Shown here piece after piece: positions 1-64,000 of a DNA stretch of 64,000 nucleotides (positions are counted from its first letter, which is position 1; each line of letters starts with the position of its first letter). The stretch is from sequence record NC_048016.1; one strand, given 5' to 3'. The translations under genes were made by a program, and so were the position numbers. The notes beneath the pieces were generated by a model. The model did not search any database, had not been told where the DNA came from, and saw nothing but the letters and a program-made list of their open reading frames with translations.

Positions 1-885
1 CTGTTTAACATCACGTCTTCAATCCGTGGGTCCGACAACAAAATCGCCACCTACGAGATTGAGTACGCGATGCTCTACGAGGTCACGCCGGATATTGCGA
101 ACATCCTGAAAGCGTGTACGGTGCGTGAGTATTACTACGTCCGGGAACGTGCGTGGTGGGGCGAAGACACCCTCTTACAGCCGGACGAGTGGAATGAGTT
201 TCTGCGGGTAGAACGTTTACTGCTGGATATCGAGCAGACGTATGTCAAACGCTTCTACGATCACGAAACCCAAACGCTGAAGTTCCCCGAGGATGAGTAC
301 CGGGTGTACGATGTGTTCTTGGCACGGTTTGTTCGGGCAATTGGCTTGACCATGCCGGGGCACGATATCCGTATCTACCCGCACCCACCCAAACAGGTGA
401 ACGATGTCGAAACCTTCTGGGACGCTATCATTAACCAAAGCGGAACCTTCCTTGAGGACTTCAACCGCCGTTGTGCGTGTTTCTCTGTGAAGACGTTCCG
501 GGTATTGCAGATGATGAACACCATTGGCTGGTCAAAGTTCCATGCCACGTTGTTCTTCACTGCGGATAACAAGTACGCGACCTACCCGTACAACTTCCCG
601 GGCTTTGCTGGTTTTGTACCAGAGAGCATTAACTACCGCGGCAACGTAGGGGAAACCTTACCGGCCTTCGGTGTTCCAACTCTCACGCCGTATATCCTGA
701 GTGAAGAGTTTTACAAGGGCAGTTACACCAACGTGCTTGAGTGGGCGTTGCACCTCTTTATCAAACAGCAGCCGATTTCTCCCCAGCCGATCATTATCTT
801 GGCTGAGATGTTACGTACGCTGCCGAAGACGGCGCAGTTCTACTACACCCCGCTGGTTTACGTGCTCCTCCGTTACGTGAGGTAG
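1..885 (+). CDS. Probable virion structural protein, 5'-truncated by the window edge
   Basis: Frame of the listed 70..885 ORF is open from base 1 (LFNITSSIRGSDNKIATYEIEYAML...); lies in a run of tightly coupled genes upstream of helicase/MCP; function from context only. Confidence 0.45.
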   Translation: MFNITSSIRGSDNKIATYEIEYAMLYEVTPDIANILKACTVREYYYVRERAWWGEDTLLQPDEWNEFLRVERLLLDIEQTYVKRFYDHETQTLKFPEDEYRVYDVFLARFVRAIGLTMPGHDIRIYPHPPKQVNDVETFWDAIINQSGTFLEDFNRRCACFSVKTFRVLQMMNTIGWSKFHATLFFTADNKYATYPYNFPGFAGFVPESINYRGNVGETLPAFGVPTLTPYILSEEFYKGSYTNVLEWALHLFIKQQPISPQPIIILAEMLRTLPKTAQFYYTPLVYVLLRYVR

Positions 886-887
886 TA

Positions 888-1433
888 ATGAGCAAGAAGT
901 TTACCCCCGCCTTCCATTTGTTTCACAGCTGGGTAAGCTGGCGTGTGCCGGCTTATGCAACGTTGACCGAGTACGCCTTGCAAGAGCACGGTGTCTTTTT
1001 GCCGGAAGACAAGAAGAAGGCCAACGCCATCCTGCACGACCGTAAGATGATAATGGCTCGTCCGTTTGAAATTGCGGAGTATCTGTCGCAGGGTATGCCA
1101 CTGGACATCAATGACCCCAACGATGCTATCAAGGTATACGGTTGGATAATGGAACACATGGCCAACTGGTTGAACTTTTCCAGTAACCCGTCCCTTATCA
1201 AACGGCATATCCCGATAGAAGGAATGCGTGAGTTTAATAACCTTGCGAACAAGCTCTTTCCGGTCGCCCACCGTTACGGGTATTTCCGTAAGGCGGAAAT
1301 CACGATGTCAGACTCGTTGCAGTCGTTCTTCGGTCAGGAGGTGAAAGCCACCAAAGACGAACACCGCTTTAACGACACCCTGATACGGCGACTGGAAGTG
1401 GCAGCGCGTTATCAATCCCGAGGAGCGAGATAA
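888..1433 (+). CDS. Hypothetical protein (181 aa)
   Basis: Tightly coupled between neighbours (2 bp gap; TAATG overlap with next gene). Confidence 0.7.
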   Translation: MSKKFTPAFHLFHSWVSWRVPAYATLTEYALQEHGVFLPEDKKKANAILHDRKMIMARPFEIAEYLSQGMPLDINDPNDAIKVYGWIMEHMANWLNFSSNPSLIKRHIPIEGMREFNNLANKLFPVAHRYGYFRKAEITMSDSLQSFFGQEVKATKDEHRFNDTLIRRLEVAARYQSRGAR

Positions 1434-2737
1434 TGTTCGATAGGTTCCAGACAATTGTCAATAGCCACATCAGCCGGGCAATTGCGGCACCTGCCATCAA
1501 CTACAGCGCTATCGTCACCATCAAGGGCATCACGCTCAAAGTGTTGAAGGTGCGGGACGTTATCCACAGCAGTAACTTCGTGGGGGCGGTCTCAACGATA
1601 ACGCACATCACGATGGCAGTCCCGACCTCCCAGATGCGACTACTGACCACCCGTGCCAACGGAAACATGAATGTCAAACTCCTTACCTTGGCCGGTGAGA
1701 AGATTTTGAACACCGTGAACTACAATGGCGTGGTGGTCGGTACCCGTGACCCGGACATGGAATCCCCGACGATGTTCTTGGGGGAGTCTGATGATAAGTC
1801 GGTGGCCATGGTAACGCTTGAGCTGATGCCAGCCTCACTGTGGTACCAGCGTCTGAAGAACGTGGGCGGGACGTATCACGGGACGGATGGTCTCACGCTA
1901 CTGCGTAAACTGTTGGTTGATACCCTGCCCAATCAGCAGGCCGAAGCCGGCATTGTGCACTCGATTCAGTACGAGACGGAAGAGCAGCAACTTTATCGGG
2001 ATCTGGTGATTCCCGATTCCATTACCTTCTTGGAGGTGTTTGATTACATTCAGGAAAAGTATGGGGTGTATTCGAAAGGGCTAGGCGTGTTCCAGTATTT
2101 CAATAACTGGTTCTTGTTTAGACCTTACGATGAAACCAAGTTTAACAAGGCCGGATTGAAACTGGTGGTGATGAACCTGCCGCGTGAACGCTCGGCGAAC
2201 ATTGACCGGACGTTACACAGCGAAGCCAGTGTGCGGTATATCATCACCGGCGGTGATACGCTCTCAGAGGACGTGCAAGACCAGAACGCTCTGAATCAGG
2301 GCACCGGTTATCGGGTGGGGTCGCTAAGGGCCTTAGACGGCCGTACAAGCTCGTTTACGCCGGGTGAGGTATCGAAGACTACACCGGACAAGTTCGTGTC
2401 GCAGGCTGCCCCTAATAAGCACGCCTCCGGCATGGTTAACGCTCCGGTACTCAAGAAGCATTACGCTGACCACGACAAAGACATTCGCTCCAAGCTTGCT
2501 ATGCAGGATGGGCGGATTGTGAAGGTGACGTGGAACCAGTCAATGCCGAACATTGTGTACCCGGGCATGCCGGTGAAGTTTATGTATGCCAACGACGTGG
2601 GAATGTACACCCGCTTTGGCACCGTATTGGGTGAGGTCTATCACGCCTCGGTGGATGGGCAGACGTTAGCGTCCGGTCGCTTTAACAGTCAGACCGAACT
2701 GACGCTGTGGCTCTCCAACTCAAAAATAACAAACTGA
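1433..2737 (+). CDS. Virion structural protein, possibly baseplate-hub-like (434 aa)
   Basis: Beta-rich; segment TFLEVFDYIQEKYGVY...WFLFRP resembles hub proteins of contractile tails; recalled similarity to a conserved phiKZ-like virion protein. Confidence 0.45.
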   Translation: MFDRFQTIVNSHISRAIAAPAINYSAIVTIKGITLKVLKVRDVIHSSNFVGAVSTITHITMAVPTSQMRLLTTRANGNMNVKLLTLAGEKILNTVNYNGVVVGTRDPDMESPTMFLGESDDKSVAMVTLELMPASLWYQRLKNVGGTYHGTDGLTLLRKLLVDTLPNQQAEAGIVHSIQYETEEQQLYRDLVIPDSITFLEVFDYIQEKYGVYSKGLGVFQYFNNWFLFRPYDETKFNKAGLKLVVMNLPRERSANIDRTLHSEASVRYIITGGDTLSEDVQDQNALNQGTGYRVGSLRALDGRTSSFTPGEVSKTTPDKFVSQAAPNKHASGMVNAPVLKKHYADHDKDIRSKLAMQDGRIVKVTWNQSMPNIVYPGMPVKFMYANDVGMYTRFGTVLGEVYHASVDGQTLASGRFNSQTELTLWLSNSKITN

Positions 2738-2779
2738 TGTTCTACTATGACACTAACACCCCTTAAGGATTGATAAACC

Positions 2780-3580
2780 ATGAGTAACAACAACGTTTAT
2801 TCCATGCGCATGTCTGGCCAAGTGATTCAGGCTATCGATAACTACGAAGCGAATCATTTCTCTAAACCGTCTAAGCTGTTCCCACGCATCAGTAAAGTCC
2901 TGCCGCAAACTGGCGAAGTGGCGTTGATGTATGTGATGGCCACCTCCATCGATAAACGTGTGGTGATTGTCTATACCCACGACGGTGTTGAAAGCGGCAA
3001 AGAGCTGACCATTGATGAACCGGGTTCACTGGGTAACCTGCTGTTCTTACATGCCATGACGACGGCCACCTGTGCACAGGCGCTGTCGCTGCAATACGGT
3101 TTCGGCTACGCGTATGCGTTTGCGCAGAAACTGGCAGAGGGATTAGTGGCGGGCGATACCACCACCTACCCACGTTACGTTGACCGCATCACCCCGAACA
3201 TGCTGACGGACGATCTGCAGTTTGATATGTTCCGCTTTACCATGGTCGGTGCCGCCCGCGATGAAGAGTACACCGGTGCCCTGCGTGCGGTGGTGCGTTA
3301 CACCGCGCTGCCGTGTGCGTCAGATGTCTCTACCAACTTCCGTGAAGTGTGGCCGGTTATCCGTCTGGGGCACTACGTGACCTTCAACTCGTACATTCCG
3401 TTCGATGCACAGATTCTGGGCCCGTTCGATAATGCCTCGATTCTGCCGGCAGCGAAGCGTTACGGTCTGACCTGCGACGAAGCCGTGGAAGTGATTGATG
3501 AAAACGACCGCATCAACATCTCCATCAAAAACGGCCTCGACCAGAACCCTGAGTTCGAAACGCTGACGTTTGGCGGCTAA
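2780..3580 (+). CDS. Hypothetical protein (266 aa)
   Basis: TAAGGA RBS, long ORF, followed by terminator. Confidence 0.75.
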   Translation: MSNNNVYSMRMSGQVIQAIDNYEANHFSKPSKLFPRISKVLPQTGEVALMYVMATSIDKRVVIVYTHDGVESGKELTIDEPGSLGNLLFLHAMTTATCAQALSLQYGFGYAYAFAQKLAEGLVAGDTTTYPRYVDRITPNMLTDDLQFDMFRFTMVGAARDEEYTGALRAVVRYTALPCASDVSTNFREVWPVIRLGHYVTFNSYIPFDAQILGPFDNASILPAAKRYGLTCDEAVEVIDENDRINISIKNGLDQNPEFETLTFGG

Positions 3581-3586
3581 GGTTTA

Positions 3587-3624
3587 CCTCCTTTCCTTCG
3601 GGAAGGGAGGATTCCTTCTTTTTT
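3587..3624 (+). terminator. Intrinsic terminator
   Basis: CCTCCTTTCC-TTCG-GGAAGGGAGG then T-rich tract. Confidence 0.8.
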
Positions 3625-3743
3625 ACGCCTAGGCGTTATTCTACGAGTATAACCTGTGCGAATCGAATCATCATAGCCGTTAACCACAAAACGCCTTAGA
3701 ACGCGTTACAGAGCGTCTATGGGCCTTACTTCGAACGCATGAA

Positions 3744-3768
3744 ATTTCAGATAGATATTACTAAGGTG
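3744..3768 (+). promoter_or_regulatory. Candidate early (virion RNAP) promoter, copy 1
   Basis: ATTTCAGATAGATATTAC-taag-GTG; motif repeated 6 times, each ahead of a gene cluster. Confidence 0.7.
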
Positions 3769-3819
3769 AACGAATACATTAATCGTTCTACATCGACTAT
3801 CTAACTGTAAGGAATAATC

Positions 3820-4200
3820 ATGTCTAAAGTAATCTCTACTGAAATGAAAGCTCTGGTTAAGTCTTCCCCGTTCTATCTGATGATGCTGCTTTGCGCTAAA
3901 GATTCTGGTGTGGAAGAAACCATCGATGCCATCAAAGCTTGGGAAGAGCAGAACATGCCTAAGCTGCTTGACGTGATGAACCTGCCAGATGCTGAGGTAC
4001 CACACGAAGCCAAGCTGATTGCGTTAGTTTATAATTCAAAGTTCAGTCGCCCGTTTGAAGCAGACGACCTGCACGGCATGATTGACGAGTTCTTGGCACG
4101 CGTTGATGCCACGCCGGAACTGGCTGAAGAAGAGCTGAAGCCGTATGGTTCAGCCCGTGCTTATTACACCGCGAAGAAAGCAGAGTTCGCTAACGTCTAA
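3820..4200 (+). CDS. Hypothetical early protein (126 aa)
   Basis: RBS GTAAGGAATAATC; first gene after promoter motif. Confidence 0.75.
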   Translation: MSKVISTEMKALVKSSPFYLMMLLCAKDSGVEETIDAIKAWEEQNMPKLLDVMNLPDAEVPHEAKLIALVYNSKFSRPFEADDLHGMIDEFLARVDATPELAEEELKPYGSARAYYTAKKAEFANV

Positions 4201-4209
4201 GGAAACGCT

Positions 4210-4392
4210 ATGACAATCTCAGGAGTAGGCTCAAGCTATGGTTACGAATCGAAGCGTGTCACTCCTGAGGAGCGTCATGCACGTATCCAAGCCCGTATCA
4301 ACATGCTGACCATTGAACTGGCAGCGGCTAAGACCCGTGGTGATATGGCAGAAGTGTCCCGTATCGCTGCACTCATTGCTGAACTAAAATAA
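4210..4392 (+). CDS. Small protein with UVR-like C-terminal helical hairpin (60 aa)
   Basis: RBS TAAGGA; C-terminus LTIELAAAKTRGDMAEVSRIAALIAELK. Confidence 0.6.
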   Translation: MTISGVGSSYGYESKRVTPEERHARIQARINMLTIELAAAKTRGDMAEVSRIAALIAELK

Positions 4393-4415
4393 TCGACTAT
4401 TCAAAGAGGCCCATT

Positions 4416-4559
4416 ATGTTAACTCGTAACCACCTGAAAGCTATCGCCGGCATCGTTCTGTTTGTCGCTGTTGCGTGCTCTATCATCACTGTCAATAACG
4501 ATTACAACCATTGTGTTGACTTAGGCAACTCTGCAGCCCAGTGCACAGGACGTGGCTAA
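4416..4559 (+). CDS. Small membrane protein (47 aa), not in ORF track
   Basis: Hand translation MLTRNHLKAIAGIVLFVAVACSIITVNNDYNHCVDLGNSAAQCTGRG*; AAGAGG RBS; fills the gap between 4392 and 4561. Confidence 0.65.
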   Translation: MLTRNHLKAIAGIVLFVAVACSIITVNNDYNHCVDLGNSAAQCTGRG

Positions 4560-4560
4560 G

Positions 4561-4746
4561 ATGACTTTCTCTGACGCACAGTTCAACGAGTTCTTAACTA
4601 ACCCACGCATCAAACGTGAGTGGGATAACCTGTCCAACGGTGCAACGCATCGTCAGCAGGATGAGCAGGCAGTCCGTGTGACTGCCCAAGTATTCGCCGT
4701 AGACATGATGGGCAACGTAAGCCCACTGGAGCAATATAATGACTGA
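4561..4746 (+). CDS. Hypothetical protein (61 aa)
   Basis: ATG immediately after the previous stop; overlaps next gene by 8 bp. Confidence 0.6.
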   Translation: MTFSDAQFNEFLTNPRIKREWDNLSNGATHRQQDEQAVRVTAQVFAVDMMGNVSPLEQYND

Positions 4747-5080
4747 AGAAAACAAAGGCACTATTGAGACCCGTGGCCTTGAAAGCGAGTCCGACCCACA
4801 ATGGTGGAAAGGTGGCGATGTTGAGGGAACACACAAACCCAGCCCGGAGCTGGAGAAGCTGTTAAAGGATGAAGGTCCGATTACCCTCGGGCCAACTGCG
4901 CGGTTCCTTTCGCAGATTCAGAACAGTGAAGGCACGGAAGCGGCAGCAGCCCTTCTGAAAGCCTTCGACCACCATGACGGTACCCGCATGCTCCTGAACC
5001 CGAAAAAGCGCAAGGAGAGTCCGGCTACCCGGAAGTATCGTAATGTCATGAGCGGCCTTATCGCTCGTGCTGCTAAGTAA
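4739..5080 (+). CDS. Hypothetical protein (113 aa)
   Basis: GGAG RBS; followed by terminator. Confidence 0.7.
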   Translation: MTEENKGTIETRGLESESDPQWWKGGDVEGTHKPSPELEKLLKDEGPITLGPTARFLSQIQNSEGTEAAAALLKAFDHHDGTRMLLNPKKRKESPATRKYRNVMSGLIARAAK

Positions 5081-5089
5081 CAACCAACG

Positions 5090-5115
5090 GCCACCTTCGG
5101 GTGGCTTTCTTTTTT
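5090..5115 (+). terminator. Intrinsic terminator
   Basis: GCCACC-TTCG-GGTGGC then T tract. Confidence 0.8.
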
Positions 5116-5132
5116 CTCGTAAGGAGTATTAC

Positions 5133-6155
5133 ATGTCAACTATCGAAAACGCATTCCCGGGCTTTATTCTCGTCTCTCCTGAACACACCCTGTTGGCAGG
5201 GGCTAACTACGAAACTCTCGCCAAAGTCGAACCCGACCTGTGGGAAGTCAAACGCGCGTTCCACAACGGTAAAGAAGCCGTCTCTGTCTACCATCGCGGT
5301 GACCTGTTCCATCACCAGTATAACTACGAGCAGTCTGGTGTGAAGACCATGCCCATCAGTGCGATTATCCACGCACAGGCGTATGTCATCACTGCCGGTG
5401 GTGACGTGCAAACCATCCGCAACGATGTAGAAGCCCTGAACGTGCTGGCCCGTAAGGTTATCCCAGATCTCGACCTCCAAGACCAGGGTCGTGCGCAGGA
5501 ATGGGCAAAGAAAGAATTCAATGACCCCATTACCGCGGCTGATGAATTCTATCACACTTGCATGGGCTTCATGATGGACAACCTGCGTAAGTGGAAACAC
5601 AAAGACGGCCTGGTTATCACACAGCGCATGTTGTGGGGCATCCAGTCCACCGGCTTCACTATCTCAATGAAGCACGAAGATGACAAGATTGAATTCAATC
5701 GTAAATACGAGTTCTTGTCTGACTTCACCGGGTCGATGCAAGAAGAGGTGAAAGCCTTCACCGAGCTGCTACTGACCATGGGCTGGATTAGCGCCAGCCC
5801 AGACCCGATTGACATTGAGCGTCTGCGCAAAGAACGTATTGCCCGTAACTTCGTCAACCACCACCACAACGTTGAGCAGAGCCTCAAGCACAAGACACTG
5901 ACTTCTGAGTGTCGTACTGCAGAGTCATTCGCTAACCTGCCACCGGCCATGCGCGAAGAGGCGATGGAAGCCGCCCGTAACGTGAACGTTGAAGACGCTT
6001 ACCCCTCCATACCCGAGCAAGAACGGTTACAGCTGCGCCGTAATATTCTCGGGCGTATCGCTGAGTTAGAAGCCGCACCTGCGGATACGGAAAATGAAAA
6101 GACCTTGCGCGATGCAGCAATCCGCGAGCTGAACGACGCGCTTACTCGCGTGTAA
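5133..6155 (+). CDS. Hypothetical protein (340 aa)
   Basis: Start moved to ATG 5133 behind GTAAGGAGTATT RBS. Confidence 0.75.
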   Translation: MSTIENAFPGFILVSPEHTLLAGANYETLAKVEPDLWEVKRAFHNGKEAVSVYHRGDLFHHQYNYEQSGVKTMPISAIIHAQAYVITAGGDVQTIRNDVEALNVLARKVIPDLDLQDQGRAQEWAKKEFNDPITAADEFYHTCMGFMMDNLRKWKHKDGLVITQRMLWGIQSTGFTISMKHEDDKIEFNRKYEFLSDFTGSMQEEVKAFTELLLTMGWISASPDPIDIERLRKERIARNFVNHHHNVEQSLKHKTLTSECRTAESFANLPPAMREEAMEAARNVNVEDAYPSIPEQERLQLRRNILGRIAELEAAPADTENEKTLRDAAIRELNDALTRV

Positions 6156-6170
6156 GCAAATAAAATAACC

Positions 6171-6205
6171 ACCCCTACCCGAAAGAGTAGGGGTTCTTTC
6201 TTTTT
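6171..6205 (+). terminator. Intrinsic terminator
   Basis: ACCCCTAC..GAAA..GTAGGGGT then T tract. Confidence 0.75.
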
Positions 6206-6220
6206 GTAAGGAGCAATAGA

Positions 6221-6913
6221 ATGAGCGAGTTTAACCTCGGTAAGTTTTGGAACACGGTTCAAGCTAAATACTACGTTGACGAAACTGACAACCTGTTCGT
6301 CTCAGAGAGTCAGCTCTATGAGCTGGCGGGTCGCTACGTGGAGGAGCATGACTTAACGGCACTGGTCGTGACCTTTGAAGGCACAACGGTTTACGAGCGC
6401 GTAATCCACGGCGGTCCCCTCAGCACTCCAGAGATGATGGAGGCCTGCTATTCAACCGTGGCAGCTGCGATGCACAGTGCATTGTTGAGCACGTGGGACG
6501 CCAAAGCCCGCGATAACTACCTGCGTGACCTGTTCACTATCGTGCGCCAGATTAACGTCAATGCGCCAGACGAAGAAGTACAGGAACTGTTGCGCCGCAT
6601 TAAGCCTGAGAGCGATAGCGTTGATTGCGCACCCGACGGCATTTACTGGAACAGCGCGCACTATATCCGTAAGTTCTTCCCGGACAACGATTCGCTCCCA
6701 CCGGTACAATTCTCCAACGGGGAGATGTTATTCCTGATTCGTCCGATGTACGACGAGCATCAGGTCGAAGTCCTGACCATGGCCTTCCGCAACGATTTAA
6801 GCCTGCAAGGGCGCAAGCTTATGGCTTGGTACATGCATTACGAAGAAGACCTTCAGCAGCTCATTGATGAGTTCAAAGAGAGCGTTGATAAGCTCGGCTG
6901 GAAGTTGGTCTAA
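6221..6913 (+). CDS. Hypothetical protein (230 aa)
   Basis: GTAAGGAGCAAT RBS; own terminator. Confidence 0.75.
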   Translation: MSEFNLGKFWNTVQAKYYVDETDNLFVSESQLYELAGRYVEEHDLTALVVTFEGTTVYERVIHGGPLSTPEMMEACYSTVAAAMHSALLSTWDAKARDNYLRDLFTIVRQINVNAPDEEVQELLRRIKPESDSVDCAPDGIYWNSAHYIRKFFPDNDSLPPVQFSNGEMLFLIRPMYDEHQVEVLTMAFRNDLSLQGRKLMAWYMHYEEDLQQLIDEFKESVDKLGWKLV

Positions 6914-6921
6914 TTAATAAG

Positions 6922-6950
6922 CAGTGTCCTTCGGGGCACTGTTTTTTTTT
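6922..6950 (+). terminator. Intrinsic terminator
   Basis: CAGTGTCC-TTCG-GGGCACTG then T9. Confidence 0.85.
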
Positions 6951-6970
6951 GTTTATTTTTTTTTTGCATG

Positions 6971-7006
6971 AAAAAGAAAAAGCACCCCCACCGATTGGCA
7001 GGGGTG
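6971..7006 (-). terminator. Minus-strand terminator candidate
   Basis: CACCCC...GGGGTG hairpin preceded on + by AAAAAGAAAAA. Confidence 0.5.
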
Positions 7007-7103
7007 AATATCCGAGCAAGACAAGATCGATTTTCATGTTGTGGATTACCGGATAGTAACCCATATAATCGCCCAGACAAATTAGTATGCATTCCCTACA
7101 GCC

Positions 7104-7568
7104 ATGGAGTTTCAAATGATCCCGTCTATTTTATTACACGCTTCCGCCTATCACTCATCGGATCTTGCACCAGGTTTTAAGCGCACCCATGAGCTTGTCA
7201 AATGGGATGATACGGAAAGCAACGAATGGCTATATGCAGGCGTTGATAGACTTGACGTGTTGCTACAGGGGTATGGTGGCTATATGGAGCGGGCGTATAA
7301 CTCCACACGTTTACAAGTGAACGGTAGGCGGGTCACCGTGTGGTTTGACGAGCTACCCGAGGATGTCGCACCACCGACCATTTATCTTTATACCGTCAGT
7401 CCCGATGAATCAGACGGGTGGGTGCCGGTGGGGAATAAAATAAATACCCATTTCAAAGAATACAAAACGAAGAATACGGTGCACTATAAAAAGGTGGAGG
7501 AGGTACGTATGGACGCGAGGTGGTTTACAAATCAGGGCTTCCGACTTACACACAAACAAAACAAATAA
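7104..7568 (+). CDS. Hypothetical protein, possible ADP-ribosyltransferase-like fold (154 aa)
   Basis: LLHAS...LAPG, LYA, IYLYTV and EY motifs in ART-like order; perfect TATAAT at 7064-7069 upstream. Confidence 0.4.
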   Translation: MEFQMIPSILLHASAYHSSDLAPGFKRTHELVKWDDTESNEWLYAGVDRLDVLLQGYGGYMERAYNSTRLQVNGRRVTVWFDELPEDVAPPTIYLYTVSPDESDGWVPVGNKINTHFKEYKTKNTVHYKKVEEVRMDARWFTNQGFRLTHKQNK

Positions 7569-7594
7569 GTTATCAGGGCGGCACATCTAAACCA

Positions 7595-7616
7595 CCCGAG
7601 AGCCTTGGCTCTCGGG
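7595..7616. terminator. Hairpin between convergent genes
   Basis: CCCGAGAGC-CTTG-GCTCTCGGG; no clear T tract. Confidence 0.5.
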
Positions 7617-7622
7617 CAGCTG

Positions 7623-9194
7623 TTAGAACAAATCGTCGCCCATGCCACCGGTAAAGTGGTTGATTGAGGAGGCGGAGACTTTGTTTTCTTTATCTACATC
7701 CCAAGGAAGGATGCCTACGTCATGGAATGGCAACACACAGTAGTGATGCTTTTCATGGGTATCGATAATGGTGCGGTGTTTCCCTCGTTGCACCTCGAGG
7801 TAGCTGCGTCCGTTGACGACACGCTTGTTGAAGAACATTTCGCCGTCAGCCTCGTTATCAAGGCTGGTACAGTTGTCGTAGAGACCACGACCTGGAAGAC
7901 TCTTACAGAATCCTACTGGGTCAAGCGCTTTCGCTTGTTTACCCGCTGGTGAAATTTGGTGCGGTGCTAATGCAAAGCCTTTCTGACGGATAACCATGAT
8001 GTTACGCACGATACGGTAAATCTCTTTGATGTCCGTACCGGCAATGCCGTTACCGTGGCCAGCTTTGTTAATCGTGCCGAAGTAATCGCCACGCAACCCA
8101 ACGACGTGGAACCCGCGTGTTTTCAGGTCCGAGATAATGTCATTGAGGTAATGAACTTTGAAGTCAGTGTTGGTGTGTTTCTGGAACACGTAGTCCCAAC
8201 CGTTCTGACGAATCTTGCCACACAGGTAATCAGACATGCCCTGCGTGTGTGCTTCTTTCTCGAGGTCTGTTGCAGTCTCCGGCATAATCAGCGACGGGGC
8301 AACACCTTCGTAGTGACCATACACTGCCTGATAACCGTAGGCAATGTTAACGTCGAGTTCGTTTTCAAACGACAAGTCTAAGATAACCGGCGTTAATGTT
8401 CCCGGTACGTCAAGCATCACTGAACCCGGGTCATTGAAGATAGGGATAGACAGTGAGGTCAACAGACTGAACAGTGACTTACAGTTAAAGGGCAGGGCCG
8501 GCTGTAACCACAGCTCTTCGGTAATCCCTTTGTTACAACCCAGCATGTTGTTGATATCTTGCCAACCGGTACGCAGACCGTTACCTGCTGCTTTACGGTT
8601 GATGCTACCAAAAACTTTTACGAACGGTGCGGTGTTATTTGTGACGAGCTCATTGACTAGGCTTGGAATCTTATTATGAGCGCGTTCACCGAACGCTGAT
8701 AGCGAGTTCTTAAGTTCGCTCAGTGCTGTGGTGACATCAATACGGGTTTCTGTTCCATTAACAGCGCCCCAAGCACGACCCAGTTGTTGCTTAAGTGCAA
8801 CACCTTGGATAACTTGACGCATCTGGAAGTAATAGGAGGCGACAAGCTTACGACGGTACTCTTGTAGCGCTTCTTCTTCGGCAGGCACGTCCTCACCTTC
8901 TTCTTTCAGGAAGTCGGTTATCGTATCGTATAGAGGACGCATTTGTGTTGTGGCCAGTCGAAGACGCTTCATGACAACGTGGTGGTCGTACTCGACACCG
9001 CTGTCAATGATAGATGTGATGATATCCTTGATTTCGATTAGGGCAGACCTTTCGTCCCCCTCTTCGACATAGTCAGGTAACCTAGCTTCTAGCAGTATTC
9101 TTCTTATGACGTCGTGGTCAATGACCGGGTCGTTAAGAAGGCTCTCCGCATGTAGCGTCGCTAAGGCTGTTATCAACATCATTTTACTATTCAT
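7623..9194 (-). CDS. DnaB-like replicative helicase (phiKZ-type, 523 aa)
   Basis: Degenerate Walker A ALPFNCKS, ILDLSFENE, DYFG (Walker B-like), APHQIS, QRGKHR arginine-finger motif; divergent from the MCP operon as in phiKZ-like phages. Confidence 0.85.
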   Translation of the reverse strand: MNSKMMLITALATLHAESLLNDPVIDHDVIRRILLEARLPDYVEEGDERSALIEIKDIITSIIDSGVEYDHHVVMKRLRLATTQMRPLYDTITDFLKEEGEDVPAEEEALQEYRRKLVASYYFQMRQVIQGVALKQQLGRAWGAVNGTETRIDVTTALSELKNSLSAFGERAHNKIPSLVNELVTNNTAPFVKVFGSINRKAAGNGLRTGWQDINNMLGCNKGITEELWLQPALPFNCKSLFSLLTSLSIPIFNDPGSVMLDVPGTLTPVILDLSFENELDVNIAYGYQAVYGHYEGVAPSLIMPETATDLEKEAHTQGMSDYLCGKIRQNGWDYVFQKHTNTDFKVHYLNDIISDLKTRGFHVVGLRGDYFGTINKAGHGNGIAGTDIKEIYRIVRNIMVIRQKGFALAPHQISPAGKQAKALDPVGFCKSLPGRGLYDNCTSLDNEADGEMFFNKRVVNGRSYLEVQRGKHRTIIDTHEKHHYCVLPFHDVGILPWDVDKENKVSASSINHFTGGMGDDLF

Positions 9195-9207
9195 GGAGCA
9201 TCCTTCA

Positions 9208-9741
9208 ATGCGAATTCGTTTTTACCCATCGTGGGTGGATCAACCTAACATAGATAATGCGGCCGCCAGTAAAAAGTTAGAAGAGCTACAAGCGGAGTTC
9301 TTTAACTGGTTATATGACTGCCCGCAGGGGTTTAGTTCCAAGCTGTTACCGGAACAGTCTCCTGTCGCATTGTTTAAATCGTTTATGGCAGCAGACCCTG
9401 CTCCCATTAAATATTATGACCAAGTGCTTAACTTGGTTGAGAAAGGTACGGAAAGCTCGCTCGCCGATTTATATGGGCTAACGAGTTCCGCTGAGTTACG
9501 CTGGGTCTTCTCCCAACGTAATGATATGATTGTCGCCACGTTGTCAGAAGCGAAACCCCACCACTCACATGTGAGTTTTTCGATTGACGACGACAAGGCA
9601 GCAAAGAAGACGTTCTGCGCAGAACTTTTTAAATATGTGCGTACCAAGACTCGCGTCGTGGATGATTCGTTCAGCACTTCAACGCAGTTTGCTACACATC
9701 AGGTGCTGACGCAAATTTACGCATGTCATTTATTCAACTAG
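9208..9741 (+). CDS. Conserved hypothetical protein upstream of MCP (177 aa)
   Basis: ATG 9208 behind GGAG; listed 9106 start lies inside the helicase; syntenic position. Confidence 0.7.
   Translation: MRIRFYPSWVDQPNIDNAAASKKLEELQAEFFNWLYDCPQGFSSKLLPEQSPVALFKSFMAADPAPIKYYDQVLNLVEKGTESSLADLYGLTSSAELRWVFSQRNDMIVATLSEAKPHHSHVSFSIDDDKAAKKTFCAELFKYVRTKTRVVDDSFSTSTQFATHQVLTQIYACHLFN
9248..9274 (-). promoter_or_regulatory. Candidate helicase promoter TTTTAC-N16-TATGT embedded in the opposite gene
   Basis: + strand ACATA(9248-52)...GTAAAA(9269-74), 54 nt upstream of the helicase ATG. Confidence 0.5.
9613..9638 (+). promoter_or_regulatory. Candidate MCP promoter variant TTCTGC-N15-TATGT
   Basis: Same spacing as the bipartite motif, about 110 nt upstream of MCP; inside a CDS so could be chance. 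Confidence 0.35.
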
Positions 9742-9747
9742 AGAATT

Positions 9748-12063
9748 GTGAAGATGATTAAAGATACTCGAATCACCCAGCTGGAGCAGCTTATCGACGC
9801 AGGCAATGCTCTGGTAATGTCGCACAAAGGCACTACTGCCGCCACTGACATGTGGAACCAGGTCGTTGCAGGCGAGTCAATCCGCCGTGCTAATAACGAT
9901 GCTTTCACCGTTACCCGCGATTCTGCACAGGTTAAATATAACTCTGTTAGCGGCAAGAAAATGGGCTTCGCAGCTCAGGTTGCATCAAACATGATTCTGG
10001 CAGCGTCGTCTGACCCAGAAGAGTTCGCAACCAAAGTTGCTACCGAATCAAGCAATGCCAAATACAACAGCTATATGGACGTTGCTTACCCGGGTAGCGC
10101 TGCTGGCGACGACTACGGCAAAAATCCATTCGTTGGTACCGAGTATTACACCAACAAAGATCTGGATAAAAACCTCGGTCTGACCTGGACTCTGAACGTT
10201 CGTGCACTGGAAACCCAGTCCAAGTTCGCAGAAACCCTGTTCCCAACCATCACCGTTGAAAGCAACGATGTTGGTATCACCGTGCGTACTAAAGTAACCA
10301 CGGTAACTCGCGGTGTTCTGAACGCCCTGCTGGCGAAAGACAGCGTGATCGATGACCGTCAGCCGCTGCATAACGCTCTGTCTAACCACAAAGTGCTGCA
10401 GGATGACGCAATCCGTATCGTTCCTTACGTAATGGAAGATGGCTCTAACGCCGAATTCTTCGTACCGGAAGATGTGATTGCCAACGAAACCGTTCGTCTG
10501 GGCCGCGTACCTGCGTACCCAACTAACTACCTGAGCTTCGACAAGCAACAGCTGAACCTGTTCCGCCTTGCCGCGCATCCGGGTATCGTTGCTGAAGGCT
10601 ACGACGAAACTGACGAAATCGCGCCGGGTGCTGCACTGGGCCAGATTCTGCTGTCAGTTCGTAAAGCTGGTGAAGATGTTAAAGACGGCTCACTGTTCAA
10701 ACTGACCACGCGCGACATGCAGTTCGCCAGCTTCCAGCGTCCTGCTGAAGGTGAAGGTCGTGAACTGATCCTGAACTTCCGTCACACCCTGTTCGCAATG
10801 AACGGCGAAACTCTGGATTGGCAGGGCAAAGCAATGCCTGCGCTGGAATCGCTGAAGCAGAACGACTACACCCTGCGTTACGTTGTTAACGTCACCATGA
10901 GCCTGTTCACTAACGGACAGCGTTCTGGCTGGGTAGAAATCACTGGTAAAACGCTGCGCGTTGATTCTGTGGTTGATGGTACCGGCATGTCTCTGCCTAT
11001 CGACAGCGGCTCTGTTAAAACCATCCTCGACAACATCAAAATCGATCTGGTCGGCTGGCGCTTCGATGGTACTCGTACCAACGAAAACCGGAGAACCCAG
11101 GGCTTGCTGCTGGACCCAGTTTGGGAACAGGAGAACTACAAGCTGCAGTACGGTTCACCAATCCTGACCAAATCACCGGTCGGTGTTGAGTACGACGACG
11201 CTGAGCGTCTGGATGACCTCGTTTCTGCGGTAAACATCCGTAACGAAATGCTGGCCATCACCCAGACCCTGAACTACACCGAAGCTGTTCGCGATGTGTT
11301 CAAAACCATGGTAACACAGTGGGATAAACCTGCTATCCGTGGTCTGGGTCGTCACTGGGTTGGCGCATGGTACAACGAAAGCGATTACGACGTCTCTAAA
11401 GTTATCCAGTCTCTGGATACTAAAGATGCGCTGATCAACGCCCGTCAGGGTCTGATGCAGCGTCTGGGTGACCAGGTGACCCGTGCGATTCAGGACAGCC
11501 GCTACATGCCGGCTCTGCGCCTGCTGACCGCTGATCCGAACGCCCTGCCAAAAGTTATCATCGCAACCGATGAACCAACTGCGGCAATGATGCTGCTGAG
11601 CACCGGTGAAACCCGTCTGCTGGGCGACCGCTACGACTTCGAAGTTATCACCACCAACGATGACCGCTGGCGTGTGAAGAACCAAGAAGACGGTAGCTGG
11701 ACTCGTCGTCTGCAGTGGATGCTGAAGGTTGCTAACGTTGAGGACGGTTCTTACTGCGTCCTGAACTGGGGTAACCACTTCTGGTCACCAATCATGGTTA
11801 CCAACATCAACATCCAGCGTAACGGTTCAACGTCTAAAGAACTGGCTGTGCAGCCGCGCAACGCGCACATCTGCCACTGCCCGATCACTGGCGTTATCTG
11901 GGTTAAAGGTATCACCAAATTCGTTGAAGAGCGTCTGGCGTACTTCGTCAACGTTATCGACGATGGCACCACCAACACCGGCGGCACTAACGCTGGTGAT
12001 GTTGGCGCAGGTACCACTGCTCCGGCTACCGGTAGCACCACTGCTCCAGCCACTGGTTCTTAA
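9748..12063 (+). CDS. Major capsid protein (phiKZ-type, about 770 aa)
   Basis: Size, strongly biased high-expression codon usage, motifs FAETLFPTITV and HICHCPITGVIWVKG, position next to helicase; candidate maturation sites ATE100 and ALE155; start may be ATG 9754. Confidence 0.88.
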   Translation: MKMIKDTRITQLEQLIDAGNALVMSHKGTTAATDMWNQVVAGESIRRANNDAFTVTRDSAQVKYNSVSGKKMGFAAQVASNMILAASSDPEEFATKVATESSNAKYNSYMDVAYPGSAAGDDYGKNPFVGTEYYTNKDLDKNLGLTWTLNVRALETQSKFAETLFPTITVESNDVGITVRTKVTTVTRGVLNALLAKDSVIDDRQPLHNALSNHKVLQDDAIRIVPYVMEDGSNAEFFVPEDVIANETVRLGRVPAYPTNYLSFDKQQLNLFRLAAHPGIVAEGYDETDEIAPGAALGQILLSVRKAGEDVKDGSLFKLTTRDMQFASFQRPAEGEGRELILNFRHTLFAMNGETLDWQGKAMPALESLKQNDYTLRYVVNVTMSLFTNGQRSGWVEITGKTLRVDSVVDGTGMSLPIDSGSVKTILDNIKIDLVGWRFDGTRTNENRRTQGLLLDPVWEQENYKLQYGSPILTKSPVGVEYDDAERLDDLVSAVNIRNEMLAITQTLNYTEAVRDVFKTMVTQWDKPAIRGLGRHWVGAWYNESDYDVSKVIQSLDTKDALINARQGLMQRLGDQVTRAIQDSRYMPALRLLTADPNALPKVIIATDEPTAAMMLLSTGETRLLGDRYDFEVITTNDDRWRVKNQEDGSWTRRLQWMLKVANVEDGSYCVLNWGNHFWSPIMVTNINIQRNGSTSKELAVQPRNAHICHCPITGVIWVKGITKFVEERLAYFVNVIDDGTTNTGGTNAGDVGAGTTAPATGSTTAPATGS
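12013..12060 (+). repeat. Imperfect 24-bp tandem repeat encoding TTAPATGS x2
   Basis: accactgctccggctaccggtagc / accactgctccagccactggttct. Confidence 0.85.
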
Positions 12064-12087
12064 TCAGTAGCTAAGCTGTGAAAAGAG

Positions 12088-12125
12088 ACCTACCTCCTTC
12101 GGGAGGTAGGTTTATCTTTTTTATT
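12088..12125 (+). terminator. MCP terminator
   Basis: ACCTACCTCC-TTCG-GGAGGTAGGT then T-rich tract. Confidence 0.88.
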
Positions 12126-12132
12126 TTATTTT

Positions 12133-12157
12133 TTTAGAGATAGATATTATCAATGTG
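12133..12157 (+). promoter_or_regulatory. Candidate early promoter, copy 2
   Basis: TTTAGAGATAGATATTAT-caat-GTG. Confidence 0.7.
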
Positions 12158-12187
12158 CATACCTCACATTTTCTAAGGATCTATTTC

Positions 12188-12880
12188 ATGAAACACGAAC
12201 GCCCTTATCTTCGTTTCCAACTTAACGATAAGATCGTCATCCGGCCACTGTGTGGCGGACGCGTATTCGAACTTGCTGGGAGTGTCGACCCCATCGACTA
12301 TCTCGACCAAAGAGAACGCAAGCACTGGCAGCCTGAAGTACGGTTGCGCCCGGTTGAAGTAGAGGCGCTAAAAGCATGGCTCTCGCTATATACCCCGTAC
12401 GAGAGTAAAACGCGCGGGCCAGATTCATTGACACTGTCAGGCGTTATCTTCGAAATAGATGGGGACAGTTATGAGCGCAAGTCGCTTAGTACCAATGCCA
12501 TTGAAGCGATGGAGGCGCTTGGGTTCAATAACGATAACCCATTCGAGTACGTCCCCAACCGGGGCTATTTCTACCATCGCGATCTCGGAATAAAGATAAT
12601 CAAATCCTCGGAAGGGGATGGGTGTTATCTGGTAGACGTTTTGCTGGACATAGAGCAGCGCTGGATTGGTAAAACAACGCTTAGTCAGTCTCAGGCATAC
12701 CTTCCGCTATCACATGCCGCTGTGACGCTTGCAGACCGCCTGATGGGCATCATTAGCATGCAGACTGCACCCGACAAAGGTTACGACGTGGTTTTACGCA
12801 ACGGTATCGGTGAACTGAGCCTGCTCCAAAGCACTGACCGTTTGGCCCTGTCCCAAATCGTAGAAGACTTAATTCGATAA
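12188..12880 (+). CDS. Early hypothetical protein, paralog 1 of triplet (230 aa)
   Basis: TAAGGA RBS; shares motifs with next two ORFs. Confidence 0.7.
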   Translation: MKHERPYLRFQLNDKIVIRPLCGGRVFELAGSVDPIDYLDQRERKHWQPEVRLRPVEVEALKAWLSLYTPYESKTRGPDSLTLSGVIFEIDGDSYERKSLSTNAIEAMEALGFNNDNPFEYVPNRGYFYHRDLGIKIIKSSEGDGCYLVDVLLDIEQRWIGKTTLSQSQAYLPLSHAAVTLADRLMGIISMQTAPDKGYDVVLRNGIGELSLLQSTDRLALSQIVEDLIR

Positions 12881-12891
12881 GGAGTATTTAA

Positions 12892-13554
12892 ATGAAAGAG
12901 TTGTTTGATACCAATGCACACGCCATTCGTGAAATCGGCTACGACACAAAGACAAATGAACACTTTATTGAAATTGATGTTATCCGCATCGCCACCCCAG
13001 CACAGCATCGTATCGTCATTAGCGAGCCTGAGTACATCGCCCTCTGCGGCTGGATACAGCTCGCTTTAACGGCCGACCCGTACGTTTTGATTCAGGATTT
13101 TCCTATCACGCAACTCATCCTGCGTACGGTGTCCATTCGTATCCTTGATATCCGCCAAGACGCGAAGCGGATGCGTGAGGTCATTAGCGACACCTACGTA
13201 CAGCAAGAACGCTGGGAACGGTATTGCGTGGAAGAGCTGAACAAAGAAAAGCAGTTCTTCTGGGAACCGCCATACAAGCGTTTCGGCTTCCAGTACAACA
13301 ACGCCGGCAGCTTCATCTACTACACGCTGGAACGCGTTGCGGCTTGTCCACAGGTTGATACGGGCCATTTGCCTGACGTGGCAGAGAAGCTCGTTGACAT
13401 CGCACAATCGTCATTGTTCCCACGGGTGGACTACGAGTTGCAGTTACGCTGGCGTAACGGACAGACCGGTATTGATGCTGGCTATGCCACGGTTGCCCGT
13501 ATTGATAAGAATGCCATTCTGGCGATGGGCCGTTTATTAGGAGGTAAGAAATGA
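12892..13554 (+). CDS. Early hypothetical protein, paralog 2 of triplet (220 aa)
   Basis: TAAGGAGTATT RBS. Confidence 0.75.
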   Translation: MKELFDTNAHAIREIGYDTKTNEHFIEIDVIRIATPAQHRIVISEPEYIALCGWIQLALTADPYVLIQDFPITQLILRTVSIRILDIRQDAKRMREVISDTYVQQERWERYCVEELNKEKQFFWEPPYKRFGFQYNNAGSFIYYTLERVAACPQVDTGHLPDVAEKLVDIAQSSLFPRVDYELQLRWRNGQTGIDAGYATVARIDKNAILAMGRLLGGKK

Positions 13555-14195
13555 GAAAGATAGCACTCTCAGAGATTGACAGTTTCGGTAAAAGTGAACA
13601 ACGGATGTCCTACTGCATCTTTCTTAATTCGAAAGGGCCGGACAGTGCGAACGGTAACAATGAGTTCATCAAAGTCACACCGGCTCAAGCCGATGCTCTG
13701 CACACCTTCCTAAAGGCCATGAACAATCCAGACGTCATTGTCAAGTTCCCAGAGTGGCGTACCCTTACCCTCGGCGATGTCCAGATCAGTGCAGTGGGTG
13801 ACCGCCATCCGATGGTGCAACCAATGAAGGAGCAGGACATCACCGTGGAGCACTATCGTCAATGGGCAAAGGAGATTATCCGCCGCTCGATGAATATCAG
13901 CTTCATGGAAGTCATCCGTTTGCCGAATGCTGGCTTTTTATCGGTAACCGGCGACTGGGCACTGTATCCCCGCGCCAACGACTTCGTACTCGCCTACCTG
14001 CGACCTGAGATGTCAGATGCTGCACCGCCCACTAACGTTGTGGCGTTGGGTGAAAGACTGCGGAAGATCGCTAAATCTGAGCTGGTAAAAGATGGGGAGC
14101 TCGTCCTCAAGAGTGATGGTTTCCATTGCGATCTGGGCCCCATTACCAACGCCGAACTTATCTACATCGCAGAAAGTATTCTCCCGCGTCAGTAG
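13551..14195 (+). CDS. Early hypothetical protein, paralog 3 of triplet (214 aa)
   Basis: AGGAGG RBS, ATGA overlap. Confidence 0.75.
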   Translation: MRKIALSEIDSFGKSEQRMSYCIFLNSKGPDSANGNNEFIKVTPAQADALHTFLKAMNNPDVIVKFPEWRTLTLGDVQISAVGDRHPMVQPMKEQDITVEHYRQWAKEIIRRSMNISFMEVIRLPNAGFLSVTGDWALYPRANDFVLAYLRPEMSDAAPPTNVVALGERLRKIAKSELVKDGELVLKSDGFHCDLGPITNAELIYIAESILPRQ

Positions 14196-14201
14196 ATTTA
14201 C

Positions 14202-14238
14202 CCCCTAACCCTTGCGGTTAGGGGTTCTTCTCTTTTTT
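14202..14238 (+). terminator. Intrinsic terminator
   Basis: CCCCTAACC-CTTGC-GGTTAGGGG then T tract. Confidence 0.8.
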
Positions 14239-14260
14239 ACATCAGCCGCACACTGTATGT
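14235..14260 (+). promoter_or_regulatory. Bipartite promoter candidate TTTTAC-N15-TATGT
   Basis: Exact motif, also at 42567 and 46875. Confidence 0.55.
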
Positions 14261-14280
14261 GCGCTCACGTTGTAAAGAAA

Positions 14281-14303
14281 ATGAGATAGATGTTATCTAG
14301 GTG
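14281..14303 (+). promoter_or_regulatory. Candidate early promoter, copy 3
   Basis: ATGAGATAGATGTTAT-ctag-GTG; upstream of the operon carrying the nvRNAP subunit. Confidence 0.6.
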
Positions 14304-14333
14304 ATACTGTTGCACTATTTAACTGGATAGCCG

Positions 14334-15338
14334 ATGAATCGAATCGATTTAGACGTAGAGCCGAGCGTCGTGCCGACCCCTGTCAACGTCGGGGGCTTAG
14401 TGAAGTCCATGACCGTCATTAACAACACAGGCTTACCCATCTTCATGACTGACCCCACAGGCAGTCACGTGGTGATACATCCGAATCATGATGTCATCTC
14501 AATGGATTCCGTTGTGGTGTATGTCACGCATCGGGTGAGGAATGGGGGCGGTAACTTATCGGGCTTGCTCGATGATGTGCCACCAAAGCTTGCGGCGCAA
14601 ATGGTTGAGGATTTCAAACGTCGGGGCGAGTGTACTGTAATGTACACCATTGGTGAGATTGATGCACTGCTGCGGGGTGAGTTGTTGCTGATAAAGAAAC
14701 TCGGTGTGGGTTTCTCTATCAAACCTGTGGATGTCGATAAGACACCAGTGCGAACATCAATGCGAAACAAAGCAAGTTTGGTGTTGGGGGTAGTGGTGGT
14801 ACAAAAGCATGGCGATCCGAGAATCATTCGGCACGTGCGGTACTACACCACTGTCATCGCCGTTGAACCTATGCGCTCACGCTTCTTTGAAGAGGGCGTG
14901 TATCTGACCATCTCAGGTGGGGAATGTGTCGAAGAAGGCAGCATGCTACGCTTTGGGTTTGATGAGGCCATCTCACCGTTTCGGTGTTTTGAGACTCGTG
15001 AAGAAGCCAAGGCCTTCCGTTGGGAAGATGCACTGCCGGATATCCGTGATGCGAAGCGACAGCTGGAAACTCAGTTGTTGGAAAGTCAATCGCAGATGGA
15101 TGAACGTAAACAAGCCATGGAGCTTGAACACAAAACCCGCATGAATGATCTCGCTATCGAAAAAGAGAGGGTGGCTGCGTACTATCGCGACCGAGAACTA
15201 GAAACCAAACAGAAACAAGAAGAGCGCAAAGACCATTACGAGAGCAGGTCCCTAGTTCGCAAGGACGGCTCCGAAACTTTGAAAATGATACCAGCATTCC
15301 TTGCCGCCGGGCTTACGGTAGTGGGGTTGCTATTATAG
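14334..15338 (+). CDS. Conserved hypothetical protein with C-terminal coiled coil and hydrophobic tail (334 aa)
   Basis: Charged coiled coil followed by MIPAFLAAGLTVVGLLL; syntenic position before the RNAP subunit. Confidence 0.7.
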   Translation: MNRIDLDVEPSVVPTPVNVGGLVKSMTVINNTGLPIFMTDPTGSHVVIHPNHDVISMDSVVVYVTHRVRNGGGNLSGLLDDVPPKLAAQMVEDFKRRGECTVMYTIGEIDALLRGELLLIKKLGVGFSIKPVDVDKTPVRTSMRNKASLVLGVVVVQKHGDPRIIRHVRYYTTVIAVEPMRSRFFEEGVYLTISGGECVEEGSMLRFGFDEAISPFRCFETREEAKAFRWEDALPDIRDAKRQLETQLLESQSQMDERKQAMELEHKTRMNDLAIEKERVAAYYRDRELETKQKQEERKDHYESRSLVRKDGSETLKMIPAFLAAGLTVVGLLL

Positions 15339-15349
15339 CGAGGTGACGC

Positions 15350-17119
15350 GTGTTTAAAGATGCCATACGACGACTTCAGGAGGATAAACGCATTGCTACG
15401 TTTAACCGTGCAGTTGCAGAAGGTGTAGGTTACACCCAAGCAAAGGACGGGATACACGAGCGTGTCAACACAATCCTTCGACGGGAACTAACCTACGACC
15501 GGGATAATAACCCACGTCTGCCAGAAGGGTTAGGTTATGTTGGCTATCGCTTTATGTCGCCTTTTGAATCATTCATCTTTAAAATCAGTCGACAAGACAG
15601 CCGCAGTGGCCGTGGTAAAGCACCGATTACAATTGCTGAAACCGATACGTACATGATTGGCGCTCGCTTCCGTATTCCGGGAGAAAGTAAAGTCTTGACT
15701 CGTCCGATGTATCTGCCGTTTATCCGTCGCGGTGGGTTGATGAATTACTGGGGCACAAGCTACCATGTTGCACCGGTTATCCACCAACCCGGGATCTGCC
15801 AAGAGCATAACGGCCTGTTTGTAAACTTCGACTTCACCCGCAAGGTGTCCCTGAAGTTTGGCAAGCACCCTGTGAAGATACTGGTGAATGGTCGCAAGGA
15901 AGAGTTGTACATTCCGGGCACATCGAACCTGTATACACCGAAGAACCCAACCGGGCACGACGCGGATGAAAAGCCGTTGGTGTACTGGCTGTTCGGTAAG
16001 TACGGTTTCACCGATGCTATCAAACGGTATACCGGCGTGGATGTGAAAATCATTCCAGCTTACACCATCCCGGAAGTGGACTTAGAAGAGAACGTCATTA
16101 TCTCTTCGGGTGCTGACCCGCGTGTGTCTCGTACGATTCAATACGCGCTTCAGTTGCCAGTGTCTGCTTTCCCGAACATGGATAAGCCACGTTGGGAGCA
16201 AGACGAGCACACCTTGCTGGTGATGTGTGGTGCCTTCTTTAAAGCAGCGCACTATTACGCCAGTAAGCAGAACAGTCGCAGTGGCTTGAGCCAACTGACC
16301 CCACTGTTCACCAAGCTCGATGAATTCTCGCAAGAAGAGGATGTGGCGAACCTGAACTCACCCGGCGTCTGGAAAGAAGTCTTGGGTCGCAGTATCATGG
16401 GAACCAAAACCTCGGATGTGGAATTGCATCGCAGTATGGCGACACACTTCGGCGAGTGTCCGCGTTACTTAAGCGACACGTTCCGCGGTGAGTTGATGGT
16501 GTCAGACCCGGATATCGATCCGGACATGGATACCTTCGACTTTTTAATGTACGCCACCAAGCTCATGATTCGTACCCGCCTGACTCGCCAAGACGACATC
16601 CCGTCGATGTTTGGCAAGCGTCTGACGGTGGTGGATTATCTGTTGCTTGGCACGCAGGGCTTTACCAGTACGGTATCCCGTATTCGTTGGAAGCTGGAAG
16701 GCTTGGATGATAAGTCATCTGAGAGTTGCGGCACCACGGTGAAAGGACACCTGAACAAAGACATCAACCACAATCTCGTTACGCGCAGTATCACCAGTAA
16801 CGGGGCCATCAGTTTCTTCAACGCGTCTACCGAATCCATGGTACTGGCTGTGTCAACGCATGCCATCAGCCAGACGGAAACGGATAACAAGAAGAAGAAA
16901 GGTGGTAAGACAGTTAACCTGAACGACCGTACGAAACACGCCAGTGCTTCCCATGCGGTGTGTGGTAACATCTACTACGTTCCGAAGTCAAGCCCGTACA
17001 AATACGGTATCCTCAACCAGTACATGCAGACATCACGTAATCTCGTGATGGGCTACAACCCGAAACTCGAAACCGTTGTCCGTGAAACACAGGACGATAT
17101 CTCGAAGATCGGTCGATAA
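15350..17119 (+). CDS. Non-virion RNA polymerase beta-like subunit, N-terminal part (phiKZ gp123-type, 589 aa)
   Basis: GTG start with GAGGTG RBS; MYLPFIRRGG..YWGTSYHVAPV and MFGKRLTV motifs; size and position downstream of MCP. Confidence 0.72.
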   Translation: MFKDAIRRLQEDKRIATFNRAVAEGVGYTQAKDGIHERVNTILRRELTYDRDNNPRLPEGLGYVGYRFMSPFESFIFKISRQDSRSGRGKAPITIAETDTYMIGARFRIPGESKVLTRPMYLPFIRRGGLMNYWGTSYHVAPVIHQPGICQEHNGLFVNFDFTRKVSLKFGKHPVKILVNGRKEELYIPGTSNLYTPKNPTGHDADEKPLVYWLFGKYGFTDAIKRYTGVDVKIIPAYTIPEVDLEENVIISSGADPRVSRTIQYALQLPVSAFPNMDKPRWEQDEHTLLVMCGAFFKAAHYYASKQNSRSGLSQLTPLFTKLDEFSQEEDVANLNSPGVWKEVLGRSIMGTKTSDVELHRSMATHFGECPRYLSDTFRGELMVSDPDIDPDMDTFDFLMYATKLMIRTRLTRQDDIPSMFGKRLTVVDYLLLGTQGFTSTVSRIRWKLEGLDDKSSESCGTTVKGHLNKDINHNLVTRSITSNGAISFFNASTESMVLAVSTHAISQTETDNKKKKGGKTVNLNDRTKHASASHAVCGNIYYVPKSSPYKYGILNQYMQTSRNLVMGYNPKLETVVRETQDDISKIGR

Positions 17120-17153
17120 ATAAAAACCTAATTTAAACCGCAAGGAGTAACAG

Positions 17154-18764
17154 ATGTCGAACGTAACTATGGAACAAATTCAGAATATCCTGCGTCAAGC
17201 AAAAGGCAATGATGCGGTGCTGGCAAAACTGCTGGAAGCGGCTACTGCCAAAAACATGCAACTGGGTGATGCTGCAAAGATCGCACATGCTATCGCACAG
17301 ATTGCACTGGCGAAAGGTGTGGATCAGAGCACGGCTATCAACTCGCTGGTTGATGCATTTAAGGCAGCGGTGTATCAGGGTCTGGTACAACGTGGCGAGC
17401 GTTTCCCGGATGCCAACCTGCACAACAGCTTAACCACCACGTTCAACAATGCCGTTGCGCTGATTAAGTCGCATCAGCAGAACAACGGTGGCGGTCTGTT
17501 AGGCGGTGGTAACACCGGTACCAGCATTCTGGGCGCACCGAACGGTGGTGGTGTGAGCGTGGCATTGGGCGGTGGCGGTGGTATCCCACTGACTGTTGAA
17601 CCTTCTGCTCCGTCCAACCCGAACTCGGAAGCAGGCTTGTCTGTGTTGACGTCTGGCAGTGTTCCTGCACCGACCCCAGCGCCAGTACAGCAGCCTACGG
17701 GTCACGACCTGCTGGCCACAGCACAGGTTGCCCCTTCTACGCAAAACGGCGCACAGTTGACGGTCCTGACCGGACAGTCTGACAACCGTGAGTTAAACGA
17801 CAGTGTCTTCAACGTGATGGACGATAACATGGAAAACTACGCAGCGCATGAATTAGAAGTGAAAGTTGAGCAGGTATCTAAACCCGCTAAACAAGCGAAC
17901 GCTGATGTGAAGTTGTTCACTGACGGCGGTAGCTGGCGTAAAGAGCTTGCTGACATCACTGAGAAAGATGCAAGCGCTGTGTACTTCGAAGATGCTGACA
18001 TTCTGGTGCGTCTGGATGAAGATGTGCGTACCTATTACGTGGGTCATGAAGATTCCGATCGCGATATGATTCGCAGCTTCTACGAAACACATCGTAATCT
18101 GATGTCGAATCTGTGCAAAGCACAGACCACTGACGATATCGATAAGCTCATTGCGCTGGTGCAGGGTGTGATTGCTACCCTGCGCAAGAATGCCGTCGAG
18201 CTGCATCAGAAAGTGAACGAAGGCAAGTTCAGCACCGTCACCACCGCCGGTGAAGTGCGTCGCTTTGTTAACAGCTATCTGTATCTGGTCGATATCCACG
18301 TTCACAATGCGCTGTCGATCATGACGCAGGGCGGCACTAAACTGCCAAACGGTCGTATCGTATCGCTGGAACGTAAAGCAGAAGATCTCGAATACTTCAC
18401 CACGAACGTATACGAATCCACTGTGGCGGAAAACGGTACCAGCACGGAAGAAGATTGGTTCCGTGAACTGCTGGAAATGGTTGCGGTGTCGCTGGGCAAA
18501 CACAGCGTGCGTTGTGAAGGCGAAGGCACAGTGCTGCTGTTGTCCCACACCATTGCAACCGTGGTTATTCCGGGCATGTATGCAGCGGTGGATAAGGATC
18601 ACACCATCGGCTCACACACACTGGCCTCAACGGCGGATGCTATCTCTGATATCTACGAAGAGCTCTACAAGCATAAGCCGGGTATGAACGTGGTGCTGGA
18701 AACGCCAACCTCGCGTCACCTGCTGCTGAGCAGTGGTGGTGTGGGCGCTGCCATCCGTTACTAA
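17154..18764 (+). CDS. Hypothetical protein with Gly/Pro-rich linker (536 aa)
   Basis: GCAAGGAGTAAC RBS; helical N-terminal domain, low-complexity linker, globular C-terminal domain. Confidence 0.8.
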   Translation: MSNVTMEQIQNILRQAKGNDAVLAKLLEAATAKNMQLGDAAKIAHAIAQIALAKGVDQSTAINSLVDAFKAAVYQGLVQRGERFPDANLHNSLTTTFNNAVALIKSHQQNNGGGLLGGGNTGTSILGAPNGGGVSVALGGGGGIPLTVEPSAPSNPNSEAGLSVLTSGSVPAPTPAPVQQPTGHDLLATAQVAPSTQNGAQLTVLTGQSDNRELNDSVFNVMDDNMENYAAHELEVKVEQVSKPAKQANADVKLFTDGGSWRKELADITEKDASAVYFEDADILVRLDEDVRTYYVGHEDSDRDMIRSFYETHRNLMSNLCKAQTTDDIDKLIALVQGVIATLRKNAVELHQKVNEGKFSTVTTAGEVRRFVNSYLYLVDIHVHNALSIMTQGGTKLPNGRIVSLERKAEDLEYFTTNVYESTVAENGTSTEEDWFRELLEMVAVSLGKHSVRCEGEGTVLLLSHTIATVVIPGMYAAVDKDHTIGSHTLASTADAISDIYEELYKHKPGMNVVLETPTSRHLLLSSGGVGAAIRY

Positions 18765-18771
18765 GTTAAAC

Positions 18772-18803
18772 AGGGAGACTTCGGTCTCCCTTTTCTTTTA
18801 TTT
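18772..18803 (+). terminator. Intrinsic terminator
   Basis: AGGGAGAC-TTCG-GTCTCCCT then T tract. Confidence 0.85.
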
Positions 18804-18822
18804 AATAGCAAGGAGTAATAAA

Positions 18823-19263
18823 ATGAACGAACTGCAGAAAGAGTTAATGAATGTGAATCCACTGTCAGCAACCTTTGGTGAGGCTGCGGGTGGTGTACGT
18901 ACCGCTATGATTCCTGATGAGAAACTTGCCGAGATGCTTGTCGATACAGACGGCAGCACCGACCGCGCAGAGAAGTTTGTGGAAGAACTGGTTCAGGACG
19001 GTCAGATGTTAACCCGCGAAGCCGCTGACAAAATGGCTGAAGGTTATCGCGAAGCTGCTCGCAATACTATACCGGGTCAGACACTGATGGTGGACAGCAT
19101 GGGTAGCCTGATTAGCCATGAGCAGGCAGCACAGATTGTCCAGGATGGTCGCTTCATTCCACCTGCCAAGACACTCAAGCAGAAACGCGCTGAGAAGGCC
19201 GCTAAGAAGCGCCAAGCGAAATACATGCGTAGCCAATACCGTCGCGAGATGGGCATGCTGTGA
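18823..19263 (+). CDS. Hypothetical protein with basic C-terminus (146 aa)
   Basis: Start moved to ATG 18823 behind GCAAGGAGTAAT. Confidence 0.75.
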   Translation: MNELQKELMNVNPLSATFGEAAGGVRTAMIPDEKLAEMLVDTDGSTDRAEKFVEELVQDGQMLTREAADKMAEGYREAARNTIPGQTLMVDSMGSLISHEQAAQIVQDGRFIPPAKTLKQKRAEKAAKKRQAKYMRSQYRREMGML

Positions 19264-19311
19264 ACGCCCCAGCCCTGTTTAAATGAACAGATACGACGTA
19301 AGGAGTAATGT

Positions 19312-19446
19312 GTGGACCCGGTAACGAAGTTCTTTTTGATTGTTTTCTGCGTGCTTTGTGCATTGGCAGGCTGTGTGTGGATCTGGCAGGAACATGGCTG
19401 GATGAAACGTATGGACAAACTCGTCCACGGGGATAAGAAGAGATGA
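19312..19446 (+). CDS. Small membrane protein or lipoprotein (44 aa), not in ORF track
   Basis: GTAAGGAGTAAT RBS, GTG start; MDPVTKFFLIVFCVLCALAGCVWIWQEHGWMKRMDKLVHGDKKR*; LAGC lipobox-like. Confidence 0.65.
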   Translation: MDPVTKFFLIVFCVLCALAGCVWIWQEHGWMKRMDKLVHGDKKR

Positions 19447-19607
19447 TAACACTCTTCTGTTGGTTCTACGGTCTTCTCACTGCCGCCACGCTTGTGGCCT
19501 GCTGTGTTGCGTTCATCAATGAACTCGAAGCAGAAATCCATAAGATGACCGACTTCGAGATCCGAATGGCGCGTCTGGGTTTTGTGCGTATTAAGGATAA
19601 GAAATGA
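19443..19607 (+). CDS. Small membrane protein (54 aa), not in ORF track
   Basis: ATGA overlaps on both sides; MITLFCWFYGLLTAATLVACCVAFINELEAEIHKMTDFEIRMARLGFVRIKDKK*. Confidence 0.65.
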   Translation: MITLFCWFYGLLTAATLVACCVAFINELEAEIHKMTDFEIRMARLGFVRIKDKK

Positions 19608-19861
19608 AACGTCCACAATGGCGCGGCAAACGCCACGCGTATCTGAAGTTCCAACGTAAACAAGGTCTGCGTACCACTAAGAAGTATCTAACGTCGCCTT
19701 ACATTGTTCGGGGTAAGCATCGCGGCTCGATATCCGTTGACCCATCGGTGGTTCACGTGGTCGAGACAAGTAATACGCTCCACTTCGAAAGCGAAGTGGA
19801 TTTGCCGATCACAGTTAAGAGAATAGGACACCTGAATGAAAAAGGCTCAGTGGCGTGGTAA
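19604..19861 (+). CDS. Small basic protein (85 aa)
   Basis: TAAGGA RBS; N-terminus shared with next ORF. Confidence 0.65.
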   Translation: MKRPQWRGKRHAYLKFQRKQGLRTTKKYLTSPYIVRGKHRGSISVDPSVVHVVETSNTLHFESEVDLPITVKRIGHLNEKGSVAW

Positions 19862-20039
19862 GCGACATGCTTACGAACAGTTCCAGTTAAAGCAAATCCA
19901 ACGGGTCTGGGTAGATTTCGTCGGGGGTGATTTTCACGAGGATACACCCGCCGAACAAATCTTGAGCAACGTGGGTATTCGGCTGGTTAAATCTGCTGAC
20001 GTGAAACTGTGTTCTGATCAGCACATCGGCAACAAATAA
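19836..20039 (+). CDS. Small protein (67 aa)
   Basis: AGGA RBS; N-terminus shared with previous ORF. Confidence 0.65.
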   Translation: MKKAQWRGKRHAYEQFQLKQIQRVWVDFVGGDFHEDTPAEQILSNVGIRLVKSADVKLCSDQHIGNK

Positions 20040-20048
20040 AATAAAGTA

Positions 20049-20068
20049 ACCCACCCCGAGGGGTGGGT
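20049..20068. terminator. Likely bidirectional terminator between convergent operons
   Basis: ACCCACCC-CGAG-GGGTGGGT with A tract upstream and T tract downstream. Confidence 0.75.
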
Positions 20069-20095
20069 ACTTGCCACTGCTTTCTTTTTTTTTGT

Positions 20096-22849
20096 TTACG
20101 CAGGCGGTTGAGTTGGGTCGTCTGCGTTCACTGTCGGTGCAGCGCCCGGTTCGCCCTCGGCATTGTCGTCTTCATCATTCTCATCATTGGCATTTTCATC
20201 CGTTGACTCGTCTGATTCATCACCCATGTCGAAGTCGTCTTCATCGCCGCCTTCAGAGAACATGTCATCATCCCCTCCAGCGTCACCACCGCCGGTGTCG
20301 TCATCACCAAATGACGAGGTACCGAAACCACCACCCGCCGCATCCGGGTCACCAGACTGTTTTGCAACGGTGTCCAGTTTACCTTTCACACGGGATGCCA
20401 ACTGCATCAGCATCTTGGTAGCAGACTGCTCTTCATCCGAGATAGTCTTGATAACGTCTTGACGTTTATCGTCGTCGTACACCAAGTCAAACATCTCGTT
20501 CTCAATGCCCTGTTGACGCAACCACTGGCGGGCGTAGAACGTCTTAACCATGTTCTTCACATCGTTAGCGTCCATCGCAATACCGGCGTTGTTCAGCGCA
20601 TTCACACGGTCTTCGGTCACCACCAAGTCAGCCAGTTTATCCCAGAACTCCATACGCTTATCAAACAGATCCATCTGCGATGCTGCAGCAGAGGTATCCG
20701 GTGGCGGCAGACGGGTCTGCATGCCGTTGATAAAGGCGCGCATGTATTCACTGATACGGGTCACCAGCTCAGTTCCGGTCTTACGTTCTGAATCGCTCAG
20801 GTAGTTCGCAATGATTTCAATCATCTTCGCTTGCAGGCGAGGTGAAGACTGAATGCCGTTGGTCACGTATCGGTTCAGTGGCTTTTCCAGAATCTCTTGC
20901 TTCTTCACAATCTGCTGGGTCACAATCAGTGACTTCGAGTAAATCTGTGAAGCGAACTCAAGGTTCTCTGGTGTCAACACGAGGTCTGGGTCAACACCGG
21001 CCAAGTGACAGGTACGACGCAGCAACTCTTGGTCAAACTCCATGTCCGGTTCTTTATAGTCCGGCGTGGTGTCGGAAACCGAGATTTTGTGTGACGAGTA
21101 GTGGTCGTTACCCTCAACGTTAAAGGCAATACCGGAGTTGGTTGCCATTGACCAGACATCCGACATATTCCCCCACATCGGCATACGGCGGTTGGTACCG
21201 TTCAGGATGTCTGACTTGATACGGTCAACGGCTTCTTTACCGTTCATCGCATCCGGTGACAGCGTGATGTCGTATTGCAGGTGACGGGCTGAGTTCAGAA
21301 CCGCCGCGTTCATCCCCGCGAACAACAACGCCATACGGATGGTCGAGATAACGAACGAGCGCTCAGTAATAGAAATACCGATACCGTTGTCATCAAAGTC
21401 GGTAGCGAAGTAACACAAGTTCTCAGCCGGGATATACACCACTTGGGTATAACGTTTCGCCAAGTGACGGGTTAACACCACACGACCAAACATTTCCGTG
21501 ATACCGATATCGAGCTCTACGCCACCTAGAGCCGGTGACAGCGCTTCAGCCAACTGACCCTCAGCTAACTCGCCAAAACGTGCTGTGAGGCGATTAGAGA
21601 TGTCTGGCGTCACTAACTGACCGTTACCCATGCCGAGGTTGGCACGGTTAATGATAGAATCGGTGGCACCGTCATTGTTGAGGTAGTTCATGAAGCTTGC
21701 ATCGCCATACATCGACGACTTCTCGTTCACAAAGTTACCGAGCTCATCGATGATGGTCAGGTAGCCGATTGGGTTCGCCGTGTCCCCTGCAATGATGACC
21801 GGCAACGTCGAGGCCGCTGGCAACTCACGCTCGATAAACTCAAGGTGGTTGTTGTCAGCCATGCTGATACGCGGAACCTCTGCGTACATCTGCTGCTCAG
21901 GGGTTTTATTGTACGTCTCATTTAAGTCACCGAGATTGAGCCAATTCTTCTTTTGCTCATTCGCATCCTTAAACTGATCCGCATCAAAGCGACCATTAAG
22001 ACCCCCGTTGACCTGTTCATATGCGGTCTGTTCTAACTGACCGTACAAGCTGCTACGGCTGTCTTCACGGGCTGCACGCTGGATAGTTTCGTGTGCCACC
22101 AAGATACGATCGTTGTCGGTAATCCCGATTTCGATGCTGGTACGCCCGCCCTTGATATCGGCTTCTTTCATGCCGAGCTCAGTGAACAACGGCTTCAGGT
22201 CAATGGTGATTTTCTGTGGGCCGTCTGGCACTTTGTTACGACGACTGAGGATACTCTCCAAACCGACTTTCTGCTCGCCTTCCGGTTTCAGACTGCCTAA
22301 GTGACCCTGTTGCTTTTCAAAGACTTCTTTGTACGTCTTGGTCGCTTTGGTGGACTCGGTACCTACACGGGCATCGGTGCCCTTGAGGTTGAACAACTCA
22401 TCAAAGCCGGCATCTGAAATAAACAGTACCGGGGTAGCCCCTTGGTCACGGTTGGCGTTGTAAAGCCACTTGTAGAGCTTCTTCGGTAACTGACGCTCAC
22501 GGTCGTTAAAGTCACGCACCACTTCAATCAAGTCCGCACGCAAGTCCAACGGGATGTCTGCGTCGTTGTCGTAAATGATGGTGGTGTTAATCAAGTCTTT
22601 TGTGGACAGGACAGACGAGGTTGCGATTGTAACAATCGTTTCCAACTCCGGTAACGCCTGAAAGATTTGTTTTGAGTTACGAACACTACGGAGACGTGAA
22701 GACGCGAATCCCATGAGTTCTGCACGGGTAGGTGTTGTACCACCCTCTTCACGCTTGCCACGCTGCTGGCCTTGGCTAGGGCTCGTTGTTTTACGCAGTA
22801 GCGCTTCAACGGCCGGGTCGCGTTCTACCAACTTCTTATTCTCGCTCAT
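20096..22849 (-). CDS. Portal protein (phiKZ-type, about 917 aa)
   Basis: Start moved to ATG 22849 behind GGAGA; size, QIFQALPELETIVTIATSSVLS and VYIPAENLCYFA motifs, divergent arrangement; acidic C-terminal tail. Confidence 0.78.
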   Translation of the reverse strand: MSENKKLVERDPAVEALLRKTTSPSQGQQRGKREEGGTTPTRAELMGFASSRLRSVRNSKQIFQALPELETIVTIATSSVLSTKDLINTTIIYDNDADIPLDLRADLIEVVRDFNDRERQLPKKLYKWLYNANRDQGATPVLFISDAGFDELFNLKGTDARVGTESTKATKTYKEVFEKQQGHLGSLKPEGEQKVGLESILSRRNKVPDGPQKITIDLKPLFTELGMKEADIKGGRTSIEIGITDNDRILVAHETIQRAAREDSRSSLYGQLEQTAYEQVNGGLNGRFDADQFKDANEQKKNWLNLGDLNETYNKTPEQQMYAEVPRISMADNNHLEFIERELPAASTLPVIIAGDTANPIGYLTIIDELGNFVNEKSSMYGDASFMNYLNNDGATDSIINRANLGMGNGQLVTPDISNRLTARFGELAEGQLAEALSPALGGVELDIGITEMFGRVVLTRHLAKRYTQVVYIPAENLCYFATDFDDNGIGISITERSFVISTIRMALLFAGMNAAVLNSARHLQYDITLSPDAMNGKEAVDRIKSDILNGTNRRMPMWGNMSDVWSMATNSGIAFNVEGNDHYSSHKISVSDTTPDYKEPDMEFDQELLRRTCHLAGVDPDLVLTPENLEFASQIYSKSLIVTQQIVKKQEILEKPLNRYVTNGIQSSPRLQAKMIEIIANYLSDSERKTGTELVTRISEYMRAFINGMQTRLPPPDTSAAASQMDLFDKRMEFWDKLADLVVTEDRVNALNNAGIAMDANDVKNMVKTFYARQWLRQQGIENEMFDLVYDDDKRQDVIKTISDEEQSATKMLMQLASRVKGKLDTVAKQSGDPDAAGGGFGTSSFGDDDTGGGDAGGDDDMFSEGGDEDDFDMGDESDESTDENANDENDEDDNAEGEPGAAPTVNADDPTQPPA

Positions 22850-22861
22850 CGGGGTCTCCGG

Positions 22862-25042
22862 ATGCAAAGGTTCAATATATTTCGTGACCAGAATATCGCA
22901 CTGGCGAAGTCGTTGATTTTCAAATCCGACATCATCGCCCAGCAGATGAATCTGGCTATTACAGAGAATGGCGGCACGGTCTTAAGCGACCGTTTCACAT
23001 GGCGTTATTACCAACACCTTGCAGGTATTCGTCATGAAACAGACAAGCCGTTGTTAATAAGGTCACTGGATACGAAAAAGGACATCGAGTTAACGCCGGC
23101 TAACATGGCGTTACATAAGAAAACCTCGAATGCTTATCGGGGTGACCCTGACACGTATATCGATGGTTTGATTGGCACCTACCCGGATTACGCTGTGTAT
23201 ATTCGTGGGGTGTTTAATCCCGTTCCTCTTTCTGTGTCGGTGCCCGCACGCGAATGCACTATCCTTTATTACAACAAGTCATTGGTGGAGCCGCAAGAAA
23301 CCTCGCTTATCACCCGAATGGAAGAATGGATTTATGCCGTTCACGTTCGCTGGATGGCCGAAGGGTGGCGGGTACACAATGATGCTTTTGTGCTGGCCTT
23401 TTACCTGAAACTGTTCCCACGCTTAGGGGCGGAGTTAATGGACCGCCGGTTGGAGAAAATCCACACCGTTGAAACCCATTCATTCCACGTCACCGAGTTC
23501 TTGGCCTCGCATCAGGAGCTGCACGAGTTTGTGCCCTACCTGACGAACAAGATGAAGTTTACGTTGTATCGCAACATCCGCTTCTGGGAACGCAACTCCG
23601 GGAAAAGCACCATCTTTGATTGGATGGTCGACACCCTGTTCACTGGCTGGTCAATGCCTGCGGTGTCCTACACCGTGAGTCAGAAGATTCACGACCCTAC
23701 CACAGGTAGTGACGATGATGTAAACCCACTTCCGATCGCCTATTCGAAGTCACTGAACTACGAAGAGCGTGACTCCGGTCGTGACTTGAATCTGTTGTCC
23801 ACGAACGATGTGATTCAGAAAGAGTACGGGCTGGCGTATGACAACGCCGAGTACCAGCAGGAGTACCAAGACGACCTCGACAGTCGTTTAGGCCTCACGC
23901 TGTATGCTGCGCAACCGACCAAGCTCGTGGAAGTGACCTCGATTGACCCGGAAGCTATCGAGCGCTGGGAGTTCACGCACCTGCTGTTCAACGAGTGGCT
24001 GCACTACACCGCGCGGGGCACGTACAACATCATGCACGAGGTGTTGAACCCGACTACCGGGGACACCATCAAAATCTCCACTAAAGAACTGCTGGCCTTG
24101 TATCTGTACGCCGGCTTCAAAGGCTTTAGTGGGGTGGCGCTGGAGAAGATTCCTGACTTCAATGCCATGGGGGTGCTGATTAAGCGCTGGGTGTCGGTCG
24201 AGGAAATGCACAACTACCTTATCCCAAGCTGGCCCGGTCGTTACGATCGCATGGTTTCTTACTTCGCAGACACACACTACGAGCAACTCACGCCAATTGA
24301 GAATGCCGAAGAGATGTATTCTGTGGCACAGACCATCATGCAGAACAAACGCCGTCGTTGGGTCTTTGCCGGTAACCGCAAAGTCTTAACGGAGAACGCT
24401 GCCGGTAAGCTGTTGTTCCAATACTTCTACCGCGACTACAAGTGTCCCCTGAATCTGAGTTACAAGTCTTACGACGAGTTCTTCAAGATTTACAATATCG
24501 ACTATACGTTGATATCGCAGGAGACATGGCAGGATATCGCGAAGGACGCCTTCAACCTCGGTACCGCGTTTGAATCCAGTGCGAGTATTTCGCAGGCTGA
24601 AATCCAACGGGCCATGGTGAAACTGATATCGAAGCTTGCCTCCTATACCGTGCACTTTGCGGCGAGGATGTCAAGTGATACCTTCGACGTCACCGACCCT
24701 ATCACCCCACTGATTGATGACATGTTACTGGCCGGTTCCGGCACGATTGATGTTGACCACACCCCGGCAACCGTTGTCAGTGTGAAGTCGAAGTCCCGTG
24801 CACACTGCGACACCGTGCTGGATGTGACCCCGTCAATCAAGACGTCTGTGCCAACGCGTATTCGTGCCACGATGAACGTGTTCATGGGCATTCAGGTCTC
24901 TACGAAGTCCAGCATCCGTGTCAACATCGAACAGCCACCGCTGGAGGTGACCGATGCTGAGTGGGAAAGCGGCGAGAAGACACTGACCCGTCGTGTCCGC
25001 CATCGTGACCTGCCCGGATTCACCACCGACAACTTAGAGTGA
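22862..25042 (+). CDS. Conserved virion structural protein (726 aa)
   Basis: Divergent from portal; WRYYQHLAG, HSFHVTEFLASH, LYRNIRFWERNSGK motifs recalled from phiKZ-like virion proteins. Confidence 0.65.
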   Translation: MQRFNIFRDQNIALAKSLIFKSDIIAQQMNLAITENGGTVLSDRFTWRYYQHLAGIRHETDKPLLIRSLDTKKDIELTPANMALHKKTSNAYRGDPDTYIDGLIGTYPDYAVYIRGVFNPVPLSVSVPARECTILYYNKSLVEPQETSLITRMEEWIYAVHVRWMAEGWRVHNDAFVLAFYLKLFPRLGAELMDRRLEKIHTVETHSFHVTEFLASHQELHEFVPYLTNKMKFTLYRNIRFWERNSGKSTIFDWMVDTLFTGWSMPAVSYTVSQKIHDPTTGSDDDVNPLPIAYSKSLNYEERDSGRDLNLLSTNDVIQKEYGLAYDNAEYQQEYQDDLDSRLGLTLYAAQPTKLVEVTSIDPEAIERWEFTHLLFNEWLHYTARGTYNIMHEVLNPTTGDTIKISTKELLALYLYAGFKGFSGVALEKIPDFNAMGVLIKRWVSVEEMHNYLIPSWPGRYDRMVSYFADTHYEQLTPIENAEEMYSVAQTIMQNKRRRWVFAGNRKVLTENAAGKLLFQYFYRDYKCPLNLSYKSYDEFFKIYNIDYTLISQETWQDIAKDAFNLGTAFESSASISQAEIQRAMVKLISKLASYTVHFAARMSSDTFDVTDPITPLIDDMLLAGSGTIDVDHTPATVVSVKSKSRAHCDTVLDVTPSIKTSVPTRIRATMNVFMGIQVSTKSSIRVNIEQPPLEVTDAEWESGEKTLTRRVRHRDLPGFTTDNLE

Positions 25043-25049
25043 GAGGCTT

Positions 25050-25577
25050 ATGACGTACCGTGTGGATTTATCTAAAACCGCACCTGAGATTCTAATTAAC
25101 CGCATCAATTACGTGTTCGGCACATCTTATACTCCCGACCAACTCACCTTTGATTCGCGTGGTGCAGTGCCGCTGAGTATAGAAGAAGCCCGCCGTGAAG
25201 GTGTGGAATCGAAAGCAGCGGCGTACTATCGCAACGGGTACTCAGGTTCGCAGAACTTTGTCTTTACCCGCGGTGATTTGAACAAACTGTTGCGGGGTGT
25301 TGTGGTGCCGGTGCCTTTGGGTGCGGTAAAGTCCAGCGAAGAGTTGGCCCCCTACATCTTTGATGAGTTAGGTGTGAACCTCAACCCGCATCAAATCTTG
25401 ATTGAACCTATCCCTGAGGATGCAACCGACTTTACGGTGCGTCTGATACCACGTCATCTGTCGTTGAAGGGTACCATTGCTATTGAGTTCGTCGACCCTA
25501 CGCCGCGCAAGCTCAAAGTGCTTGTGTCCAAAACCGAACTTGATGGTTTTAGCTTTCCAGGAGAATTAAATGGCTAA
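25050..25577 (+). CDS. Tail/baseplate paralog-family protein, N-terminal module only (175 aa)
   Basis: Shares the module of the 59.7-64 kb array; ends at TELDGFSFP. Confidence 0.6.
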   Translation: MTYRVDLSKTAPEILINRINYVFGTSYTPDQLTFDSRGAVPLSIEEARREGVESKAAAYYRNGYSGSQNFVFTRGDLNKLLRGVVVPVPLGAVKSSEELAPYIFDELGVNLNPHQILIEPIPEDATDFTVRLIPRHLSLKGTIAIEFVDPTPRKLKVLVSKTELDGFSFPGELNG

Positions 25578-26457
25578 CAGTAAAGTCTATGACGGCAAGA
25601 TTAACACGGTGACGCTGAGCGCCATGCGCTTGACGTCTGCACTGCTTTGTGGTGCACCGGTTAAGTACCCGCAGAAGTCCACGTTGAATGAACACCTCAA
25701 CCTGATGACGGCGAAAATACCTGACCCAACAGCCCGTCCGACCATCAAGTACATGTGTATCGGTATCAAAGGCCACACGGCTGAACTGGCAGATGACGAC
25801 ATCTACGACTTCGTCCCGCTTGGGAAGAAAGCCTCGTACTCGGGCATGTACAAAGCCATGCCGTTTGTGCTGCGCCGCATGGACAACGACCTTTCGGATG
25901 CCCAGCGTGCCAACTACGCTTTCCGTACCAAGCTCACCCTCGGTGGCGTAGACTACTGGGCGTACTACCTGAAACGTATCGACATGCGTTCGGTGGAAAC
26001 CACCGACTACGATATCCGTCGTGAGAACGGTGAAGAGCGCGTTGACCTGTTTAACTACACCGACAACGAGCTGTACCCAACGCCGGGGACCCTGCCGGAG
26101 TTCAACTACGACGATGACACCACCGTTGAGTTGCCGGATGGCCGTTACGCGAAATCCAACGTGGAACTGCGTATCGGCTGGAACGACTTCGATGTGCAGG
26201 AATACATGAACGTCTGTGCTATCATGCGCGGCAGTTCACAGTCTTCTATCGTGTCCGAAATCGCGGTGTGCTCAGGCCTTGACGCTGTTGAGTCAGGTGA
26301 GTCTGCTACCGGGTCGAAGTTCAGTTATGACGAAGCGATTGGTGTGCAGGTGATGTACTACATCGACCTCTATGCCAACCTTGCCGTAACCAACGACAAC
26401 CTTGAGCTGACCATCAACATCGGCCAGACCGTGCCATTCTGGTTAGGCCCGAACTGA
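25570..26457 (+). CDS. Conserved virion structural protein (295 aa)
   Basis: KSTLNEHL, LYKAMPFVLR-like and YWAYYLKRID motifs; position before the resolvase. Confidence 0.6.
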   Translation: MANSKVYDGKINTVTLSAMRLTSALLCGAPVKYPQKSTLNEHLNLMTAKIPDPTARPTIKYMCIGIKGHTAELADDDIYDFVPLGKKASYSGMYKAMPFVLRRMDNDLSDAQRANYAFRTKLTLGGVDYWAYYLKRIDMRSVETTDYDIRRENGEERVDLFNYTDNELYPTPGTLPEFNYDDDTTVELPDGRYAKSNVELRIGWNDFDVQEYMNVCAIMRGSSQSSIVSEIAVCSGLDAVESGESATGSKFSYDEAIGVQVMYYIDLYANLAVTNDNLELTINIGQTVPFWLGPN

Positions 26458-27110
26458 TGCTGATACCCGAACCGCGGTTTCCCGATAACTCGGTTCGAAT
26501 CTGTGCTGTTGACCCCGGTACCTCGTATCTGGGTCTGGCGGTGTTGGACTGGGTGTACGGTGAGCCACAGGCAGAAGTGGTCTGGGCAGGTACCTTGCAC
26601 GCAGTTGACCCGACGCATCAAAACAGCCATTCTGAGGTGTGCGGTAAACGTGACGCCCGAATGGCAAAGTTGCAACAGGGTTACGCAGAGTTCCTGCGTA
26701 TCTCACGGCCAACCTTCTGTTGTACTGAAACACCGTTCATGCAGCGACTGAAACTCTCGGCTTACGAGTCGGGGGTTGAGCTTCAACAGATGCTGCGGAC
26801 AACGTTGTTTGAGATCTTCCCGGAAAAGTGGCTCCATGGGTTCAATCCCATTATTGTGAAGTCCTACGTAGGTGTTGAAGCGAAGGGTACGGATAAAACG
26901 CACATGTTTAATGCCGTGACCAAGCTTTACGCTAACCACACGTTAATCGACCTGACGGCTCTTGATGAGCACTCAATCGATGCCGTCGCGGTTGGCAACA
27001 TCTTTGTCCGCACTTCACTCTTATCACTAAACAGTCTGCTCCCGCCTCGTGAGAAGAAGCCTAAAGCGCCGAAGGGCTCACGGCGGAGAAGTAGACGCCG
27101 GAGGAAGTGA
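26457..27110 (+). CDS. ruvC: RuvC-like Holliday junction resolvase (217 aa)
   Basis: ICAVDPGT, CCTETPF, VKSYVGV..KGTDK, HSIDAVAVG: full RuvC acidic motif set. Confidence 0.85.
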   Translation: MLIPEPRFPDNSVRICAVDPGTSYLGLAVLDWVYGEPQAEVVWAGTLHAVDPTHQNSHSEVCGKRDARMAKLQQGYAEFLRISRPTFCCTETPFMQRLKLSAYESGVELQQMLRTTLFEIFPEKWLHGFNPIIVKSYVGVEAKGTDKTHMFNAVTKLYANHTLIDLTALDEHSIDAVAVGNIFVRTSLLSLNSLLPPREKKPKAPKGSRRRSRRRRK

Positions 27111-27655
27111 CCATGACCCAATCCTTGCAAACCGCAGCGCCTGCATTACTGGATACCCTGATTCAAGCCGGTGACCGTGTGTTATCACCGGATGAAGCCT
27201 CGCGTGTTCAGGATGCTGCACTGGCCATTGGTGCCGCTGCTGTTAACACCGCGCTTCCTGCGAACTCTATCCTTGCTTCACTGCGTCCGCTGTTAGTGGA
27301 CAAAGTCGGGGTGATGGCAGAAGCGTTTGAAAAGCTGGCGGTGGACTCCTTAGAGGGGATGGATACAAAGTACAGCAAGGAAACCGTGATGACCTTATAC
27401 CCAACGCTCCTGTCGGGTCAGAAACTGTTGATTTGGTTTCTGGCGTTGGCACTGGTGGCCTTCACAGGCGTTGCGCTTTGGGATGTACTACAGCAGCCAC
27501 AGGTTGACCGAACGGATGTGCTTCTGACGGTGCTCGTACCACTCGGCGGGTTGATTGCTTTTGCAGCGGTGCCAATTAAAACATTGGCGTACAGCTCACT
27601 GGCGATTACGGCTAAAGTGGTGGAACACAAGATGAACAAAGCGTCCACCAAGTAA
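27107..27655 (+). CDS. Membrane protein with two C-terminal TM helices (182 aa)
   Basis: Hydrophobic LLIWFLALALVAFTGVALW and VLLTVLVPLGGLIAFAAV segments. Confidence 0.7.
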   Translation: MTMTQSLQTAAPALLDTLIQAGDRVLSPDEASRVQDAALAIGAAAVNTALPANSILASLRPLLVDKVGVMAEAFEKLAVDSLEGMDTKYSKETVMTLYPTLLSGQKLLIWFLALALVAFTGVALWDVLQQPQVDRTDVLLTVLVPLGGLIAFAAVPIKTLAYSSLAITAKVVEHKMNKASTK

Positions 27656-27659
27656 GACC

Positions 27660-27698
27660 GTCGAGTCCTTCGGGACTCGACTTCTTTTATTTCTTTTT
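27660..27698 (+). terminator. Intrinsic terminator
   Basis: GTCGAGTCC-TTCG-GGACTCGAC then T tract. Confidence 0.88.
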
Positions 27699-27718
27699 AC
27701 ATTTTGACGTCTTTATGT
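27695..27718 (+). promoter_or_regulatory. Bipartite promoter variant TTTTAC-N13-TATGT
   Basis: Same elements with a 2 nt shorter spacer. Confidence 0.4.
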
Positions 27719-27744
27719 GTATTTTCACCTCAAGGGCAGCTCCC

Positions 27745-28437
27745 ATGGATTTAAAATTTGACAGACGTGCGATACTGATACCGGTGGCCGGACTCGCCGC
27801 AGGCATCGCAAACGGCGACACGTACCGCTACCGTGAAGACCAACGCAAGGCCATGGTCGAGTGCCTGCTGCGTGACGTATTAGAAGAGAGCGGGGGTCGG
27901 GAAGATGCGCACACTCTTTCGACGCCCCGTGGTAAACTGGGTCGGCATTACTTTGAACTCAGCCGCTACTACGAAGAAGACAACCCGTCTTCCGAGGTCT
28001 GCAACGCCTACAACCGCTCGGTGATTAAAGCCCGCATCAAAGCACTGCTCGCCAAACACAGTCTCTATGAGGCGTGTGTTGCCGAAGACCAGTCTGTTGT
28101 GAATAGCATCAGTGCTGGCTACACCGTGACATGGTTCGGGAAAAAGGGGAAACACCTGCCGTTGCAACACAAACACATTGTGGTGACGTGGGTGAGACCA
28201 AGGCTGGATTACCAGTCTATGGATGTGACGACTTTTATTGAACGTGTTATTACAGCGCTCGGAAAGAAATATCCACGCGAGCAGGTAAAGCAGACAGTAC
28301 ATGCGATACCGCTTGGCGTCTTACTCAGTTCTTATCCACACGGTGCGATGGCGGAAGACCTTCGCGAACATCCGTACCAAACGTGGGATGGACTATTACA
28401 GTTCGTGACTTCACGACTGAAAGGGGGTTTAAAATGA
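27745..28437 (+). CDS. Hypothetical protein (230 aa)
   Basis: ATG 27745 behind AAGGG. Confidence 0.7.
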   Translation: MDLKFDRRAILIPVAGLAAGIANGDTYRYREDQRKAMVECLLRDVLEESGGREDAHTLSTPRGKLGRHYFELSRYYEEDNPSSEVCNAYNRSVIKARIKALLAKHSLYEACVAEDQSVVNSISAGYTVTWFGKKGKHLPLQHKHIVVTWVRPRLDYQSMDVTTFIERVITALGKKYPREQVKQTVHAIPLGVLLSSYPHGAMAEDLREHPYQTWDGLLQFVTSRLKGGLK

Positions 28438-28913
28438 TTGTGATGTCTATCGAGATTGACAAAATCTCACCCGACGTGTATCCGGAGCTGGCTGAGTTCC
28501 TTGCCGATGCCAACAGCATTCGCAAAGAACCCTTGCAGGTCTTGATGGCCGTCGAAGATGACATCGTGCACGGGATGGTGATTTACGAACCGGGTAACAT
28601 CGTTTACCTGTACGTGGTCCCGGAATCCCGTCGCAGTGGTGTGGCGCGTTTCCTTGTGAAGCACGTTGCCTCACAGTCGCCGGGTAAGCAGATGACGGCG
28701 ATAGTCAATCCCGACGCGGTCGATGCCCAGTGTTTCTTTTTGCAGAACGGTTGGCGAATAGAGAATTGGTTCAAAGGCCTCGATGATAAGTGGTATTTCC
28801 GTATGACGACTAAGGCGACACAACCGGCTCAGTCCCCGCCGGTTGAAGTAGGATTGGCCCGGTTTGCGAAGACGGTTCCAATCTTTATTTCGGTGGGTAA
28901 CAAAATAATATAA
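28434..28913 (+). CDS. GNAT-family acetyltransferase (159 aa)
   Basis: LYVVPESRRSGVARFLV acetyl-CoA motif A; AQCFFLQNGW motif B. Confidence 0.82.
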   Translation: MIVMSIEIDKISPDVYPELAEFLADANSIRKEPLQVLMAVEDDIVHGMVIYEPGNIVYLYVVPESRRSGVARFLVKHVASQSPGKQMTAIVNPDAVDAQCFFLQNGWRIENWFKGLDDKWYFRMTTKATQPAQSPPVEVGLARFAKTVPIFISVGNKII

Positions 28914-28927
28914 AACTCACGGGAAGT

Positions 28928-29422
28928 ATGAAAATGCAGCGTGTCGTCTATGAAACACGTCAACAGTGTGATAGCGGTGTGGAAGTTATCTGCGTTACTG
29001 AAAAGATAGCCGATTGTGACCTTGACCTTATTCGGTCGACCGTCCGCGGTCAGCCTGTCAAGATAATCCAAAGCACCGCCCTTAAAATTGCTTTACCTAA
29101 ATCTACACCAGCAATACGACCTAGTCGAAAGGCAGACTACCAAGCCCTGAGACAGCACTTCCTTAAACACTATCGCCGCTCGCTCTGGAAGGACGTGGTG
29201 ATGATGTTGGTGGATGAGTTTATCAAGGACTTGGAATGGGAAGTGATTTTAGCCGGTTCCGGCTTTAAGAGCAAACCGCCTGCCTATCACTGGGAACGTT
29301 TCAAAAAACAGTACCTCAAAACGATGCCAAACTGCCGCTACACGTGGAGCACCCGTAACATGCTCCCCCGACTAGAGGAGCAGCCTTGGCTTCAAGCTTA
29401 CCTGAAAGAGGATAAAAATTGA
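28928..29422 (+). CDS. Hypothetical basic protein (164 aa)
   Basis: Long ORF in operon. Confidence 0.65.
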   Translation: MKMQRVVYETRQQCDSGVEVICVTEKIADCDLDLIRSTVRGQPVKIIQSTALKIALPKSTPAIRPSRKADYQALRQHFLKHYRRSLWKDVVMMLVDEFIKDLEWEVILAGSGFKSKPPAYHWERFKKQYLKTMPNCRYTWSTRNMLPRLEEQPWLQAYLKEDKN

Positions 29423-29814
29423 TGCGTTCTGTATTGGCTGTTTTGCTGTTATTGGTATTTTCTCAGACTGCACATGCGGACTTCAATCCAAGTGAGATGC
29501 TGGGATACCAGCCTAACAGTCCCGACGAACCGAAAGTCAAATTCGAAGCGACCGACCGTGCGCGTACGGTAGCGGAAGGCGGGGATTTTGCCGTTGTCAA
29601 CTTCGGAAAAACAGACACCTGCCCGGGCGGTGGCTTTTACTTGGTAAACACCAAACGTAAAATCTACCAGTTCATCGACGCGGGGAGTTGTTATGAGAAC
29701 GTACGTGCAGACCTCTCGACGCCGCCGACTTCAATGAAGACGATTGCGACGCAAGTTCTCACGTTCTATATTGGCAAAACCATTATAGCCCGCTACCCGC
29801 TCTACGGGTACTGA
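29422..29814 (+). CDS. Secreted/periplasmic protein with signal peptide (130 aa)
   Basis: MRSVLAVLLLLVFSQTAHA-D, classic SPase I A-x-A site; two Cys. Confidence 0.75.
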   Translation: MRSVLAVLLLLVFSQTAHADFNPSEMLGYQPNSPDEPKVKFEATDRARTVAEGGDFAVVNFGKTDTCPGGGFYLVNTKRKIYQFIDAGSCYENVRADLSTPPTSMKTIATQVLTFYIGKTIIARYPLYGY

Positions 29815-29820
29815 CCGTCT

Positions 29821-29856
29821 CCCTGCTTACTTCGGTAGGCAGGGGGCTTTTCTTTT
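29821..29856 (+). terminator. Intrinsic terminator
   Basis: CCCTGCTTAC-TTCG-GTAGGCAGGG then T tract. Confidence 0.8.
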
Positions 29857-29868
29857 CGGAGCCGGACT

Positions 29869-30954
29869 ATGACTTTTATCATTACCCGCACCCGAACACA
29901 CCAACAGTCGCTATTGGATTTGGTGAACTATGCCAATGACGATACGATCGATACGCCTTTGACGGTAGCGAACACCGGTATCACAAAGCGTGGGGAACTC
30001 TACCCGGGTGTTTACGGGCTGCGACTCACTAACCTGTCGAAGGAAGACGACACGGTCGATGTGCAACACACCAAGATTCAACTCGGTGATATCCTCCTCT
30101 TTAGCAAGGCAGACTTAAGTTGGTTCAACCCGCTTAACGTTCCGTCAAGCAACCGGGTGTGGGACAATGCTGCACAGGCGATGGTTGAGAATGCCATTGC
30201 CAAAATGGGCTTTAACATCAGTAAAATCTTTACCCCACCGAATGCGTGTTTCGTCACGTACAACACGGATGAAAGCGGGTGGTTCATTACGTTTCGTTGT
30301 GACTCGTTCGTGTTTGAAGAAGTATTTCTCTATCGCCTGCCGCACTACTTCGGCGAGTTTGTAACGAACAAAGATTTGGTGGGTTTTCAGTTCAATCCAG
30401 TGGGGAGCACGGAGCCACCCATTCCAGATGCGTATCCTGTGGTGTTTACGAAAGCGCCGTGGGATTTATTGATTGGGCTGGTTAACTTTGAGAACGGTTT
30501 CACGTTTGATAAGAACCAGTTTGCATGGAAGGACTTAACAGTCCTGAGCACGCCATCAGTGAAAGGCGGGGATACCGGCATCGATTTAGATTTGCTGGCT
30601 GAGCCTTCGGAGGTAATAGAAGACTGGGTGACCTTTACGTACAAACGTATGGCCCTGTCTGCGGTGTGGCCAAAGACACCGGTGTTAACCACGGCAGAGG
30701 TGGGGTTCAATCGCAATGACCGCACCATCGATGTCCCGACGTTAATCGCCACACTGGCAGGCCGCTTCTACCTCGACCAAAGCAACTATGGATTCACGTT
30801 TGATTACCTCAAACGTCGGGTAACGATTACCGCACTCAGCACCAACGTCGCCTTTACGGGGAGCGTACAGCTTACTGTTGCTATCACGATAGGGTTGGCC
30901 GAACTGGTGACGGTGCGGATGTTAAACGGCTTTGAGCCGGGCAAGTTTTACTGA
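29869..30954 (+). CDS. Tail/baseplate paralog-family protein with duplicated module (361 aa)
   Basis: SLLDLVNYAND and DLLIGLVNFENG begin two copies; ends MLNGFEP. Confidence 0.6.
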   Translation: MTFIITRTRTHQQSLLDLVNYANDDTIDTPLTVANTGITKRGELYPGVYGLRLTNLSKEDDTVDVQHTKIQLGDILLFSKADLSWFNPLNVPSSNRVWDNAAQAMVENAIAKMGFNISKIFTPPNACFVTYNTDESGWFITFRCDSFVFEEVFLYRLPHYFGEFVTNKDLVGFQFNPVGSTEPPIPDAYPVVFTKAPWDLLIGLVNFENGFTFDKNQFAWKDLTVLSTPSVKGGDTGIDLDLLAEPSEVIEDWVTFTYKRMALSAVWPKTPVLTTAEVGFNRNDRTIDVPTLIATLAGRFYLDQSNYGFTFDYLKRRVTITALSTNVAFTGSVQLTVAITIGLAELVTVRMLNGFEPGKFY

Positions 30955-30962
30955 CGTGCCCC

Positions 30963-31000
30963 TACCCTCTCTTCGGAGGGGGTAAAACCTCTTATTTTTT
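30963..31000 (+). terminator. Intrinsic terminator
   Basis: TACCCTCTC-TTCG-GAGGGGGTA, T tract somewhat displaced. Confidence 0.65.
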
Positions 31001-31035
31001 GCGTCACCCGCGTTGGTTATAGGAGGTACGCAACC

Positions 31036-31602
31036 ATGAAAAAATATAAACTGGCTATTATTGGCTCACGTGAGACCGATCAAGAAACCATGCAAGAAAT
31101 GTATGCCCAATTACTGGCCGGTATTAATATCCTGTTGGAGAAAGGGTACGACCTTGAAATCACAAGCGGCGGCTGCTGGAAAGGTCCCGACCAGTTGCAG
31201 TTTATGCTGGCCCGGTACTTTAAAGGCGACCCCCGCCTGACCTTTATTTGTTATCTCCCCGATGACAAGAAGCTGTGGCTGAAAGAAAAGAACCCGTTTG
31301 TGGACTTCCGGGTAATTGAGCAAACTCCGCTGTATCAGGAGATTGTACGTTCGCTGCACCCGGCACCCGATTACCTGAATGACTGGGCGCACAAACTGCA
31401 CGGACGTAACTTGAATATCATTATGGGTGATGATTTGCACACGCCATCGGATGCTGTGTACTACTCAGCACCGATCAATAAGCAAGGCAACCCAACTGGC
31501 GGTACGTTTATGGGCGTACAATACGCGAAGTCCGTCAACGTCCCAACCTTCCATCACGCAAACCAAGGCCAAGACTGGCTGGCGTCCTTGCGTTTATTAT
31601 GA
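31036..31602 (+). CDS. SLOG-superfamily (DprA/Smf/YspA-like) nucleotide-binding protein (188 aa)
   Basis: LAIIGSR, ITSGGCWKGPDQ, GGTFMGVQYAKSVNVPTF motifs; AGGAGG RBS. Confidence 0.75.
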   Translation: MKKYKLAIIGSRETDQETMQEMYAQLLAGINILLEKGYDLEITSGGCWKGPDQLQFMLARYFKGDPRLTFICYLPDDKKLWLKEKNPFVDFRVIEQTPLYQEIVRSLHPAPDYLNDWAHKLHGRNLNIIMGDDLHTPSDAVYYSAPINKQGNPTGGTFMGVQYAKSVNVPTFHHANQGQDWLASLRLL

Positions 31603-31618
31603 TTCCTCTGAGGCACAC

Positions 31619-31882
31619 ATGCAATCAACATCTCTGCTGCAAAGATTGAAGGAGGCGTTCTGTCCGCCCCCGCCTAAACCTGCGCCGATTCAACAGCCGG
31701 TCGAATGGCAAGGGACGGAGAAGGAGTTCTTCGAGTATCTGGATAAACGTGACTTCCTGTCCGTGCCGGATAATGCAGAACGTCCACGCGTGATTAACTA
31801 CGTAGACGGGAAGACCAACGAGCTGTTCGCCGTTGCCGTCCGCTGGCCAAATCGTTATTACTACTATTTAATCGAAACCTGA
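31619..31882 (+). CDS. Hypothetical protein (87 aa)
   Basis: ATG 31619 behind GAGG. Confidence 0.6.
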   Translation: MQSTSLLQRLKEAFCPPPPKPAPIQQPVEWQGTEKEFFEYLDKRDFLSVPDNAERPRVINYVDGKTNELFAVAVRWPNRYYYYLIET

Positions 31883-31903
31883 TAACGGTTCGAGGGTAGA
31901 CTC

Positions 31904-32902
31904 ATGTCATTAGAACAAGATTTTGAAACGTTGTGGGAGAACTACGATACCGTGGTCGCACTCGAGTCTATCGGTGTGGGTATTGACAACCCTGCAATCC
32001 AGTCTATCGCCAAGCGCTGGGGGTTAGATGATGTGGTGTTAGTGGCGGGCGAATCTGCTCGTGATAAAACACCTAAGAAAACCTCTTCTCTGTTGGCGCA
32101 AGTCTTCAATGACTTTGCTGGCTTCTTCGGTACCCGTTATGTGGAACTCCTGAAGAAGATGAACAACCAAGCAGACCTGTTGGAGAAGCACGCCACTGAC
32201 ATGGAATCGCGCCTGAATAAAATCAGTGCGTTGCATGCCCATGAAGTGCCAAGCGGTAGTTGGACATCCAAAGTCTGTTTTGAAGACCTGCCCAATTTCA
32301 AAGAGTGCATTAAGCTTGCGAACTCTGCTGATGGGTTAGAAGCCGTGGTGAAGCAGTACACGGTTCTGACCCGCCAGATTGTGTTCTCGCCGGTGATTGA
32401 CCGCCGTAAGATGGAGAACGGGGAGCTGACCAAAATTGGTTACAGTTCCAACGCCGCTATCCATCGTGCGTCAGGGTATTTAGGTCGCCTTGGTGAGGCA
32501 GATGTTCAAGCCCGTCCACTGGCTGGCAATGTGATTGTTGTCACCCGGGGTGAAGGCGAGAAGGGCAAGGTGCAGTTTGCCGTGGCGCACGGTGGCGATT
32601 ACAAAGGTGAGATTCCCTCGCTGGAGCTGTCCGAGTGTAAGAAGGCACTGGGCGCAGTTCGTACCATCGCTAAAACGCTGCGTAATCGCGGTGCGAAGAA
32701 TGGCGTGTTTGGTTACAGCGGCATCTACGAAGAAATCGAGAAGATGAAAGCGGGGCTCAAACAGCACGAAGGTGCCGAGCTGCGTCTGGCCACCCTGCGT
32801 TACAAAAACGCACTGGAACTCGAGAATGCATTCACTACCGCACTTGACCGTGTCGGTGATGGTTTAATTAACTGGGTAGCCGCAAGTATTAAAGCCGGTT
32901 AG
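31904..32902 (+). CDS. Probable internal head protein, paralog A (332 aa)
   Basis: Acidic N-terminal propeptide with VALE-S and VAGE-S maturation-type sites; paralog of next gene. Confidence 0.6.
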   Translation: MSLEQDFETLWENYDTVVALESIGVGIDNPAIQSIAKRWGLDDVVLVAGESARDKTPKKTSSLLAQVFNDFAGFFGTRYVELLKKMNNQADLLEKHATDMESRLNKISALHAHEVPSGSWTSKVCFEDLPNFKECIKLANSADGLEAVVKQYTVLTRQIVFSPVIDRRKMENGELTKIGYSSNAAIHRASGYLGRLGEADVQARPLAGNVIVVTRGEGEKGKVQFAVAHGGDYKGEIPSLELSECKKALGAVRTIAKTLRNRGAKNGVFGYSGIYEEIEKMKAGLKQHEGAELRLATLRYKNALELENAFTTALDRVGDGLINWVAASIKAG

Positions 32903-32914
32903 TAGGAGACGACG

Positions 32915-34057
32915 ATGTCAGCGCTCGAGAAAGATTTGGAAATCCTGAACGACGATTGGGATCGTTTAGTGGCATTAGAAGCACTGGGCGCTGGCCCCGA
33001 CTATCCTGCGATTGCGGCGATTCGTCAACGGTGGTGTTTGTCAGACGACACAGGCCACTTTGTTGCCGGTGAATCTAACGCCATGGAACGGGCCCAAGTC
33101 TTACACGACGAGGCCCGGTTCGGCAGTATCCGTAACGTCTATACCCGTAAAGCCGCAGGGGCGGTTGGTAAAGGCGTGGCAAACGTCGCCGGTGCTGCCG
33201 GACGGGTTGCTGGGAAAGGTGTGAAAGCGGCCGGTGTTGCAGCGGGTCGCACATCCCATCAGCTGGCCATGCGTTTTGTGGACTTCGCCGATGAGCTGGC
33301 CAAAGATACCACGAAGAAAATCAAACACGTGGTGAACAAGGCAACCCTTTTAGAAAACCAATTGCACAAGCTCCGCAAGGCCCTCAGTGAGGCAGGCGAG
33401 TTAGGCAAGGGGACGGTGGAAGCCGGTAAGTGGACTTCGAAGGTGTGCGTTGAGGATAAAGTCGACCTCGACAAGACCATTGAGTTTACCAACCACACCA
33501 AGGCGATTGAAGCCCGTGTCGATGAGTTCACGGTGCATGTCCGTAGCGTGATGAAAGGCAAGAAGGAAATGGAGGACGGGACGGTTGCTAAACTGGGTCG
33601 GTCAACCAACTGGGCGGTCAAGCGCGCATCGGGTATCATTGGTATCGTGAGCCCTGCGAAAGAAATCACCGCAACCTGTTTCGGTGGGAACGTGATTATC
33701 GTTGAGCGCATTAACGGTAACATTACCTACGCGGTCGCCAAAGACGGTGACTACGGGCACACCATGCCTGCCCTGTCTAAGGCAGATTGCGAACGGGCGT
33801 TGGACGGTGCTGAGAAAGCCATTGAAACATTACGGGCACTCGGCGTGAAACGCAAAATCACCGGCTTTACGGCCGTGGATGAAGAAGCAGAAGCGCTGAA
33901 GGCTGACCTCAAGAACGTGGCCCTGAAAGACCTGCGGCGTGCCACGGGCTACTACAAGTCCGCCATGGCACTGAACGACGGGTTTGTCACCGCGATGGTT
34001 CGCTCAACCGAGGGTCTTCTGGAGTACGTCCGCCAGTCTATCAAGGAGGGGCAATGA
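32915..34057 (+). CDS. Probable internal head protein, paralog B (380 aa)
   Basis: VALE-A and VAGE-S sites; alignable along its length with 31904..32902. Confidence 0.6.
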   Translation: MSALEKDLEILNDDWDRLVALEALGAGPDYPAIAAIRQRWCLSDDTGHFVAGESNAMERAQVLHDEARFGSIRNVYTRKAAGAVGKGVANVAGAAGRVAGKGVKAAGVAAGRTSHQLAMRFVDFADELAKDTTKKIKHVVNKATLLENQLHKLRKALSEAGELGKGTVEAGKWTSKVCVEDKVDLDKTIEFTNHTKAIEARVDEFTVHVRSVMKGKKEMEDGTVAKLGRSTNWAVKRASGIIGIVSPAKEITATCFGGNVIIVERINGNITYAVAKDGDYGHTMPALSKADCERALDGAEKAIETLRALGVKRKITGFTAVDEEAEALKADLKNVALKDLRRATGYYKSAMALNDGFVTAMVRSTEGLLEYVRQSIKEGQ

Positions 34058-34521
34058 TTATTAAAGTTGCCCTTTCGGTTACGTCACCACTTGGGAAGAA
34101 GTACCAAGACCAGATACTCACGCAGTATCGAAGTCTGTTTGCGACGATGCAACCGTTGGTCAAAGAAATCAACGGGCGTCACGCATACCGCCAGTTCGGG
34201 AGTCTCGCTGCAAAGTGGGGTCCCGGGGAATGCATGGCATTGGCGATTGATGAGTCAACGGAAACGTTGCTCGGTTTTCTACATTTCTCATACAGCACCT
34301 CAGGGGATCGGTTCCTCTGGATTCACAACTTCTTCGTGTCTGAATCAGAACGGGGACGGGGGACAGGCAAGGCATTAATGGAGTGGACGCAAAACTACGG
34401 CCGGACAAAAGGCTGTCAGTGGGCACAACTCTATGTGTTGGACAATAACACCTCCGCACAACGCCTGTATGAATCCATGGGCTTTCAAACCGAGAACCGG
34501 GGTATGACTCTGGAGCTCTAA
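34054..34521 (+). CDS. GNAT-family acetyltransferase (155 aa)
   Basis: FFVSESERGRGTGKALM, LYVLDNNTSAQRLYESMGF: textbook GNAT motifs. Confidence 0.92.
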   Translation: MIIKVALSVTSPLGKKYQDQILTQYRSLFATMQPLVKEINGRHAYRQFGSLAAKWGPGECMALAIDESTETLLGFLHFSYSTSGDRFLWIHNFFVSESERGRGTGKALMEWTQNYGRTKGCQWAQLYVLDNNTSAQRLYESMGFQTENRGMTLEL

Positions 34522-34522
34522 C

Positions 34523-35113
34523 ATGACACAGTTTCGCACGGTACCGCACCACAGTGGTCAACGGTTTACGTTTGGTATCAAACGCTTTGCTATTCCCCAT
34601 CGTCCGGGTTGGAAAACCGTTCGGGCCATGGGACAGTTCTGGCGTTTGCCACCGGGTCTTTCGCAGTACCTAACGGATGACGATGTACAACGGTTGGCCA
34701 CCACCTGTGATGCACGACAGCGTGCGAGCTTTGAGGTCGTGTGCCAAGCAACAGAGATGCGCAAGACGTGTAATGCGTGTGAGCAGGGGATTTACTGGAC
34801 GGGGCAGAAAGCGTTCCAAGTCGGGGCAGTCGATGACACCGCCAAGGTGACACCGTGGCACGGTGAAATCAACGGGGTTATCTTTACAGGCATTCGCATC
34901 ACCACCGGTGAGCATGATTACCTGTTGGCCACCGACAAAGACGTTCCCATGGCCACGTTCTACAAATACCTGATGTTCTACTCCCACTACATTTCAAAGC
35001 GGTCTTTGACCACCACTGATGCGGGCTACTCAATTAGCAGACTGCCCTATCGATCGGACAAGAGGCTGGAGAAATGTTCTATCGAGACCTTGAGCGCTTT
35101 GCCGAAGCATTAA
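34523..35113 (+). CDS. Hypothetical protein (196 aa)
   Basis: Coupled to the GNAT gene (1 bp gap). Confidence 0.65.
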   Translation: MTQFRTVPHHSGQRFTFGIKRFAIPHRPGWKTVRAMGQFWRLPPGLSQYLTDDDVQRLATTCDARQRASFEVVCQATEMRKTCNACEQGIYWTGQKAFQVGAVDDTAKVTPWHGEINGVIFTGIRITTGEHDYLLATDKDVPMATFYKYLMFYSHYISKRSLTTTDAGYSISRLPYRSDKRLEKCSIETLSALPKH

Positions 35114-35451
35114 ACCGGCAAGATTTAGCTAAGGACGGCAAATTGCACGATGTGATTTACGTCCTTGAACACGTTGACGATGCACCCCGGGTTGCGGTGT
35201 CCTGCGAACCGTGTGGGGCCGGTGTAAACCGGGTGTGTCTGAGTGTCCGTTCTGCCCACGGTGAGATTGTATTGAACTTTCGCGCTGACCACGAATATCT
35301 GTTGGTGCTGCGTTCTTATATCCGTCAGCCTGACCACGATAACAGTCTTATCGTGCGATGGTGTGATGACTACCAAGGGTTTGGCTTCCCACTCGAGGCC
35401 CACAAACGCACGGTATATGAGTTCGTCCGTGCTGTTGTTAACGGCTTTTAG
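35074..35451 (+). CDS. Hypothetical protein (125 aa)
   Basis: GGAG RBS, 40 bp overlap with previous gene. Confidence 0.65.
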   Translation: MFYRDLERFAEALNRQDLAKDGKLHDVIYVLEHVDDAPRVAVSCEPCGAGVNRVCLSVRSAHGEIVLNFRADHEYLLVLRSYIRQPDHDNSLIVRWCDDYQGFGFPLEAHKRTVYEFVRAVVNGF

Positions 35452-35459
35452 GAGGGAAG

Positions 35460-36050
35460 ATGATACTCGACTCGATTATTTTAATCGCCAACAAATCTGT
35501 AACGACCAAAAAAGAAATCCCTCCGACCGTTGCCGTTCATCGTGGACGCTATAAGCGACTCTACCACATCGCAACCGTTGTGGAGATTGCCTGCAAAGTT
35601 GCCAAAATGAAACGCCCACCGTCGTCAAGGGATTTCAACCGTGTTAAAGGTATCCTGCACAAAGCGATTTGTGTGATTCATCAAAAGCGTCACAAATCAC
35701 CTTACCGTGGTTTGCTGCGCACCCCACAGGAGGTTCCCATGACCCGTGAGGGAATTGTGGACTTGCGTGAGAAGACGTGTAACGTTGTTGGGTTAGCCCG
35801 TCAGCGTCTGACGTCGATTATCAACGAAACCAAAAGTCCAGCCAGTCTGCAAGAAGCCACCGCCGCCATCGAACTGATGAAAACCGCGGAGCTTGTGATT
35901 GTAGAGACCGACATCCAGTCGTATCGTCTGCAGCACTACCTTGCTGAACGCGGACTGCTCCCGTTAGTCATCACCAGTGAAAAGGCCGTCGGTCTTGACA
36001 TGCCCGCCACCGATGATGATTGGTCTGAGCCCACCGTTGATCTTCAGTAA
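35460..36050 (+). CDS. Hypothetical protein (196 aa)
   Basis: AGGAGG RBS; terminator follows. Confidence 0.65.
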   Translation: MILDSIILIANKSVTTKKEIPPTVAVHRGRYKRLYHIATVVEIACKVAKMKRPPSSRDFNRVKGILHKAICVIHQKRHKSPYRGLLRTPQEVPMTREGIVDLREKTCNVVGLARQRLTSIINETKSPASLQEATAAIELMKTAELVIVETDIQSYRLQHYLAERGLLPLVITSEKAVGLDMPATDDDWSEPTVDLQ

Positions 36051-36055
36051 CAGTC

Positions 36056-36090
36056 TCCACCTCTTCGGAGGTGGAATTGTTATTTTCTTT
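36056..36090 (+). terminator. Intrinsic terminator
   Basis: TCCACCTC-TTCG-GAGGTGGA then T-rich tract. Confidence 0.75.
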
Positions 36091-36141
36091 AGTCCCAACA
36101 TCAATTACAGATGTTGCCTATAATTTGACCAATCCGCAGCA

Positions 36142-36792
36142 GTGAATACGGAAATAAACAACGTGAGAAAAATAGTTTCTTGGGACGGGCCCGACTATGC
36201 AGGCAAAACGTTCCTGCGTAAGAAAGTGCAAGCCATGTTAGAAGTCTTGGGCTACACGGTGAAGGCTTACGGTAACCCCCGCACAGATTCTCCCACTGGG
36301 CAAGAGGCACGTCGTCTCCTGCTCCAGTCTGCCTCGAGTGAACGTGTCGCAGAAGCCATGGTTGCGGATTTTCAAGCAACCCTAAACGCGCCTGAAAATC
36401 AGGACGTGGACTTCTTGTTCATGGACCACTTCCTCGCGAGTACCACAGTCCATCAGGGTGAAGCCGGTAAGGTGGCTGCTTTCCGTTCAGGCATTATCGA
36501 ACAGATGGCACCGCCCCACGTATTCGTCTCGTTAGATGTAGACTACAACACAGCAATGAAGCGCGCTCGTCAGAGACGCGCACAAGAAGGTAAGCCGTGG
36601 GAGGACGATGTCCTGACCTACAAATACACTCAGAACGAGGAGTCATGGAATGGGTTGCGCGATAAGTTTCGCTTCGCCCTGCACATCCTGACCGAAGGGG
36701 GTAACCGGTGTAACCACATCGCGATGCCGTCCGGGGAAATCGGCCCGAGTGATATTGCAAAGTTAGTCCATGAGCTGACCCGAGATAAATAG
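36142..36792 (+). CDS. tmk: Thymidylate-kinase-like dNMP kinase with atypical motifs (216 aa)
   Basis: P-loop DGPDYAGKT, DHFLAST.VHQG (canonical DR..S..AYQG), VSLDVD..TAMKR lid; GTG start; TATAAT at 36119-36124. Confidence 0.78.
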   Translation: MNTEINNVRKIVSWDGPDYAGKTFLRKKVQAMLEVLGYTVKAYGNPRTDSPTGQEARRLLLQSASSERVAEAMVADFQATLNAPENQDVDFLFMDHFLASTTVHQGEAGKVAAFRSGIIEQMAPPHVFVSLDVDYNTAMKRARQRRAQEGKPWEDDVLTYKYTQNEESWNGLRDKFRFALHILTEGGNRCNHIAMPSGEIGPSDIAKLVHELTRDK

Positions 36793-36798
36793 CAGCAC

Positions 36799-36831
36799 CC
36801 CCTACTCTTTGGAGTAGGGGTCTTTTCTTTT
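36799..36831 (+). terminator. Intrinsic terminator
   Basis: CCCCTACTC-TTTG-GAGTAGGGG then T tract. Confidence 0.85.
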
Positions 36832-36842
36832 CATCCTAAAAA

Positions 36843-36867
36843 TTTACAGGTAGATATTATCATTGTG
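36843..36867 (+). promoter_or_regulatory. Candidate early promoter, copy 4
   Basis: TTTACAGGTAGATATTAT-catt-GTG. Confidence 0.7.
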
Positions 36868-36943
36868 AGTATTAAGCAATCACTTGATTAATGCCGACAA
36901 AAAGGAAATAAAAAAGATGAGAACATAACAGAGGAGAAATATC

Positions 36944-37330
36944 ATGTTCTATTTAATGAAAGAAAGTGTTGTAGAGTTTATTGTAAAATTGCGCGTTGCG
37001 CATTGGGTAAGGAAACACGGTTGCAGTTTTCGTAATGTGGTAAGTTACCACAAAAACGGATATGTTCGTCCACTGGTTCCGCAGTTTCATCAGGGCCGTG
37101 TGAAGTTCGATGAAGAAGCGTATCAGAAGCTGTGTAAGATATTGCACCGCAAAGTTACTGTGGACACATGGGAAATTGATATACCGGACAGTGAAACTAA
37201 AACCAAAATCCATCCGGTTACAACCCCGTGTGTGGCTATCCCCGCTTGGCTGGTGACAGGTGAAGTGCGTGACTTCGGTCGCAAGCACCACGGCCAGATT
37301 TACATCCCGCTTTACAAAGACGTTATTTAA
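36944..37330 (+). CDS. Early hypothetical protein, paralog of next (128 aa)
   Basis: GAGGAG RBS; TTPCVAI...IYIPLY C-terminus. Confidence 0.7.
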   Translation: MFYLMKESVVEFIVKLRVAHWVRKHGCSFRNVVSYHKNGYVRPLVPQFHQGRVKFDEEAYQKLCKILHRKVTVDTWEIDIPDSETKTKIHPVTTPCVAIPAWLVTGEVRDFGRKHHGQIYIPLYKDVI

Positions 37331-37336
37331 GCTGTG

Positions 37337-37366
37337 GGGAACATCCGTTTGGGTGTTCCCTTTTTT
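37337..37366 (+). terminator. Intrinsic terminator
   Basis: GGGAACATCC-GTTT-GGGTGTTCCC then T6. Confidence 0.8.
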
Positions 37367-37388
37367 CAATTAAAAGTAAGGAGTAATC

Positions 37389-37799
37389 ATGATAGCCACA
37401 TTTGTAAAAGAGACCTTCTCAGAAGGCCTGAGCGAAGCGATGCAAAACTACGCCATCAATCGTTTAGTCGTAAAGTATGCCCAACCCTTTCGTAACGACT
37501 GCGCACAAGGTGCGTGGTCAGAACTGACACGTGACGAATGGCCACACCTGACACACCGTGGTGGGGAATTCCATGCCCGCTTTAACATCGCCGCTTACGA
37601 GAAGTTTGAATCTGTATTAGGTCGCGGCATTCCGATTGTGTCGTGGGAGTGCGTTGGTAACGAGTGCGACGTGTTGAAAGAACCTAATGGTCGCACCACG
37701 CCGTGCATCGCGATAAACGCAGGGTACCTGACCGAAGCGAATCTGCGTCTGGGCCGCCAAGTGAAACACTATATCTACATCCCGCTGTATACCCGCTAA
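37389..37799 (+). CDS. Early hypothetical protein (136 aa)
   Basis: GTAAGGAGTAAT RBS; TTPCIAI...IYIPLY C-terminus. Confidence 0.75.
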   Translation: MIATFVKETFSEGLSEAMQNYAINRLVVKYAQPFRNDCAQGAWSELTRDEWPHLTHRGGEFHARFNIAAYEKFESVLGRGIPIVSWECVGNECDVLKEPNGRTTPCIAINAGYLTEANLRLGRQVKHYIYIPLYTR

Positions 37800-37823
37800 C
37801 TGAAACTTGTAAGGAGTAATCTC

Positions 37824-38174
37824 ATGGCTAAACGTATCAAATGTGTTGACCTGAATCGCGCAAAGAACCAGTTCTTAAACCAGCTGTCTTTGGTGATTGC
37901 CCGCTTGAACTACAAACACACCCAGCGTGAAATCGCAGCGGTCTGTGGTGTTTCCACCTCCATCATCAGTAACATCAAGAACGACAAGAAAGACATGGTG
38001 TCGCTCGACGCGTTGATGACGGTTGCGAAGAAGCTTGGTTTAGACTTCGAAGTTGCCCTGCGCAACAAAGATAACCAAACCCAAGTGCGTGTGCATGTGG
38101 AGTCAGCTTTAGAATACCAGACCCGTATCAAAGGGGCAGGGTTCAAAGTCCACCACGAACTGCGTTTACACTAA
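37824..38174 (+). CDS. XRE-family helix-turn-helix protein (116 aa)
   Basis: TQREIAAVCGVSTSIISNIKNDK..VSLDALMTVAKKLGL. Confidence 0.85.
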   Translation: MAKRIKCVDLNRAKNQFLNQLSLVIARLNYKHTQREIAAVCGVSTSIISNIKNDKKDMVSLDALMTVAKKLGLDFEVALRNKDNQTQVRVHVESALEYQTRIKGAGFKVHHELRLH

Positions 38175-38183
38175 GGGCCAATC

Positions 38184-38474
38184 ATGGGATTGTCAGCAGA
38201 GACCAAACGGATAAAAATGGAAGGTATTCGCGTTGCCTTACAGAGAAGCCGGACAAAGTTGGATGAAGAGATGGCCAAGCTTCCTGCTACGGGCATTATT
38301 CCGTTTGATACGGTTCCGCACTTTAACGAAATCAACCGACTACTGGTGCGTATTCGTAATCTGAACATCGCCCTAGCGTATCTTGCGGGGATTCCAAATG
38401 GCGTTCAAGCGTTAGCGTATAAAGTCACTGCACCGCGTATCTCGCAAGTGGTGAAAGCTGTGTTAAAGATGTAG
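38184..38474 (+). CDS. Hypothetical protein (96 aa)
   Basis: TAAGGG RBS; terminator follows. Confidence 0.6.
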   Translation: MGLSAETKRIKMEGIRVALQRSRTKLDEEMAKLPATGIIPFDTVPHFNEINRLLVRIRNLNIALAYLAGIPNGVQALAYKVTAPRISQVVKAVLKM

Positions 38475-38482
38475 TAGAAAAT

Positions 38483-38513
38483 GGGGGCCTAAACCGCCCC
38501 CGCTTCTTTTTTT
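38483..38513 (+). terminator. Intrinsic terminator
   Basis: GGGGGC...GCCCCC then T tract. Confidence 0.6.
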
Positions 38514-38535
38514 ATTCTTTTTAATGGAGTCCGTA

Positions 38536-38994
38536 ATGGAAGACAATCTTGAATACAGATACCACGGTTTCGGTCATTCGCCGGAGTATAAAGTCTGGTG
38601 GTCCATGCGCGAACGGTGCACTAACCCAGAAGACCCGGCGTGGGATAAATATGGCGGGGCAGGTATCGGGTGCTCTGAAGGGTGGAAAAAGTCCGTTGCG
38701 TTATTCATGCACGACATGGGCCTTCGCCCCTCCGATAAACACACCCTAGAGAGAATCGACAACAGCAAAGGATACAGCAAGGAGAATTGTCGCTGGGCCA
38801 CGCGTAAAGAACAGGCGAGAAATAGACGCAGTAATGTCTTTGTTGAGTATAAAGGTGAGAAGTGGTATTTGACAGACGCCGCTAAAGACATGGGGATGTC
38901 TTATCAGAATCTACAGAAGCATTTAAGAAAGGGCAGGACAGCAGACGAAATAGCCGCCACATGGAAGAAAAAGTACAAGTGCGAACGAAAATGA
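38536..38994 (+). mobile_element. Free-standing HNH homing endonuclease (152 aa)
   Basis: EYKVWWSMRERC.NP...YGGAGI, TLERIDNSKGYSKENCRWAT.KEQARN, C-terminal HTH; ATG 38536 behind GGAG. Confidence 0.88.
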
Positions 38995-39018
38995 TTTCAG
39001 ATAGATATAATCATCATG
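38994..39018 (+). promoter_or_regulatory. Candidate early promoter, copy 5
   Basis: ATTTCAGATAGATATAAT-catc-ATG; abuts the HNH stop codon. Confidence 0.7.
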
Positions 39019-39069
39019 AGAGAATACTAATACTCTCTTATAATCCACTTAAACAAAAGGAAATTTATC

Positions 39070-39375
39070 ATGGGCTTATTATCTAAACTGTTCGGCGAAG
39101 AAACCACCACCACTTCTGTTAAGAATCCACTGGACAACACTATCGTTGTTGACAAAGACCTTGGCTTCTTTGCTGAAGAAGTTGCACGTATCGGTGTTGC
39201 ATTATCTCATGCACACTCTCGTAGCGACAGCCGCAAAATGGCACGCTGCTTAGCGGCACTGCGCTTACTGCGCGAAATGAACGAAGACTCTGGTTTCCAG
39301 TTGGCAATGCCTAAGAACCTGAGCAAATATCGTATGCGTAAAGCACGCGGCGATTTCCCTTTCCTGAATGTATAA
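39070..39375 (+). CDS. Early hypothetical protein (101 aa)
   Basis: AAGGA RBS; biased codon usage. Confidence 0.75.
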   Translation: MGLLSKLFGEETTTTSVKNPLDNTIVVDKDLGFFAEEVARIGVALSHAHSRSDSRKMARCLAALRLLREMNEDSGFQLAMPKNLSKYRMRKARGDFPFLNV

Positions 39376-39403
39376 ACTAATCATCCCCCTCAAGGAGTTC
39401 ACC

Positions 39404-39610
39404 ATGTTTAATGCAGTTCTGTCCATCGTCAGCCGTTTCACCACTAAAGAAGTAGTAGAAGTTGCTGCTCCCGTTGTGGAGCCGCGCCCGGAGAATTTCG
39501 GCGTGCGTCTGGCTGTGCTGTGCACAGACCTGCATCAAGCAATGGCTGATAACCGCTGGAAGGATGTCGAAGTTCTGCGCAAGCAGATTGACGCCCTTCT
39601 GGGTAAATAA
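39404..39610 (+). CDS. Small protein with UVR-like C-terminal hairpin (68 aa)
   Basis: ATG 39404 behind AAGGAG; LCTDLHQAMADNRWKDVEVLRKQIDALL. Confidence 0.65.
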   Translation: MFNAVLSIVSRFTTKEVVEVAAPVVEPRPENFGVRLAVLCTDLHQAMADNRWKDVEVLRKQIDALLGK

Positions 39611-39614
39611 AAGA

Positions 39615-39640
39615 GGCACCTTCGGGTGCCCTTATTTTTT
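39615..39640 (+). terminator. Intrinsic terminator
   Basis: GGCACC-TTCG-GGTGCC then T tract. Confidence 0.78.
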
Positions 39641-39665
39641 CTGTAAATTGTAAGGAGTAATCACA

Positions 39666-40298
39666 ATGGATAATAACCAAACCAAGCGTATAGGTAATCG
39701 TCGTAGCAACCTGCCGATTGTGGGAGAGGTGGTGTATATAAGGGGTCTTCTTACAGAAGATTCTTTTGACCCTGCGAAAATTGAAAAGCGTGGCGGTGTC
39801 GTTAAGATGCTGGACTACAAAACAGGCGTTCATCTCCGTTTGTACCGGAAAGCCGTGGACTACATGCTCTCTCTGGCAGAGTTCGCGGACGGCTATAAAG
39901 CTGTCGGCATGGAATCCACTGTGGCGGTATCGGATTACTCAGCTCACATCGAGCAGCTTTTCGAGGCACTCGAGGCTGTCGAAACTGTGTCCGAAGGCAT
40001 TCCAACCACCCTTGCGGAGTCTGCGCAAGAAAACGTCCCCGGGTCAGAAAAGCAGCCAGCATTAACGTTGGAACTGGCGGAGGTGATGGCGTGGCTGAAT
40101 AACCCTAATGCGGTTAACGGCTTAACCCTAGAACAGGTCTTGGAACTGACCCAAGCGCTCCAAATGCAACTTGGCTACATCGTCGGGAAAGTTGGACTGT
40201 TGCATAACGAAGCGACGCGTCCCGAGCGTACCAGTTCACTGCTCGGCGGTAGTTCCCTACTCAGCCCTTGCGGTAGTAGCCAATCTTTTAGACTCTAA
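39666..40298 (+). CDS. Hypothetical protein (210 aa), possibly head-associated
   Basis: GTAAGGAGTAAT RBS; VGME-S, ALE-A and LAE-S resemble maturation sites. Confidence 0.65.
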   Translation: MDNNQTKRIGNRRSNLPIVGEVVYIRGLLTEDSFDPAKIEKRGGVVKMLDYKTGVHLRLYRKAVDYMLSLAEFADGYKAVGMESTVAVSDYSAHIEQLFEALEAVETVSEGIPTTLAESAQENVPGSEKQPALTLELAEVMAWLNNPNAVNGLTLEQVLELTQALQMQLGYIVGKVGLLHNEATRPERTSSLLGGSSLLSPCGSSQSFRL

Positions 40299-40334
40299 TA
40301 GACCCATCGACCTTTTATCCGTAAGGAGTAATCT

Positions 40335-40982
40335 ATGTTAACACCAGTCCAGTCTCTGTTAGATGTAACGTACGCCCCTGCCATCGCTGGCATGAAAGAT
40401 GGCGTAGAGCAATTTTTGACAACCGTCGAGAGCGTGCCTTTCGACCAGTTTGCGTATCTGAACGAAGACTTTGAAGTTGAGCAGCTCGCCATCTGCTTCT
40501 TGGATGCAGACGTTGTCAGTGTGGTTATCCAAGGGGGCTTAGATAAAGCGGCCATTAAGTCACTGACCAACTACTACACCAACGCCGTTGCGGTGCGTGT
40601 GTACTACAGCGATCAAGAAGATTTCCCGAAAGGCGATGACTGGTCTGTAGAGGGCCTGTCGTTCCTGATGGACAATCCACCGTTTGACGAATCCCTCCCA
40701 GCGTTCGAAGCGACGCAGGACGATGTGTTCGTTACCATCAAAGTCGGCGACAAGGCCATGCTCGGTACCCTGCTCAGCGACCTCAATACGTTCTCGGTCA
40801 TGGCAACCGGTGAATACCAGCCTGAGATGGAAAACGAACTGAAAGTGGCGATGGCTTATTGTAATGGGCAAGAGTGTCGCTTACTGGTACAAGCGTATCA
40901 CAACTCATGGATAAAGCCGATGCTGGACATGGGCTTTGAAGCAAACCGCTGGATTCTCAAGGCTGACTTCAACCACCTCTGA
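40335..40982 (+). CDS. Possible degenerate tandem GNAT-fold protein (215 aa)
   Basis: GTAAGGAGTAAT RBS; C-terminus CRLLVQAYHNSWIKPMLDMGF resembles GNAT motif B; no motif A. Confidence 0.4.
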   Translation: MLTPVQSLLDVTYAPAIAGMKDGVEQFLTTVESVPFDQFAYLNEDFEVEQLAICFLDADVVSVVIQGGLDKAAIKSLTNYYTNAVAVRVYYSDQEDFPKGDDWSVEGLSFLMDNPPFDESLPAFEATQDDVFVTIKVGDKAMLGTLLSDLNTFSVMATGEYQPEMENELKVAMAYCNGQECRLLVQAYHNSWIKPMLDMGFEANRWILKADFNHL

Positions 40983-41062
40983 TAATTTACAGCACCTACC
41001 GATGTTATAGCCGCCGCTGTCCGGTTAAAGACAGCCCCAACCTTAATTGAGAGAAAATAGAA

Positions 41063-41824
41063 ATGGCTAAAGTATTTGCGACCTACCAAGAGATGCAGCA
41101 GACAGTTGATGTCATGGCAACGATGATTTCCATCAACCACAAACGTCGGCTGGTTTTTTATCGTGAGAAAGCAACCAACCATTCTGTGCGCACCATCCGT
41201 ACCGCAATTATTGATCTGACAACAGACGTGGTCACGCCATTGCAGGCCTCGTTTAAGATGGACGGTCCGACCAATGCTCCATTGACCCCAATGGCGAAAT
41301 GGAAAGGGTTTCGTCATGCCTTCTCTAGGTTCTTCTTTACGCGTATTGCTCGTAAACCGGAGTTGTTGTTACTGGCGAACAACCGTGACCTCAACTTACT
41401 GGTAACGGAGCTGCCTGAGTTAGCGTATCTGTTGGAATTCAACAAATACCTGAAACGGGCCTGCTTCACGCACATCGCAGCAGAAGACATGGAGAGCAAG
41501 GACGGTTGGCCGACCTACTTTACGTGGTCATCAACGCACCGCCATCAACACAGTGTCCGCCAGATACTCGTAGGGCGTACACTGAAATGGCGTGGCAATG
41601 GTGTCAGCAGCAGTCTGCCGCATGTCAACGTTGAGGTTAATATCTCAAAGTACGGCATCACGGCGAAAGACATCGGTAAGATTCAATACCTGAGTTTTGC
41701 CTTGACCTATCCGGTTGCAGATTGGCCAAAGATTGACGATTTACTGCAAGACCCGCAGATTGAGCCACTGGTTGACCTGTGGTTATGTCCGCGTATTACT
41801 ATCGAGCCGAAGCACGCCGGTTAA
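41063..41824 (+). CDS. Hypothetical protein (253 aa)
   Basis: Long ORF in operon. Confidence 0.7.
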   Translation: MAKVFATYQEMQQTVDVMATMISINHKRRLVFYREKATNHSVRTIRTAIIDLTTDVVTPLQASFKMDGPTNAPLTPMAKWKGFRHAFSRFFFTRIARKPELLLLANNRDLNLLVTELPELAYLLEFNKYLKRACFTHIAAEDMESKDGWPTYFTWSSTHRHQHSVRQILVGRTLKWRGNGVSSSLPHVNVEVNISKYGITAKDIGKIQYLSFALTYPVADWPKIDDLLQDPQIEPLVDLWLCPRITIEPKHAG

Positions 41825-41855
41825 AGCGTGACCCTTACTCATTGGAGATAAAAGA

Positions 41856-42530
41856 ATGGCAACACTGGATTTCGTTAAGAAAGGTATGGCGATTGAAGAA
41901 CTGACAAAGAAGCCGAGCGTGGTAGAGCACCCTGAACTCCCAACGATTATGATGGCGGGACAGAAGCTGCTTCTGCTGAGCGACTCCGTTGCTAACATCC
42001 ACTTCATTGTGGCGGAAGCCGGCGGCTTTGTTACGCGTGTCTTCAACCGGGTAAAGCCTGTGGCTGATGGAAAGGCCACGCTCCTTATCTATCGTCAAAT
42101 CATTCGCGACGAACGCGGCATGTACTTCTTTAAAGTCTTGGCCAGTAAGCCTAAGGCGTTGGAAGCTTTCATGAAGCAAGACCAGCAGGGACTGATTGCA
42201 GCTTCACCGCTGTTCTACGGTCTGTGCCGGGCGTACGTGGAATCAGGACAACACCGCATCAGCGGTTTAGACACACGCGAACAGTGGTCTGCCCCGCAAT
42301 GGGTGGGTTCGCTGCGGGGTGAAGTGGCCGGGAAAGCCATTAACTTCAAACGCACCGTGGGTTATCGTCCTGCAACCAAAGATACACGTGTTGTCTATCG
42401 CTTCGAAGGCGCATTCGGAATGACCCTGACCTTAGCGCAGGACTTACCGGGTGTGTCGTGGAGCAAAGCTGCGGACTATTTAGCGTTGCCGAAAGTCACG
42501 GCAATTCTCAAAGAGTTCTACGAGCTGTAA
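41856..42530 (+). CDS. Hypothetical protein (224 aa)
   Basis: GGAGA RBS; terminator follows. Confidence 0.7.
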   Translation: MATLDFVKKGMAIEELTKKPSVVEHPELPTIMMAGQKLLLLSDSVANIHFIVAEAGGFVTRVFNRVKPVADGKATLLIYRQIIRDERGMYFFKVLASKPKALEAFMKQDQQGLIAASPLFYGLCRAYVESGQHRISGLDTREQWSAPQWVGSLRGEVAGKAINFKRTVGYRPATKDTRVVYRFEGAFGMTLTLAQDLPGVSWSKAADYLALPKVTAILKEFYEL

Positions 42531-42535
42531 TAAGC

Positions 42536-42570
42536 AGGCCACCTTCGGGTGGTCTTTTTCTTTTATTTTT
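42536..42570 (+). terminator. Intrinsic terminator
   Basis: AGGCCACC-TTCG-GGTGGTCT then T tract. Confidence 0.85.
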
Positions 42571-42592
42571 ACACTAACTCCCGAATGTATGT
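42567..42592 (+). promoter_or_regulatory. Bipartite promoter candidate TTTTAC-N15-TATGT
   Basis: Exact motif 31 nt upstream of the ATG at 42624. Confidence 0.55.
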
Positions 42593-42623
42593 ATCACGCT
42601 CATTATAATCTCAGGAGTCATTC

Positions 42624-43577
42624 ATGCCCATTATTCGACTGTCAGTCGGTGTGCTAAAAACCCAAGAGTTTGCACATCTGGCCGATAACCCCAAACTGTG
42701 GATGCGACTTAAGTCGCACGTTAAAGATGACGACATGCGCGTCTATGCCTTGGTTACCGCCGGTGGCATTCCCCAAGCTTACGCGGTGTGCAGTTACACC
42801 AGTGGGTCTACGTCGCTGCTGTGCAGTTACTTCGAAGACCTTATCCCGGCCAGCATTAACCGTCCGTTCTGGTTGGCGCTACTCGACTACACCGGCTTTG
42901 ACGTTCTGCGTATCGTTGCCCCGAACGACACCATCGGTGAAATCGTTAAGGGTTACGAGTTCAAACTGGTTGAAGAGATGTGGGTCGGTAACGTTACACC
43001 GTACCGTGGCTTCCCGGTCTCGGAGAACATCCACAGTGTCTCTGGTGATGCGTTCTATAAGCTCAGCACCGAAGATGTGGAAGACCTGCACAAACTCATC
43101 TGGGCGGCAACTGTCGCTGAAATTAATACCGATGTCTTGGAACGCCGTCTCACGCAGATGGTGCCCAACGGTATGGATGAAGTGCTGGGACGCACCGGGG
43201 ATTACCACTACGAAGTGTTTGTGCTGCGTGAACCCGAGCTGAAGAATAAAATCATTGGCTTTGCCTACTGCCACAAACTCGAACCGGGTTATATTGCGGT
43301 TGGGGGTCTAGGTGTTGCACAGGAGCACCAGAACAAACGTCACGGGCGTAAGCTTGCGGCGGCGGTATTGGCCCACGCCTCGGGGATGACCGATCAGGTG
43401 TACGCAACGGTGTTGTCGCAGAACCATGCGTCACGTCATCTGTTTGCGGATATCCTAAAGTTCAAACCGGTGATGTCCGTTTACGGCATCAGTCGCAACG
43501 AAGTGGATAAGCCTGTACCGCACGTAACCAAGGTCGCTGCTGAGAAGCGCGCCAAACAGATGCTGGGACTGTTATAG
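42624..43577 (+). CDS. Tandem GNAT acetyltransferase (317 aa)
   Basis: C-terminal half IIGFAYC..YIAVGGLGVAQEHQNKRHGRKLA..TVLSQNHASRHLF; N-terminal half a degenerate GNAT. Confidence 0.78.
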   Translation: MPIIRLSVGVLKTQEFAHLADNPKLWMRLKSHVKDDDMRVYALVTAGGIPQAYAVCSYTSGSTSLLCSYFEDLIPASINRPFWLALLDYTGFDVLRIVAPNDTIGEIVKGYEFKLVEEMWVGNVTPYRGFPVSENIHSVSGDAFYKLSTEDVEDLHKLIWAATVAEINTDVLERRLTQMVPNGMDEVLGRTGDYHYEVFVLREPELKNKIIGFAYCHKLEPGYIAVGGLGVAQEHQNKRHGRKLAAAVLAHASGMTDQVYATVLSQNHASRHLFADILKFKPVMSVYGISRNEVDKPVPHVTKVAAEKRAKQMLGLL

Positions 43578-43613
43578 TCCGAAGGCACGGCTAACTATTA
43601 TAAAAGGGTGAGC

Positions 43614-43640
43614 GACGCTCTGGATAGCTTACAGGGCGTC
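43614..43640 (+). promoter_or_regulatory. Hairpin in the dam leader
   Basis: GACGCTCTG-9 nt-CAGGGCGTC just before the GAGGT RBS; TATTATAA upstream. Confidence 0.4.
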
Positions 43641-43656
43641 TGACGAGGTATTTCGG

Positions 43657-44478
43657 ATGAAGCGATCGTTTATAAAATGGATGGGGGGTAAATCCCGTGT
43701 AATGGATGCGCTGAAGCACCATCTTCCCAAGGGGGACGTGTTCATTGAACCGTTCGTTGGCGGTGGGTCCGTGTTTCTGAACACCGACTATCCTGAATAC
43801 ATTTTGGCCGATTCAAATCCTGACCTTATTCAGTTAATGGAAGTTGCCGCATACCAGCCGGCGTTGTTAATTGAGCAAGCGAAGGTGTTGTTCGGCGGTG
43901 GTGAACGTGATGATTACATGGCGCACCGCAAGGCCTTTAATACCCGGGACGGGGAGCCGCACGTCAGGGCTGCCATGTTCCTGTATTTGAATCGCCATGG
44001 TTACAACGGTCTGTGCCGTTACAATAAATCTGGGGGGTATAACGTTCCGTACGGTCGCCACCCCAGTAAGCCGTATCTGCCCGAGAAGGAGATTCTCGAA
44101 TTTGCAGAGAAAGTGAAGAAAGGAAAGGTGACTTTCTTGTGTGCTGACTTTCAGCAGACGGTTGCACTCGCACAACAGCAGAATAAGCGTAAGGTCGTCA
44201 TCTATTGTGATCCGCCTTACGTACCCAGTAGCAAAACATCTTCCTTTGCGCAGTACCACAAAAACGAATTTGGTCAAGCCGAGCACCGTGCATTAGCCAA
44301 CGTGCTGATGGACGCCAGACGCTCGGGGGCCAAAGTGGTATTGTCAAACTCCGATACCGTTCTGACCCGCGATATCTATCACGGCTTTACCTTTCACACG
44401 GTAGAAGTCGGTAGACACATGGCGGCGAAGAAAGAGAAACGGGGTAAAGTAATTGAAGTGATTGCAACGCTATTCTGA
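43657..44478 (+). CDS. dam: DNA adenine methyltransferase, Dam family (273 aa)
   Basis: FIKWMGGKS, FIEPFVGGGSV, FLYLNRHGYNGLCRYN..GGYNVPYG, IYCDPPY, LSNSD. Confidence 0.95.
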   Translation: MKRSFIKWMGGKSRVMDALKHHLPKGDVFIEPFVGGGSVFLNTDYPEYILADSNPDLIQLMEVAAYQPALLIEQAKVLFGGGERDDYMAHRKAFNTRDGEPHVRAAMFLYLNRHGYNGLCRYNKSGGYNVPYGRHPSKPYLPEKEILEFAEKVKKGKVTFLCADFQQTVALAQQQNKRKVVIYCDPPYVPSSKTSSFAQYHKNEFGQAEHRALANVLMDARRSGAKVVLSNSDTVLTRDIYHGFTFHTVEVGRHMAAKKEKRGKVIEVIATLF

Positions 44479-44487
44479 GAGGTGCCT

Positions 44488-45318
44488 ATGCGAGTTTATG
44501 ATTTACGCGACCAAACCACACACCGTGAGAAGGTGAACTTCAACGGAGCAACGACCATGATAGGCAGTGTCTATCGGGCCGTCCAACACTTACTGGCGGG
44601 CAAGCTGGTGAGTTCGGAAGTGTTCCTTGTGGTCACCCGGGGTAACAACGCACAGATGATGTTCACCTGTGACCGTGATAACCGCTGTCTGTATATCCAC
44701 GGTGTGACACCTTTGGCGGACACGCCTTTTACAAATTGGAAGACACTGCTGAAGCACCTTGAGTGTGAGGTCGTGGATGTGACGTGTAACCCGCACGATT
44801 ATGAACGGCACGACGATTGCAGGAAGATGGGGTTGGTCAATGTCAGTCAGCGCGTCAAGATAGCGGTGGCGCGTCAAGCACCCCTGCCGGAGATGGTGTA
44901 CTGGCGATTGGATGAAATCAACCTCACGCAATCTGTCGAGCTTGGGCGCATTGCGCTGAACCGTTCGGGTAAGTTTGGTCAGTCCCTGCTTGAGGGCTTA
45001 GCCCTTGGCAATACCACCGGCGTTGTGGTACCCAATGATGCAGGCGACATCGTTGGGGCGCTGTTGTATGTTGATGGCGAAAAGGAAATTCAATCGGAGG
45101 GCGTCATCATTAATGCGGCCGCAGGTACCCCTGTGTACGTGCAGTGGTTTATGTTATTGATGAATGCTTTTATACGTGAAGCTAAGCGGTTACGTAAACC
45201 GGCTATCGCCTCCTTTGCTCCGGCAATCGATGTGAAAGTACCGATACCGCATGTTGAGACTACAGTTGTCACCGTCCACTTCGGTTTGGCTGGACGGGAG
45301 GCAGGCGCAGTCTTTTAG
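44488..45318 (+). CDS. Possible degenerate tandem GNAT-fold protein (276 aa)
   Basis: Two repeats of strand-strand-helix-strand pattern, CRKMGL and FIREAKRLRKPAI; no clear motif A. Confidence 0.45.
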   Translation: MRVYDLRDQTTHREKVNFNGATTMIGSVYRAVQHLLAGKLVSSEVFLVVTRGNNAQMMFTCDRDNRCLYIHGVTPLADTPFTNWKTLLKHLECEVVDVTCNPHDYERHDDCRKMGLVNVSQRVKIAVARQAPLPEMVYWRLDEINLTQSVELGRIALNRSGKFGQSLLEGLALGNTTGVVVPNDAGDIVGALLYVDGEKEIQSEGVIINAAAGTPVYVQWFMLLMNAFIREAKRLRKPAIASFAPAIDVKVPIPHVETTVVTVHFGLAGREAGAVF

Positions 45319-45327
45319 GAGAGACTG

Positions 45328-46065
45328 ATGATTAATGATATCACCGAGCAGGTTCTGCGTGGTGAGGGCATCGACCCTCAGTACGTGGATATGGTCAACG
45401 CGTGGCTCGCGCTGCCCGTTGAGCAGAAGACTGAAAAGCGTGTCTTCATTATCGCCAAAAACCGTTTGATGTTTATGGTTATCGACCGGGAGTTCTTAGT
45501 GGGTACTGTACAACAGTACATTGCCCTTAATGACGGCCCGGCGGATATGACGATGCTACCGGCGTATTTAGGTTTGCGTGAGATTCACCTTTATACCCAA
45601 CAGCCGTCACTCTATGAACCAGACGGATGGCGATTAAGCCGGGTTATCATGACGAAAGAAACCGGGTTCTCTACCTCGTTTCCTGTTTCTGTTGAGACGA
45701 ACGCAGTGCTCAGTGAAAACGAGTTATGGGATTTCTTAGTGCTGATGCGAGAACAAGGTCAGACGGAAGTGCTAAGAATGCTCGGCGAAGGTACGGCGTG
45801 TATCCATGTTTACCGTGATGGGTTAGAACGTGGGTTCATTGTAACAAACGTTGAGGGGCCACTGGGTCTCTTGGCAATGGTAGGCGAAGGTATACCGGCG
45901 TTCGACGCACTTATTCGGGCGTTTGACTATATTGCGGGTCAGCGGGGCTTTGGCACCGTCGCAGGCACTTACGGCAACCCCTTACTGGGTGTCGCTGCAG
46001 AAATTGGGTATGTACCCACACTCACCACTGTCATCCTGACAGACCATTTAACAGAGAAGGAGTAA
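45328..46065 (+). CDS. Possible degenerate tandem GNAT-fold protein (245 aa)
   Basis: RGFIVT..LLAMVG..FDALIRAFDYIAGQRGFGTV..AAEIGY pattern. Confidence 0.45.
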   Translation: MINDITEQVLRGEGIDPQYVDMVNAWLALPVEQKTEKRVFIIAKNRLMFMVIDREFLVGTVQQYIALNDGPADMTMLPAYLGLREIHLYTQQPSLYEPDGWRLSRVIMTKETGFSTSFPVSVETNAVLSENELWDFLVLMREQGQTEVLRMLGEGTACIHVYRDGLERGFIVTNVEGPLGLLAMVGEGIPAFDALIRAFDYIAGQRGFGTVAGTYGNPLLGVAAEIGYVPTLTTVILTDHLTEKE

Positions 46066-46067
46066 TA

Positions 46068-46346
46068 ATGCAGATCAATCGTCGTTTAGCAAAAAACAAA
46101 GACATCGTTTATGAAGTTAAAGACGGTAACGATGTCGCGTTCCACGGTTTAGTTGACGTCAACACGCGTCGCTTACACATCGTGGTACCCGAAACTGTGA
46201 CACGCGGTATTGAGCGCGCTGTGGTTAAGCTTGTTGCGAAAGCCAAGCATCGGGATGGGATTCTCAGTGAGTACACCACTCACGAGTTTTCTGAGTTTGT
46301 TGAAGAAGGCGGTGAAACGCTGATTAAGCAGGCAGTCGCTGTTTAA
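46068..46346 (+). CDS. Hypothetical protein (92 aa)
   Basis: AAGGAGTAAT RBS. Confidence 0.7.
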   Translation: MQINRRLAKNKDIVYEVKDGNDVAFHGLVDVNTRRLHIVVPETVTRGIERAVVKLVAKAKHRDGILSEYTTHEFSEFVEEGGETLIKQAVAV

Positions 46347-46379
46347 TTGTATGACCCTACAACTGTTCGAGGTTAGACC

Positions 46380-46838
46380 ATGAAAGTAATCGAACTTGAG
46401 CAGCTGCCACAGCATGACTTCGACCAAGGCCTCCGTGACCAAACGGGCGTCACTGGCGAACAATTCTGTTCGACCTATAACGAAGTCATCACCGGTGAAC
46501 CTCTGGACGACGAGCACATGTCGCGTTTTGAGAAATCACTGGTGGGGGCGCTGAACGAGCGTGCGGGTGCGGTTGCACTTCTGCACGAACTGGCCTTTTC
46601 GGATATCGATCCGTATAACGCAAGGCTGATTCTGGAAAAGGGTGTTGTCCCCGCGGATGAGATTCTTGACAAGGCAGCGGTATTGCGGGCCAACATCGAC
46701 GAGCTTATCGAGGACTATCTGCCTCAGTTAGCCGAGCTCGAGGTTACTGGCGAAGGCGACAATGTCCGTCAACGCTTAGCCCGTTATGTCATCGCATCGA
46801 TTCTGTTTGACGATCGCGAAGAAGAAAACGGCGACTGA
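46380..46838 (+). CDS. Hypothetical acidic protein (152 aa)
   Basis: GAGG RBS; terminator follows. Confidence 0.7.
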   Translation: MKVIELEQLPQHDFDQGLRDQTGVTGEQFCSTYNEVITGEPLDDEHMSRFEKSLVGALNERAGAVALLHELAFSDIDPYNARLILEKGVVPADEILDKAAVLRANIDELIEDYLPQLAELEVTGEGDNVRQRLARYVIASILFDDREEENGD

Positions 46839-46843
46839 GAATG

Positions 46844-46878
46844 ACCCCTTACCGCAAGGTAGGGGGTTTTCTTTTTTT
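46844..46878 (+). terminator. Intrinsic terminator
   Basis: ACCCCTTACC-GCAA-GGTAGGGGGT then T tract. Confidence 0.8.
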
Positions 46879-46900
46879 ACACTGCACGTCCTCTTTATGT
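46875..46900 (+). promoter_or_regulatory. Bipartite promoter candidate TTTTAC-N15-TATGT
   Basis: Exact motif 28 nt upstream of the ATG at 46929. Confidence 0.55.
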
Positions 46901-46928
46901 ACAACAACTGAAACGGAGTAATAACCCC

Positions 46929-47255
46929 ATGTGGTTAAGCGCTATCAATCGTGACCTCACGAAATATAAGAACACCACCCTGTCTTCAACTGGCGACCAG
47001 GGTCAAGAAATCGAAGTTGGTCTGGGCTACGTCACTGGGATGGAAGAAGGCCAGTATGTGGTAGAAGACGACCAGCAGAACGAGTTTTTGCTGTTCCACC
47101 CTGAGGTGGACGTCTCTGAGATTAAGCCTCCGTGTGCGGTTGCGTCGTGGCAAGACCCGTCGAACAACGAATGGATGTGGGCGGTTGCAGAAGTCACCAG
47201 TCCGTCAACCTTCAAAATCGTGGGCAAGCACCATGTCGAACCTGAACCGCATTGA
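46929..47255 (+). CDS. Hypothetical protein (108 aa)
   Basis: GGAGTAAT RBS. Confidence 0.7.
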   Translation: MWLSAINRDLTKYKNTTLSSTGDQGQEIEVGLGYVTGMEEGQYVVEDDQQNEFLLFHPEVDVSEIKPPCAVASWQDPSNNEWMWAVAEVTSPSTFKIVGKHHVEPEPH

Positions 47256-47559
47256 GTTAGGGGCCGACTGCGATGCAACGCTTCGTGCACGTGTCGCAGC
47301 GTTTGGTCCGCCGTTAGGGCAATCGCTTGAGTGTCGTGGCTTCTACGCGGAGTGCATTGATTTTGACCGGGAGAACGTAACGTTCCGCCCGCGTGACAGC
47401 GGGGATGAGTTTACCCTGCCAACGTCGGTGTTCGCGTATATCCCCTGTGTTGGGGCCGTGACGTATATCGACCGGGTGCATCATCGGGTGCTGATTCATA
47501 TCCCGGACAGTCCGTCCATCGTCGATGGCATCTCCGGCTTTTCTCGCGAACGCACATAA
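47233..47559 (+). CDS. Hypothetical protein (108 aa)
   Basis: ATG 47233, 23 bp overlap; terminator follows. Confidence 0.6.
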   Translation: MSNLNRIELGADCDATLRARVAAFGPPLGQSLECRGFYAECIDFDRENVTFRPRDSGDEFTLPTSVFAYIPCVGAVTYIDRVHHRVLIHIPDSPSIVDGISGFSRERT

Positions 47560-47562
47560 CCT

Positions 47563-47602
47563 GACTCCCTACCCGCAAAGGTAGGGAGTCTGTATTTCAT
47601 TT
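47563..47602 (+). terminator. Intrinsic terminator
   Basis: GACTCCCTACC-6 nt-GGTAGGGAGTC then T-rich tract. Confidence 0.75.
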
Positions 47603-47623
47603 CAGATAGATATTATTTTCACG
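47599..47623 (+). promoter_or_regulatory. Candidate early promoter, copy 6
   Basis: ATTTCAGATAGATATTAT-tttc-ACG. Confidence 0.7.
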
Positions 47624-47652
47624 AACCCATCCTTTCACTCTCAGGAGTCAGC

Positions 47653-47916
47653 ATGTTTACTCGTTACAATGTCGTGGGCAAGAAAGGCTCACACCTTAAA
47701 CTCGAAGAACGCTTAGGCGTTACTGAGAAACCGCGCGAATTAAAGACGCGGGAAATTGATATCCCCAACCACGCCTACAGCAAAGTGGCACTGGGTGATG
47801 TACTGGCACTTCCAACCGAACTCGACACCGGTTCTGAGGTGTGGGCAACCGCTGATATTCAGCACAGTCCCCACGCCATGACCCGTCAGTTCCCATTAAT
47901 GCGTCGGGGTATGTAA
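47653..47916 (+). CDS. Early hypothetical protein (87 aa)
   Basis: AGGAG RBS; TAATG overlap with next gene. Confidence 0.7.
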   Translation: MFTRYNVVGKKGSHLKLEERLGVTEKPRELKTREIDIPNHAYSKVALGDVLALPTELDTGSEVWATADIQHSPHAMTRQFPLMRRGM

Positions 47917-48386
47917 TGGACTTTGCAGTTGTTAGTACCGACACTATCGTTCGGATGAAGAAAGCTGCAGCCATTACGTTGGCGACTGAACGACTCATCG
48001 ACAAGAACATCGCTGCGCACTGTGAACTGTTAAACAAAGTTTCAGGTGTGGCGACCGTCTACTCCTGCGAGGGCCATCTAACCCAAGAAGACGGCTTGCC
48101 ACGCCGGCCGTATATCATGATGGCCTGCACCCGTCAGGGTTTGCCTTTCGTGGAAGCTTTAATGAAAGCCGCGCTGGACGACCCTACCTACGCGGTCTGT
48201 CGTTGTGAAGTGACTTTGGCGGAACTGCCGTGGGTTGAAAACAGTCAGGGGTACGAGTATGAACCCCAAGACTTTTACTACGCGTGGATACTGCGGGGTG
48301 ACACGTCAGACCACCACATGTTAATGAGTCAGATTCGCGAGCACTGGCTTGTTGCCATTAACAACACCATCAAACAATTTTCATAA
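47916..48386 (+). CDS. Tyw3-like-motif protein, paralog 1 (156 aa)
   Basis: LLNKVSGVATVYSCEGH resembles the LN..T.SSCSG motif of Tyw3. Confidence 0.45.
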   Translation: MDFAVVSTDTIVRMKKAAAITLATERLIDKNIAAHCELLNKVSGVATVYSCEGHLTQEDGLPRRPYIMMACTRQGLPFVEALMKAALDDPTYAVCRCEVTLAELPWVENSQGYEYEPQDFYYAWILRGDTSDHHMLMSQIREHWLVAINNTIKQFS

Positions 48387-48395
48387 GGACCGACG

Positions 48396-48848
48396 ATGTT
48401 TGCCAATACCACAGTCAGTGATGAGATGCTGGCCTTCTTCTCTTCCCGCACACAAGCGCAGTTAACGACCGGTGGTGTCATTGATATCCCGATGGTGCCT
48501 GTGATTGAAAGTCTTAACCAGTTACCACATGTCGCCACTGTGCTCTGCTGTGGCGGGCACATCCGTGTGGAGAATGGCAAACGGCGTACACGAACGCCCC
48601 ACCACGTTATGCTCGTGGTGGATGCAGTGGGTTATGCAACCTTAGAGCGCATTTACCGTCTCTGGCAGGAGACCGAATACGCAGACAATATCCATCTCTG
48701 TGTCTCCCGGTTATTGCACATGCGGGAAAGTGGCTTTAAAGGGTATTACCCAGTGTGGAAGTTTCAACTTAACCTGCGCCCTGAACCTGAAGTTATTGAG
48801 GGAATGTGCAAGGCGTGGGTGCGTATCGCTAATGCCTGTAAGGAATAA
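48396..48848 (+). CDS. Tyw3-like-motif protein, paralog 2 (150 aa)
   Basis: SLNQLPHVATVLCCGGH. Confidence 0.45.
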   Translation: MFANTTVSDEMLAFFSSRTQAQLTTGGVIDIPMVPVIESLNQLPHVATVLCCGGHIRVENGKRRTRTPHHVMLVVDAVGYATLERIYRLWQETEYADNIHLCVSRLLHMRESGFKGYYPVWKFQLNLRPEPEVIEGMCKAWVRIANACKE

Positions 48849-48859
48849 TCCTCTGTATT

Positions 48860-48890
48860 GCTAGCCTCTGGGGCTAGCTTTCTTCTTTTT
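48860..48890 (+). terminator. Intrinsic terminator
   Basis: GCTAGCC-TCTG-GGGCTAGC hairpin then T tract. Confidence 0.75.
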
Positions 48891-48914
48891 ATTCGCAAAA
48901 ATAATAGTCCCGTT

Positions 48915-48940
48915 TTTCACGTATTAGACGTTTCTAATGT
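48915..48940 (+). promoter_or_regulatory. Bipartite promoter variant TTTCAC-N15-AATGT
   Basis: Same spacing, directly before the AAGGAG RBS of 48957. Confidence 0.4.
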
Positions 48941-48956
48941 AAGGAGAATATACGCA

Positions 48957-49580
48957 ATGGCAACCCCAAAGAAACGTAATAAAAAGTACAACCGTGTGAA
49001 GTCCATGGACAACATCGCACTCAGCGCTGCACAGAACGCCCTGAACCGTATCGCCTTCGTGGGCAGCTCTATCCGACCGCTTGCCCCTTATGGCGGGCGG
49101 TCTTTTCAATTAACATCAACCGGCAACATGCGCATCGCCGTGGCTGAGATTCTGACTTCGTCGCTGTTCGAAGAAGCACGGGATTGGCGGGCATGGATTC
49201 TGCATCTGTATCAGGACGGTGAAGCGATTACTGCTGAGAGCATGCGCTTGCTGCTGCCGGAATACACGTTGGCGGACTTCACTGAGCACGCTGACTTCCT
49301 TATCGAACAAACCCGCGATAAAGAACAGGTGCACTACGGCTATGCCGTCTTTGCCTCCCCGACCGACAAGTTCGATTTGGACGCCATGGATGAAGGCCTC
49401 ACGGAGAACTTCATGCACTCCGGTATCCTCGACAAGTCTCAGCACTTAACGCCTGAAGAGCACAAGGTGGATAAGGCTTTGATGCTGGCAAAGATTGTGG
49501 GTTATCAGACCAAGTTTGATCTCACCCGCAAGCACAAAGTGGAAGTGTCCGAAAGCTACGTTAAAACCCACGAAGAATAA
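48957..49580 (+). CDS. Hypothetical protein with basic N-terminus (207 aa)
   Basis: ATG 48957 behind GTAAGGAG; PKKRNKKYNR. Confidence 0.75.
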   Translation: MATPKKRNKKYNRVKSMDNIALSAAQNALNRIAFVGSSIRPLAPYGGRSFQLTSTGNMRIAVAEILTSSLFEEARDWRAWILHLYQDGEAITAESMRLLLPEYTLADFTEHADFLIEQTRDKEQVHYGYAVFASPTDKFDLDAMDEGLTENFMHSGILDKSQHLTPEEHKVDKALMLAKIVGYQTKFDLTRKHKVEVSESYVKTHEE

Positions 49581-49621
49581 CGGTTCGTATTACAACTCAA
49601 TTACCCACAAGGATTAATCTC

Positions 49622-50059
49622 ATGGTCGCGAAAATTAAAGTAATCAAAACTGAAGAAGTAAAACATATCGCCAACGGTATTCTGTTGGAGCGTCCGCTGT
49701 CGGACTTCGCTAATCCCGACGATCTTCAATCCGCGTTCCGTCGTCTGGTGCGGGGGCTGCTCTACTGCGAAAAAGGTGTGCCGGATACCTCTGGCATGAA
49801 CGCCTTTGATGCACTGTTTCGAGTGAAAACCATCGAGCCCGATCGCGTCTGTGGTTCCATCGTTGATGCCACGGTCGACGTGGTGGATAACAAGGTTGTG
49901 GTGCGGGGTACCTTTGTCCCGGCCGGGCCATTGAAAGAGATGGCAAAGGTCGCGATGGATATCCTCGATGAGCTGCCACTGGTTCCGCGCTACGTGTTGA
50001 ACTACGACGGCAAAATTGCATCGGTTGAGACGTGGGACCTGCTGGACCTGCAGGGATGA
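49622..50059 (+). CDS. Probable catalytically inactive prohead-protease (S80-like) paralog (145 aa)
   Basis: LYCEKGVP ~ LYGE.GHP; R...I...VCGSI; VRGTFVPAGPL ~ G...P.GP.G; LVPR ~ FSIR; ETWDL ~ ITWD; catalytic His and Ser positions substituted. Confidence 0.6.
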   Translation: MVAKIKVIKTEEVKHIANGILLERPLSDFANPDDLQSAFRRLVRGLLYCEKGVPDTSGMNAFDALFRVKTIEPDRVCGSIVDATVDVVDNKVVVRGTFVPAGPLKEMAKVAMDILDELPLVPRYVLNYDGKIASVETWDLLDLQG

Positions 50060-50259
50060 ATCCGCTTCAAATCTGGGGCGTAGTTGTCTACGCCATCTTC
50101 TCCTTTGTGATGGCGCTCGCACTGATGTCGCTTGCGCCACGCTATAAGCCGGGAAGACTACTCCCGATTGTTCTCTTCTACCTCGCCGTGATTGCTGTAT
50201 TAACTGCCGGCGGGTATCTTTTTGGTTGGTACGTCTTAAGTGGATTAAAGGTGGATTAA
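50056..50259 (+). CDS. Small two-TM membrane protein (67 aa)
   Basis: ATG 50056 (ATGA overlap); two hydrophobic helices. Confidence 0.7.
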   Translation: MNPLQIWGVVVYAIFSFVMALALMSLAPRYKPGRLLPIVLFYLAVIAVLTAGGYLFGWYVLSGLKVD

Positions 50260-51245
50260 TGCCGACGTATATTGCATTAACTGGCGGGTTGGATTCAACG
50301 TGGTGTTTGGTCAACGGTAAGAAGGCTGGAAACAGTCTGGAGCCTGTGGTGTTTAACATGGGCAACGGCATCAACGCGGTTATCATTGAGTATCTGTTGG
50401 GTCGTGAAATGGTACGTCGTCTCTGGAAGGATAAAAAAGGTGACGTGATGCCCCACCATGCGTGGGGTAAGCAAAAGCTCGGCGGGTACATTTTCACTAA
50501 CAACAATACGCCGACCATGCGCATGATTCAACAGGGGCGGGTGGTCAATGGTCTGGCACGGGTTGCCTGCGATGATAGCCGTATACGTGACCCGATTCAT
50601 TGTATCGTTGGCTGGCATCGGGATGACGCGTTCGAGAACAACGGTGAGTACGGTGATTGGTCACTGGACGACTACAGTAAGCTCAAGCAGTTGTTTGAAT
50701 TGCAATGCTACTTTGCAGACACGGGTCGCCGTATTCAGCCGCTGGCCACCCCGGCGTGGGATAAGCCGAAGATTGACATGTGGAGCGAGTTACCGGACGA
50801 CCTTCGCCCACTGGTCACGGTTCACTGGCATAACGCGTTAAGCATTGTCTATTCGGACAAACGCAAGGAGTTGCTGATTTGTGCCCAGCCGACGTATTTC
50901 TCACACAAGGTTAATGAGTACATCGCGTTGGGTATTGACCCAACCGCCGCGTGGATAATCAAAGCGGATAACAACCTTCTGCGTGAACTTGCTGCCCCGC
51001 TGTTTAAAGAGGATGTGTTACCGCTGGCTGTCAAGCACATGCTGAATGAAGTACCGGCGGGTGCTATCGCGAATATGGAAAAAGTCCATATCAGCGACAA
51101 CATCACTATCAACCAAACTTACCCACACACCCGCTGGAGCGTCGAAGGTGAATCAATCTTACGTGAGTTTAAAGAAGACATGGAAGCGGCTTATGACGCT
51201 GCTCTTCAAAAAGAAAAAGCCACAACAGCCCAAGCGGACGCTTGA
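50259..51245 (+). CDS. PP-loop (adenine nucleotide alpha-hydrolase, QueC-like N-terminus) protein (328 aa)
   Basis: YIALTGGLDSTWCL = SGGxDS PP-loop; ATPAWDKPKIDM ~ TPL...K..I; no QueC zinc CxxCxxC. Confidence 0.65.
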   Translation: MPTYIALTGGLDSTWCLVNGKKAGNSLEPVVFNMGNGINAVIIEYLLGREMVRRLWKDKKGDVMPHHAWGKQKLGGYIFTNNNTPTMRMIQQGRVVNGLARVACDDSRIRDPIHCIVGWHRDDAFENNGEYGDWSLDDYSKLKQLFELQCYFADTGRRIQPLATPAWDKPKIDMWSELPDDLRPLVTVHWHNALSIVYSDKRKELLICAQPTYFSHKVNEYIALGIDPTAAWIIKADNNLLRELAAPLFKEDVLPLAVKHMLNEVPAGAIANMEKVHISDNITINQTYPHTRWSVEGESILREFKEDMEAAYDAALQKEKATTAQADA

Positions 51246-51681
51246 TGATATCGTTCGTGAGTTGTTCGATTCCGAAGACCGGGACATCCCGGCTTTTGCT
51301 TCCGCCATGGGCATGTCCGTGCCTGATTTGTACTTTGCCGTGAAAGACCCACATCTACGTGGGAACATCAAAGGCTTTGCAGGGCAGGAAGCAAAAATCA
51401 TTATCAACGAACGGAACGATCGCCTCATCTTTGGTCGCAACGCCGTCCTCGTCAGCATGCCCGATCGGGGCAACTTGCGTTTCGAGAACCTCGAAGAGGG
51501 GATTGACCACCTTCGCCGCATGGCAAAACCGGACACACCGATTAAGATGTTCCCACACGATGTCAAAGAGCACACTGTGATGTTCTCGCTGACTGACGTG
51601 AAGGGCGACGCGGCTTTGGGCGTAATCTCGCAGCTCTCTAAAGCGCAGTTCGAGAAAATACTGGAAAGGTTCAAGGGGTAG
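51193..51681 (+). CDS. Hypothetical protein, possible N-terminal HTH (162 aa)
   Basis: ATG 51193; IPAFASAMGMSVPDLYFAV. Confidence 0.6.
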   Translation: MTLLFKKKKPQQPKRTLDDIVRELFDSEDRDIPAFASAMGMSVPDLYFAVKDPHLRGNIKGFAGQEAKIIINERNDRLIFGRNAVLVSMPDRGNLRFENLEEGIDHLRRMAKPDTPIKMFPHDVKEHTVMFSLTDVKGDAALGVISQLSKAQFEKILERFKG

Positions 51682-51683
51682 CA

Positions 51684-53426
51684 ATGAAAATACTGGTGAG
51701 CTTGCCGGAGATGACGCCATCAGATTTTGTGGCGTTGTTTGATAAGCACGTTTACGGGCAGGAACAGGCCAAGAAGATGCTGGCCATTGCCCTGCGTAAC
51801 CGCTACCGCACGTCGCTCTTACTCGGGCAAGACCGCTTTAGCGTGAACAAGCAGAACGTGTTATTGCACGGCCCGACGGGTACCGGTAAGACGGCCCTGA
51901 TTCGTGTGTTACGCAAAGACCTCGAATTGCCGGTGCTGGAGTTCGACATGACATCCTTTACGGAGTCGGGCTACGTCGGGCGTAGCATCGAAGAAATTGG
52001 CAAGGAGCTGAGGGAGCTGACCAAAGGCCTGAAGATTCCGAACTGGTATCTCGAAGCGCACGGTCAGCCCATTAACAAAGAGCCGGAAAGGAAGTACACC
52101 CGGGCGGAGTTAGAGGAACTGCAAAGGCAGGAGCTGCGCAACGACATGCAGGAGCGGGACGAACACCGTAAGCGTTTCAATGAAGCGTACAACGCCGCCT
52201 TGGACGAACTCAAGGCATCGGGTGTGCTGGATATCGAAAAGCACGGTACGTACCTCAGCGTCTACTATTACCGCTGCCTGTTGTTAGGACTTTACCGCTC
52301 TAACCACATTGAGGATGTATCGGGGCTGCAAGAACTCACCACGCTTAACATCGATGGTCTGGATTTCGGTGCTGTGTTTAAGGATACGGCCCGTTTGAAA
52401 GAGTTGTCCGATCTGGAGAACAGTGATGAAGAGCTCAGCGAAATGGGTGAGGCGGAACTCGAAGCGGAAGTGGCAGCCATCATGGCGCGGTTACTCAGGA
52501 CAATGGGTCCAATTGAGTCTGAGTTTATTGAGCTGGGTCGTCGTTACATGAACAGCTATCCGTCCATGGCAACGGCCCCTCACGAAACGTGGGCACAGTT
52601 CGCTGACCAGTTTGAGGAAAGTGATGATGCGTTGCGGCCCATCGGTTTCAGAGCGGTACGTGTGGAAGACCCTGAACTGCACGCCCTGACCTTGTTGCAT
52701 AGCGACATTGAGCTTGCAGAGAAACAGCTCACCACCTGTGACGATTTTTCACACTACGTTGACGACGACCTCTGGGTGCTGCCGAAGTTTGAGCAGTTAA
52801 GTAAGGAAGCCATTGAAGCGCAAGAAAAGAGCGACAGCCCGAAACGACGTATCGACCCCAAGTCGTTTGTGGAGAACTTCGCGGTGGTATTCTTAGATGA
52901 GATTGACAAACTCATTGAAGAAGACACGACCCGAACCCACGTCTCGCGTTCTGGGGTACAGCGCAGTTTATTGAAGATGGTCGAAGGCGGAACCTACCAC
53001 GGTATCGACACCACAAATATCTTGTTCGTGGCCGCGGGCGCGTTTGCCATTTCTCCTATCAGTAAACTGATGCCGGAGCTGCAAGGTCGTTTCCCACTGC
53101 GGGGCCGGCTGAACGCACTGGACGCCGATGCGTTTGTGCACATCTGTAAGATGACGGGCAGTGAGTTCCAAGGTCACATCGCGCTGATGCGTACTGAGAA
53201 TGTTCAGGTCAAGTACGACATGGACACGTATCAAGTGATTGCTGAACGCACCCTTGCCCAAAACATGGTGGACAATCTCGGTGCCCGACGTCTGGGTGCG
53301 GTGATTAATGCCATCTTCCAACCTGCTATGTACGAGCCGGAGAAATACCGTCAAAACGGTTTTGATATCCGCGGTGAAACCTTACGAGCCTTGAGTAAAA
53401 CAGATGACGGAAAACAAAAGCATTAG
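51684..53426 (+). CDS. hslU: HslU (ClpY)-like AAA+ ATPase with enlarged I-domain (580 aa)
   Basis: VYGQEQAKK.LAIALRNR, GPTGTGKT, FTESGYVG, VFLDEIDK, GVQRSLL..VEG, ILFVAAGAF, PELQGRFP, NLGARRL. Confidence 0.92.
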   Translation: MKILVSLPEMTPSDFVALFDKHVYGQEQAKKMLAIALRNRYRTSLLLGQDRFSVNKQNVLLHGPTGTGKTALIRVLRKDLELPVLEFDMTSFTESGYVGRSIEEIGKELRELTKGLKIPNWYLEAHGQPINKEPERKYTRAELEELQRQELRNDMQERDEHRKRFNEAYNAALDELKASGVLDIEKHGTYLSVYYYRCLLLGLYRSNHIEDVSGLQELTTLNIDGLDFGAVFKDTARLKELSDLENSDEELSEMGEAELEAEVAAIMARLLRTMGPIESEFIELGRRYMNSYPSMATAPHETWAQFADQFEESDDALRPIGFRAVRVEDPELHALTLLHSDIELAEKQLTTCDDFSHYVDDDLWVLPKFEQLSKEAIEAQEKSDSPKRRIDPKSFVENFAVVFLDEIDKLIEEDTTRTHVSRSGVQRSLLKMVEGGTYHGIDTTNILFVAAGAFAISPISKLMPELQGRFPLRGRLNALDADAFVHICKMTGSEFQGHIALMRTENVQVKYDMDTYQVIAERTLAQNMVDNLGARRLGAVINAIFQPAMYEPEKYRQNGFDIRGETLRALSKTDDGKQKH

Positions 53427-53730
53427 TCAGGAAGAAGCTGTAATCGAGTTGCAAAGCAACTTCGACAGACTGAAGGAGCAGGCTAAGGATGGACACTCTC
53501 CGCTGTATCTCGTATACACCGGTGACGTGGGGGCCGTCGTCCATCCCAAGACGTGGGTAATGCGTGACGTGCTTGGCCAGCGGACGATTCTCGGCAAATC
53601 GATCGCCATGGTGCCAGCGCCCGAAGAACGGACGTTGTACATCTTGGAATACGAGACAGGAGCGAAGTTAGGTGAGATTACCAACCCACCTTTAGACCTG
53701 CTCAATGAACTCACTGGGCTTTCAACGTGA
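53404..53730 (+). CDS. Hypothetical protein (108 aa)
   Basis: 23 bp overlap with hslU. Confidence 0.65.
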   Translation: MTENKSISQEEAVIELQSNFDRLKEQAKDGHSPLYLVYTGDVGAVVHPKTWVMRDVLGQRTILGKSIAMVPAPEERTLYILEYETGAKLGEITNPPLDLLNELTGLST

Positions 53731-53756
53731 GGAAACCTTAACCTTTAGGAGTGTGT

Positions 53757-54137
53757 ATGTCAGCCTTACGAGTATGGACAATTCAGATGGGCCAGTGGCG
53801 TAAAGCCGTGGAGAAAGACATACCCCTCCTGAATATTACAATCAAGTCCGGTGAAGCTATCTTTGCACCGGACTGGGATTTCTTGATGACGTATAAAGAT
53901 TCCGCCAAAACCCCCGAGGATGAACGCATTTACACTCGGGCGTATGCCGCGAAGATTAACCGTAAACTCAAAGAATTCCCGAATAAGTTTTCAGATATAT
54001 TTAATAACAGTGAGATAGCCTTAGCCTGTTATTGTCCGGCCGGTGAATTCTGTCATCGGCATTTGTTTGTCAAAGTCCTACAACAGCTCGGTAAGCAACT
54101 CGGTAGAGAAGTTATTTACATGGGCGAAATCACTTAA
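53757..54137 (+). CDS. DUF488/YeaO-like protein (126 aa)
   Basis: AIFAPDWDFL..YK, IALACYCPAGEFCHRHL; ATG 53757 behind AGGAG. Confidence 0.7.
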   Translation: MSALRVWTIQMGQWRKAVEKDIPLLNITIKSGEAIFAPDWDFLMTYKDSAKTPEDERIYTRAYAAKINRKLKEFPNKFSDIFNNSEIALACYCPAGEFCHRHLFVKVLQQLGKQLGREVIYMGEIT

Positions 54138-54163
54138 TTGCAACACCGTAAGGAGTAATAGAA

Positions 54164-54760
54164 ATGCGCGTTAAGAAAGTTATCCACGTGCCGATTGTTA
54201 ACATCGTCAATACCCCGGACACGCTGCACAAAGATGGTGAACGTAATGTCATGCTCACTAAACAACATTTTGAAAGGGTTGAACGCCTGAAAGCGGAAGG
54301 GCATCCCGTCGAGGGATACACCGTGCATTATGTTCCCGTGGCCGGAAGTGACATGGGCTTTGCGCTGACGGCGACATTAACGTTGCTGTGTCTTAAGCCC
54401 AACGATGCCGAAGCATTAATTCTTTATAAGGCGCTTGAAGAATCGTTTAAATACGCCGCGATTCGCGGTAACACGACTTCCATCTGGACCGGGCAAGCAG
54501 CGGCAATCCTTAACAAATACGCCACCCAAGTCAGCGGTACAATCATGAAGTCGCTGACCGACGAAAGGATGGTTGATAAGATTGCCAAACCGTGGATGGT
54601 GCGCGAACCGTCCGGCTTCGATCGTAAGCAACGTCGCCCGCAGTCGAACCTCCCCGTTCTGACCATTGAATTACCCATCGGTGAAGAGTCTACCGGTGCT
54701 CGTCACCATATCGCCCTGCACCTCGAGCAGATTGGCTACGCTGTTAAATTCAAAAACTAA
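54164..54760 (+). CDS. Hypothetical protein (198 aa)
   Basis: GTAAGGAGTAAT RBS. Confidence 0.75.
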   Translation: MRVKKVIHVPIVNIVNTPDTLHKDGERNVMLTKQHFERVERLKAEGHPVEGYTVHYVPVAGSDMGFALTATLTLLCLKPNDAEALILYKALEESFKYAAIRGNTTSIWTGQAAAILNKYATQVSGTIMKSLTDERMVDKIAKPWMVREPSGFDRKQRRPQSNLPVLTIELPIGEESTGARHHIALHLEQIGYAVKFKN

Positions 54761-54773
54761 GTAAGGATTAATC

Positions 54774-55088
54774 ATGAAAACTGAACAAGTAAGCAAAATT
54801 GAAGAAGTTATCGACACCGCGCTGGCAGATGCTAATAAGCCTATCACCGCTGTCGGTATTGTTGCCCGCCATTTTGGTGCGAGCATTGAAAAGCGTAAAG
54901 CACCGAAAATCTTTGTGCGCTCTGAGCTGCCGTTGACCCACGACGAAGCGGCCCGCGTAGCTGAAGCACTGGAGGCCGAAGGTTTCGAATGGGAAATCGC
55001 TGGCGCTACCCTTAACCCTATCGAAGTATCGGACAACGTCGTACGTCGTTCGAAGTCGGTTCCCCGCATTAAACGAGGTGCGAAATGA
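54774..55088 (+). CDS. Hypothetical protein (104 aa)
   Basis: TAAGGA RBS. Confidence 0.7.
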   Translation: MKTEQVSKIEEVIDTALADANKPITAVGIVARHFGASIEKRKAPKIFVRSELPLTHDEAARVAEALEAEGFEWEIAGATLNPIEVSDNVVRRSKSVPRIKRGAK

Positions 55089-55612
55089 ACACCGCGCAAT
55101 TAAACTGTTTTACCAAACGTGAACGTACTGAACTGATTCGCATCACCCGCGGTCAGCAGGTTAACGACAGCTTCAATATCGACCCGAAGAAGCTTGCCAT
55201 CGCCAAGCACTTCCCGGAAGTGGAATGGGACATTGAGTTCTTCCGTCTGCAGGCCTTTACGAACGCCTTAACTCAGATGGCGAACTACAACAGCGCGAAA
55301 GTACCGGCGTGGACGTGGCATATTCGTCACACCCCGTCGTCCATCTGCGATCGTCAGTCCGGTGAGATGGTTAACGTCAAACCGATTGCCCATCCGCGCT
55401 ATATGGATCAGTTCATCGAGCTCATTGCCAAGACCCCTCTCTCCTCAATCGATGCCTATTGCGACATCATTAAAGAGATTGGCCACCCAAGCATCAAGTG
55501 CATCGGGTCGGACACCGCTGACAAGAACGGGCACTTTACGCGCCTGTCGTGGATTGCGGGTCCGTACAACAATGAGAACCTCCTTTATCTGGATCGGAAC
55601 CGTCACGCATGA
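55085..55612 (+). CDS. Hypothetical protein (175 aa)
   Basis: GAGGTG RBS, ATGA overlap. Confidence 0.7.
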   Translation: MNTAQLNCFTKRERTELIRITRGQQVNDSFNIDPKKLAIAKHFPEVEWDIEFFRLQAFTNALTQMANYNSAKVPAWTWHIRHTPSSICDRQSGEMVNVKPIAHPRYMDQFIELIAKTPLSSIDAYCDIIKEIGHPSIKCIGSDTADKNGHFTRLSWIAGPYNNENLLYLDRNRHA

Positions 55613-55908
55613 AACCGTTAGAGATGACGCAGAAGGAGCTTTTAGACCATCTGCTCTACGGCGGGAAAGTAGAAGACACGCGGGAGTGGGCTGATGCACT
55701 CCTGATGTCTCTTATTCCTGCGCGCAGTAATCACTACGAAATCGCGGTACTGGGAGAAGAGTATTGTTTTCGTACCAAAGACCGCGAATACGAAATCCAG
55801 CGCGTTCCCGCCACCGTCGGCGGGGTGTTGTTGTTGGCCGCTAACCAACTCACGTTCATCGAGGTGGCGTTGAACTATTACGCCACCGGTGGACAAAGGG
55901 GGTTCTAA
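55609..55908 (+). CDS. Hypothetical protein (99 aa)
   Basis: ATGA overlap. Confidence 0.65.
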   Translation: MKPLEMTQKELLDHLLYGGKVEDTREWADALLMSLIPARSNHYEIAVLGEEYCFRTKDREYEIQRVPATVGGVLLLAANQLTFIEVALNYYATGGQRGF

Positions 55909-55928
55909 GGTAAACCCGGAGAGAAATT

Positions 55929-56267
55929 ATGTTCGGTTGGTTCCGACATTACAAACAGTTAAAGGAAGAGCACGCCGTGTTAACCGAGACCACGGAGTTT
56001 CAGGCTCAACTGATCGACGTGCTTCGTGAACAGGTAAAAGCAGCCACCGGTCTCGCGAACACACAGCGCAACACCATAGACCTGCTGAGCAAGAACCGCG
56101 ACATAAATGAGCGGACACTTGATCTGGTGTTGACCATACTCGCCACCGCAGTCTACGAGCGACGTGACCCACTTGACGCCATTGGTCGGGTGTTTAGAGC
56201 GATGTCACCAAAAACCTGTGCTCGGGTTGCAAAATTAATATTAGCTGAAAGGAGTAATAAATGTTAA
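55929..56267 (+). CDS. Coiled-coil hypothetical protein (112 aa)
   Basis: GGAGA RBS; heptad pattern. Confidence 0.7.
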   Translation: MFGWFRHYKQLKEEHAVLTETTEFQAQLIDVLREQVKAATGLANTQRNTIDLLSKNRDINERTLDLVLTILATAVYERRDPLDAIGRVFRAMSPKTCARVAKLILAERSNKC

Positions 56268-57436
56268 AACCACGCAAGACCCGTAAGAACCGTGCTCAAA
56301 TAACGTTCCGTGAAGACGGGGGAACTACTTACTACTCCCCGAACTGCAAACCCCTGAAGCACACTAAGGAACAAATTGATACCCTGGCGAAAATAGTCTT
56401 GCAACGTCCCGCCAGCATTTGGTACGGCTTGCGTGCGATACAAGGGCACAACAACCGACCGGACTATCCGTATCATGCTTTACGGGCAATGTCGGAGAAA
56501 GAATGGAACTTCCATTGGCAATGGAAAGCCTTATCGCGCGCCGCACATGTTGACCAAGTGGAACAGTGTGCTCTTCGTGACGAAGTTAACCCACTGGACT
56601 GGTCTTGGCAGCCTGAGTTCCTGCAAAACTTGGATTACCTCACCCGCAAGGCGTCGCTGACCGATTACCTAATTGGCTTCGACCCGGGCCGTCCTGAAGG
56701 TTCAGCGATGGCGATGGTGGTCAAAGGTCGTCAGCCGGGGCTGTTCTCCGCAGACGCTATTCGTACTGGTAAATCGGACTGGCAGTTACACGCTGCAATA
56801 GCGCAAGGGCCAGATGCGGTGAAGGAACTTATCGCACAGCGCCTTGCTAAGCTGCCTGACACGGAGATGCCTCTCAACCGTGAACGTTGGGCGGGACTGA
56901 TAGATGAGAACCAGCCCGTGGCAAAGGCATCGCGGATGCCACTACCAGCAGGCAGACTCAAGATGTCGCGTGAGTTTGTCGTCTCAGAGAACAGCCTCGA
57001 GCGCGGGGGTTTTGAACACACGGTGGGCGGCAACAAACCTATCGGTGTTCACCTCAAGCAGTCCGTGCCGGTCCTGAATAATCCTGAACTCGTAGGGGTT
57101 GACCCTTATTCCCCAGACTTAACGACTGAGCAGAAAGCGGCCATCGTTGCAGAAGCCAAAATTAACTCAGCTTACTTCTTCAGTATTCTAAGAAACCCAG
57201 CACCAGACGGGAGCAGAACCACGCCGTTCACGGACGTTGAGAAGCAAGAGATTCAACTGCATTACGAGTATCACCACCCCTACCACAACCTCGATGTCTC
57301 CACGAAGTATTACTTCCCGGTCATTCCATCGGATGAAGTGTTTGCATTTCCGGGTCGCGGCATGACGCCGTTCACGCCACAGCATGACCCTGACCATCTG
57401 AATCTGCCACTGGGTTCTAAACTCGAAGACGAATAA
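56261..57436 (+). CDS. Mosaic hypothetical protein containing a terminase-N-terminus-like segment (391 aa)
   Basis: AAGGAGTAAT RBS; LNNPELVGVDPYSPDLTTEQKAAIVAEAKINSAYFFSILRNP; no Walker motifs. Confidence 0.55.
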   Translation: MLKPRKTRKNRAQITFREDGGTTYYSPNCKPLKHTKEQIDTLAKIVLQRPASIWYGLRAIQGHNNRPDYPYHALRAMSEKEWNFHWQWKALSRAAHVDQVEQCALRDEVNPLDWSWQPEFLQNLDYLTRKASLTDYLIGFDPGRPEGSAMAMVVKGRQPGLFSADAIRTGKSDWQLHAAIAQGPDAVKELIAQRLAKLPDTEMPLNRERWAGLIDENQPVAKASRMPLPAGRLKMSREFVVSENSLERGGFEHTVGGNKPIGVHLKQSVPVLNNPELVGVDPYSPDLTTEQKAAIVAEAKINSAYFFSILRNPAPDGSRTTPFTDVEKQEIQLHYEYHHPYHNLDVSTKYYFPVIPSDEVFAFPGRGMTPFTPQHDPDHLNLPLGSKLEDE

Positions 57437-57445
57437 AAAAGAAGC

Positions 57446-57477
57446 GGTAGCCTTAGGGCTACCCTCTTTTATTTTTT
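57446..57477 (+). terminator. Intrinsic terminator, possibly bidirectional
   Basis: GGTAGCC-TTAG-GGCTACC, T tract after and A tract before. Confidence 0.75.
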
Positions 57478-57636
57478 GGCCCTAAATCAAATACGTTCAG
57501 CCGCCCTACTTTCTTTTTTTATTTCTGGTGAGGCCCCGTGTCAACCCGGTAATGGTTTACGCACACCCCTGTATATTTTTTTGCCTATGGCGAGAGTGCC
57601 ACCTACACCACACCAATGTAAAATGAGGACATCCCC

Positions 57637-59535
57637 ATGGCTGGACAATCTGTCCCTGCTCCAAAAGCGCTTGATTTAACCGCGTCCATTGTGGGCGGAA
57701 CCGTTCTCTTAAACAAAGATGGCTTTATCTACGAAATGCCACTGTCTGCCCTGTTGCAGAAATTCGATTTAGCAGCGGAAGATGGCCTGGGCCAAATTGG
57801 CCGTTGTGCAACCGTTGCCAACCTGCGCAAAATGGAACCCAAGACACCGGGTCAGCGCATTGACATTGCTGAATACGCACCGGGCAGCAAAAACGGTGGC
57901 GGTTACTTCTTCTACGATGCAGATGACAAAACGTCAAAAGACGATGGTGGCTTCTGTATCGTTACCCCAAAAGGCGCTCGTTGGAAGCGCGACATCGGAC
58001 ACATCGGTGCACTGAACGTCACCCACTTCGGGGCTATCCCGGATGGTAAGACTGACTGTATCGATGCCGTTAACAAGATGTGGGCGTTCTCCAAAGCAAA
58101 CTTGATTCAGTTGGGTATTCAGTTCCCGTCTGGCAAGTTCTTCCTGTCTAAGTTCGCACAGGCCAGTGAAGTGGGTTACTTCCGTGTTGTTGGCTTTAAC
58201 AGCACCAACGCGTTTGGTTACTTCAACACCACGACCATCTATTCCGATGACCAAGATGAGTTCGTGTTTGATGTGAATGCGCGCCGGACTGAAATCAGCG
58301 GAATCGAATTCAACGGTCAAATCGATTTGGGTAACAAGCAGTACCGTTGCTCGAAGAAAGGTTTCTTCCGTAACGTCGATCCGGGCGGCCAGTATATCCG
58401 TGTCTCGAACTTCATGAGCTCATGGGTTGGCGGCACAAGCTTTGACATGCTGGACAACCTCGACACCAAGTTCGATCAGTTCTACGCCTCTCGGTGTACG
58501 GGTACCGTCCTGAAAGGGCGTCCGTCGTTCCGTGATGCAGGCGGTTGGAACCACCTGACTGCTATCGAGCTGACCAACTTCAACATGCAGTATTGTACTG
58601 GCAACCTCGTGTTCGACCTGCCACGCGCAACCCAGTCCCTGATTCGTAACGGCTGGATTGAACACTGTGAGTTCCCGGGTAACCTGTCTGATGGCCAGTG
58701 GCAGATTGACTCGTTCTCCATGGAAGACTGTGACAACCCAATGCAGGTGCAGAATGCCCGCTTGGTGCGTTTCGCAACCAACCTGCAAGGCAAGTCTAAC
58801 TGGGATGCCAACAGCGGTGAAAGCGGCTGGAAGGAAATCTCTGCCTACGAGTACGGCATGACGGACATCCACAACCACGGTATCAAAACCGACGGTTCGG
58901 TGCAGGCCGGTTACTACGGCTCACTGGTGAAGATGGACAACAACACCGGTGCTGCGCAGTGGTTCCATGCCTGCTGGGTGAAACCGGTTTCCATTGGTGA
59001 CACTATCCAACTGCGGATGTTTGGTACACAGGCGTACAGCGGGAACAAAATTGATAACGATGTTATCAGTGGCGGCCGCCAGTCCGGTGGCTATGCAGAC
59101 GTGTTCATCAAAGTCCTGCAAGACTCGTCTCTGGCGATTCAGTGGGACGGGGTTGGTAGTTGTCCGATTCTGGATGTGCGTTCTGACAACAGCAAAGGTT
59201 CAACCAACATCTACGTGAAAGTGGCGGCATGGTCACGTAACGTCGGTGTGGAGTGCTACACCACCAGTAAGACCCGTTTCGAAGCGGGTATCCGTTTCCA
59301 GATTCAGCGCAAAGGCGTGAAGGTCGACGAAGCGGCAATTACCGGTGACGCATTCCCGACTGTCCCAACGGGCATGACCCTCGGTACCAAAAACGGCATC
59401 GGTTGGAACGGTCAGGGCGACCTGCTGATGAAGTTCGAACTGCAGAACGGGTATCTGCCTGTGAAGATTCAGTCTCCGTCTTCCGGTAAGATTACCCAAG
59501 GTTACATCAAGGTAGAGACCTCTTTACCTAAGTAA
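57637..59535 (+). CDS. Tailspike / exopolysaccharide depolymerase, beta-helix type (632 aa)
   Basis: GGGYF.YD...DDGG..IVT..GARWKR, NVTHFGAIPDGKTD, IQFPSGKF pectate-lyase-like start; recalled similarity to Erwinia phage EPS depolymerases and AmsF. Confidence 0.78.
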   Translation: MAGQSVPAPKALDLTASIVGGTVLLNKDGFIYEMPLSALLQKFDLAAEDGLGQIGRCATVANLRKMEPKTPGQRIDIAEYAPGSKNGGGYFFYDADDKTSKDDGGFCIVTPKGARWKRDIGHIGALNVTHFGAIPDGKTDCIDAVNKMWAFSKANLIQLGIQFPSGKFFLSKFAQASEVGYFRVVGFNSTNAFGYFNTTTIYSDDQDEFVFDVNARRTEISGIEFNGQIDLGNKQYRCSKKGFFRNVDPGGQYIRVSNFMSSWVGGTSFDMLDNLDTKFDQFYASRCTGTVLKGRPSFRDAGGWNHLTAIELTNFNMQYCTGNLVFDLPRATQSLIRNGWIEHCEFPGNLSDGQWQIDSFSMEDCDNPMQVQNARLVRFATNLQGKSNWDANSGESGWKEISAYEYGMTDIHNHGIKTDGSVQAGYYGSLVKMDNNTGAAQWFHACWVKPVSIGDTIQLRMFGTQAYSGNKIDNDVISGGRQSGGYADVFIKVLQDSSLAIQWDGVGSCPILDVRSDNSKGSTNIYVKVAAWSRNVGVECYTTSKTRFEAGIRFQIQRKGVKVDEAAITGDAFPTVPTGMTLGTKNGIGWNGQGDLLMKFELQNGYLPVKIQSPSSGKITQGYIKVETSLPK

Positions 59536-59539
59536 TCTG

Positions 59540-59574
59540 GTGAGACCCCTTCGGGGGTCTCACTTTTCTTTTTT
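59540..59574 (+). terminator. Intrinsic terminator
   Basis: GTGAGACCC-CTTCG-GGGTCTCAC then T tract. Confidence 0.85.
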
Positions 59575-59576
59575 GT

Positions 59577-59602
59577 CTCTACGTTATCTTTCTGTTATAT
59601 GT
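59577..59602 (+). promoter_or_regulatory. Bipartite promoter variant CTCTAC-N15-TATGT
   Basis: Intergenic, ahead of the tail paralog array. Confidence 0.45.
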
Positions 59603-59695
59603 CAAAGTATCAGTAGGGGCTTACCGATTTATTATGCTGGCAGGAGGGTTACGGCAGACGCTGTAGCCTTTGGAAACCTTAACCGAGTTAACGCG

Positions 59696-60496
59696 ATGTC
59701 TATTACCTCCAAAGAGAATCTGCTAAAACTCATCAACGAAGAATGTCAGATTAGCCCTGCGCTAACTTTCAACGACGTTGATATTTCTCTGCCGGAAGTG
59801 GTGTCCGTCGACGGTCGCGATTCGAGTGTGGTGTTAACGTCCAAGATAAAAGATGATGAGGGGTCTCAGGTTGAGGTCTTTTACCATCGCCGTCCCTTAC
59901 CGGACTATATCAAAAACAACAACACTTTTGGTGACGAAGATATTGCGTCTGCGCATGACATTCTCACTGCGATTAATGATCGTTTCGGCCTCAACATTCT
60001 TCCTGACGATGTGGAAGATACGCCGCGCTCCGGCAATGCAATAACGTTGACAGCAGAACCTCTCTCCCACGAGTGGCGAGGTGATGTTGTCATTCAACTT
60101 AAACCGGCGGTTCAACTGAACTCCGTGTTGACCAACACGCAACTGGATGGCTTGCAATACCCAGACCATCAGGATGCGTTAACCGTGGGCCAAGCCTACA
60201 TCTATTCTCGTGACACCGATTTTAGTCACATCAAGAAATTCCTTAACACCCTTGCGGTTGGGCTGGATTTAGATGACACCGCGATGGCAGAGCAGGTTAA
60301 CAAATGTGTGCCAGAACTGTGGGTGTCAGAAGATGCTCCAGCGGCGTACAACTTCCGTGATGCCACTGTGGTGTTTGTCGGTGAACCAAAAGACCGTGTT
60401 GGGGCGAACACCGCCTTTACCAACGTGGTATCGATTGCGCTCTCTGACAAGTGTACGAACTTCCAAGGCGTCCTTAACTTACACTTTAACAACTAG
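59696..60496 (+). CDS. Tail/baseplate paralog-family protein (266 aa)
   Basis: Start moved to ATG 59696 (MSITSKENLLKLINEE); module plus QLDGLQYP plus C-terminal domain ending LHFNN. Confidence 0.72.
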   Translation: MSITSKENLLKLINEECQISPALTFNDVDISLPEVVSVDGRDSSVVLTSKIKDDEGSQVEVFYHRRPLPDYIKNNNTFGDEDIASAHDILTAINDRFGLNILPDDVEDTPRSGNAITLTAEPLSHEWRGDVVIQLKPAVQLNSVLTNTQLDGLQYPDHQDALTVGQAYIYSRDTDFSHIKKFLNTLAVGLDLDDTAMAEQVNKCVPELWVSEDAPAAYNFRDATVVFVGEPKDRVGANTAFTNVVSIALSDKCTNFQGVLNLHFNN

Positions 60497-60506
60497 GAGG
60501 GTCTAG

Positions 60507-61340
60507 GTGTCTATTTACGATAAACCCTCGAAAGGGATGTTGTTAGAGGCCATCAACGTTCAGAACGGGACATCGTTAACGTGGAATCAGATTGCTGCGG
60601 GCTTCCCGGAGAAAATCAGTACCCCGTTAGCGCCCCGCGATACCCGTGTCTTAATCTACGGGTTGAACGGTGGTGGGTACAAGGGCAACGTCACCATTGA
60701 ATACAACCGCATTGACTTTGCGGTGCTGTTCCGTAATGTGATTCCGGTTGTCGTCACGAACCCCGTTGCGAAGCTCTCTGACCTGCTGCCTTTCTTAAAT
60801 AAGAAATACGGCCTGTCGTTAACCGCCGATGATATCGTTGACCGGTCTGTGGCGGATTTAGGAGAGAGCTGGATTCTGCCGGTGCAGATAAAGTCGGGTA
60901 ACCTTGCATGGCAAACCGATTTCAATCTGCGCTTTGCAAAGTTCTTCCCGAACCTGAAAGACGTTGTGACCGACGTGGACTTGACTGCCATCGTTGCCCC
61001 GTTTGAAGCCGGGCTTAAGCCCCATGCGGAATACGTGGCCTACGGCTATGACTACACCGAGATTGCCAGCACCTTTAATAATGATTGGACAACCAATCGG
61101 GTGCTGACACAGGCGGATGTGGATGTGCTGAATGGCGTGGTACCGTTGAAGTTTGCGTTGGTAACGGGTGCGAATGCACAGGCGGGTCAAATCGCCTTAG
61201 CCGGTGCCCGGTTAGCAGGCTCAGTGGGGATTACGCCCAACGACCGTTACGACCAAGGTTACTCGCGGGCGTTCTTGATTACCTTGGCCGCCGACAGTAA
61301 CTACACCGGTCAGTTAATCCTCCACTACACACCGAAGTAG
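60507..61340 (+). CDS. Tail/baseplate paralog-family protein (277 aa)
   Basis: GGAGG RBS; RDTRV..GYKGNVTIEYNRIDF..LF..LNKKYGL.L..DDI; ends LHYTPK. Confidence 0.75.
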   Translation: MSIYDKPSKGMLLEAINVQNGTSLTWNQIAAGFPEKISTPLAPRDTRVLIYGLNGGGYKGNVTIEYNRIDFAVLFRNVIPVVVTNPVAKLSDLLPFLNKKYGLSLTADDIVDRSVADLGESWILPVQIKSGNLAWQTDFNLRFAKFFPNLKDVVTDVDLTAIVAPFEAGLKPHAEYVAYGYDYTEIASTFNNDWTTNRVLTQADVDVLNGVVPLKFALVTGANAQAGQIALAGARLAGSVGITPNDRYDQGYSRAFLITLAADSNYTGQLILHYTPK

Positions 61341-61348
61341 GAACTATT

Positions 61349-62194
61349 ATGCCACTGTTAGCGACCGCTGAAGAGATTATCTTAGCCGAGCTGAACACCG
61401 AGAACCACCTCGACTTAAAAGTCGCTGACGTGCTTTACGGTGAGCCTCAGATTCCGACTTCGGCTGAGGACTTGGCACTCGCCAACGGGCACAACTCGAT
61501 GGTGCGTATCCAAGCGCTCGCCACTGCCAATGCGGTGGGTGCCACCACGGTGTTTTACGACCGTGTAGACTTTGGGGTCATGTTCACCGACCTTGATGGA
61601 CTACAGCCGTTGCGTGTCCCTGCTCGTCTGGACAGTGTCTTTACTTCTCACGATATCGTGAGTTTGATTAACCAGTATTACGGACTGCGTCTACGGCCCA
61701 CCGATGTGGAGATGACCTACATCGACCGCACGAACTGGACGGTACAGCTCACGGCCACCAATACCTCCTTAGGGTGGATTGGTACGCAAGAGGTACAGCT
61801 CCTGCCGGGTGATGCGTTACTGCCGGGTAACTTCGATGCTAAAGAAGTGGAACCGTTTTCGTATCCGTATTTCAACACCAGAGTCGGTCAGGGGGCGGTC
61901 TACTCCTATCCTTGGCGTTTTGATGATTACGCAGCCGAGTTTAAAGCCGGGGGACTCAACCTCACCCAAGCGCGACTCGCTGCTATTCTGAAAACGGTGA
62001 CTGGCGACAGTTGGTTAGTCTACCGCAGCCCGATAAACTACAACCTCAAAGAGGCCACGGTGGTTTATAACGGAAAGAACAGCGCAGACTTACCGACCAA
62101 TCCGTCAGTTGATAACGTCTTGGTTATCGAACTGTCTTTGTATTGCCTCAACCTTGGCGGACGTTTGTATCTCCACTACAACGACCCTGACTAA
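61349..62194 (+). CDS. Tail/baseplate paralog-family protein (281 aa)
   Basis: Same module; VGQGAVYS; ends LHYNDPD. Confidence 0.75.
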   Translation: MPLLATAEEIILAELNTENHLDLKVADVLYGEPQIPTSAEDLALANGHNSMVRIQALATANAVGATTVFYDRVDFGVMFTDLDGLQPLRVPARLDSVFTSHDIVSLINQYYGLRLRPTDVEMTYIDRTNWTVQLTATNTSLGWIGTQEVQLLPGDALLPGNFDAKEVEPFSYPYFNTRVGQGAVYSYPWRFDDYAAEFKAGGLNLTQARLAAILKTVTGDSWLVYRSPINYNLKEATVVYNGKNSADLPTNPSVDNVLVIELSLYCLNLGGRLYLHYNDPD

Positions 62195-62214
62195 TCCCGA
62201 TAAAGGAAGTTAGA

Positions 62215-63141
62215 ATGAAACCTTTAAACAAAACCTCCGACCTCTTGGTTCTGGACTTCATTAACGAAAAGAACGTCGATGCGGATTTGGAACTCTCCAA
62301 AGTCCTGCTGGGGACCCCAGTGGTCAACGACGGCGATGACTCAGCTGACCGTAACACCAAAATGGTGGTAACGGCACGTAAGAACTCTGGTCTGGTCGGT
62401 ACGCAGGGCGTGACCTATTCCCGTCTGGCCGGCGAAGCGCTGTTCCGTAACGTGACCGCGTACATCGATGTGAAAACACCGAAGACCACCGCTGACCTGC
62501 TGGATAAGCTGAATGCCCAATACGGCCTGAAGCTGACCGTGGACGACATCGTGCCAGCGAACATCCCGGACAACACCAACCCACCGGTGACTGACCCGGA
62601 TGCACCAGACCCAGCGCCGGTTGATCACACCCTGACCTTCAAAGATGACTGCTACGCGTTCCTTGGCACCATCCCACTGAAAATCGGTGCGAAGCCACAG
62701 GTCGGTGAGCGTCTGTCTCTGGTTATCACCCAAACCCAGCTCGACGGTCTGCAGTATCCGGATGAGAAGTCTGATACCAAAGGTCAGGCGTACATCTACT
62801 CGTACGGTATCGACGCTACCCCAATTGCGGCCTTCCTGAAAGCGCAAGCAGTGGCGACACTGGCTGATGACTCTGCGTTCGCGACCGAGCTGAACAAAGT
62901 GGTGCCTGAGCTGTGGGTTGATAAAGAGACCGCAGAAGACTACAACCTGCACAGTGCGGCAGTGACCTACAACGGCCCAACCGTTAACCAAGTGCCTGAT
63001 CCAAACAGCACCACGGGTGGCACGATTGACCAACCGGTCGAAGGTGCGAACACGGACTTCAACAGCATCCTGAAACTGGAACTGTCTGATACCCTGTGCT
63101 CTAACTTCCAAGGTGAGCTGTTCCTGCACTATAACGCCTAA
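62215..63141 (+). CDS. Tail/baseplate paralog-family protein (308 aa)
   Basis: Same module; QLDGLQYP..GQAYIYS; ends LHYNA. Confidence 0.75.
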   Translation: MKPLNKTSDLLVLDFINEKNVDADLELSKVLLGTPVVNDGDDSADRNTKMVVTARKNSGLVGTQGVTYSRLAGEALFRNVTAYIDVKTPKTTADLLDKLNAQYGLKLTVDDIVPANIPDNTNPPVTDPDAPDPAPVDHTLTFKDDCYAFLGTIPLKIGAKPQVGERLSLVITQTQLDGLQYPDEKSDTKGQAYIYSYGIDATPIAAFLKAQAVATLADDSAFATELNKVVPELWVDKETAEDYNLHSAAVTYNGPTVNQVPDPNSTTGGTIDQPVEGANTDFNSILKLELSDTLCSNFQGELFLHYNA

Positions 63142-63151
63142 TAGGTGTCTG

Positions 63152-63194
63152 ACTAGGGGGAGGGATTCCTCCTCCTAGTTTACCCTTCTTTTTT
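63152..63194 (+). terminator. Intrinsic terminator
   Basis: ACTAGGGGGAGG-GATT-CCTCCTCCTAGT then T-rich tract. Confidence 0.7.
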
Positions 63195-63215
63195 AGACCT
63201 GCCGAGGAGGCTATT

Positions 63216-64000
63216 ATGGCGTTATATAGTCTGTCTCAGCGACAGTATTTGTACAACGCGATTAACGCGGAGAGTCCCGGCGCGATTGCACCGATGGGGC
63301 TGGACAATGCCTTGATTGGCACACCGAAGGCGATTCCAGCAACGGCCAGTGGTGCCAATACCGAGATTACCGTACGCGGTCGTCAAGGTCGTGGCTACGT
63401 TGGGGCACAAACCTTCCGCTATAAACGTCTGTCGCTGAACGACTTGTTCAAAAACATGACCCCGACGATCAACGCACCCGATGCGTACGGTCCCCTGTAC
63501 ACCGATGCGAAGAAACTCGCGTTCGCACAGAACCTCAATGGTCGTTACGGGCTGAATCTGGTGAAGGAAGACATTCCTGACCAGTACGTGTATTTGAACG
63601 TCAGCAACACCTTACAGGTAAAAGCAACCTGTATCCAGTACACCGGTTCGATTACGTTCATGTCCATCAAAGGCAAGAACAATCTCGAGGACTTGGTGGT
63701 TAACGACATTCTGGATGAACTGCACCACCCGTCCGATGTCAGTCTTGGGAAACTGTCAGCGTCGCTGCTCAGCTACGGCCACGACTTTACCAATGAACCG
63801 CAGGTGATGATGAACATGACCAACGGTCGACTCGACGTTGGGGTGAACGACACCTCGGGGGCCACGGCGAATCTGATGGCGGTGCTGGTAAATCACGGAT
63901 TGCCGGCGTTTGACACCACCGGGGCCTCCATCAAGCGTATGTTACCGACCGCGGATAAGCGGGGTAACACGATGTACGATAACCTGCTGGTGATAACCGG
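63216..64000 (+). CDS. Tail/baseplate paralog-family protein, 3'-truncated by the window edge; not in ORF track
   Basis: GAGGAGG RBS; MALYSLSQRQYLYNAINAESPG...ANTEITV...GYVGAQTFRYKRLSLNDLFKN; frame appears open to the end. Confidence 0.75.
   Translation, partial: MALYSLSQRQYLYNAINAESPGAIAPMGLDNALIGTPKAIPATASGANTEITVRGRQGRGYVGAQTFRYKRLSLNDLFKNMTPTINAPDAYGPLYTDAKKLAFAQNLNGRYGLNLVKEDIPDQYVYLNVSNTLQVKATCIQYTGSITFMSIKGKNNLEDLVVNDILDELHHPSDVSLGKLSASLLSYGHDFTNEPQVMMNMTNGRLDVGVNDTSGATANLMAVLVNHGLPAFDTTGASIKRMLPTADKRGNTMYDNLLVIT

Follow-up and report, generated by a model that had tools for sequence, protein, structure and literature searches.

A tail-less HslU homologue with an enlarged, acidic insert in Erwinia phage Wellington and related jumbo phages

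The DNA examined here, referred to as the window, is a stretch of 64,000 nucleotides from sequence record NC_048016.1. An intact open reading frame (ORF) on the plus strand of the window, at positions 51684..53426 with the stop codon included, begins with ATG, ends with TAG and codes for a protein of 580 amino acids. The translation agrees at every residue (100% identity) with gp148 of Erwinia phage Wellington (MH426724.1), whose genome is 244,950 bp and whose record coordinates equal the window coordinates plus 62000. In the deposited record, gp148 is labelled as a 'putative heat shock protein ATPase subunit HslU domain-containing protein'. Wellington is a jumbo phage whose host is the bacterium that causes fire blight (Erwinia). 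Directly upstream, and on the same strand as all gp148 features described below, is gp147 (51193..51681), which codes for a 162-amino-acid member of phrog_11712 and ends 3 nucleotides before gp148 begins. At the other end, gp149 begins within gp148: the two genes share 23 nucleotides, made up of the final 20 coding nucleotides of gp148 plus its stop codon.

Strong matches to known proteins establish gp148 as an HslU homologue. Solved HslU structures in the PDB are matched with an E value of 2e-50, and the alignment with E. coli HslU falls into two blocks, in which amino acids 8-111 align with residues 2-105 and amino acids 387-553 align with residues 238-411. The first block defines the N-terminal part of the AAA+ large subdomain (amino acids 1-111; 51684..52016) and the second defines the remainder of the AAA+ module (amino acids 387-553; 52842..53342). 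The 275 residues that separate the two blocks have no PDB match. Among protein families, the strongest match is to PHROG 4339 (E 7e-168, 561 bits), which is annotated as an HslU-like phage family of unknown function, and amino acids 9-573 of gp148 cover positions 4-535 of its 552-position profile, corresponding to a full-length match. Judging from the matches to solved HslU proteins and to this phage family, the ORF and its motifs are not chance occurrences. Over the AAA+ module, gp148 is about 32% identical to Salmonella HslU.

The protein scores 222.3 bits against the HslU equivalog model (NCBIfam TIGR00390), which is below the cutoff of 362.45. ClpX is the second family by sequence (E 1e-30 to 1e-26), with matches confined to the N-terminal half (amino acids 11-110), and the scores of 127-142 bits against ClpX models do not reach the cutoffs of 359-371. 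When the whole-chain gp148 model was searched with Foldseek, HslU/ClpY proteins were the top matches (E 1e-19 to 1e-15). A fold search among viral models ranked a 580-amino-acid member of the phage clade described below first, a RAY-type protein from phage MadMel second, and a protein from Klebsiella phage Miami third.

The two AAA+ blocks carry the complete motif set of an HslU motor. These motifs include Walker A (amino acids 63-70; 51870-51893), a GYVG pore-1 loop (amino acids 96-99; 51969-51980), Walker B (amino acids 401-409; 52884-52910), an ELQGR arginine finger (amino acids 465-469; 53076-53090), and a GARRL sensor 2 (amino acids 533-537; 53280-53294). An earlier note on this DNA had described these elements as intact, and we find that all are present and invariant in an alignment of 48 sequences, 26 from phages and 22 from bacteria. 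In the pore loop, the invariant columns are G, Y and G.

Relatives with the gp148 architecture are found in about 24 distinct jumbo phages with genomes of 220-250 kb that infect Erwinia, Salmonella and Cronobacter. They form five lineages that are only about 40% identical, and the ORF is intact throughout. No relatives with this architecture were found elsewhere among 50,697 phage records. For the counts given here, the main phage clade consists of 25 proteins of 572-586 amino acids, which were compared with 86 bacterial HslU proteins collected by protein search. One metagenomic relative of 546 amino acids (P0026) is an outlier, with an insert of 254 residues, 56 residues after sensor 2, and no tail motif.

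Codon comparison of gp148 from phages Wellington and Kwan reveals 34 synonymous and 4 non-synonymous differences across amino acids 1-553, indicating that the insert is under purifying selection, as is the motor. Within the insert alone, the corresponding counts are 8 and 2. These data bear on the proposal that gp148 is a functionless, decaying remnant of a captured hslU gene. The gene is located in a conserved block, in which it follows genes for a GNAT protein and a Dam methylase, small genes and a phrog_6965 gene, and phage SPN3US retains this syntenic block without the HslU-like gene. This absence indicates that the gene is accessory, which would be in keeping with a remnant. However, an ORF that is intact in about 24 phages from five lineages, a large excess of synonymous over non-synonymous changes, invariant catalytic motifs, and a structure model that is confident throughout make decay extremely improbable.

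The segment between the two AAA+ blocks (amino acids 112-386; 52017..52841) is located where bacterial HslU proteins carry their I-domain. The distance between the GYVG loop and Walker B is 301 amino acids in gp148 and 300-319 amino acids across the 25-protein phage clade, whereas the bacterial median is 167 (range 130-222, n=86). The earlier note had given a length of about 290 amino acids, which falls slightly short of our measurement, and its description of the domain as roughly doubled agrees with these numbers. The same note had called the segment acidic, and this is borne out: the gp148 insert has a pI of 4.6, with 58 D and E residues against 30 K and R residues, for a net charge of -28. 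All 25 clade members have a net insert charge between -18 and -30, compared with -7 to +5 among the 86 bacterial HslU proteins. An AlphaFold model of the gp148 monomer has a mean pLDDT of 86.7, and values within the insert are mostly above 90. The insert is predicted to be all-helical, with long helices at amino acids 140-178, 184-205, 228-246 and 256-289 accompanied by a cluster of short ones. Taken together, these results show a conserved, folded and strongly acidic insert of 275 amino acids that is specific to this clade.

Sequence searches with the insert alone yielded no match in the PDB or Pfam. When separately built profiles of the 25 phage inserts and of 87 bacterial I-domains were compared with hhalign, the resulting probability was 0.2%. 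Anchored alignments contain hints of residual I-domain homology (G180 and a PxG motif), and these are ruled out by the profile-profile result. Therefore, the position of the insert matches that of the I-domain and detectable homology is absent, as the earlier note had proposed in calling the domain both unlike its bacterial counterpart and replaced. The word 'replaced' is fair to this extent, and divergence beyond recognition would fit the alignments equally well.

The C terminus is the second region where gp148 departs from bacterial HslU. In each of the 86 bacterial proteins, sensor 2 is followed by 46-49 residues and the chain terminates in [YFH][IV]L. The 25 phage proteins continue for 32-43 residues past sensor 2, their ends are polar and variable, and none of them carries the motif (0/25). 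In gp148 there are 43 residues after sensor 2, and the [YFH][IV]L end is absent. The terminal segment (amino acids 554-580; 53343..53423) is short, polar and variable, and it replaces the HslV-docking tail. As judged from these comparisons, the HslV-docking motif has been lost clade-wide, which extends to the whole clade the earlier observation that the protein ends without a DLSRFIL-type tail. The end of gp148 given in the earlier note agrees with the translation. Between Wellington and Kwan, the last 27 residues of gp148 differ by 2 synonymous and 4 non-synonymous changes, suggesting that the tail evolves freely, although the overlap with the start of gp149 complicates any reading of selection there.

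A sequencing frameshift near the 3' end was considered as a cause of the missing tail and rejected, since no alternative frame near the stop codon encodes an HslU-type end. The longest homopolymer in this region is 4 nucleotides, and the presence of the tail-less architecture in about 24 phages indicates that it is not a frameshift. A ClpX-type docking loop is likewise absent from gp148, where the stretch from the beta-strand to the arginine finger is short, as it is in HslU. An 'IGF' tripeptide at amino acids 320-322 was dismissed as a ClpP-docking loop because it is in the wrong place and is not conserved in the clade.

Loss of the tail weighs on two alternative explanations that involve host proteins. 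In the first, gp148 docks host HslV through a non-canonical surface and retargets host proteolysis by means of its new insert. The protein is an HslU homologue, its hosts are Enterobacterales that carry hslVU, and the hslVU locus is seen in Salmonella. A proline in gp148 also adjoins the position of an HslU proline that has been reported to contact the tail and HslV (PMC4106860). However, the C terminus of gp148 is 5-16 residues shorter, variable and unconstrained, and what is missing is the very tail, with its aromatic residue, that is known to bind and activate HslV (PMC4106860, PMC6429459). In addition, if gp148 were nuclear like its RAY-type counterpart (PMC10299810), host HslV would probably be absent from that compartment. 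We therefore consider docking on host HslV to be quite unlikely.

In the second explanation, which the earlier note had put forward, gp148 assembles with host HslU into mixed hexamers that fail to activate HslV, and HslUV is thereby poisoned or redirected. Subunits that lack the tail should, in principle, activate HslV less well, and the similarity to Salmonella HslU (about 32% identity in the AAA+ module) could be taken as a basis for co-assembly. Mixed rings are not expected at this level of identity, however. Conserved interfaces alone would suffice for a poison, yet lineages that are about 40% identical show no variation in the pore loop, Walker B, the arginine finger or sensor 2, and the large insert is conserved under purifying selection. 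We found no positive support of any kind for this proposal and regard it as very unlikely.

The earlier note had reported no hslV gene in the window, and this holds for the entire 244,950-bp genome. A tblastn search with Salmonella HslV (E<=10) against all phage records gave no match in Wellington or related jumbo phages, and the strong matches recovered came from bacterial contigs deposited under phage records. We also searched all six-frame ORFs of the genome with an HslV profile derived from five diverse proteins, and the best E value was 1. No HslV-type peptidase is annotated in the Wellington record.

The gp147 gene is the one positional candidate, because it resembles hslV, which usually lies directly upstream of hslU, in location, in size and in its Met-Thr start. 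It is located directly upstream of the HslU-like gene in three of the five lineages (Wellington, Machina/Huxley and ChrisDB). However, the possibility that gp147 is a divergent HslV was rejected by profile comparison (hhalign probability 0.3%). In the confident AlphaFold model of gp147 (pLDDT 87.7), a bundle of five helices precedes a small alpha/beta domain. A protease identity was rejected on the basis of this fold, for which the best Foldseek match in the PDB has an E value of 0.077 and no peptidase is among the matches. A 750-amino-acid repetitive protein (P0128) that matches gp147 was set aside as an unrelated repeat protein. No gp147 gene is present at this position in SPAsTU-type and CR5-type loci, and thus it is not a universal partner. 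Given these findings, gp147 may be a cofactor or adaptor rather than a protease.

A previous report claimed that phage pSal-SNUABM-04 carries HslV genes but no HslU (PMC7823757). The product of ORF116, which is noted as HslV in that record, matches neither the current Pfam Proteasome family nor our HslV profile, so that its identity as an HslV is not supported; it has no counterpart in Wellington. The same genome does carry a real HslU-like gene, ORF121, which is misannotated as 'DnaA'. In summary, no cognate HslV was found when the whole Wellington genome was examined by sequence and the positional candidate gp147 was examined by fold. Of the two checks that the earlier note had proposed on its own reading, the search for a cognate HslV yielded none and the search for a frameshift yielded no sign of one.

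Another peptidase might serve in place of HslV. The product of gp144 (49622-50059 in the window) matches phrog_7478, labelled 'head maturation protease', over its full length (E 7e-37), and it has a borderline match to Pfam Peptidase_S80 (23.0 bits, cutoff 23.4) that covers about one third of that profile. In many genomes, gp144-like genes are located within about 2 kb of the HslU-like gene, and homologues adjoin or are near it in SPAsTU, SPLA3, MET_P1, pEa_SNUABM_29 and pSal-SNUABM-04. Family membership, the borderline score and this proximity are consistent with a model wherein gp148 feeds an unrecognised phage peptidase of the prohead-protease-like gp144 family. However, SPN3US and the SPFM phages keep a gp144-like gene in the block with no gp148-type match listed at E<=1e-20. 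The presence of the gp144-like gene in SPN3US, whose block lacks the HslU-like gene, led us to reject an obligate partnership, and the proximity of the two genes is better explained by shared synteny. The limited coverage of the S80 profile also counts against this model, and we know of no docking element on the prohead-protease fold. Delivery of substrates to a gp144-type peptidase therefore seems rather improbable.

With these alternatives weighed, the reading that we favor, with moderate confidence, is that gp148 acts as an active AAA+ unfoldase or remodeller that is independent of HslV and has no other known docked peptidase. The earlier note had likewise suggested a protease-independent unfoldase with new specificity. 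The sequence evidence favors this suggestion, and the function itself is predicted from homology. By analogy with HslU, gp148 is expected to form a hexameric ring with ATPase and unfolding activity. In HslU, the I-domain is located on the HslV-distal face of the ring and takes part in substrate handling. Six acidic inserts would thus crown the face where substrates enter, giving each hexamer roughly -170 charges there, and the position of the insert suggests that this crown might select substrates. Its charge hints that basic substrates could be favored, such as nucleic-acid-binding proteins of the host or phage. We have much less confidence in any particular substrate class than in the unfoldase assignment. 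The motor would then unfold its substrates or strip them from complexes rather than feed them to a protease, and in three lineages gp147 might assist as a cofactor or adaptor.

A more specific version of this reading places gp148 inside the phage nucleus or at its shell, away from host HslV, which would be absent there. There, the acidic, DNA-like crown might evict or unfold DNA-binding proteins, with possible targets including host defence nucleases, nucleoid proteins, or the phage's own factors. Alternatively, the motor could thread cargo across the nucleus shell, an option left open in the import literature (bioRxiv 10.1101/2024.03.27.586873). Wellington has been listed among the chimallin-encoding, nucleus-forming phages, and a GFP fusion of the HslU-like RAY gp116 is reported to be found alongside phage DNA within the nucleus, with gp116 described as an accessory gene product whose function is unclear (Prichard et al., PMC10299810). 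Sequence searches of Pfam and the PDB with Wellington gp93, gp95, gp34 and nine other large ORFs gave no match that would reveal its chimallin gene. We rejected carrying the nuclear localisation of RAY gp116 over to gp148 because the two proteins belong to separate lineages; for gp148 it serves as a lead and not as evidence. We judge a compartment-specific role to be unlikely. Were it true, the loss of the tail and the growth of the insert in the two lineages would represent convergent adaptation to life without a protease.

HslU is a classic case of an unfoldase whose C-terminal tail couples it to a single peptidase. The phages described here, together with a separate second lineage, appear to have shed the tail and the peptidase, kept the motor, and built a larger domain on the entry side. 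This amounts to a natural experiment in how a component of an AAA+ protease turns into a remodeller that stands alone. The finding further suggests uncharacterised ATP-driven protein remodelling in jumbo phages that form a nucleus, and so touches on the wider questions of protein traffic and counter-defence in these phages. The family was already present in databases as HslU-like, and one paper has noted an HslUV-like protein in the phage nucleus. Neither to our knowledge nor in the literature searched has the gp148-type family been analysed in this way before, and no functional study of it was found in that literature. To this, the present analysis adds figures for the clade-wide tail loss and a description of the insert by size, charge and lack of homology. 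It also excludes a hidden HslV, identifies gp147 and gp148 as a gene pair, and brings out an apparent convergence between two lineages of phages.

The nearest relatives outside the 572-586-amino-acid clade form a long-insert group, which includes proteins of phages CR5, Derbicus, EarlPhillipIV and Phobos and database relatives of 723-742 amino acids. These sister proteins are encoded in the same genomic block and also have no tail motif, and their phmmer scores against gp148 are 224-320 bits. They differ from gp148 in having a longer insert of about 400-420 amino acids that is less acidic (-8 to -15) and a GYQG pore loop. CR5 also differs from Wellington in that no gp147-type gene is located upstream.

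The Agricanvirus type is more distant. It is represented by RAY gp116, by Desertfox gp116, which shares both genus and gene number with the RAY protein, and by the MadMel protein. They resemble gp148 in that they come from nucleus-forming jumbo phages of Erwinia, the insert is enlarged, the [YF]IL end is missing, no HslV accompanies them, and the gene is accessory. In this type, however, the insert is about 218 amino acids with a charge of +6 and is not acidic, the pore loop is GYYG, and 72 residues follow sensor 2. In phmmer comparisons, proteins of this type score up to 200 bits with bacterial HslU and 86-105 bits with gp148, which places them nearer to the bacterial protein. These scores indicate that there are probably two lineages of phage HslU, both of which are tail-less with an enlarged insert.

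An unfoldase that works without its protease would not be without precedent. Yeast Mcx1 works without ClpP. Protease-free chaperones of the ClpX type, including a mitochondrial CLPX-like protein (PDB 9YKX), offer the same precedent, although gp148 differs from ClpX in lacking a zinc-binding N-domain and an IGF-type docking loop at the ClpX position.

Bacterial HslU (PDB 1G4A, 1DO0, 1G3I and 6PXK) is the most instructive comparison. Relative to these proteins, the gp148 insert is 1.8 times longer and approximately five to ten times more acidic, with no detectable homology, and both the HslV-docking tail and a partner hslV gene are missing. Nevertheless, gp148 shares with bacterial HslU its AAA+ fold, its motif set including the GYVG loop, and its small subdomain with sensor 2, and the insert emerges from the same point of the large subdomain.

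The genes around gp148, which encodes the HslU-like ATPase of phage Wellington, are closely spaced. At its start, gp147, the small gene directly upstream, shares 53 nucleotides with the end of gp146, and gp148 and gp149 overlap by 23 nucleotides. Because of these overlaps, gp146 through gp149 appear to form a single compact transcription unit. The mechanical ORF list includes an alternative gp147 ORF of 211 amino acids (window 51046-51681, plus strand). The annotated start is located at window 51193 (ORF 51193-51681), which is where all homologues begin.

A protease-like gene, gp144 (window 49622-50059, plus strand; 145 amino acids), is located near gp148. The protein is a full-length member of phrog_7478, a family labeled 'head maturation protease', and homologues were found in 30 phage records, including that of phage SPN3US. 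Its match to the Pfam profile Peptidase_S80 is borderline, at 23.0 bits where the cutoff is 23.4, and spans no more than roughly one third of that profile. The annotations of gp144 differ by source, wherein GenBank lists a hypothetical protein whereas RefSeq lists a head maturation protease.

Other Wellington annotations also stand out. The gp150 gene (window 53751-54137, plus strand) is annotated as coding for a 'putative GIY-YIG catalytic domain protein', despite a Pfam match to DUF488-N3a that is above the cutoff (E 1e-8). The same block in SPN3US and in the Salmonella phage pSal-SNUABM-04 also holds a DUF488 gene. Outside the window, gp28 (record 11348-13636) is annotated as hypothetical, but its product is a divergent DNA polymerase of family B, complete in length (PF20286, 983 bits). 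The label 'putative terminase large subunit' is given to two separate genes, gp156 (window 56261-57436, plus strand; 391 amino acids) and gp285 (record 236257-238365; 702 amino acids); these may be paralogues, the parts of a split gene, or the result of a misannotation.

Apparently misfiled sequence affects the database picture as well. Several records filed as phages, among them OR844988.1, OR849164.1, OR846616.1 and AFYI01000005.1, contain hslVU operons of the ordinary bacterial kind; they include a 386-kb 'Staphylococcus phage' as well as Salmonella whole-genome shotgun contigs. The DNA in these records appears to be bacterial, and the records raise the apparent counts of 'phage HslV/HslU'. 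Protein cluster P0010, labeled 'AAA family ATPase [Salmonella enterica serovar Saintpaul]', is of the gp148 type (586 amino acids, 135 member sequences) and is encoded on contigs about 11 kb long. Salmonella assemblies seem to contain jumbo-phage DNA commonly.

In pSal-SNUABM-04, the region of interest contains ORF121 and ORF116 (MT710307.1, record 103180-107877). The ORF121 product is annotated as a 'putative DnaA protein', and its true identity is an HslU-like protein. ORF116 has been cited as HslV/proteasome (PMC7823757), and the record note says likewise, but this assignment is unsupported by current Pfam or by the HslV profile. The published description of this phage as having HslV and lacking HslU (PMC7823757) seems to have the two reversed.

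Follow-up and report, generated by a model that had tools for sequence, protein, structure and literature searches.

The protein gp156 of the Erwinia jumbo phage Wellington (NC_048016.1; 244,950 bp; host Erwinia amylovora), annotated in the public record as a terminase large subunit, is, at a probability that we put at roughly 90%, not a terminase but a lineage-restricted, non-enzymatic accessory protein composed of exchangeable cassettes (head, core, middle, and C-terminal), of which the C-terminal cassette is an old, exapted version of the three-helix arm that precedes the ATPase in the large terminase (TerL) of SPN3US/phiKZ-type phages. The DNA analysed, referred to here as the window, is the 64,000-nucleotide stretch corresponding to genome positions 62001-126000, and coordinates are those of the window unless the genome is named. 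The features of the locus are as follows.

55929..56267, plus strand: gp155, 112 aa, overlapping the start of gp156
56261..57436, plus strand: coding sequence of gp156, 391 aa, YP_009806640.1, from the ORF list and the record annotation 'terminase large subunit' (GenBank/RefSeq)
56261..56494, plus strand: basic N-terminal head cassette, aa 1-78, net charge +10, beginning MLKPRK.RK.R.Q
56495..56755, plus strand: conserved core, aa 79-165, with the motifs W.FHWQWK and G.DPGR.EG...KGR.PG and containing YLIGFDPGRPEG
56756..57034, plus strand: variable middle, aa 166-258, from DNA and protein alignments
57035..57280, plus strand: TerL-like module, aa 259-340, homologous to residues 33-98(-112) of the TerL gp285
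57281..57433, plus strand: acidic C-terminal tail, aa 341-391, net charge -5, with the conserved motif K.YF..I..DE..A.P
57446..57475, plus strand: terminator-like hairpin with a T run, of the intrinsic type, closing the gp156 operon

The gp156 gene is the last of a long plus-strand operon. A strong Shine-Dalgarno sequence (gaaaggag, 56248-56255) lies 5 nt 5′ of its ATG, which overlaps the stop codon of gp155 by 7 nt; judged from this arrangement, the overlap is one of predicted translational coupling. The gp155 gene is found upstream of the gp156-type gene in Wellington, in phage Kwan, and in two metagenomic relatives. The same operon holds gp144 (49622-50059, 145 aa), annotated as a head maturation protease and matching phrog_7478 (E 7e-37), as well as a tail-less HslU-like ATPase. 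Also in the window, gp150 (53787-54137) is annotated as a 'putative GIY-YIG catalytic domain protein'; its PHROGs matches are to families of unknown function only, the homolog in one relative carries the Pfam tag DUF488-N3a, and the GIY-YIG annotation may be weak.

A first-pass annotation, made from the letters of the window, had placed a terminase-like fragment at 57071..57210 and had quoted a peptide from it. The ORF list confirmed that the 391-residue frame carries this peptide, and the interval corresponds to gp156 residues 271-317, right to within one codon. A search of PHROGs matched residues 270-323 of gp156 to positions 101-155 of the 807-position TerL family phrog_2 (E 4.5e-6), the sole match of the protein in that collection. 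By BLASTP, residues 272-350 aligned with residues 46-120 of gp285, the annotated TerL of Wellington, at 39% identity over 80 residues (E 6e-12), and hhalign comparison of the two family alignments (gp156 family, n = 7; TerL, n = 24) paired residues 259-324 with TerL residues 33-98 at 98% probability (E 1.9e-13). Together, the PHROGs, BLASTP, and hhalign matches indicate that the similarity to jumbo-phage terminases is real. The proposal of a terminase-derived segment, which would have failed had no significant alignment to jumbo-phage terminases been obtained, thus held up.

The genuine terminase of the phage is gp285, a protein of 702 aa encoded at genome positions 236257..238365, 117 kb from gp156. 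When the Wellington genome was searched with the PHROG profiles, a 764-codon open frame at 236 kb matched TerL far more strongly (E 2.5e-51), and gp285 itself matched phrog_2 with an E-value of 2.5e-56. Its family profile matched T4 gp17 (E 9e-13) in three blocks, one extending from Walker A to Walker B and two in the nuclease, while its AlphaFold model (mean pLDDT 85) matched the gp17 structure 3cpe (Foldseek E 2.6e-20) and other solved terminases as well. Invariant in the TerL alignment are R122, Q123, G125, and K126 of Walker A, D224 and E225 of Walker B, and D412, D586, and D587 of the nuclease; the Walker A loop aligns to SRQLGKT of gp17, and D412 and D586/D587 align to the gp17 nuclease. 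In the gp285 model, the N-terminal arm is made up of helices 63-75, 77-84, and 101-111, which are followed by a strand at 115-119 and then by the P-loop.

The model of gp156 was poor (mean pLDDT 43), with a lone confident island at residues ~270-340 (pLDDT 70-83). The helices at gp156 residues 289-301, 303-311, and 325-338 pair with TerL helices 63-75, 77-84, and 101-111 in two independent models, and at the BLAST offset of 226 the helices of the island are exactly these three TerL helices. The motif of the helical arm that stands before the ATPase core, L.NP.L..VDP...LT.EQK..I..E...N..YF, is present in gp156, and the copy stops ahead of TerL strand 1 (115-119) and the P-loop. The two families have eleven conserved positions in common (G36, L46, L51, V54, D55, P56, L61, E72, N76, Y79, and F97 in TerL numbering), and the TerL-invariant residues W78, R82, R101, G102, and W108 are absent from the gp156 module, which appears to have retained the determinants of its own fold and to have dropped the residues that couple the arm to the nucleotide site. 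Compared with SPN3US/phiKZ-type TerL and T4 gp17 (phrog_2; PDB 3cpe and 2o0h), gp156 shares the same three helices and the 11 positions within residues 259-340, but is without everything from the P-loop on (Walker A and B, the ATPase sheet, and the RNase-H nuclease), and its 258 upstream residues have no counterpart in SPN3US/phiKZ-type TerL.

Five features of large terminases were tested in gp156, which has one of them, the N-terminal arm, and fails the other four. No Walker A loop (R-Q-x-G-K-T/S) was found in gp156, where the homology ends at TerL residue 98-120 with no such loop after it, and there is no counterpart of TerL D224-E225 as a Walker B and catalytic glutamate (hhhhDE). The first-pass annotation was therefore correct in reporting neither Walker motif, as the match in gp156 ends just before TerL R122-Q123-x-G125-K126. 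An RNase-H-like nuclease with conserved acidic residues was likewise not found in gp156, and a fold search with the gp156 model gave no terminase-like overall fold (best VIA Z 4.1, to unrelated chains, with nothing above noise). A profile search of the PDB with the gp156 family gave no match, solved terminases included; Pfam showed nothing in gp156 or its relatives, and the ESM Atlas returned no usable match for gp156.

Because gp156 is without Walker A, Walker B, and nuclease, its annotation as 'terminase large subunit' is an error; gp157 (419 aa), its ortholog in Kwan, bears the same label. We see virtually no chance that gp156 is a genuine second large terminase, as the annotation of Wellington gp156 and Kwan gp157 would have it. 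That annotation and the weak PHROG match to TerL speak in its favor, but the match covers 54 of 807 profile positions, Pfam is empty, and neither Walker motifs nor nuclease are present. A split or second terminase was rejected for the further reason that a complete TerL, gp285, is encoded at 236 kb.

One part of the first-pass annotation did not hold, namely that YLIGFDPGRPEG (residues 136-147, window 56666..56701) is the first strand of an RNase-H-type fold. The conserved core in which it lies (aa 79-165) is near-identical between Wellington and Kwan, and the gp156 model there is of low confidence and without strands, with the region of YLIGFDPGRPEG modelled as coil at a pLDDT of ~25. Since it has no alignment to the TerL nuclease and no modelled strand, and since the pEa_SNUABM_11-type and P0130 relatives have another residue in place of its Asp, an RNase-H/RuvC-type strand at this position was rejected. 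A second resemblance, PGRGMTPFT at window 57356-57385 (gp156 aa 366-375), recalls GRGLT....GPFT of TerL. Pairing PGRGMT..PFT of gp156 with GRGLT..GPFT around the TerL Walker B, which came out only in a greedy hhalign and with the DE deleted, was rejected, as its confidence was negligible and Kwan-type alleles do not have it, and the likeness to the Walker B flank is probably due to chance.

By tblastn against 50,697 phage records, full-length relatives of gp156 were detected in Wellington, Kwan, and pEa_SNUABM_11 only. The ~76 other jumbo-phage records match through their genuine TerL genes and only over gp156 residues ~251-350, with two matching places per record occurring only in Wellingtonvirus records. 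A large protein collection contained four metagenomic relatives of gp156, at 49-97% identity and with the same gene order. A profile search with the N-terminal 258 residues of gp156, with the pEa_SNUABM_11 row absent from the query, covered 1.84 billion representatives and yielded eight proteins, namely members of this clade, fragments, and a pair of long repeat proteins; the small yield of so exhaustive a search indicates that the rest of gp156 is an orphan. The proteins P0132 (3202 aa) and P0135 (1717 aa) align through 13-14 short repeated stretches with the variable middle in the gp156 profile, and these matches are most likely spurious, arising from low complexity or repeats. Among the papers searched, none discussed gp156.

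Comparison of the alleles showed a mosaic. Wellington and Kwan DNA is near-identical through codon ~160-165, with a recombination breakpoint near aa 160-165, and identity resumes at the terminator hairpin (57446..57475), while the C-terminal ~225 codons are strongly diverged. Synonymous sites in the diverged stretch are saturated (pS 0.75-0.85), indicating that the C-terminal alleles are old and were swapped by recombination rather than produced by fast point change. The Kwan protein follows pEa_SNUABM_11 in its C-terminal part and Wellington in its N-terminal part. Insertions of ~30-40 residues are found in the variable middle of Kwan and pEa_SNUABM_11, and the final ~25 residues of the gp156 tail are missing in the Kwan-type allele.

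The basic head is also exchanged. It exists in two divergent allele types and occurs alone as relic ORFs of 72-77 aa (P0001, P0008, and P0131). The relics at L008:3501-3734 (pEa_SNUABM_11) and L010:753-977 (metagenomic), of 74-77 aa, carry a type-A head, and a full gene with a type-B head follows each of them directly, as if recombination had displaced one cassette and left this trace. In contigs from three of four runs, belonging to three studies (plant, food, and seed metagenomes), window positions 56269-56495 are swapped for 229-239 other letters between Wellington-like flanks, the breakpoints falling just past the start codon and at W.FHWQWK. A 244-kb contig from a leaf metagenome covers the entire gp156 locus at ~96% identity, and a seed metatranscriptome contains one related contig, which diverges after codon ~90 and, being a contig, is no evidence of transcription.

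The gp156 head was also found on P0134 (445 aa), which shares the head only and has an unrelated body, and on P0133 (199 aa). A further relative, P0130 (298 aa), occupies the same position in a 239.5-kb genome, upstream of the depolymerase and the DUF7941 array. It has no TerL-like module, nor is there a hidden copy in other frames. With P0134, P0133, P0130, the relics, and the natural head swap, a conserved N-terminal module is thus seen on unrelated bodies at one locus. On this comparison of alleles, the gp156 locus is an actively exchanged accessory gene, marked by cassette shuffling, and the homology, the allele alignments, and the swapped bodies bear out the first-pass reading of a non-catalytic piece of TerL, the N-terminal helices ahead of Walker A, within a mosaic accessory ORF. 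In SPN3US (NC_027402.1, 112638-115238), six unrelated small hypothetical genes occupy the slot that in Wellington holds gp155, gp156, and the EPS depolymerase. The conserved DUF7941 virion-protein array begins just after this slot, which has the look of a hyperplastic region.

This organization recalls the internal-protein (IP) locus of T4, in which a short conserved N-terminal capsid-targeting sequence stands before hypervariable bodies. The gp156 family is alike in architecture only (a conserved head, polymorphic bodies, and a recombination hot spot), and differs in that its head is ~75 residues long and is of two types. It is quite unlikely that the gp156 family consists of polymorphic proteins delivered with the virion or targeted to a compartment, with the basic head as targeting signal and the bodies, including the TerL-like cassette, as cargo. 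Such a role would fit the conserved head on the unrelated bodies of P0134, P0133, and P0130, the displaced head-only relic ORFs, the swapping of the head cassette in natural populations, and the position of gp156 next to virion structural genes. However, the head itself is of two divergent types, and a reading of the alignment gave no conserved prohead-protease site past the head, the S/A/G-x-E triplets of gp156 not being conserved in its relatives.

Within this shuffled protein, the TerL-like module is the best-conserved segment. Over 30-40 residues its mean pairwise identity across five lineages is 0.75-0.78, compared with 0.2-0.5 in its surroundings. The dN/dS of the module is 0.13 for Kwan against pEa_SNUABM_11, 0.13 for P0005 against P0006, and 0.29 for Wellington against P0005, and at least five lineages with saturated synonymous sites have the module intact and in frame. 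On these codon comparisons, the module is under purifying selection. That it is a non-functional relic, left by an illegitimate duplication of the terL 5′ end that was fused in frame by chance, is very unlikely: the module does cover only the start of TerL, ending ahead of the catalytic motifs, and one relative is without it, but the low dN/dS, its place as the most conserved block of the family, its integrity in the saturated lineages, and its grouping as a single old clade all disfavor this explanation. The module is nonetheless dispensable, as its absence from P0130, a close relative with the same synteny, indicates.

When the seven gp156 modules were placed in a tree together with 24 TerL arms, they grouped as a single clade (99/97 support), whose long branch lay outside every TerL sampled and not beside the TerL of Wellingtonvirus. 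A recent self-capture of Wellington terL was rejected on this basis, and gp156 resembles the TerL of its own phage (39% identity) no more closely than that of SPN3US. The module also diverges independently of TerL, as TerL of Kwan is 100% and that of pEa_SNUABM_11 93% identical to the TerL of Wellington. No co-variation between module and TerL was seen: Kwan and Wellington, with identical TerLs, have gp156 cassettes that are ~40% identical.

With regard to function, we tentatively suggest, at somewhat less than even odds, that the module is a docking piece for a ligand of the TerL N-terminal arm, through which gp156 would tether terminase assembly, set its timing, or compete with it. In its favor are the homology to TerL, the pairing of the helices in two models, and the conservation of the module under purifying selection in an accessory protein whose phage has a complete TerL elsewhere. 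The suggestion also draws on other phages, since residues 1-58 of P22 TerL are the minimal TerS-binding domain, so that there the pre-ATPase N-terminus of TerL binds TerS, and in lambda TerS binds TerL (PMC9611059). The P22 segment and the N-terminus of lambda gpA are likewise short, lie before the ATPase, and are sufficient alone to dock a packaging partner (PMC9611059). These N-termini are different from and non-homologous to the gp156 module, to which they have no sequence relation, so that docking by gp156 is an analogy, and the conserved residues shared with TerL could be determinants of the fold only. Also counting against docking are the lack of co-variation, which would have linked the module to TerL or its partner, the dispensability of the module as seen in P0130, and the low confidence of most of the gp156 model.

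In the proposed mechanism, the gp156 module would bind the ligand that the N-terminal arm of the genuine TerL also binds. This ligand might be a packaging-initiation partner (a TerS-like factor) or another component of the packaging site, and through it gp156 might tether, time, or compete with assembly of the terminase, whether this serves the cycle of the phage itself or is directed at relatives infecting the same cell. Further contacts would come from the other cassettes, with the +10 head possibly making nucleic-acid or targeting contacts.

The main rival to docking, which is possible if on the unlikely side, is that the TerL-derived three-helix unit is kept merely as a stable fold and that the job of the protein is unrelated to packaging, for example host takeover or anti-defence by way of the other cassettes. 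The residues common to gp156 and TerL do look like helix caps and core positions, and the module varies independently of a TerL that is invariant. Within the family, bodies are exchanged freely on one head, and the gene lies in a hot spot that in SPN3US holds unrelated small genes. Against this, selection is strong specifically on the module, relative to the remainder of the C-terminal half, which fits a specific interface somewhat better, and none of the searches (Pfam, ESM Atlas, fold, and PDB profile) indicated an alternative function.

The first-pass annotation had also raised the possibility of a decoy for terminase-sensing immune receptors of the Avs type. Avs1-3 are reported to bind directly to the terminase and portal folds that they sense (PMC13581612), and gp156 copies part of the protein sensed by them, at a locus that is polymorphic as arms-race genes often are. 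A decoy role is nevertheless highly improbable. The sensors are reported to recognize the terminase fold, whereas gp156 holds ~65-90 residues from upstream of the ATPase core, with no P-loop, core sheet, or nuclease; Avs3 was solved with a whole terminase (PDB 8dgc), a structure that the gp285 model matches, while the gp156 profile matches no solved terminase. The first-pass annotation also named dominant-negative inhibition of packaging, a reading that none of the present results favor.

Small proteins that interfere with packaging are known from satellites, where the SaPI protein Ppi and the PICI protein Rpp bind terminase subunits of the phage. Like gp156 as proposed here, these are small, non-enzymatic proteins that occupy the interface of a terminase subunit. 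They differ in being satellite-encoded and in targeting TerS by unrelated folds that are not derived from TerL, whereas gp156 is encoded by the phage. A more specific and unlikely version of the docking proposal is that a free-standing TerL docking arm on a cassette-shuffled carrier controls who packages DNA, for example by sequestering a TerS-like initiation factor, and in this way times packaging or sabotages co-infecting related jumbo phages, whose TerL arms have the same motif. If this were true, the module would be a ready bait for the small-terminase equivalent of phiKZ/SPN3US-type phages, in which we know of no small terminase that has been identified.

For annotation, these results reveal a propagated error, in that neither gp156 of Wellington nor gp157 of Kwan is a terminase, and 'TerL' phylogenies or host-range tools that choose genes by name could pick the wrong one. 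For the biology of the family, they mean that selection can preserve the pre-ATPase arm of a jumbo-phage terminase as a module in its own right. This argues that the arm does something by itself, docking being the simplest possibility. A naturally isolated N-terminal arm of TerL is also a practical bait for whatever the arm binds in phiKZ/SPN3US-type phages.
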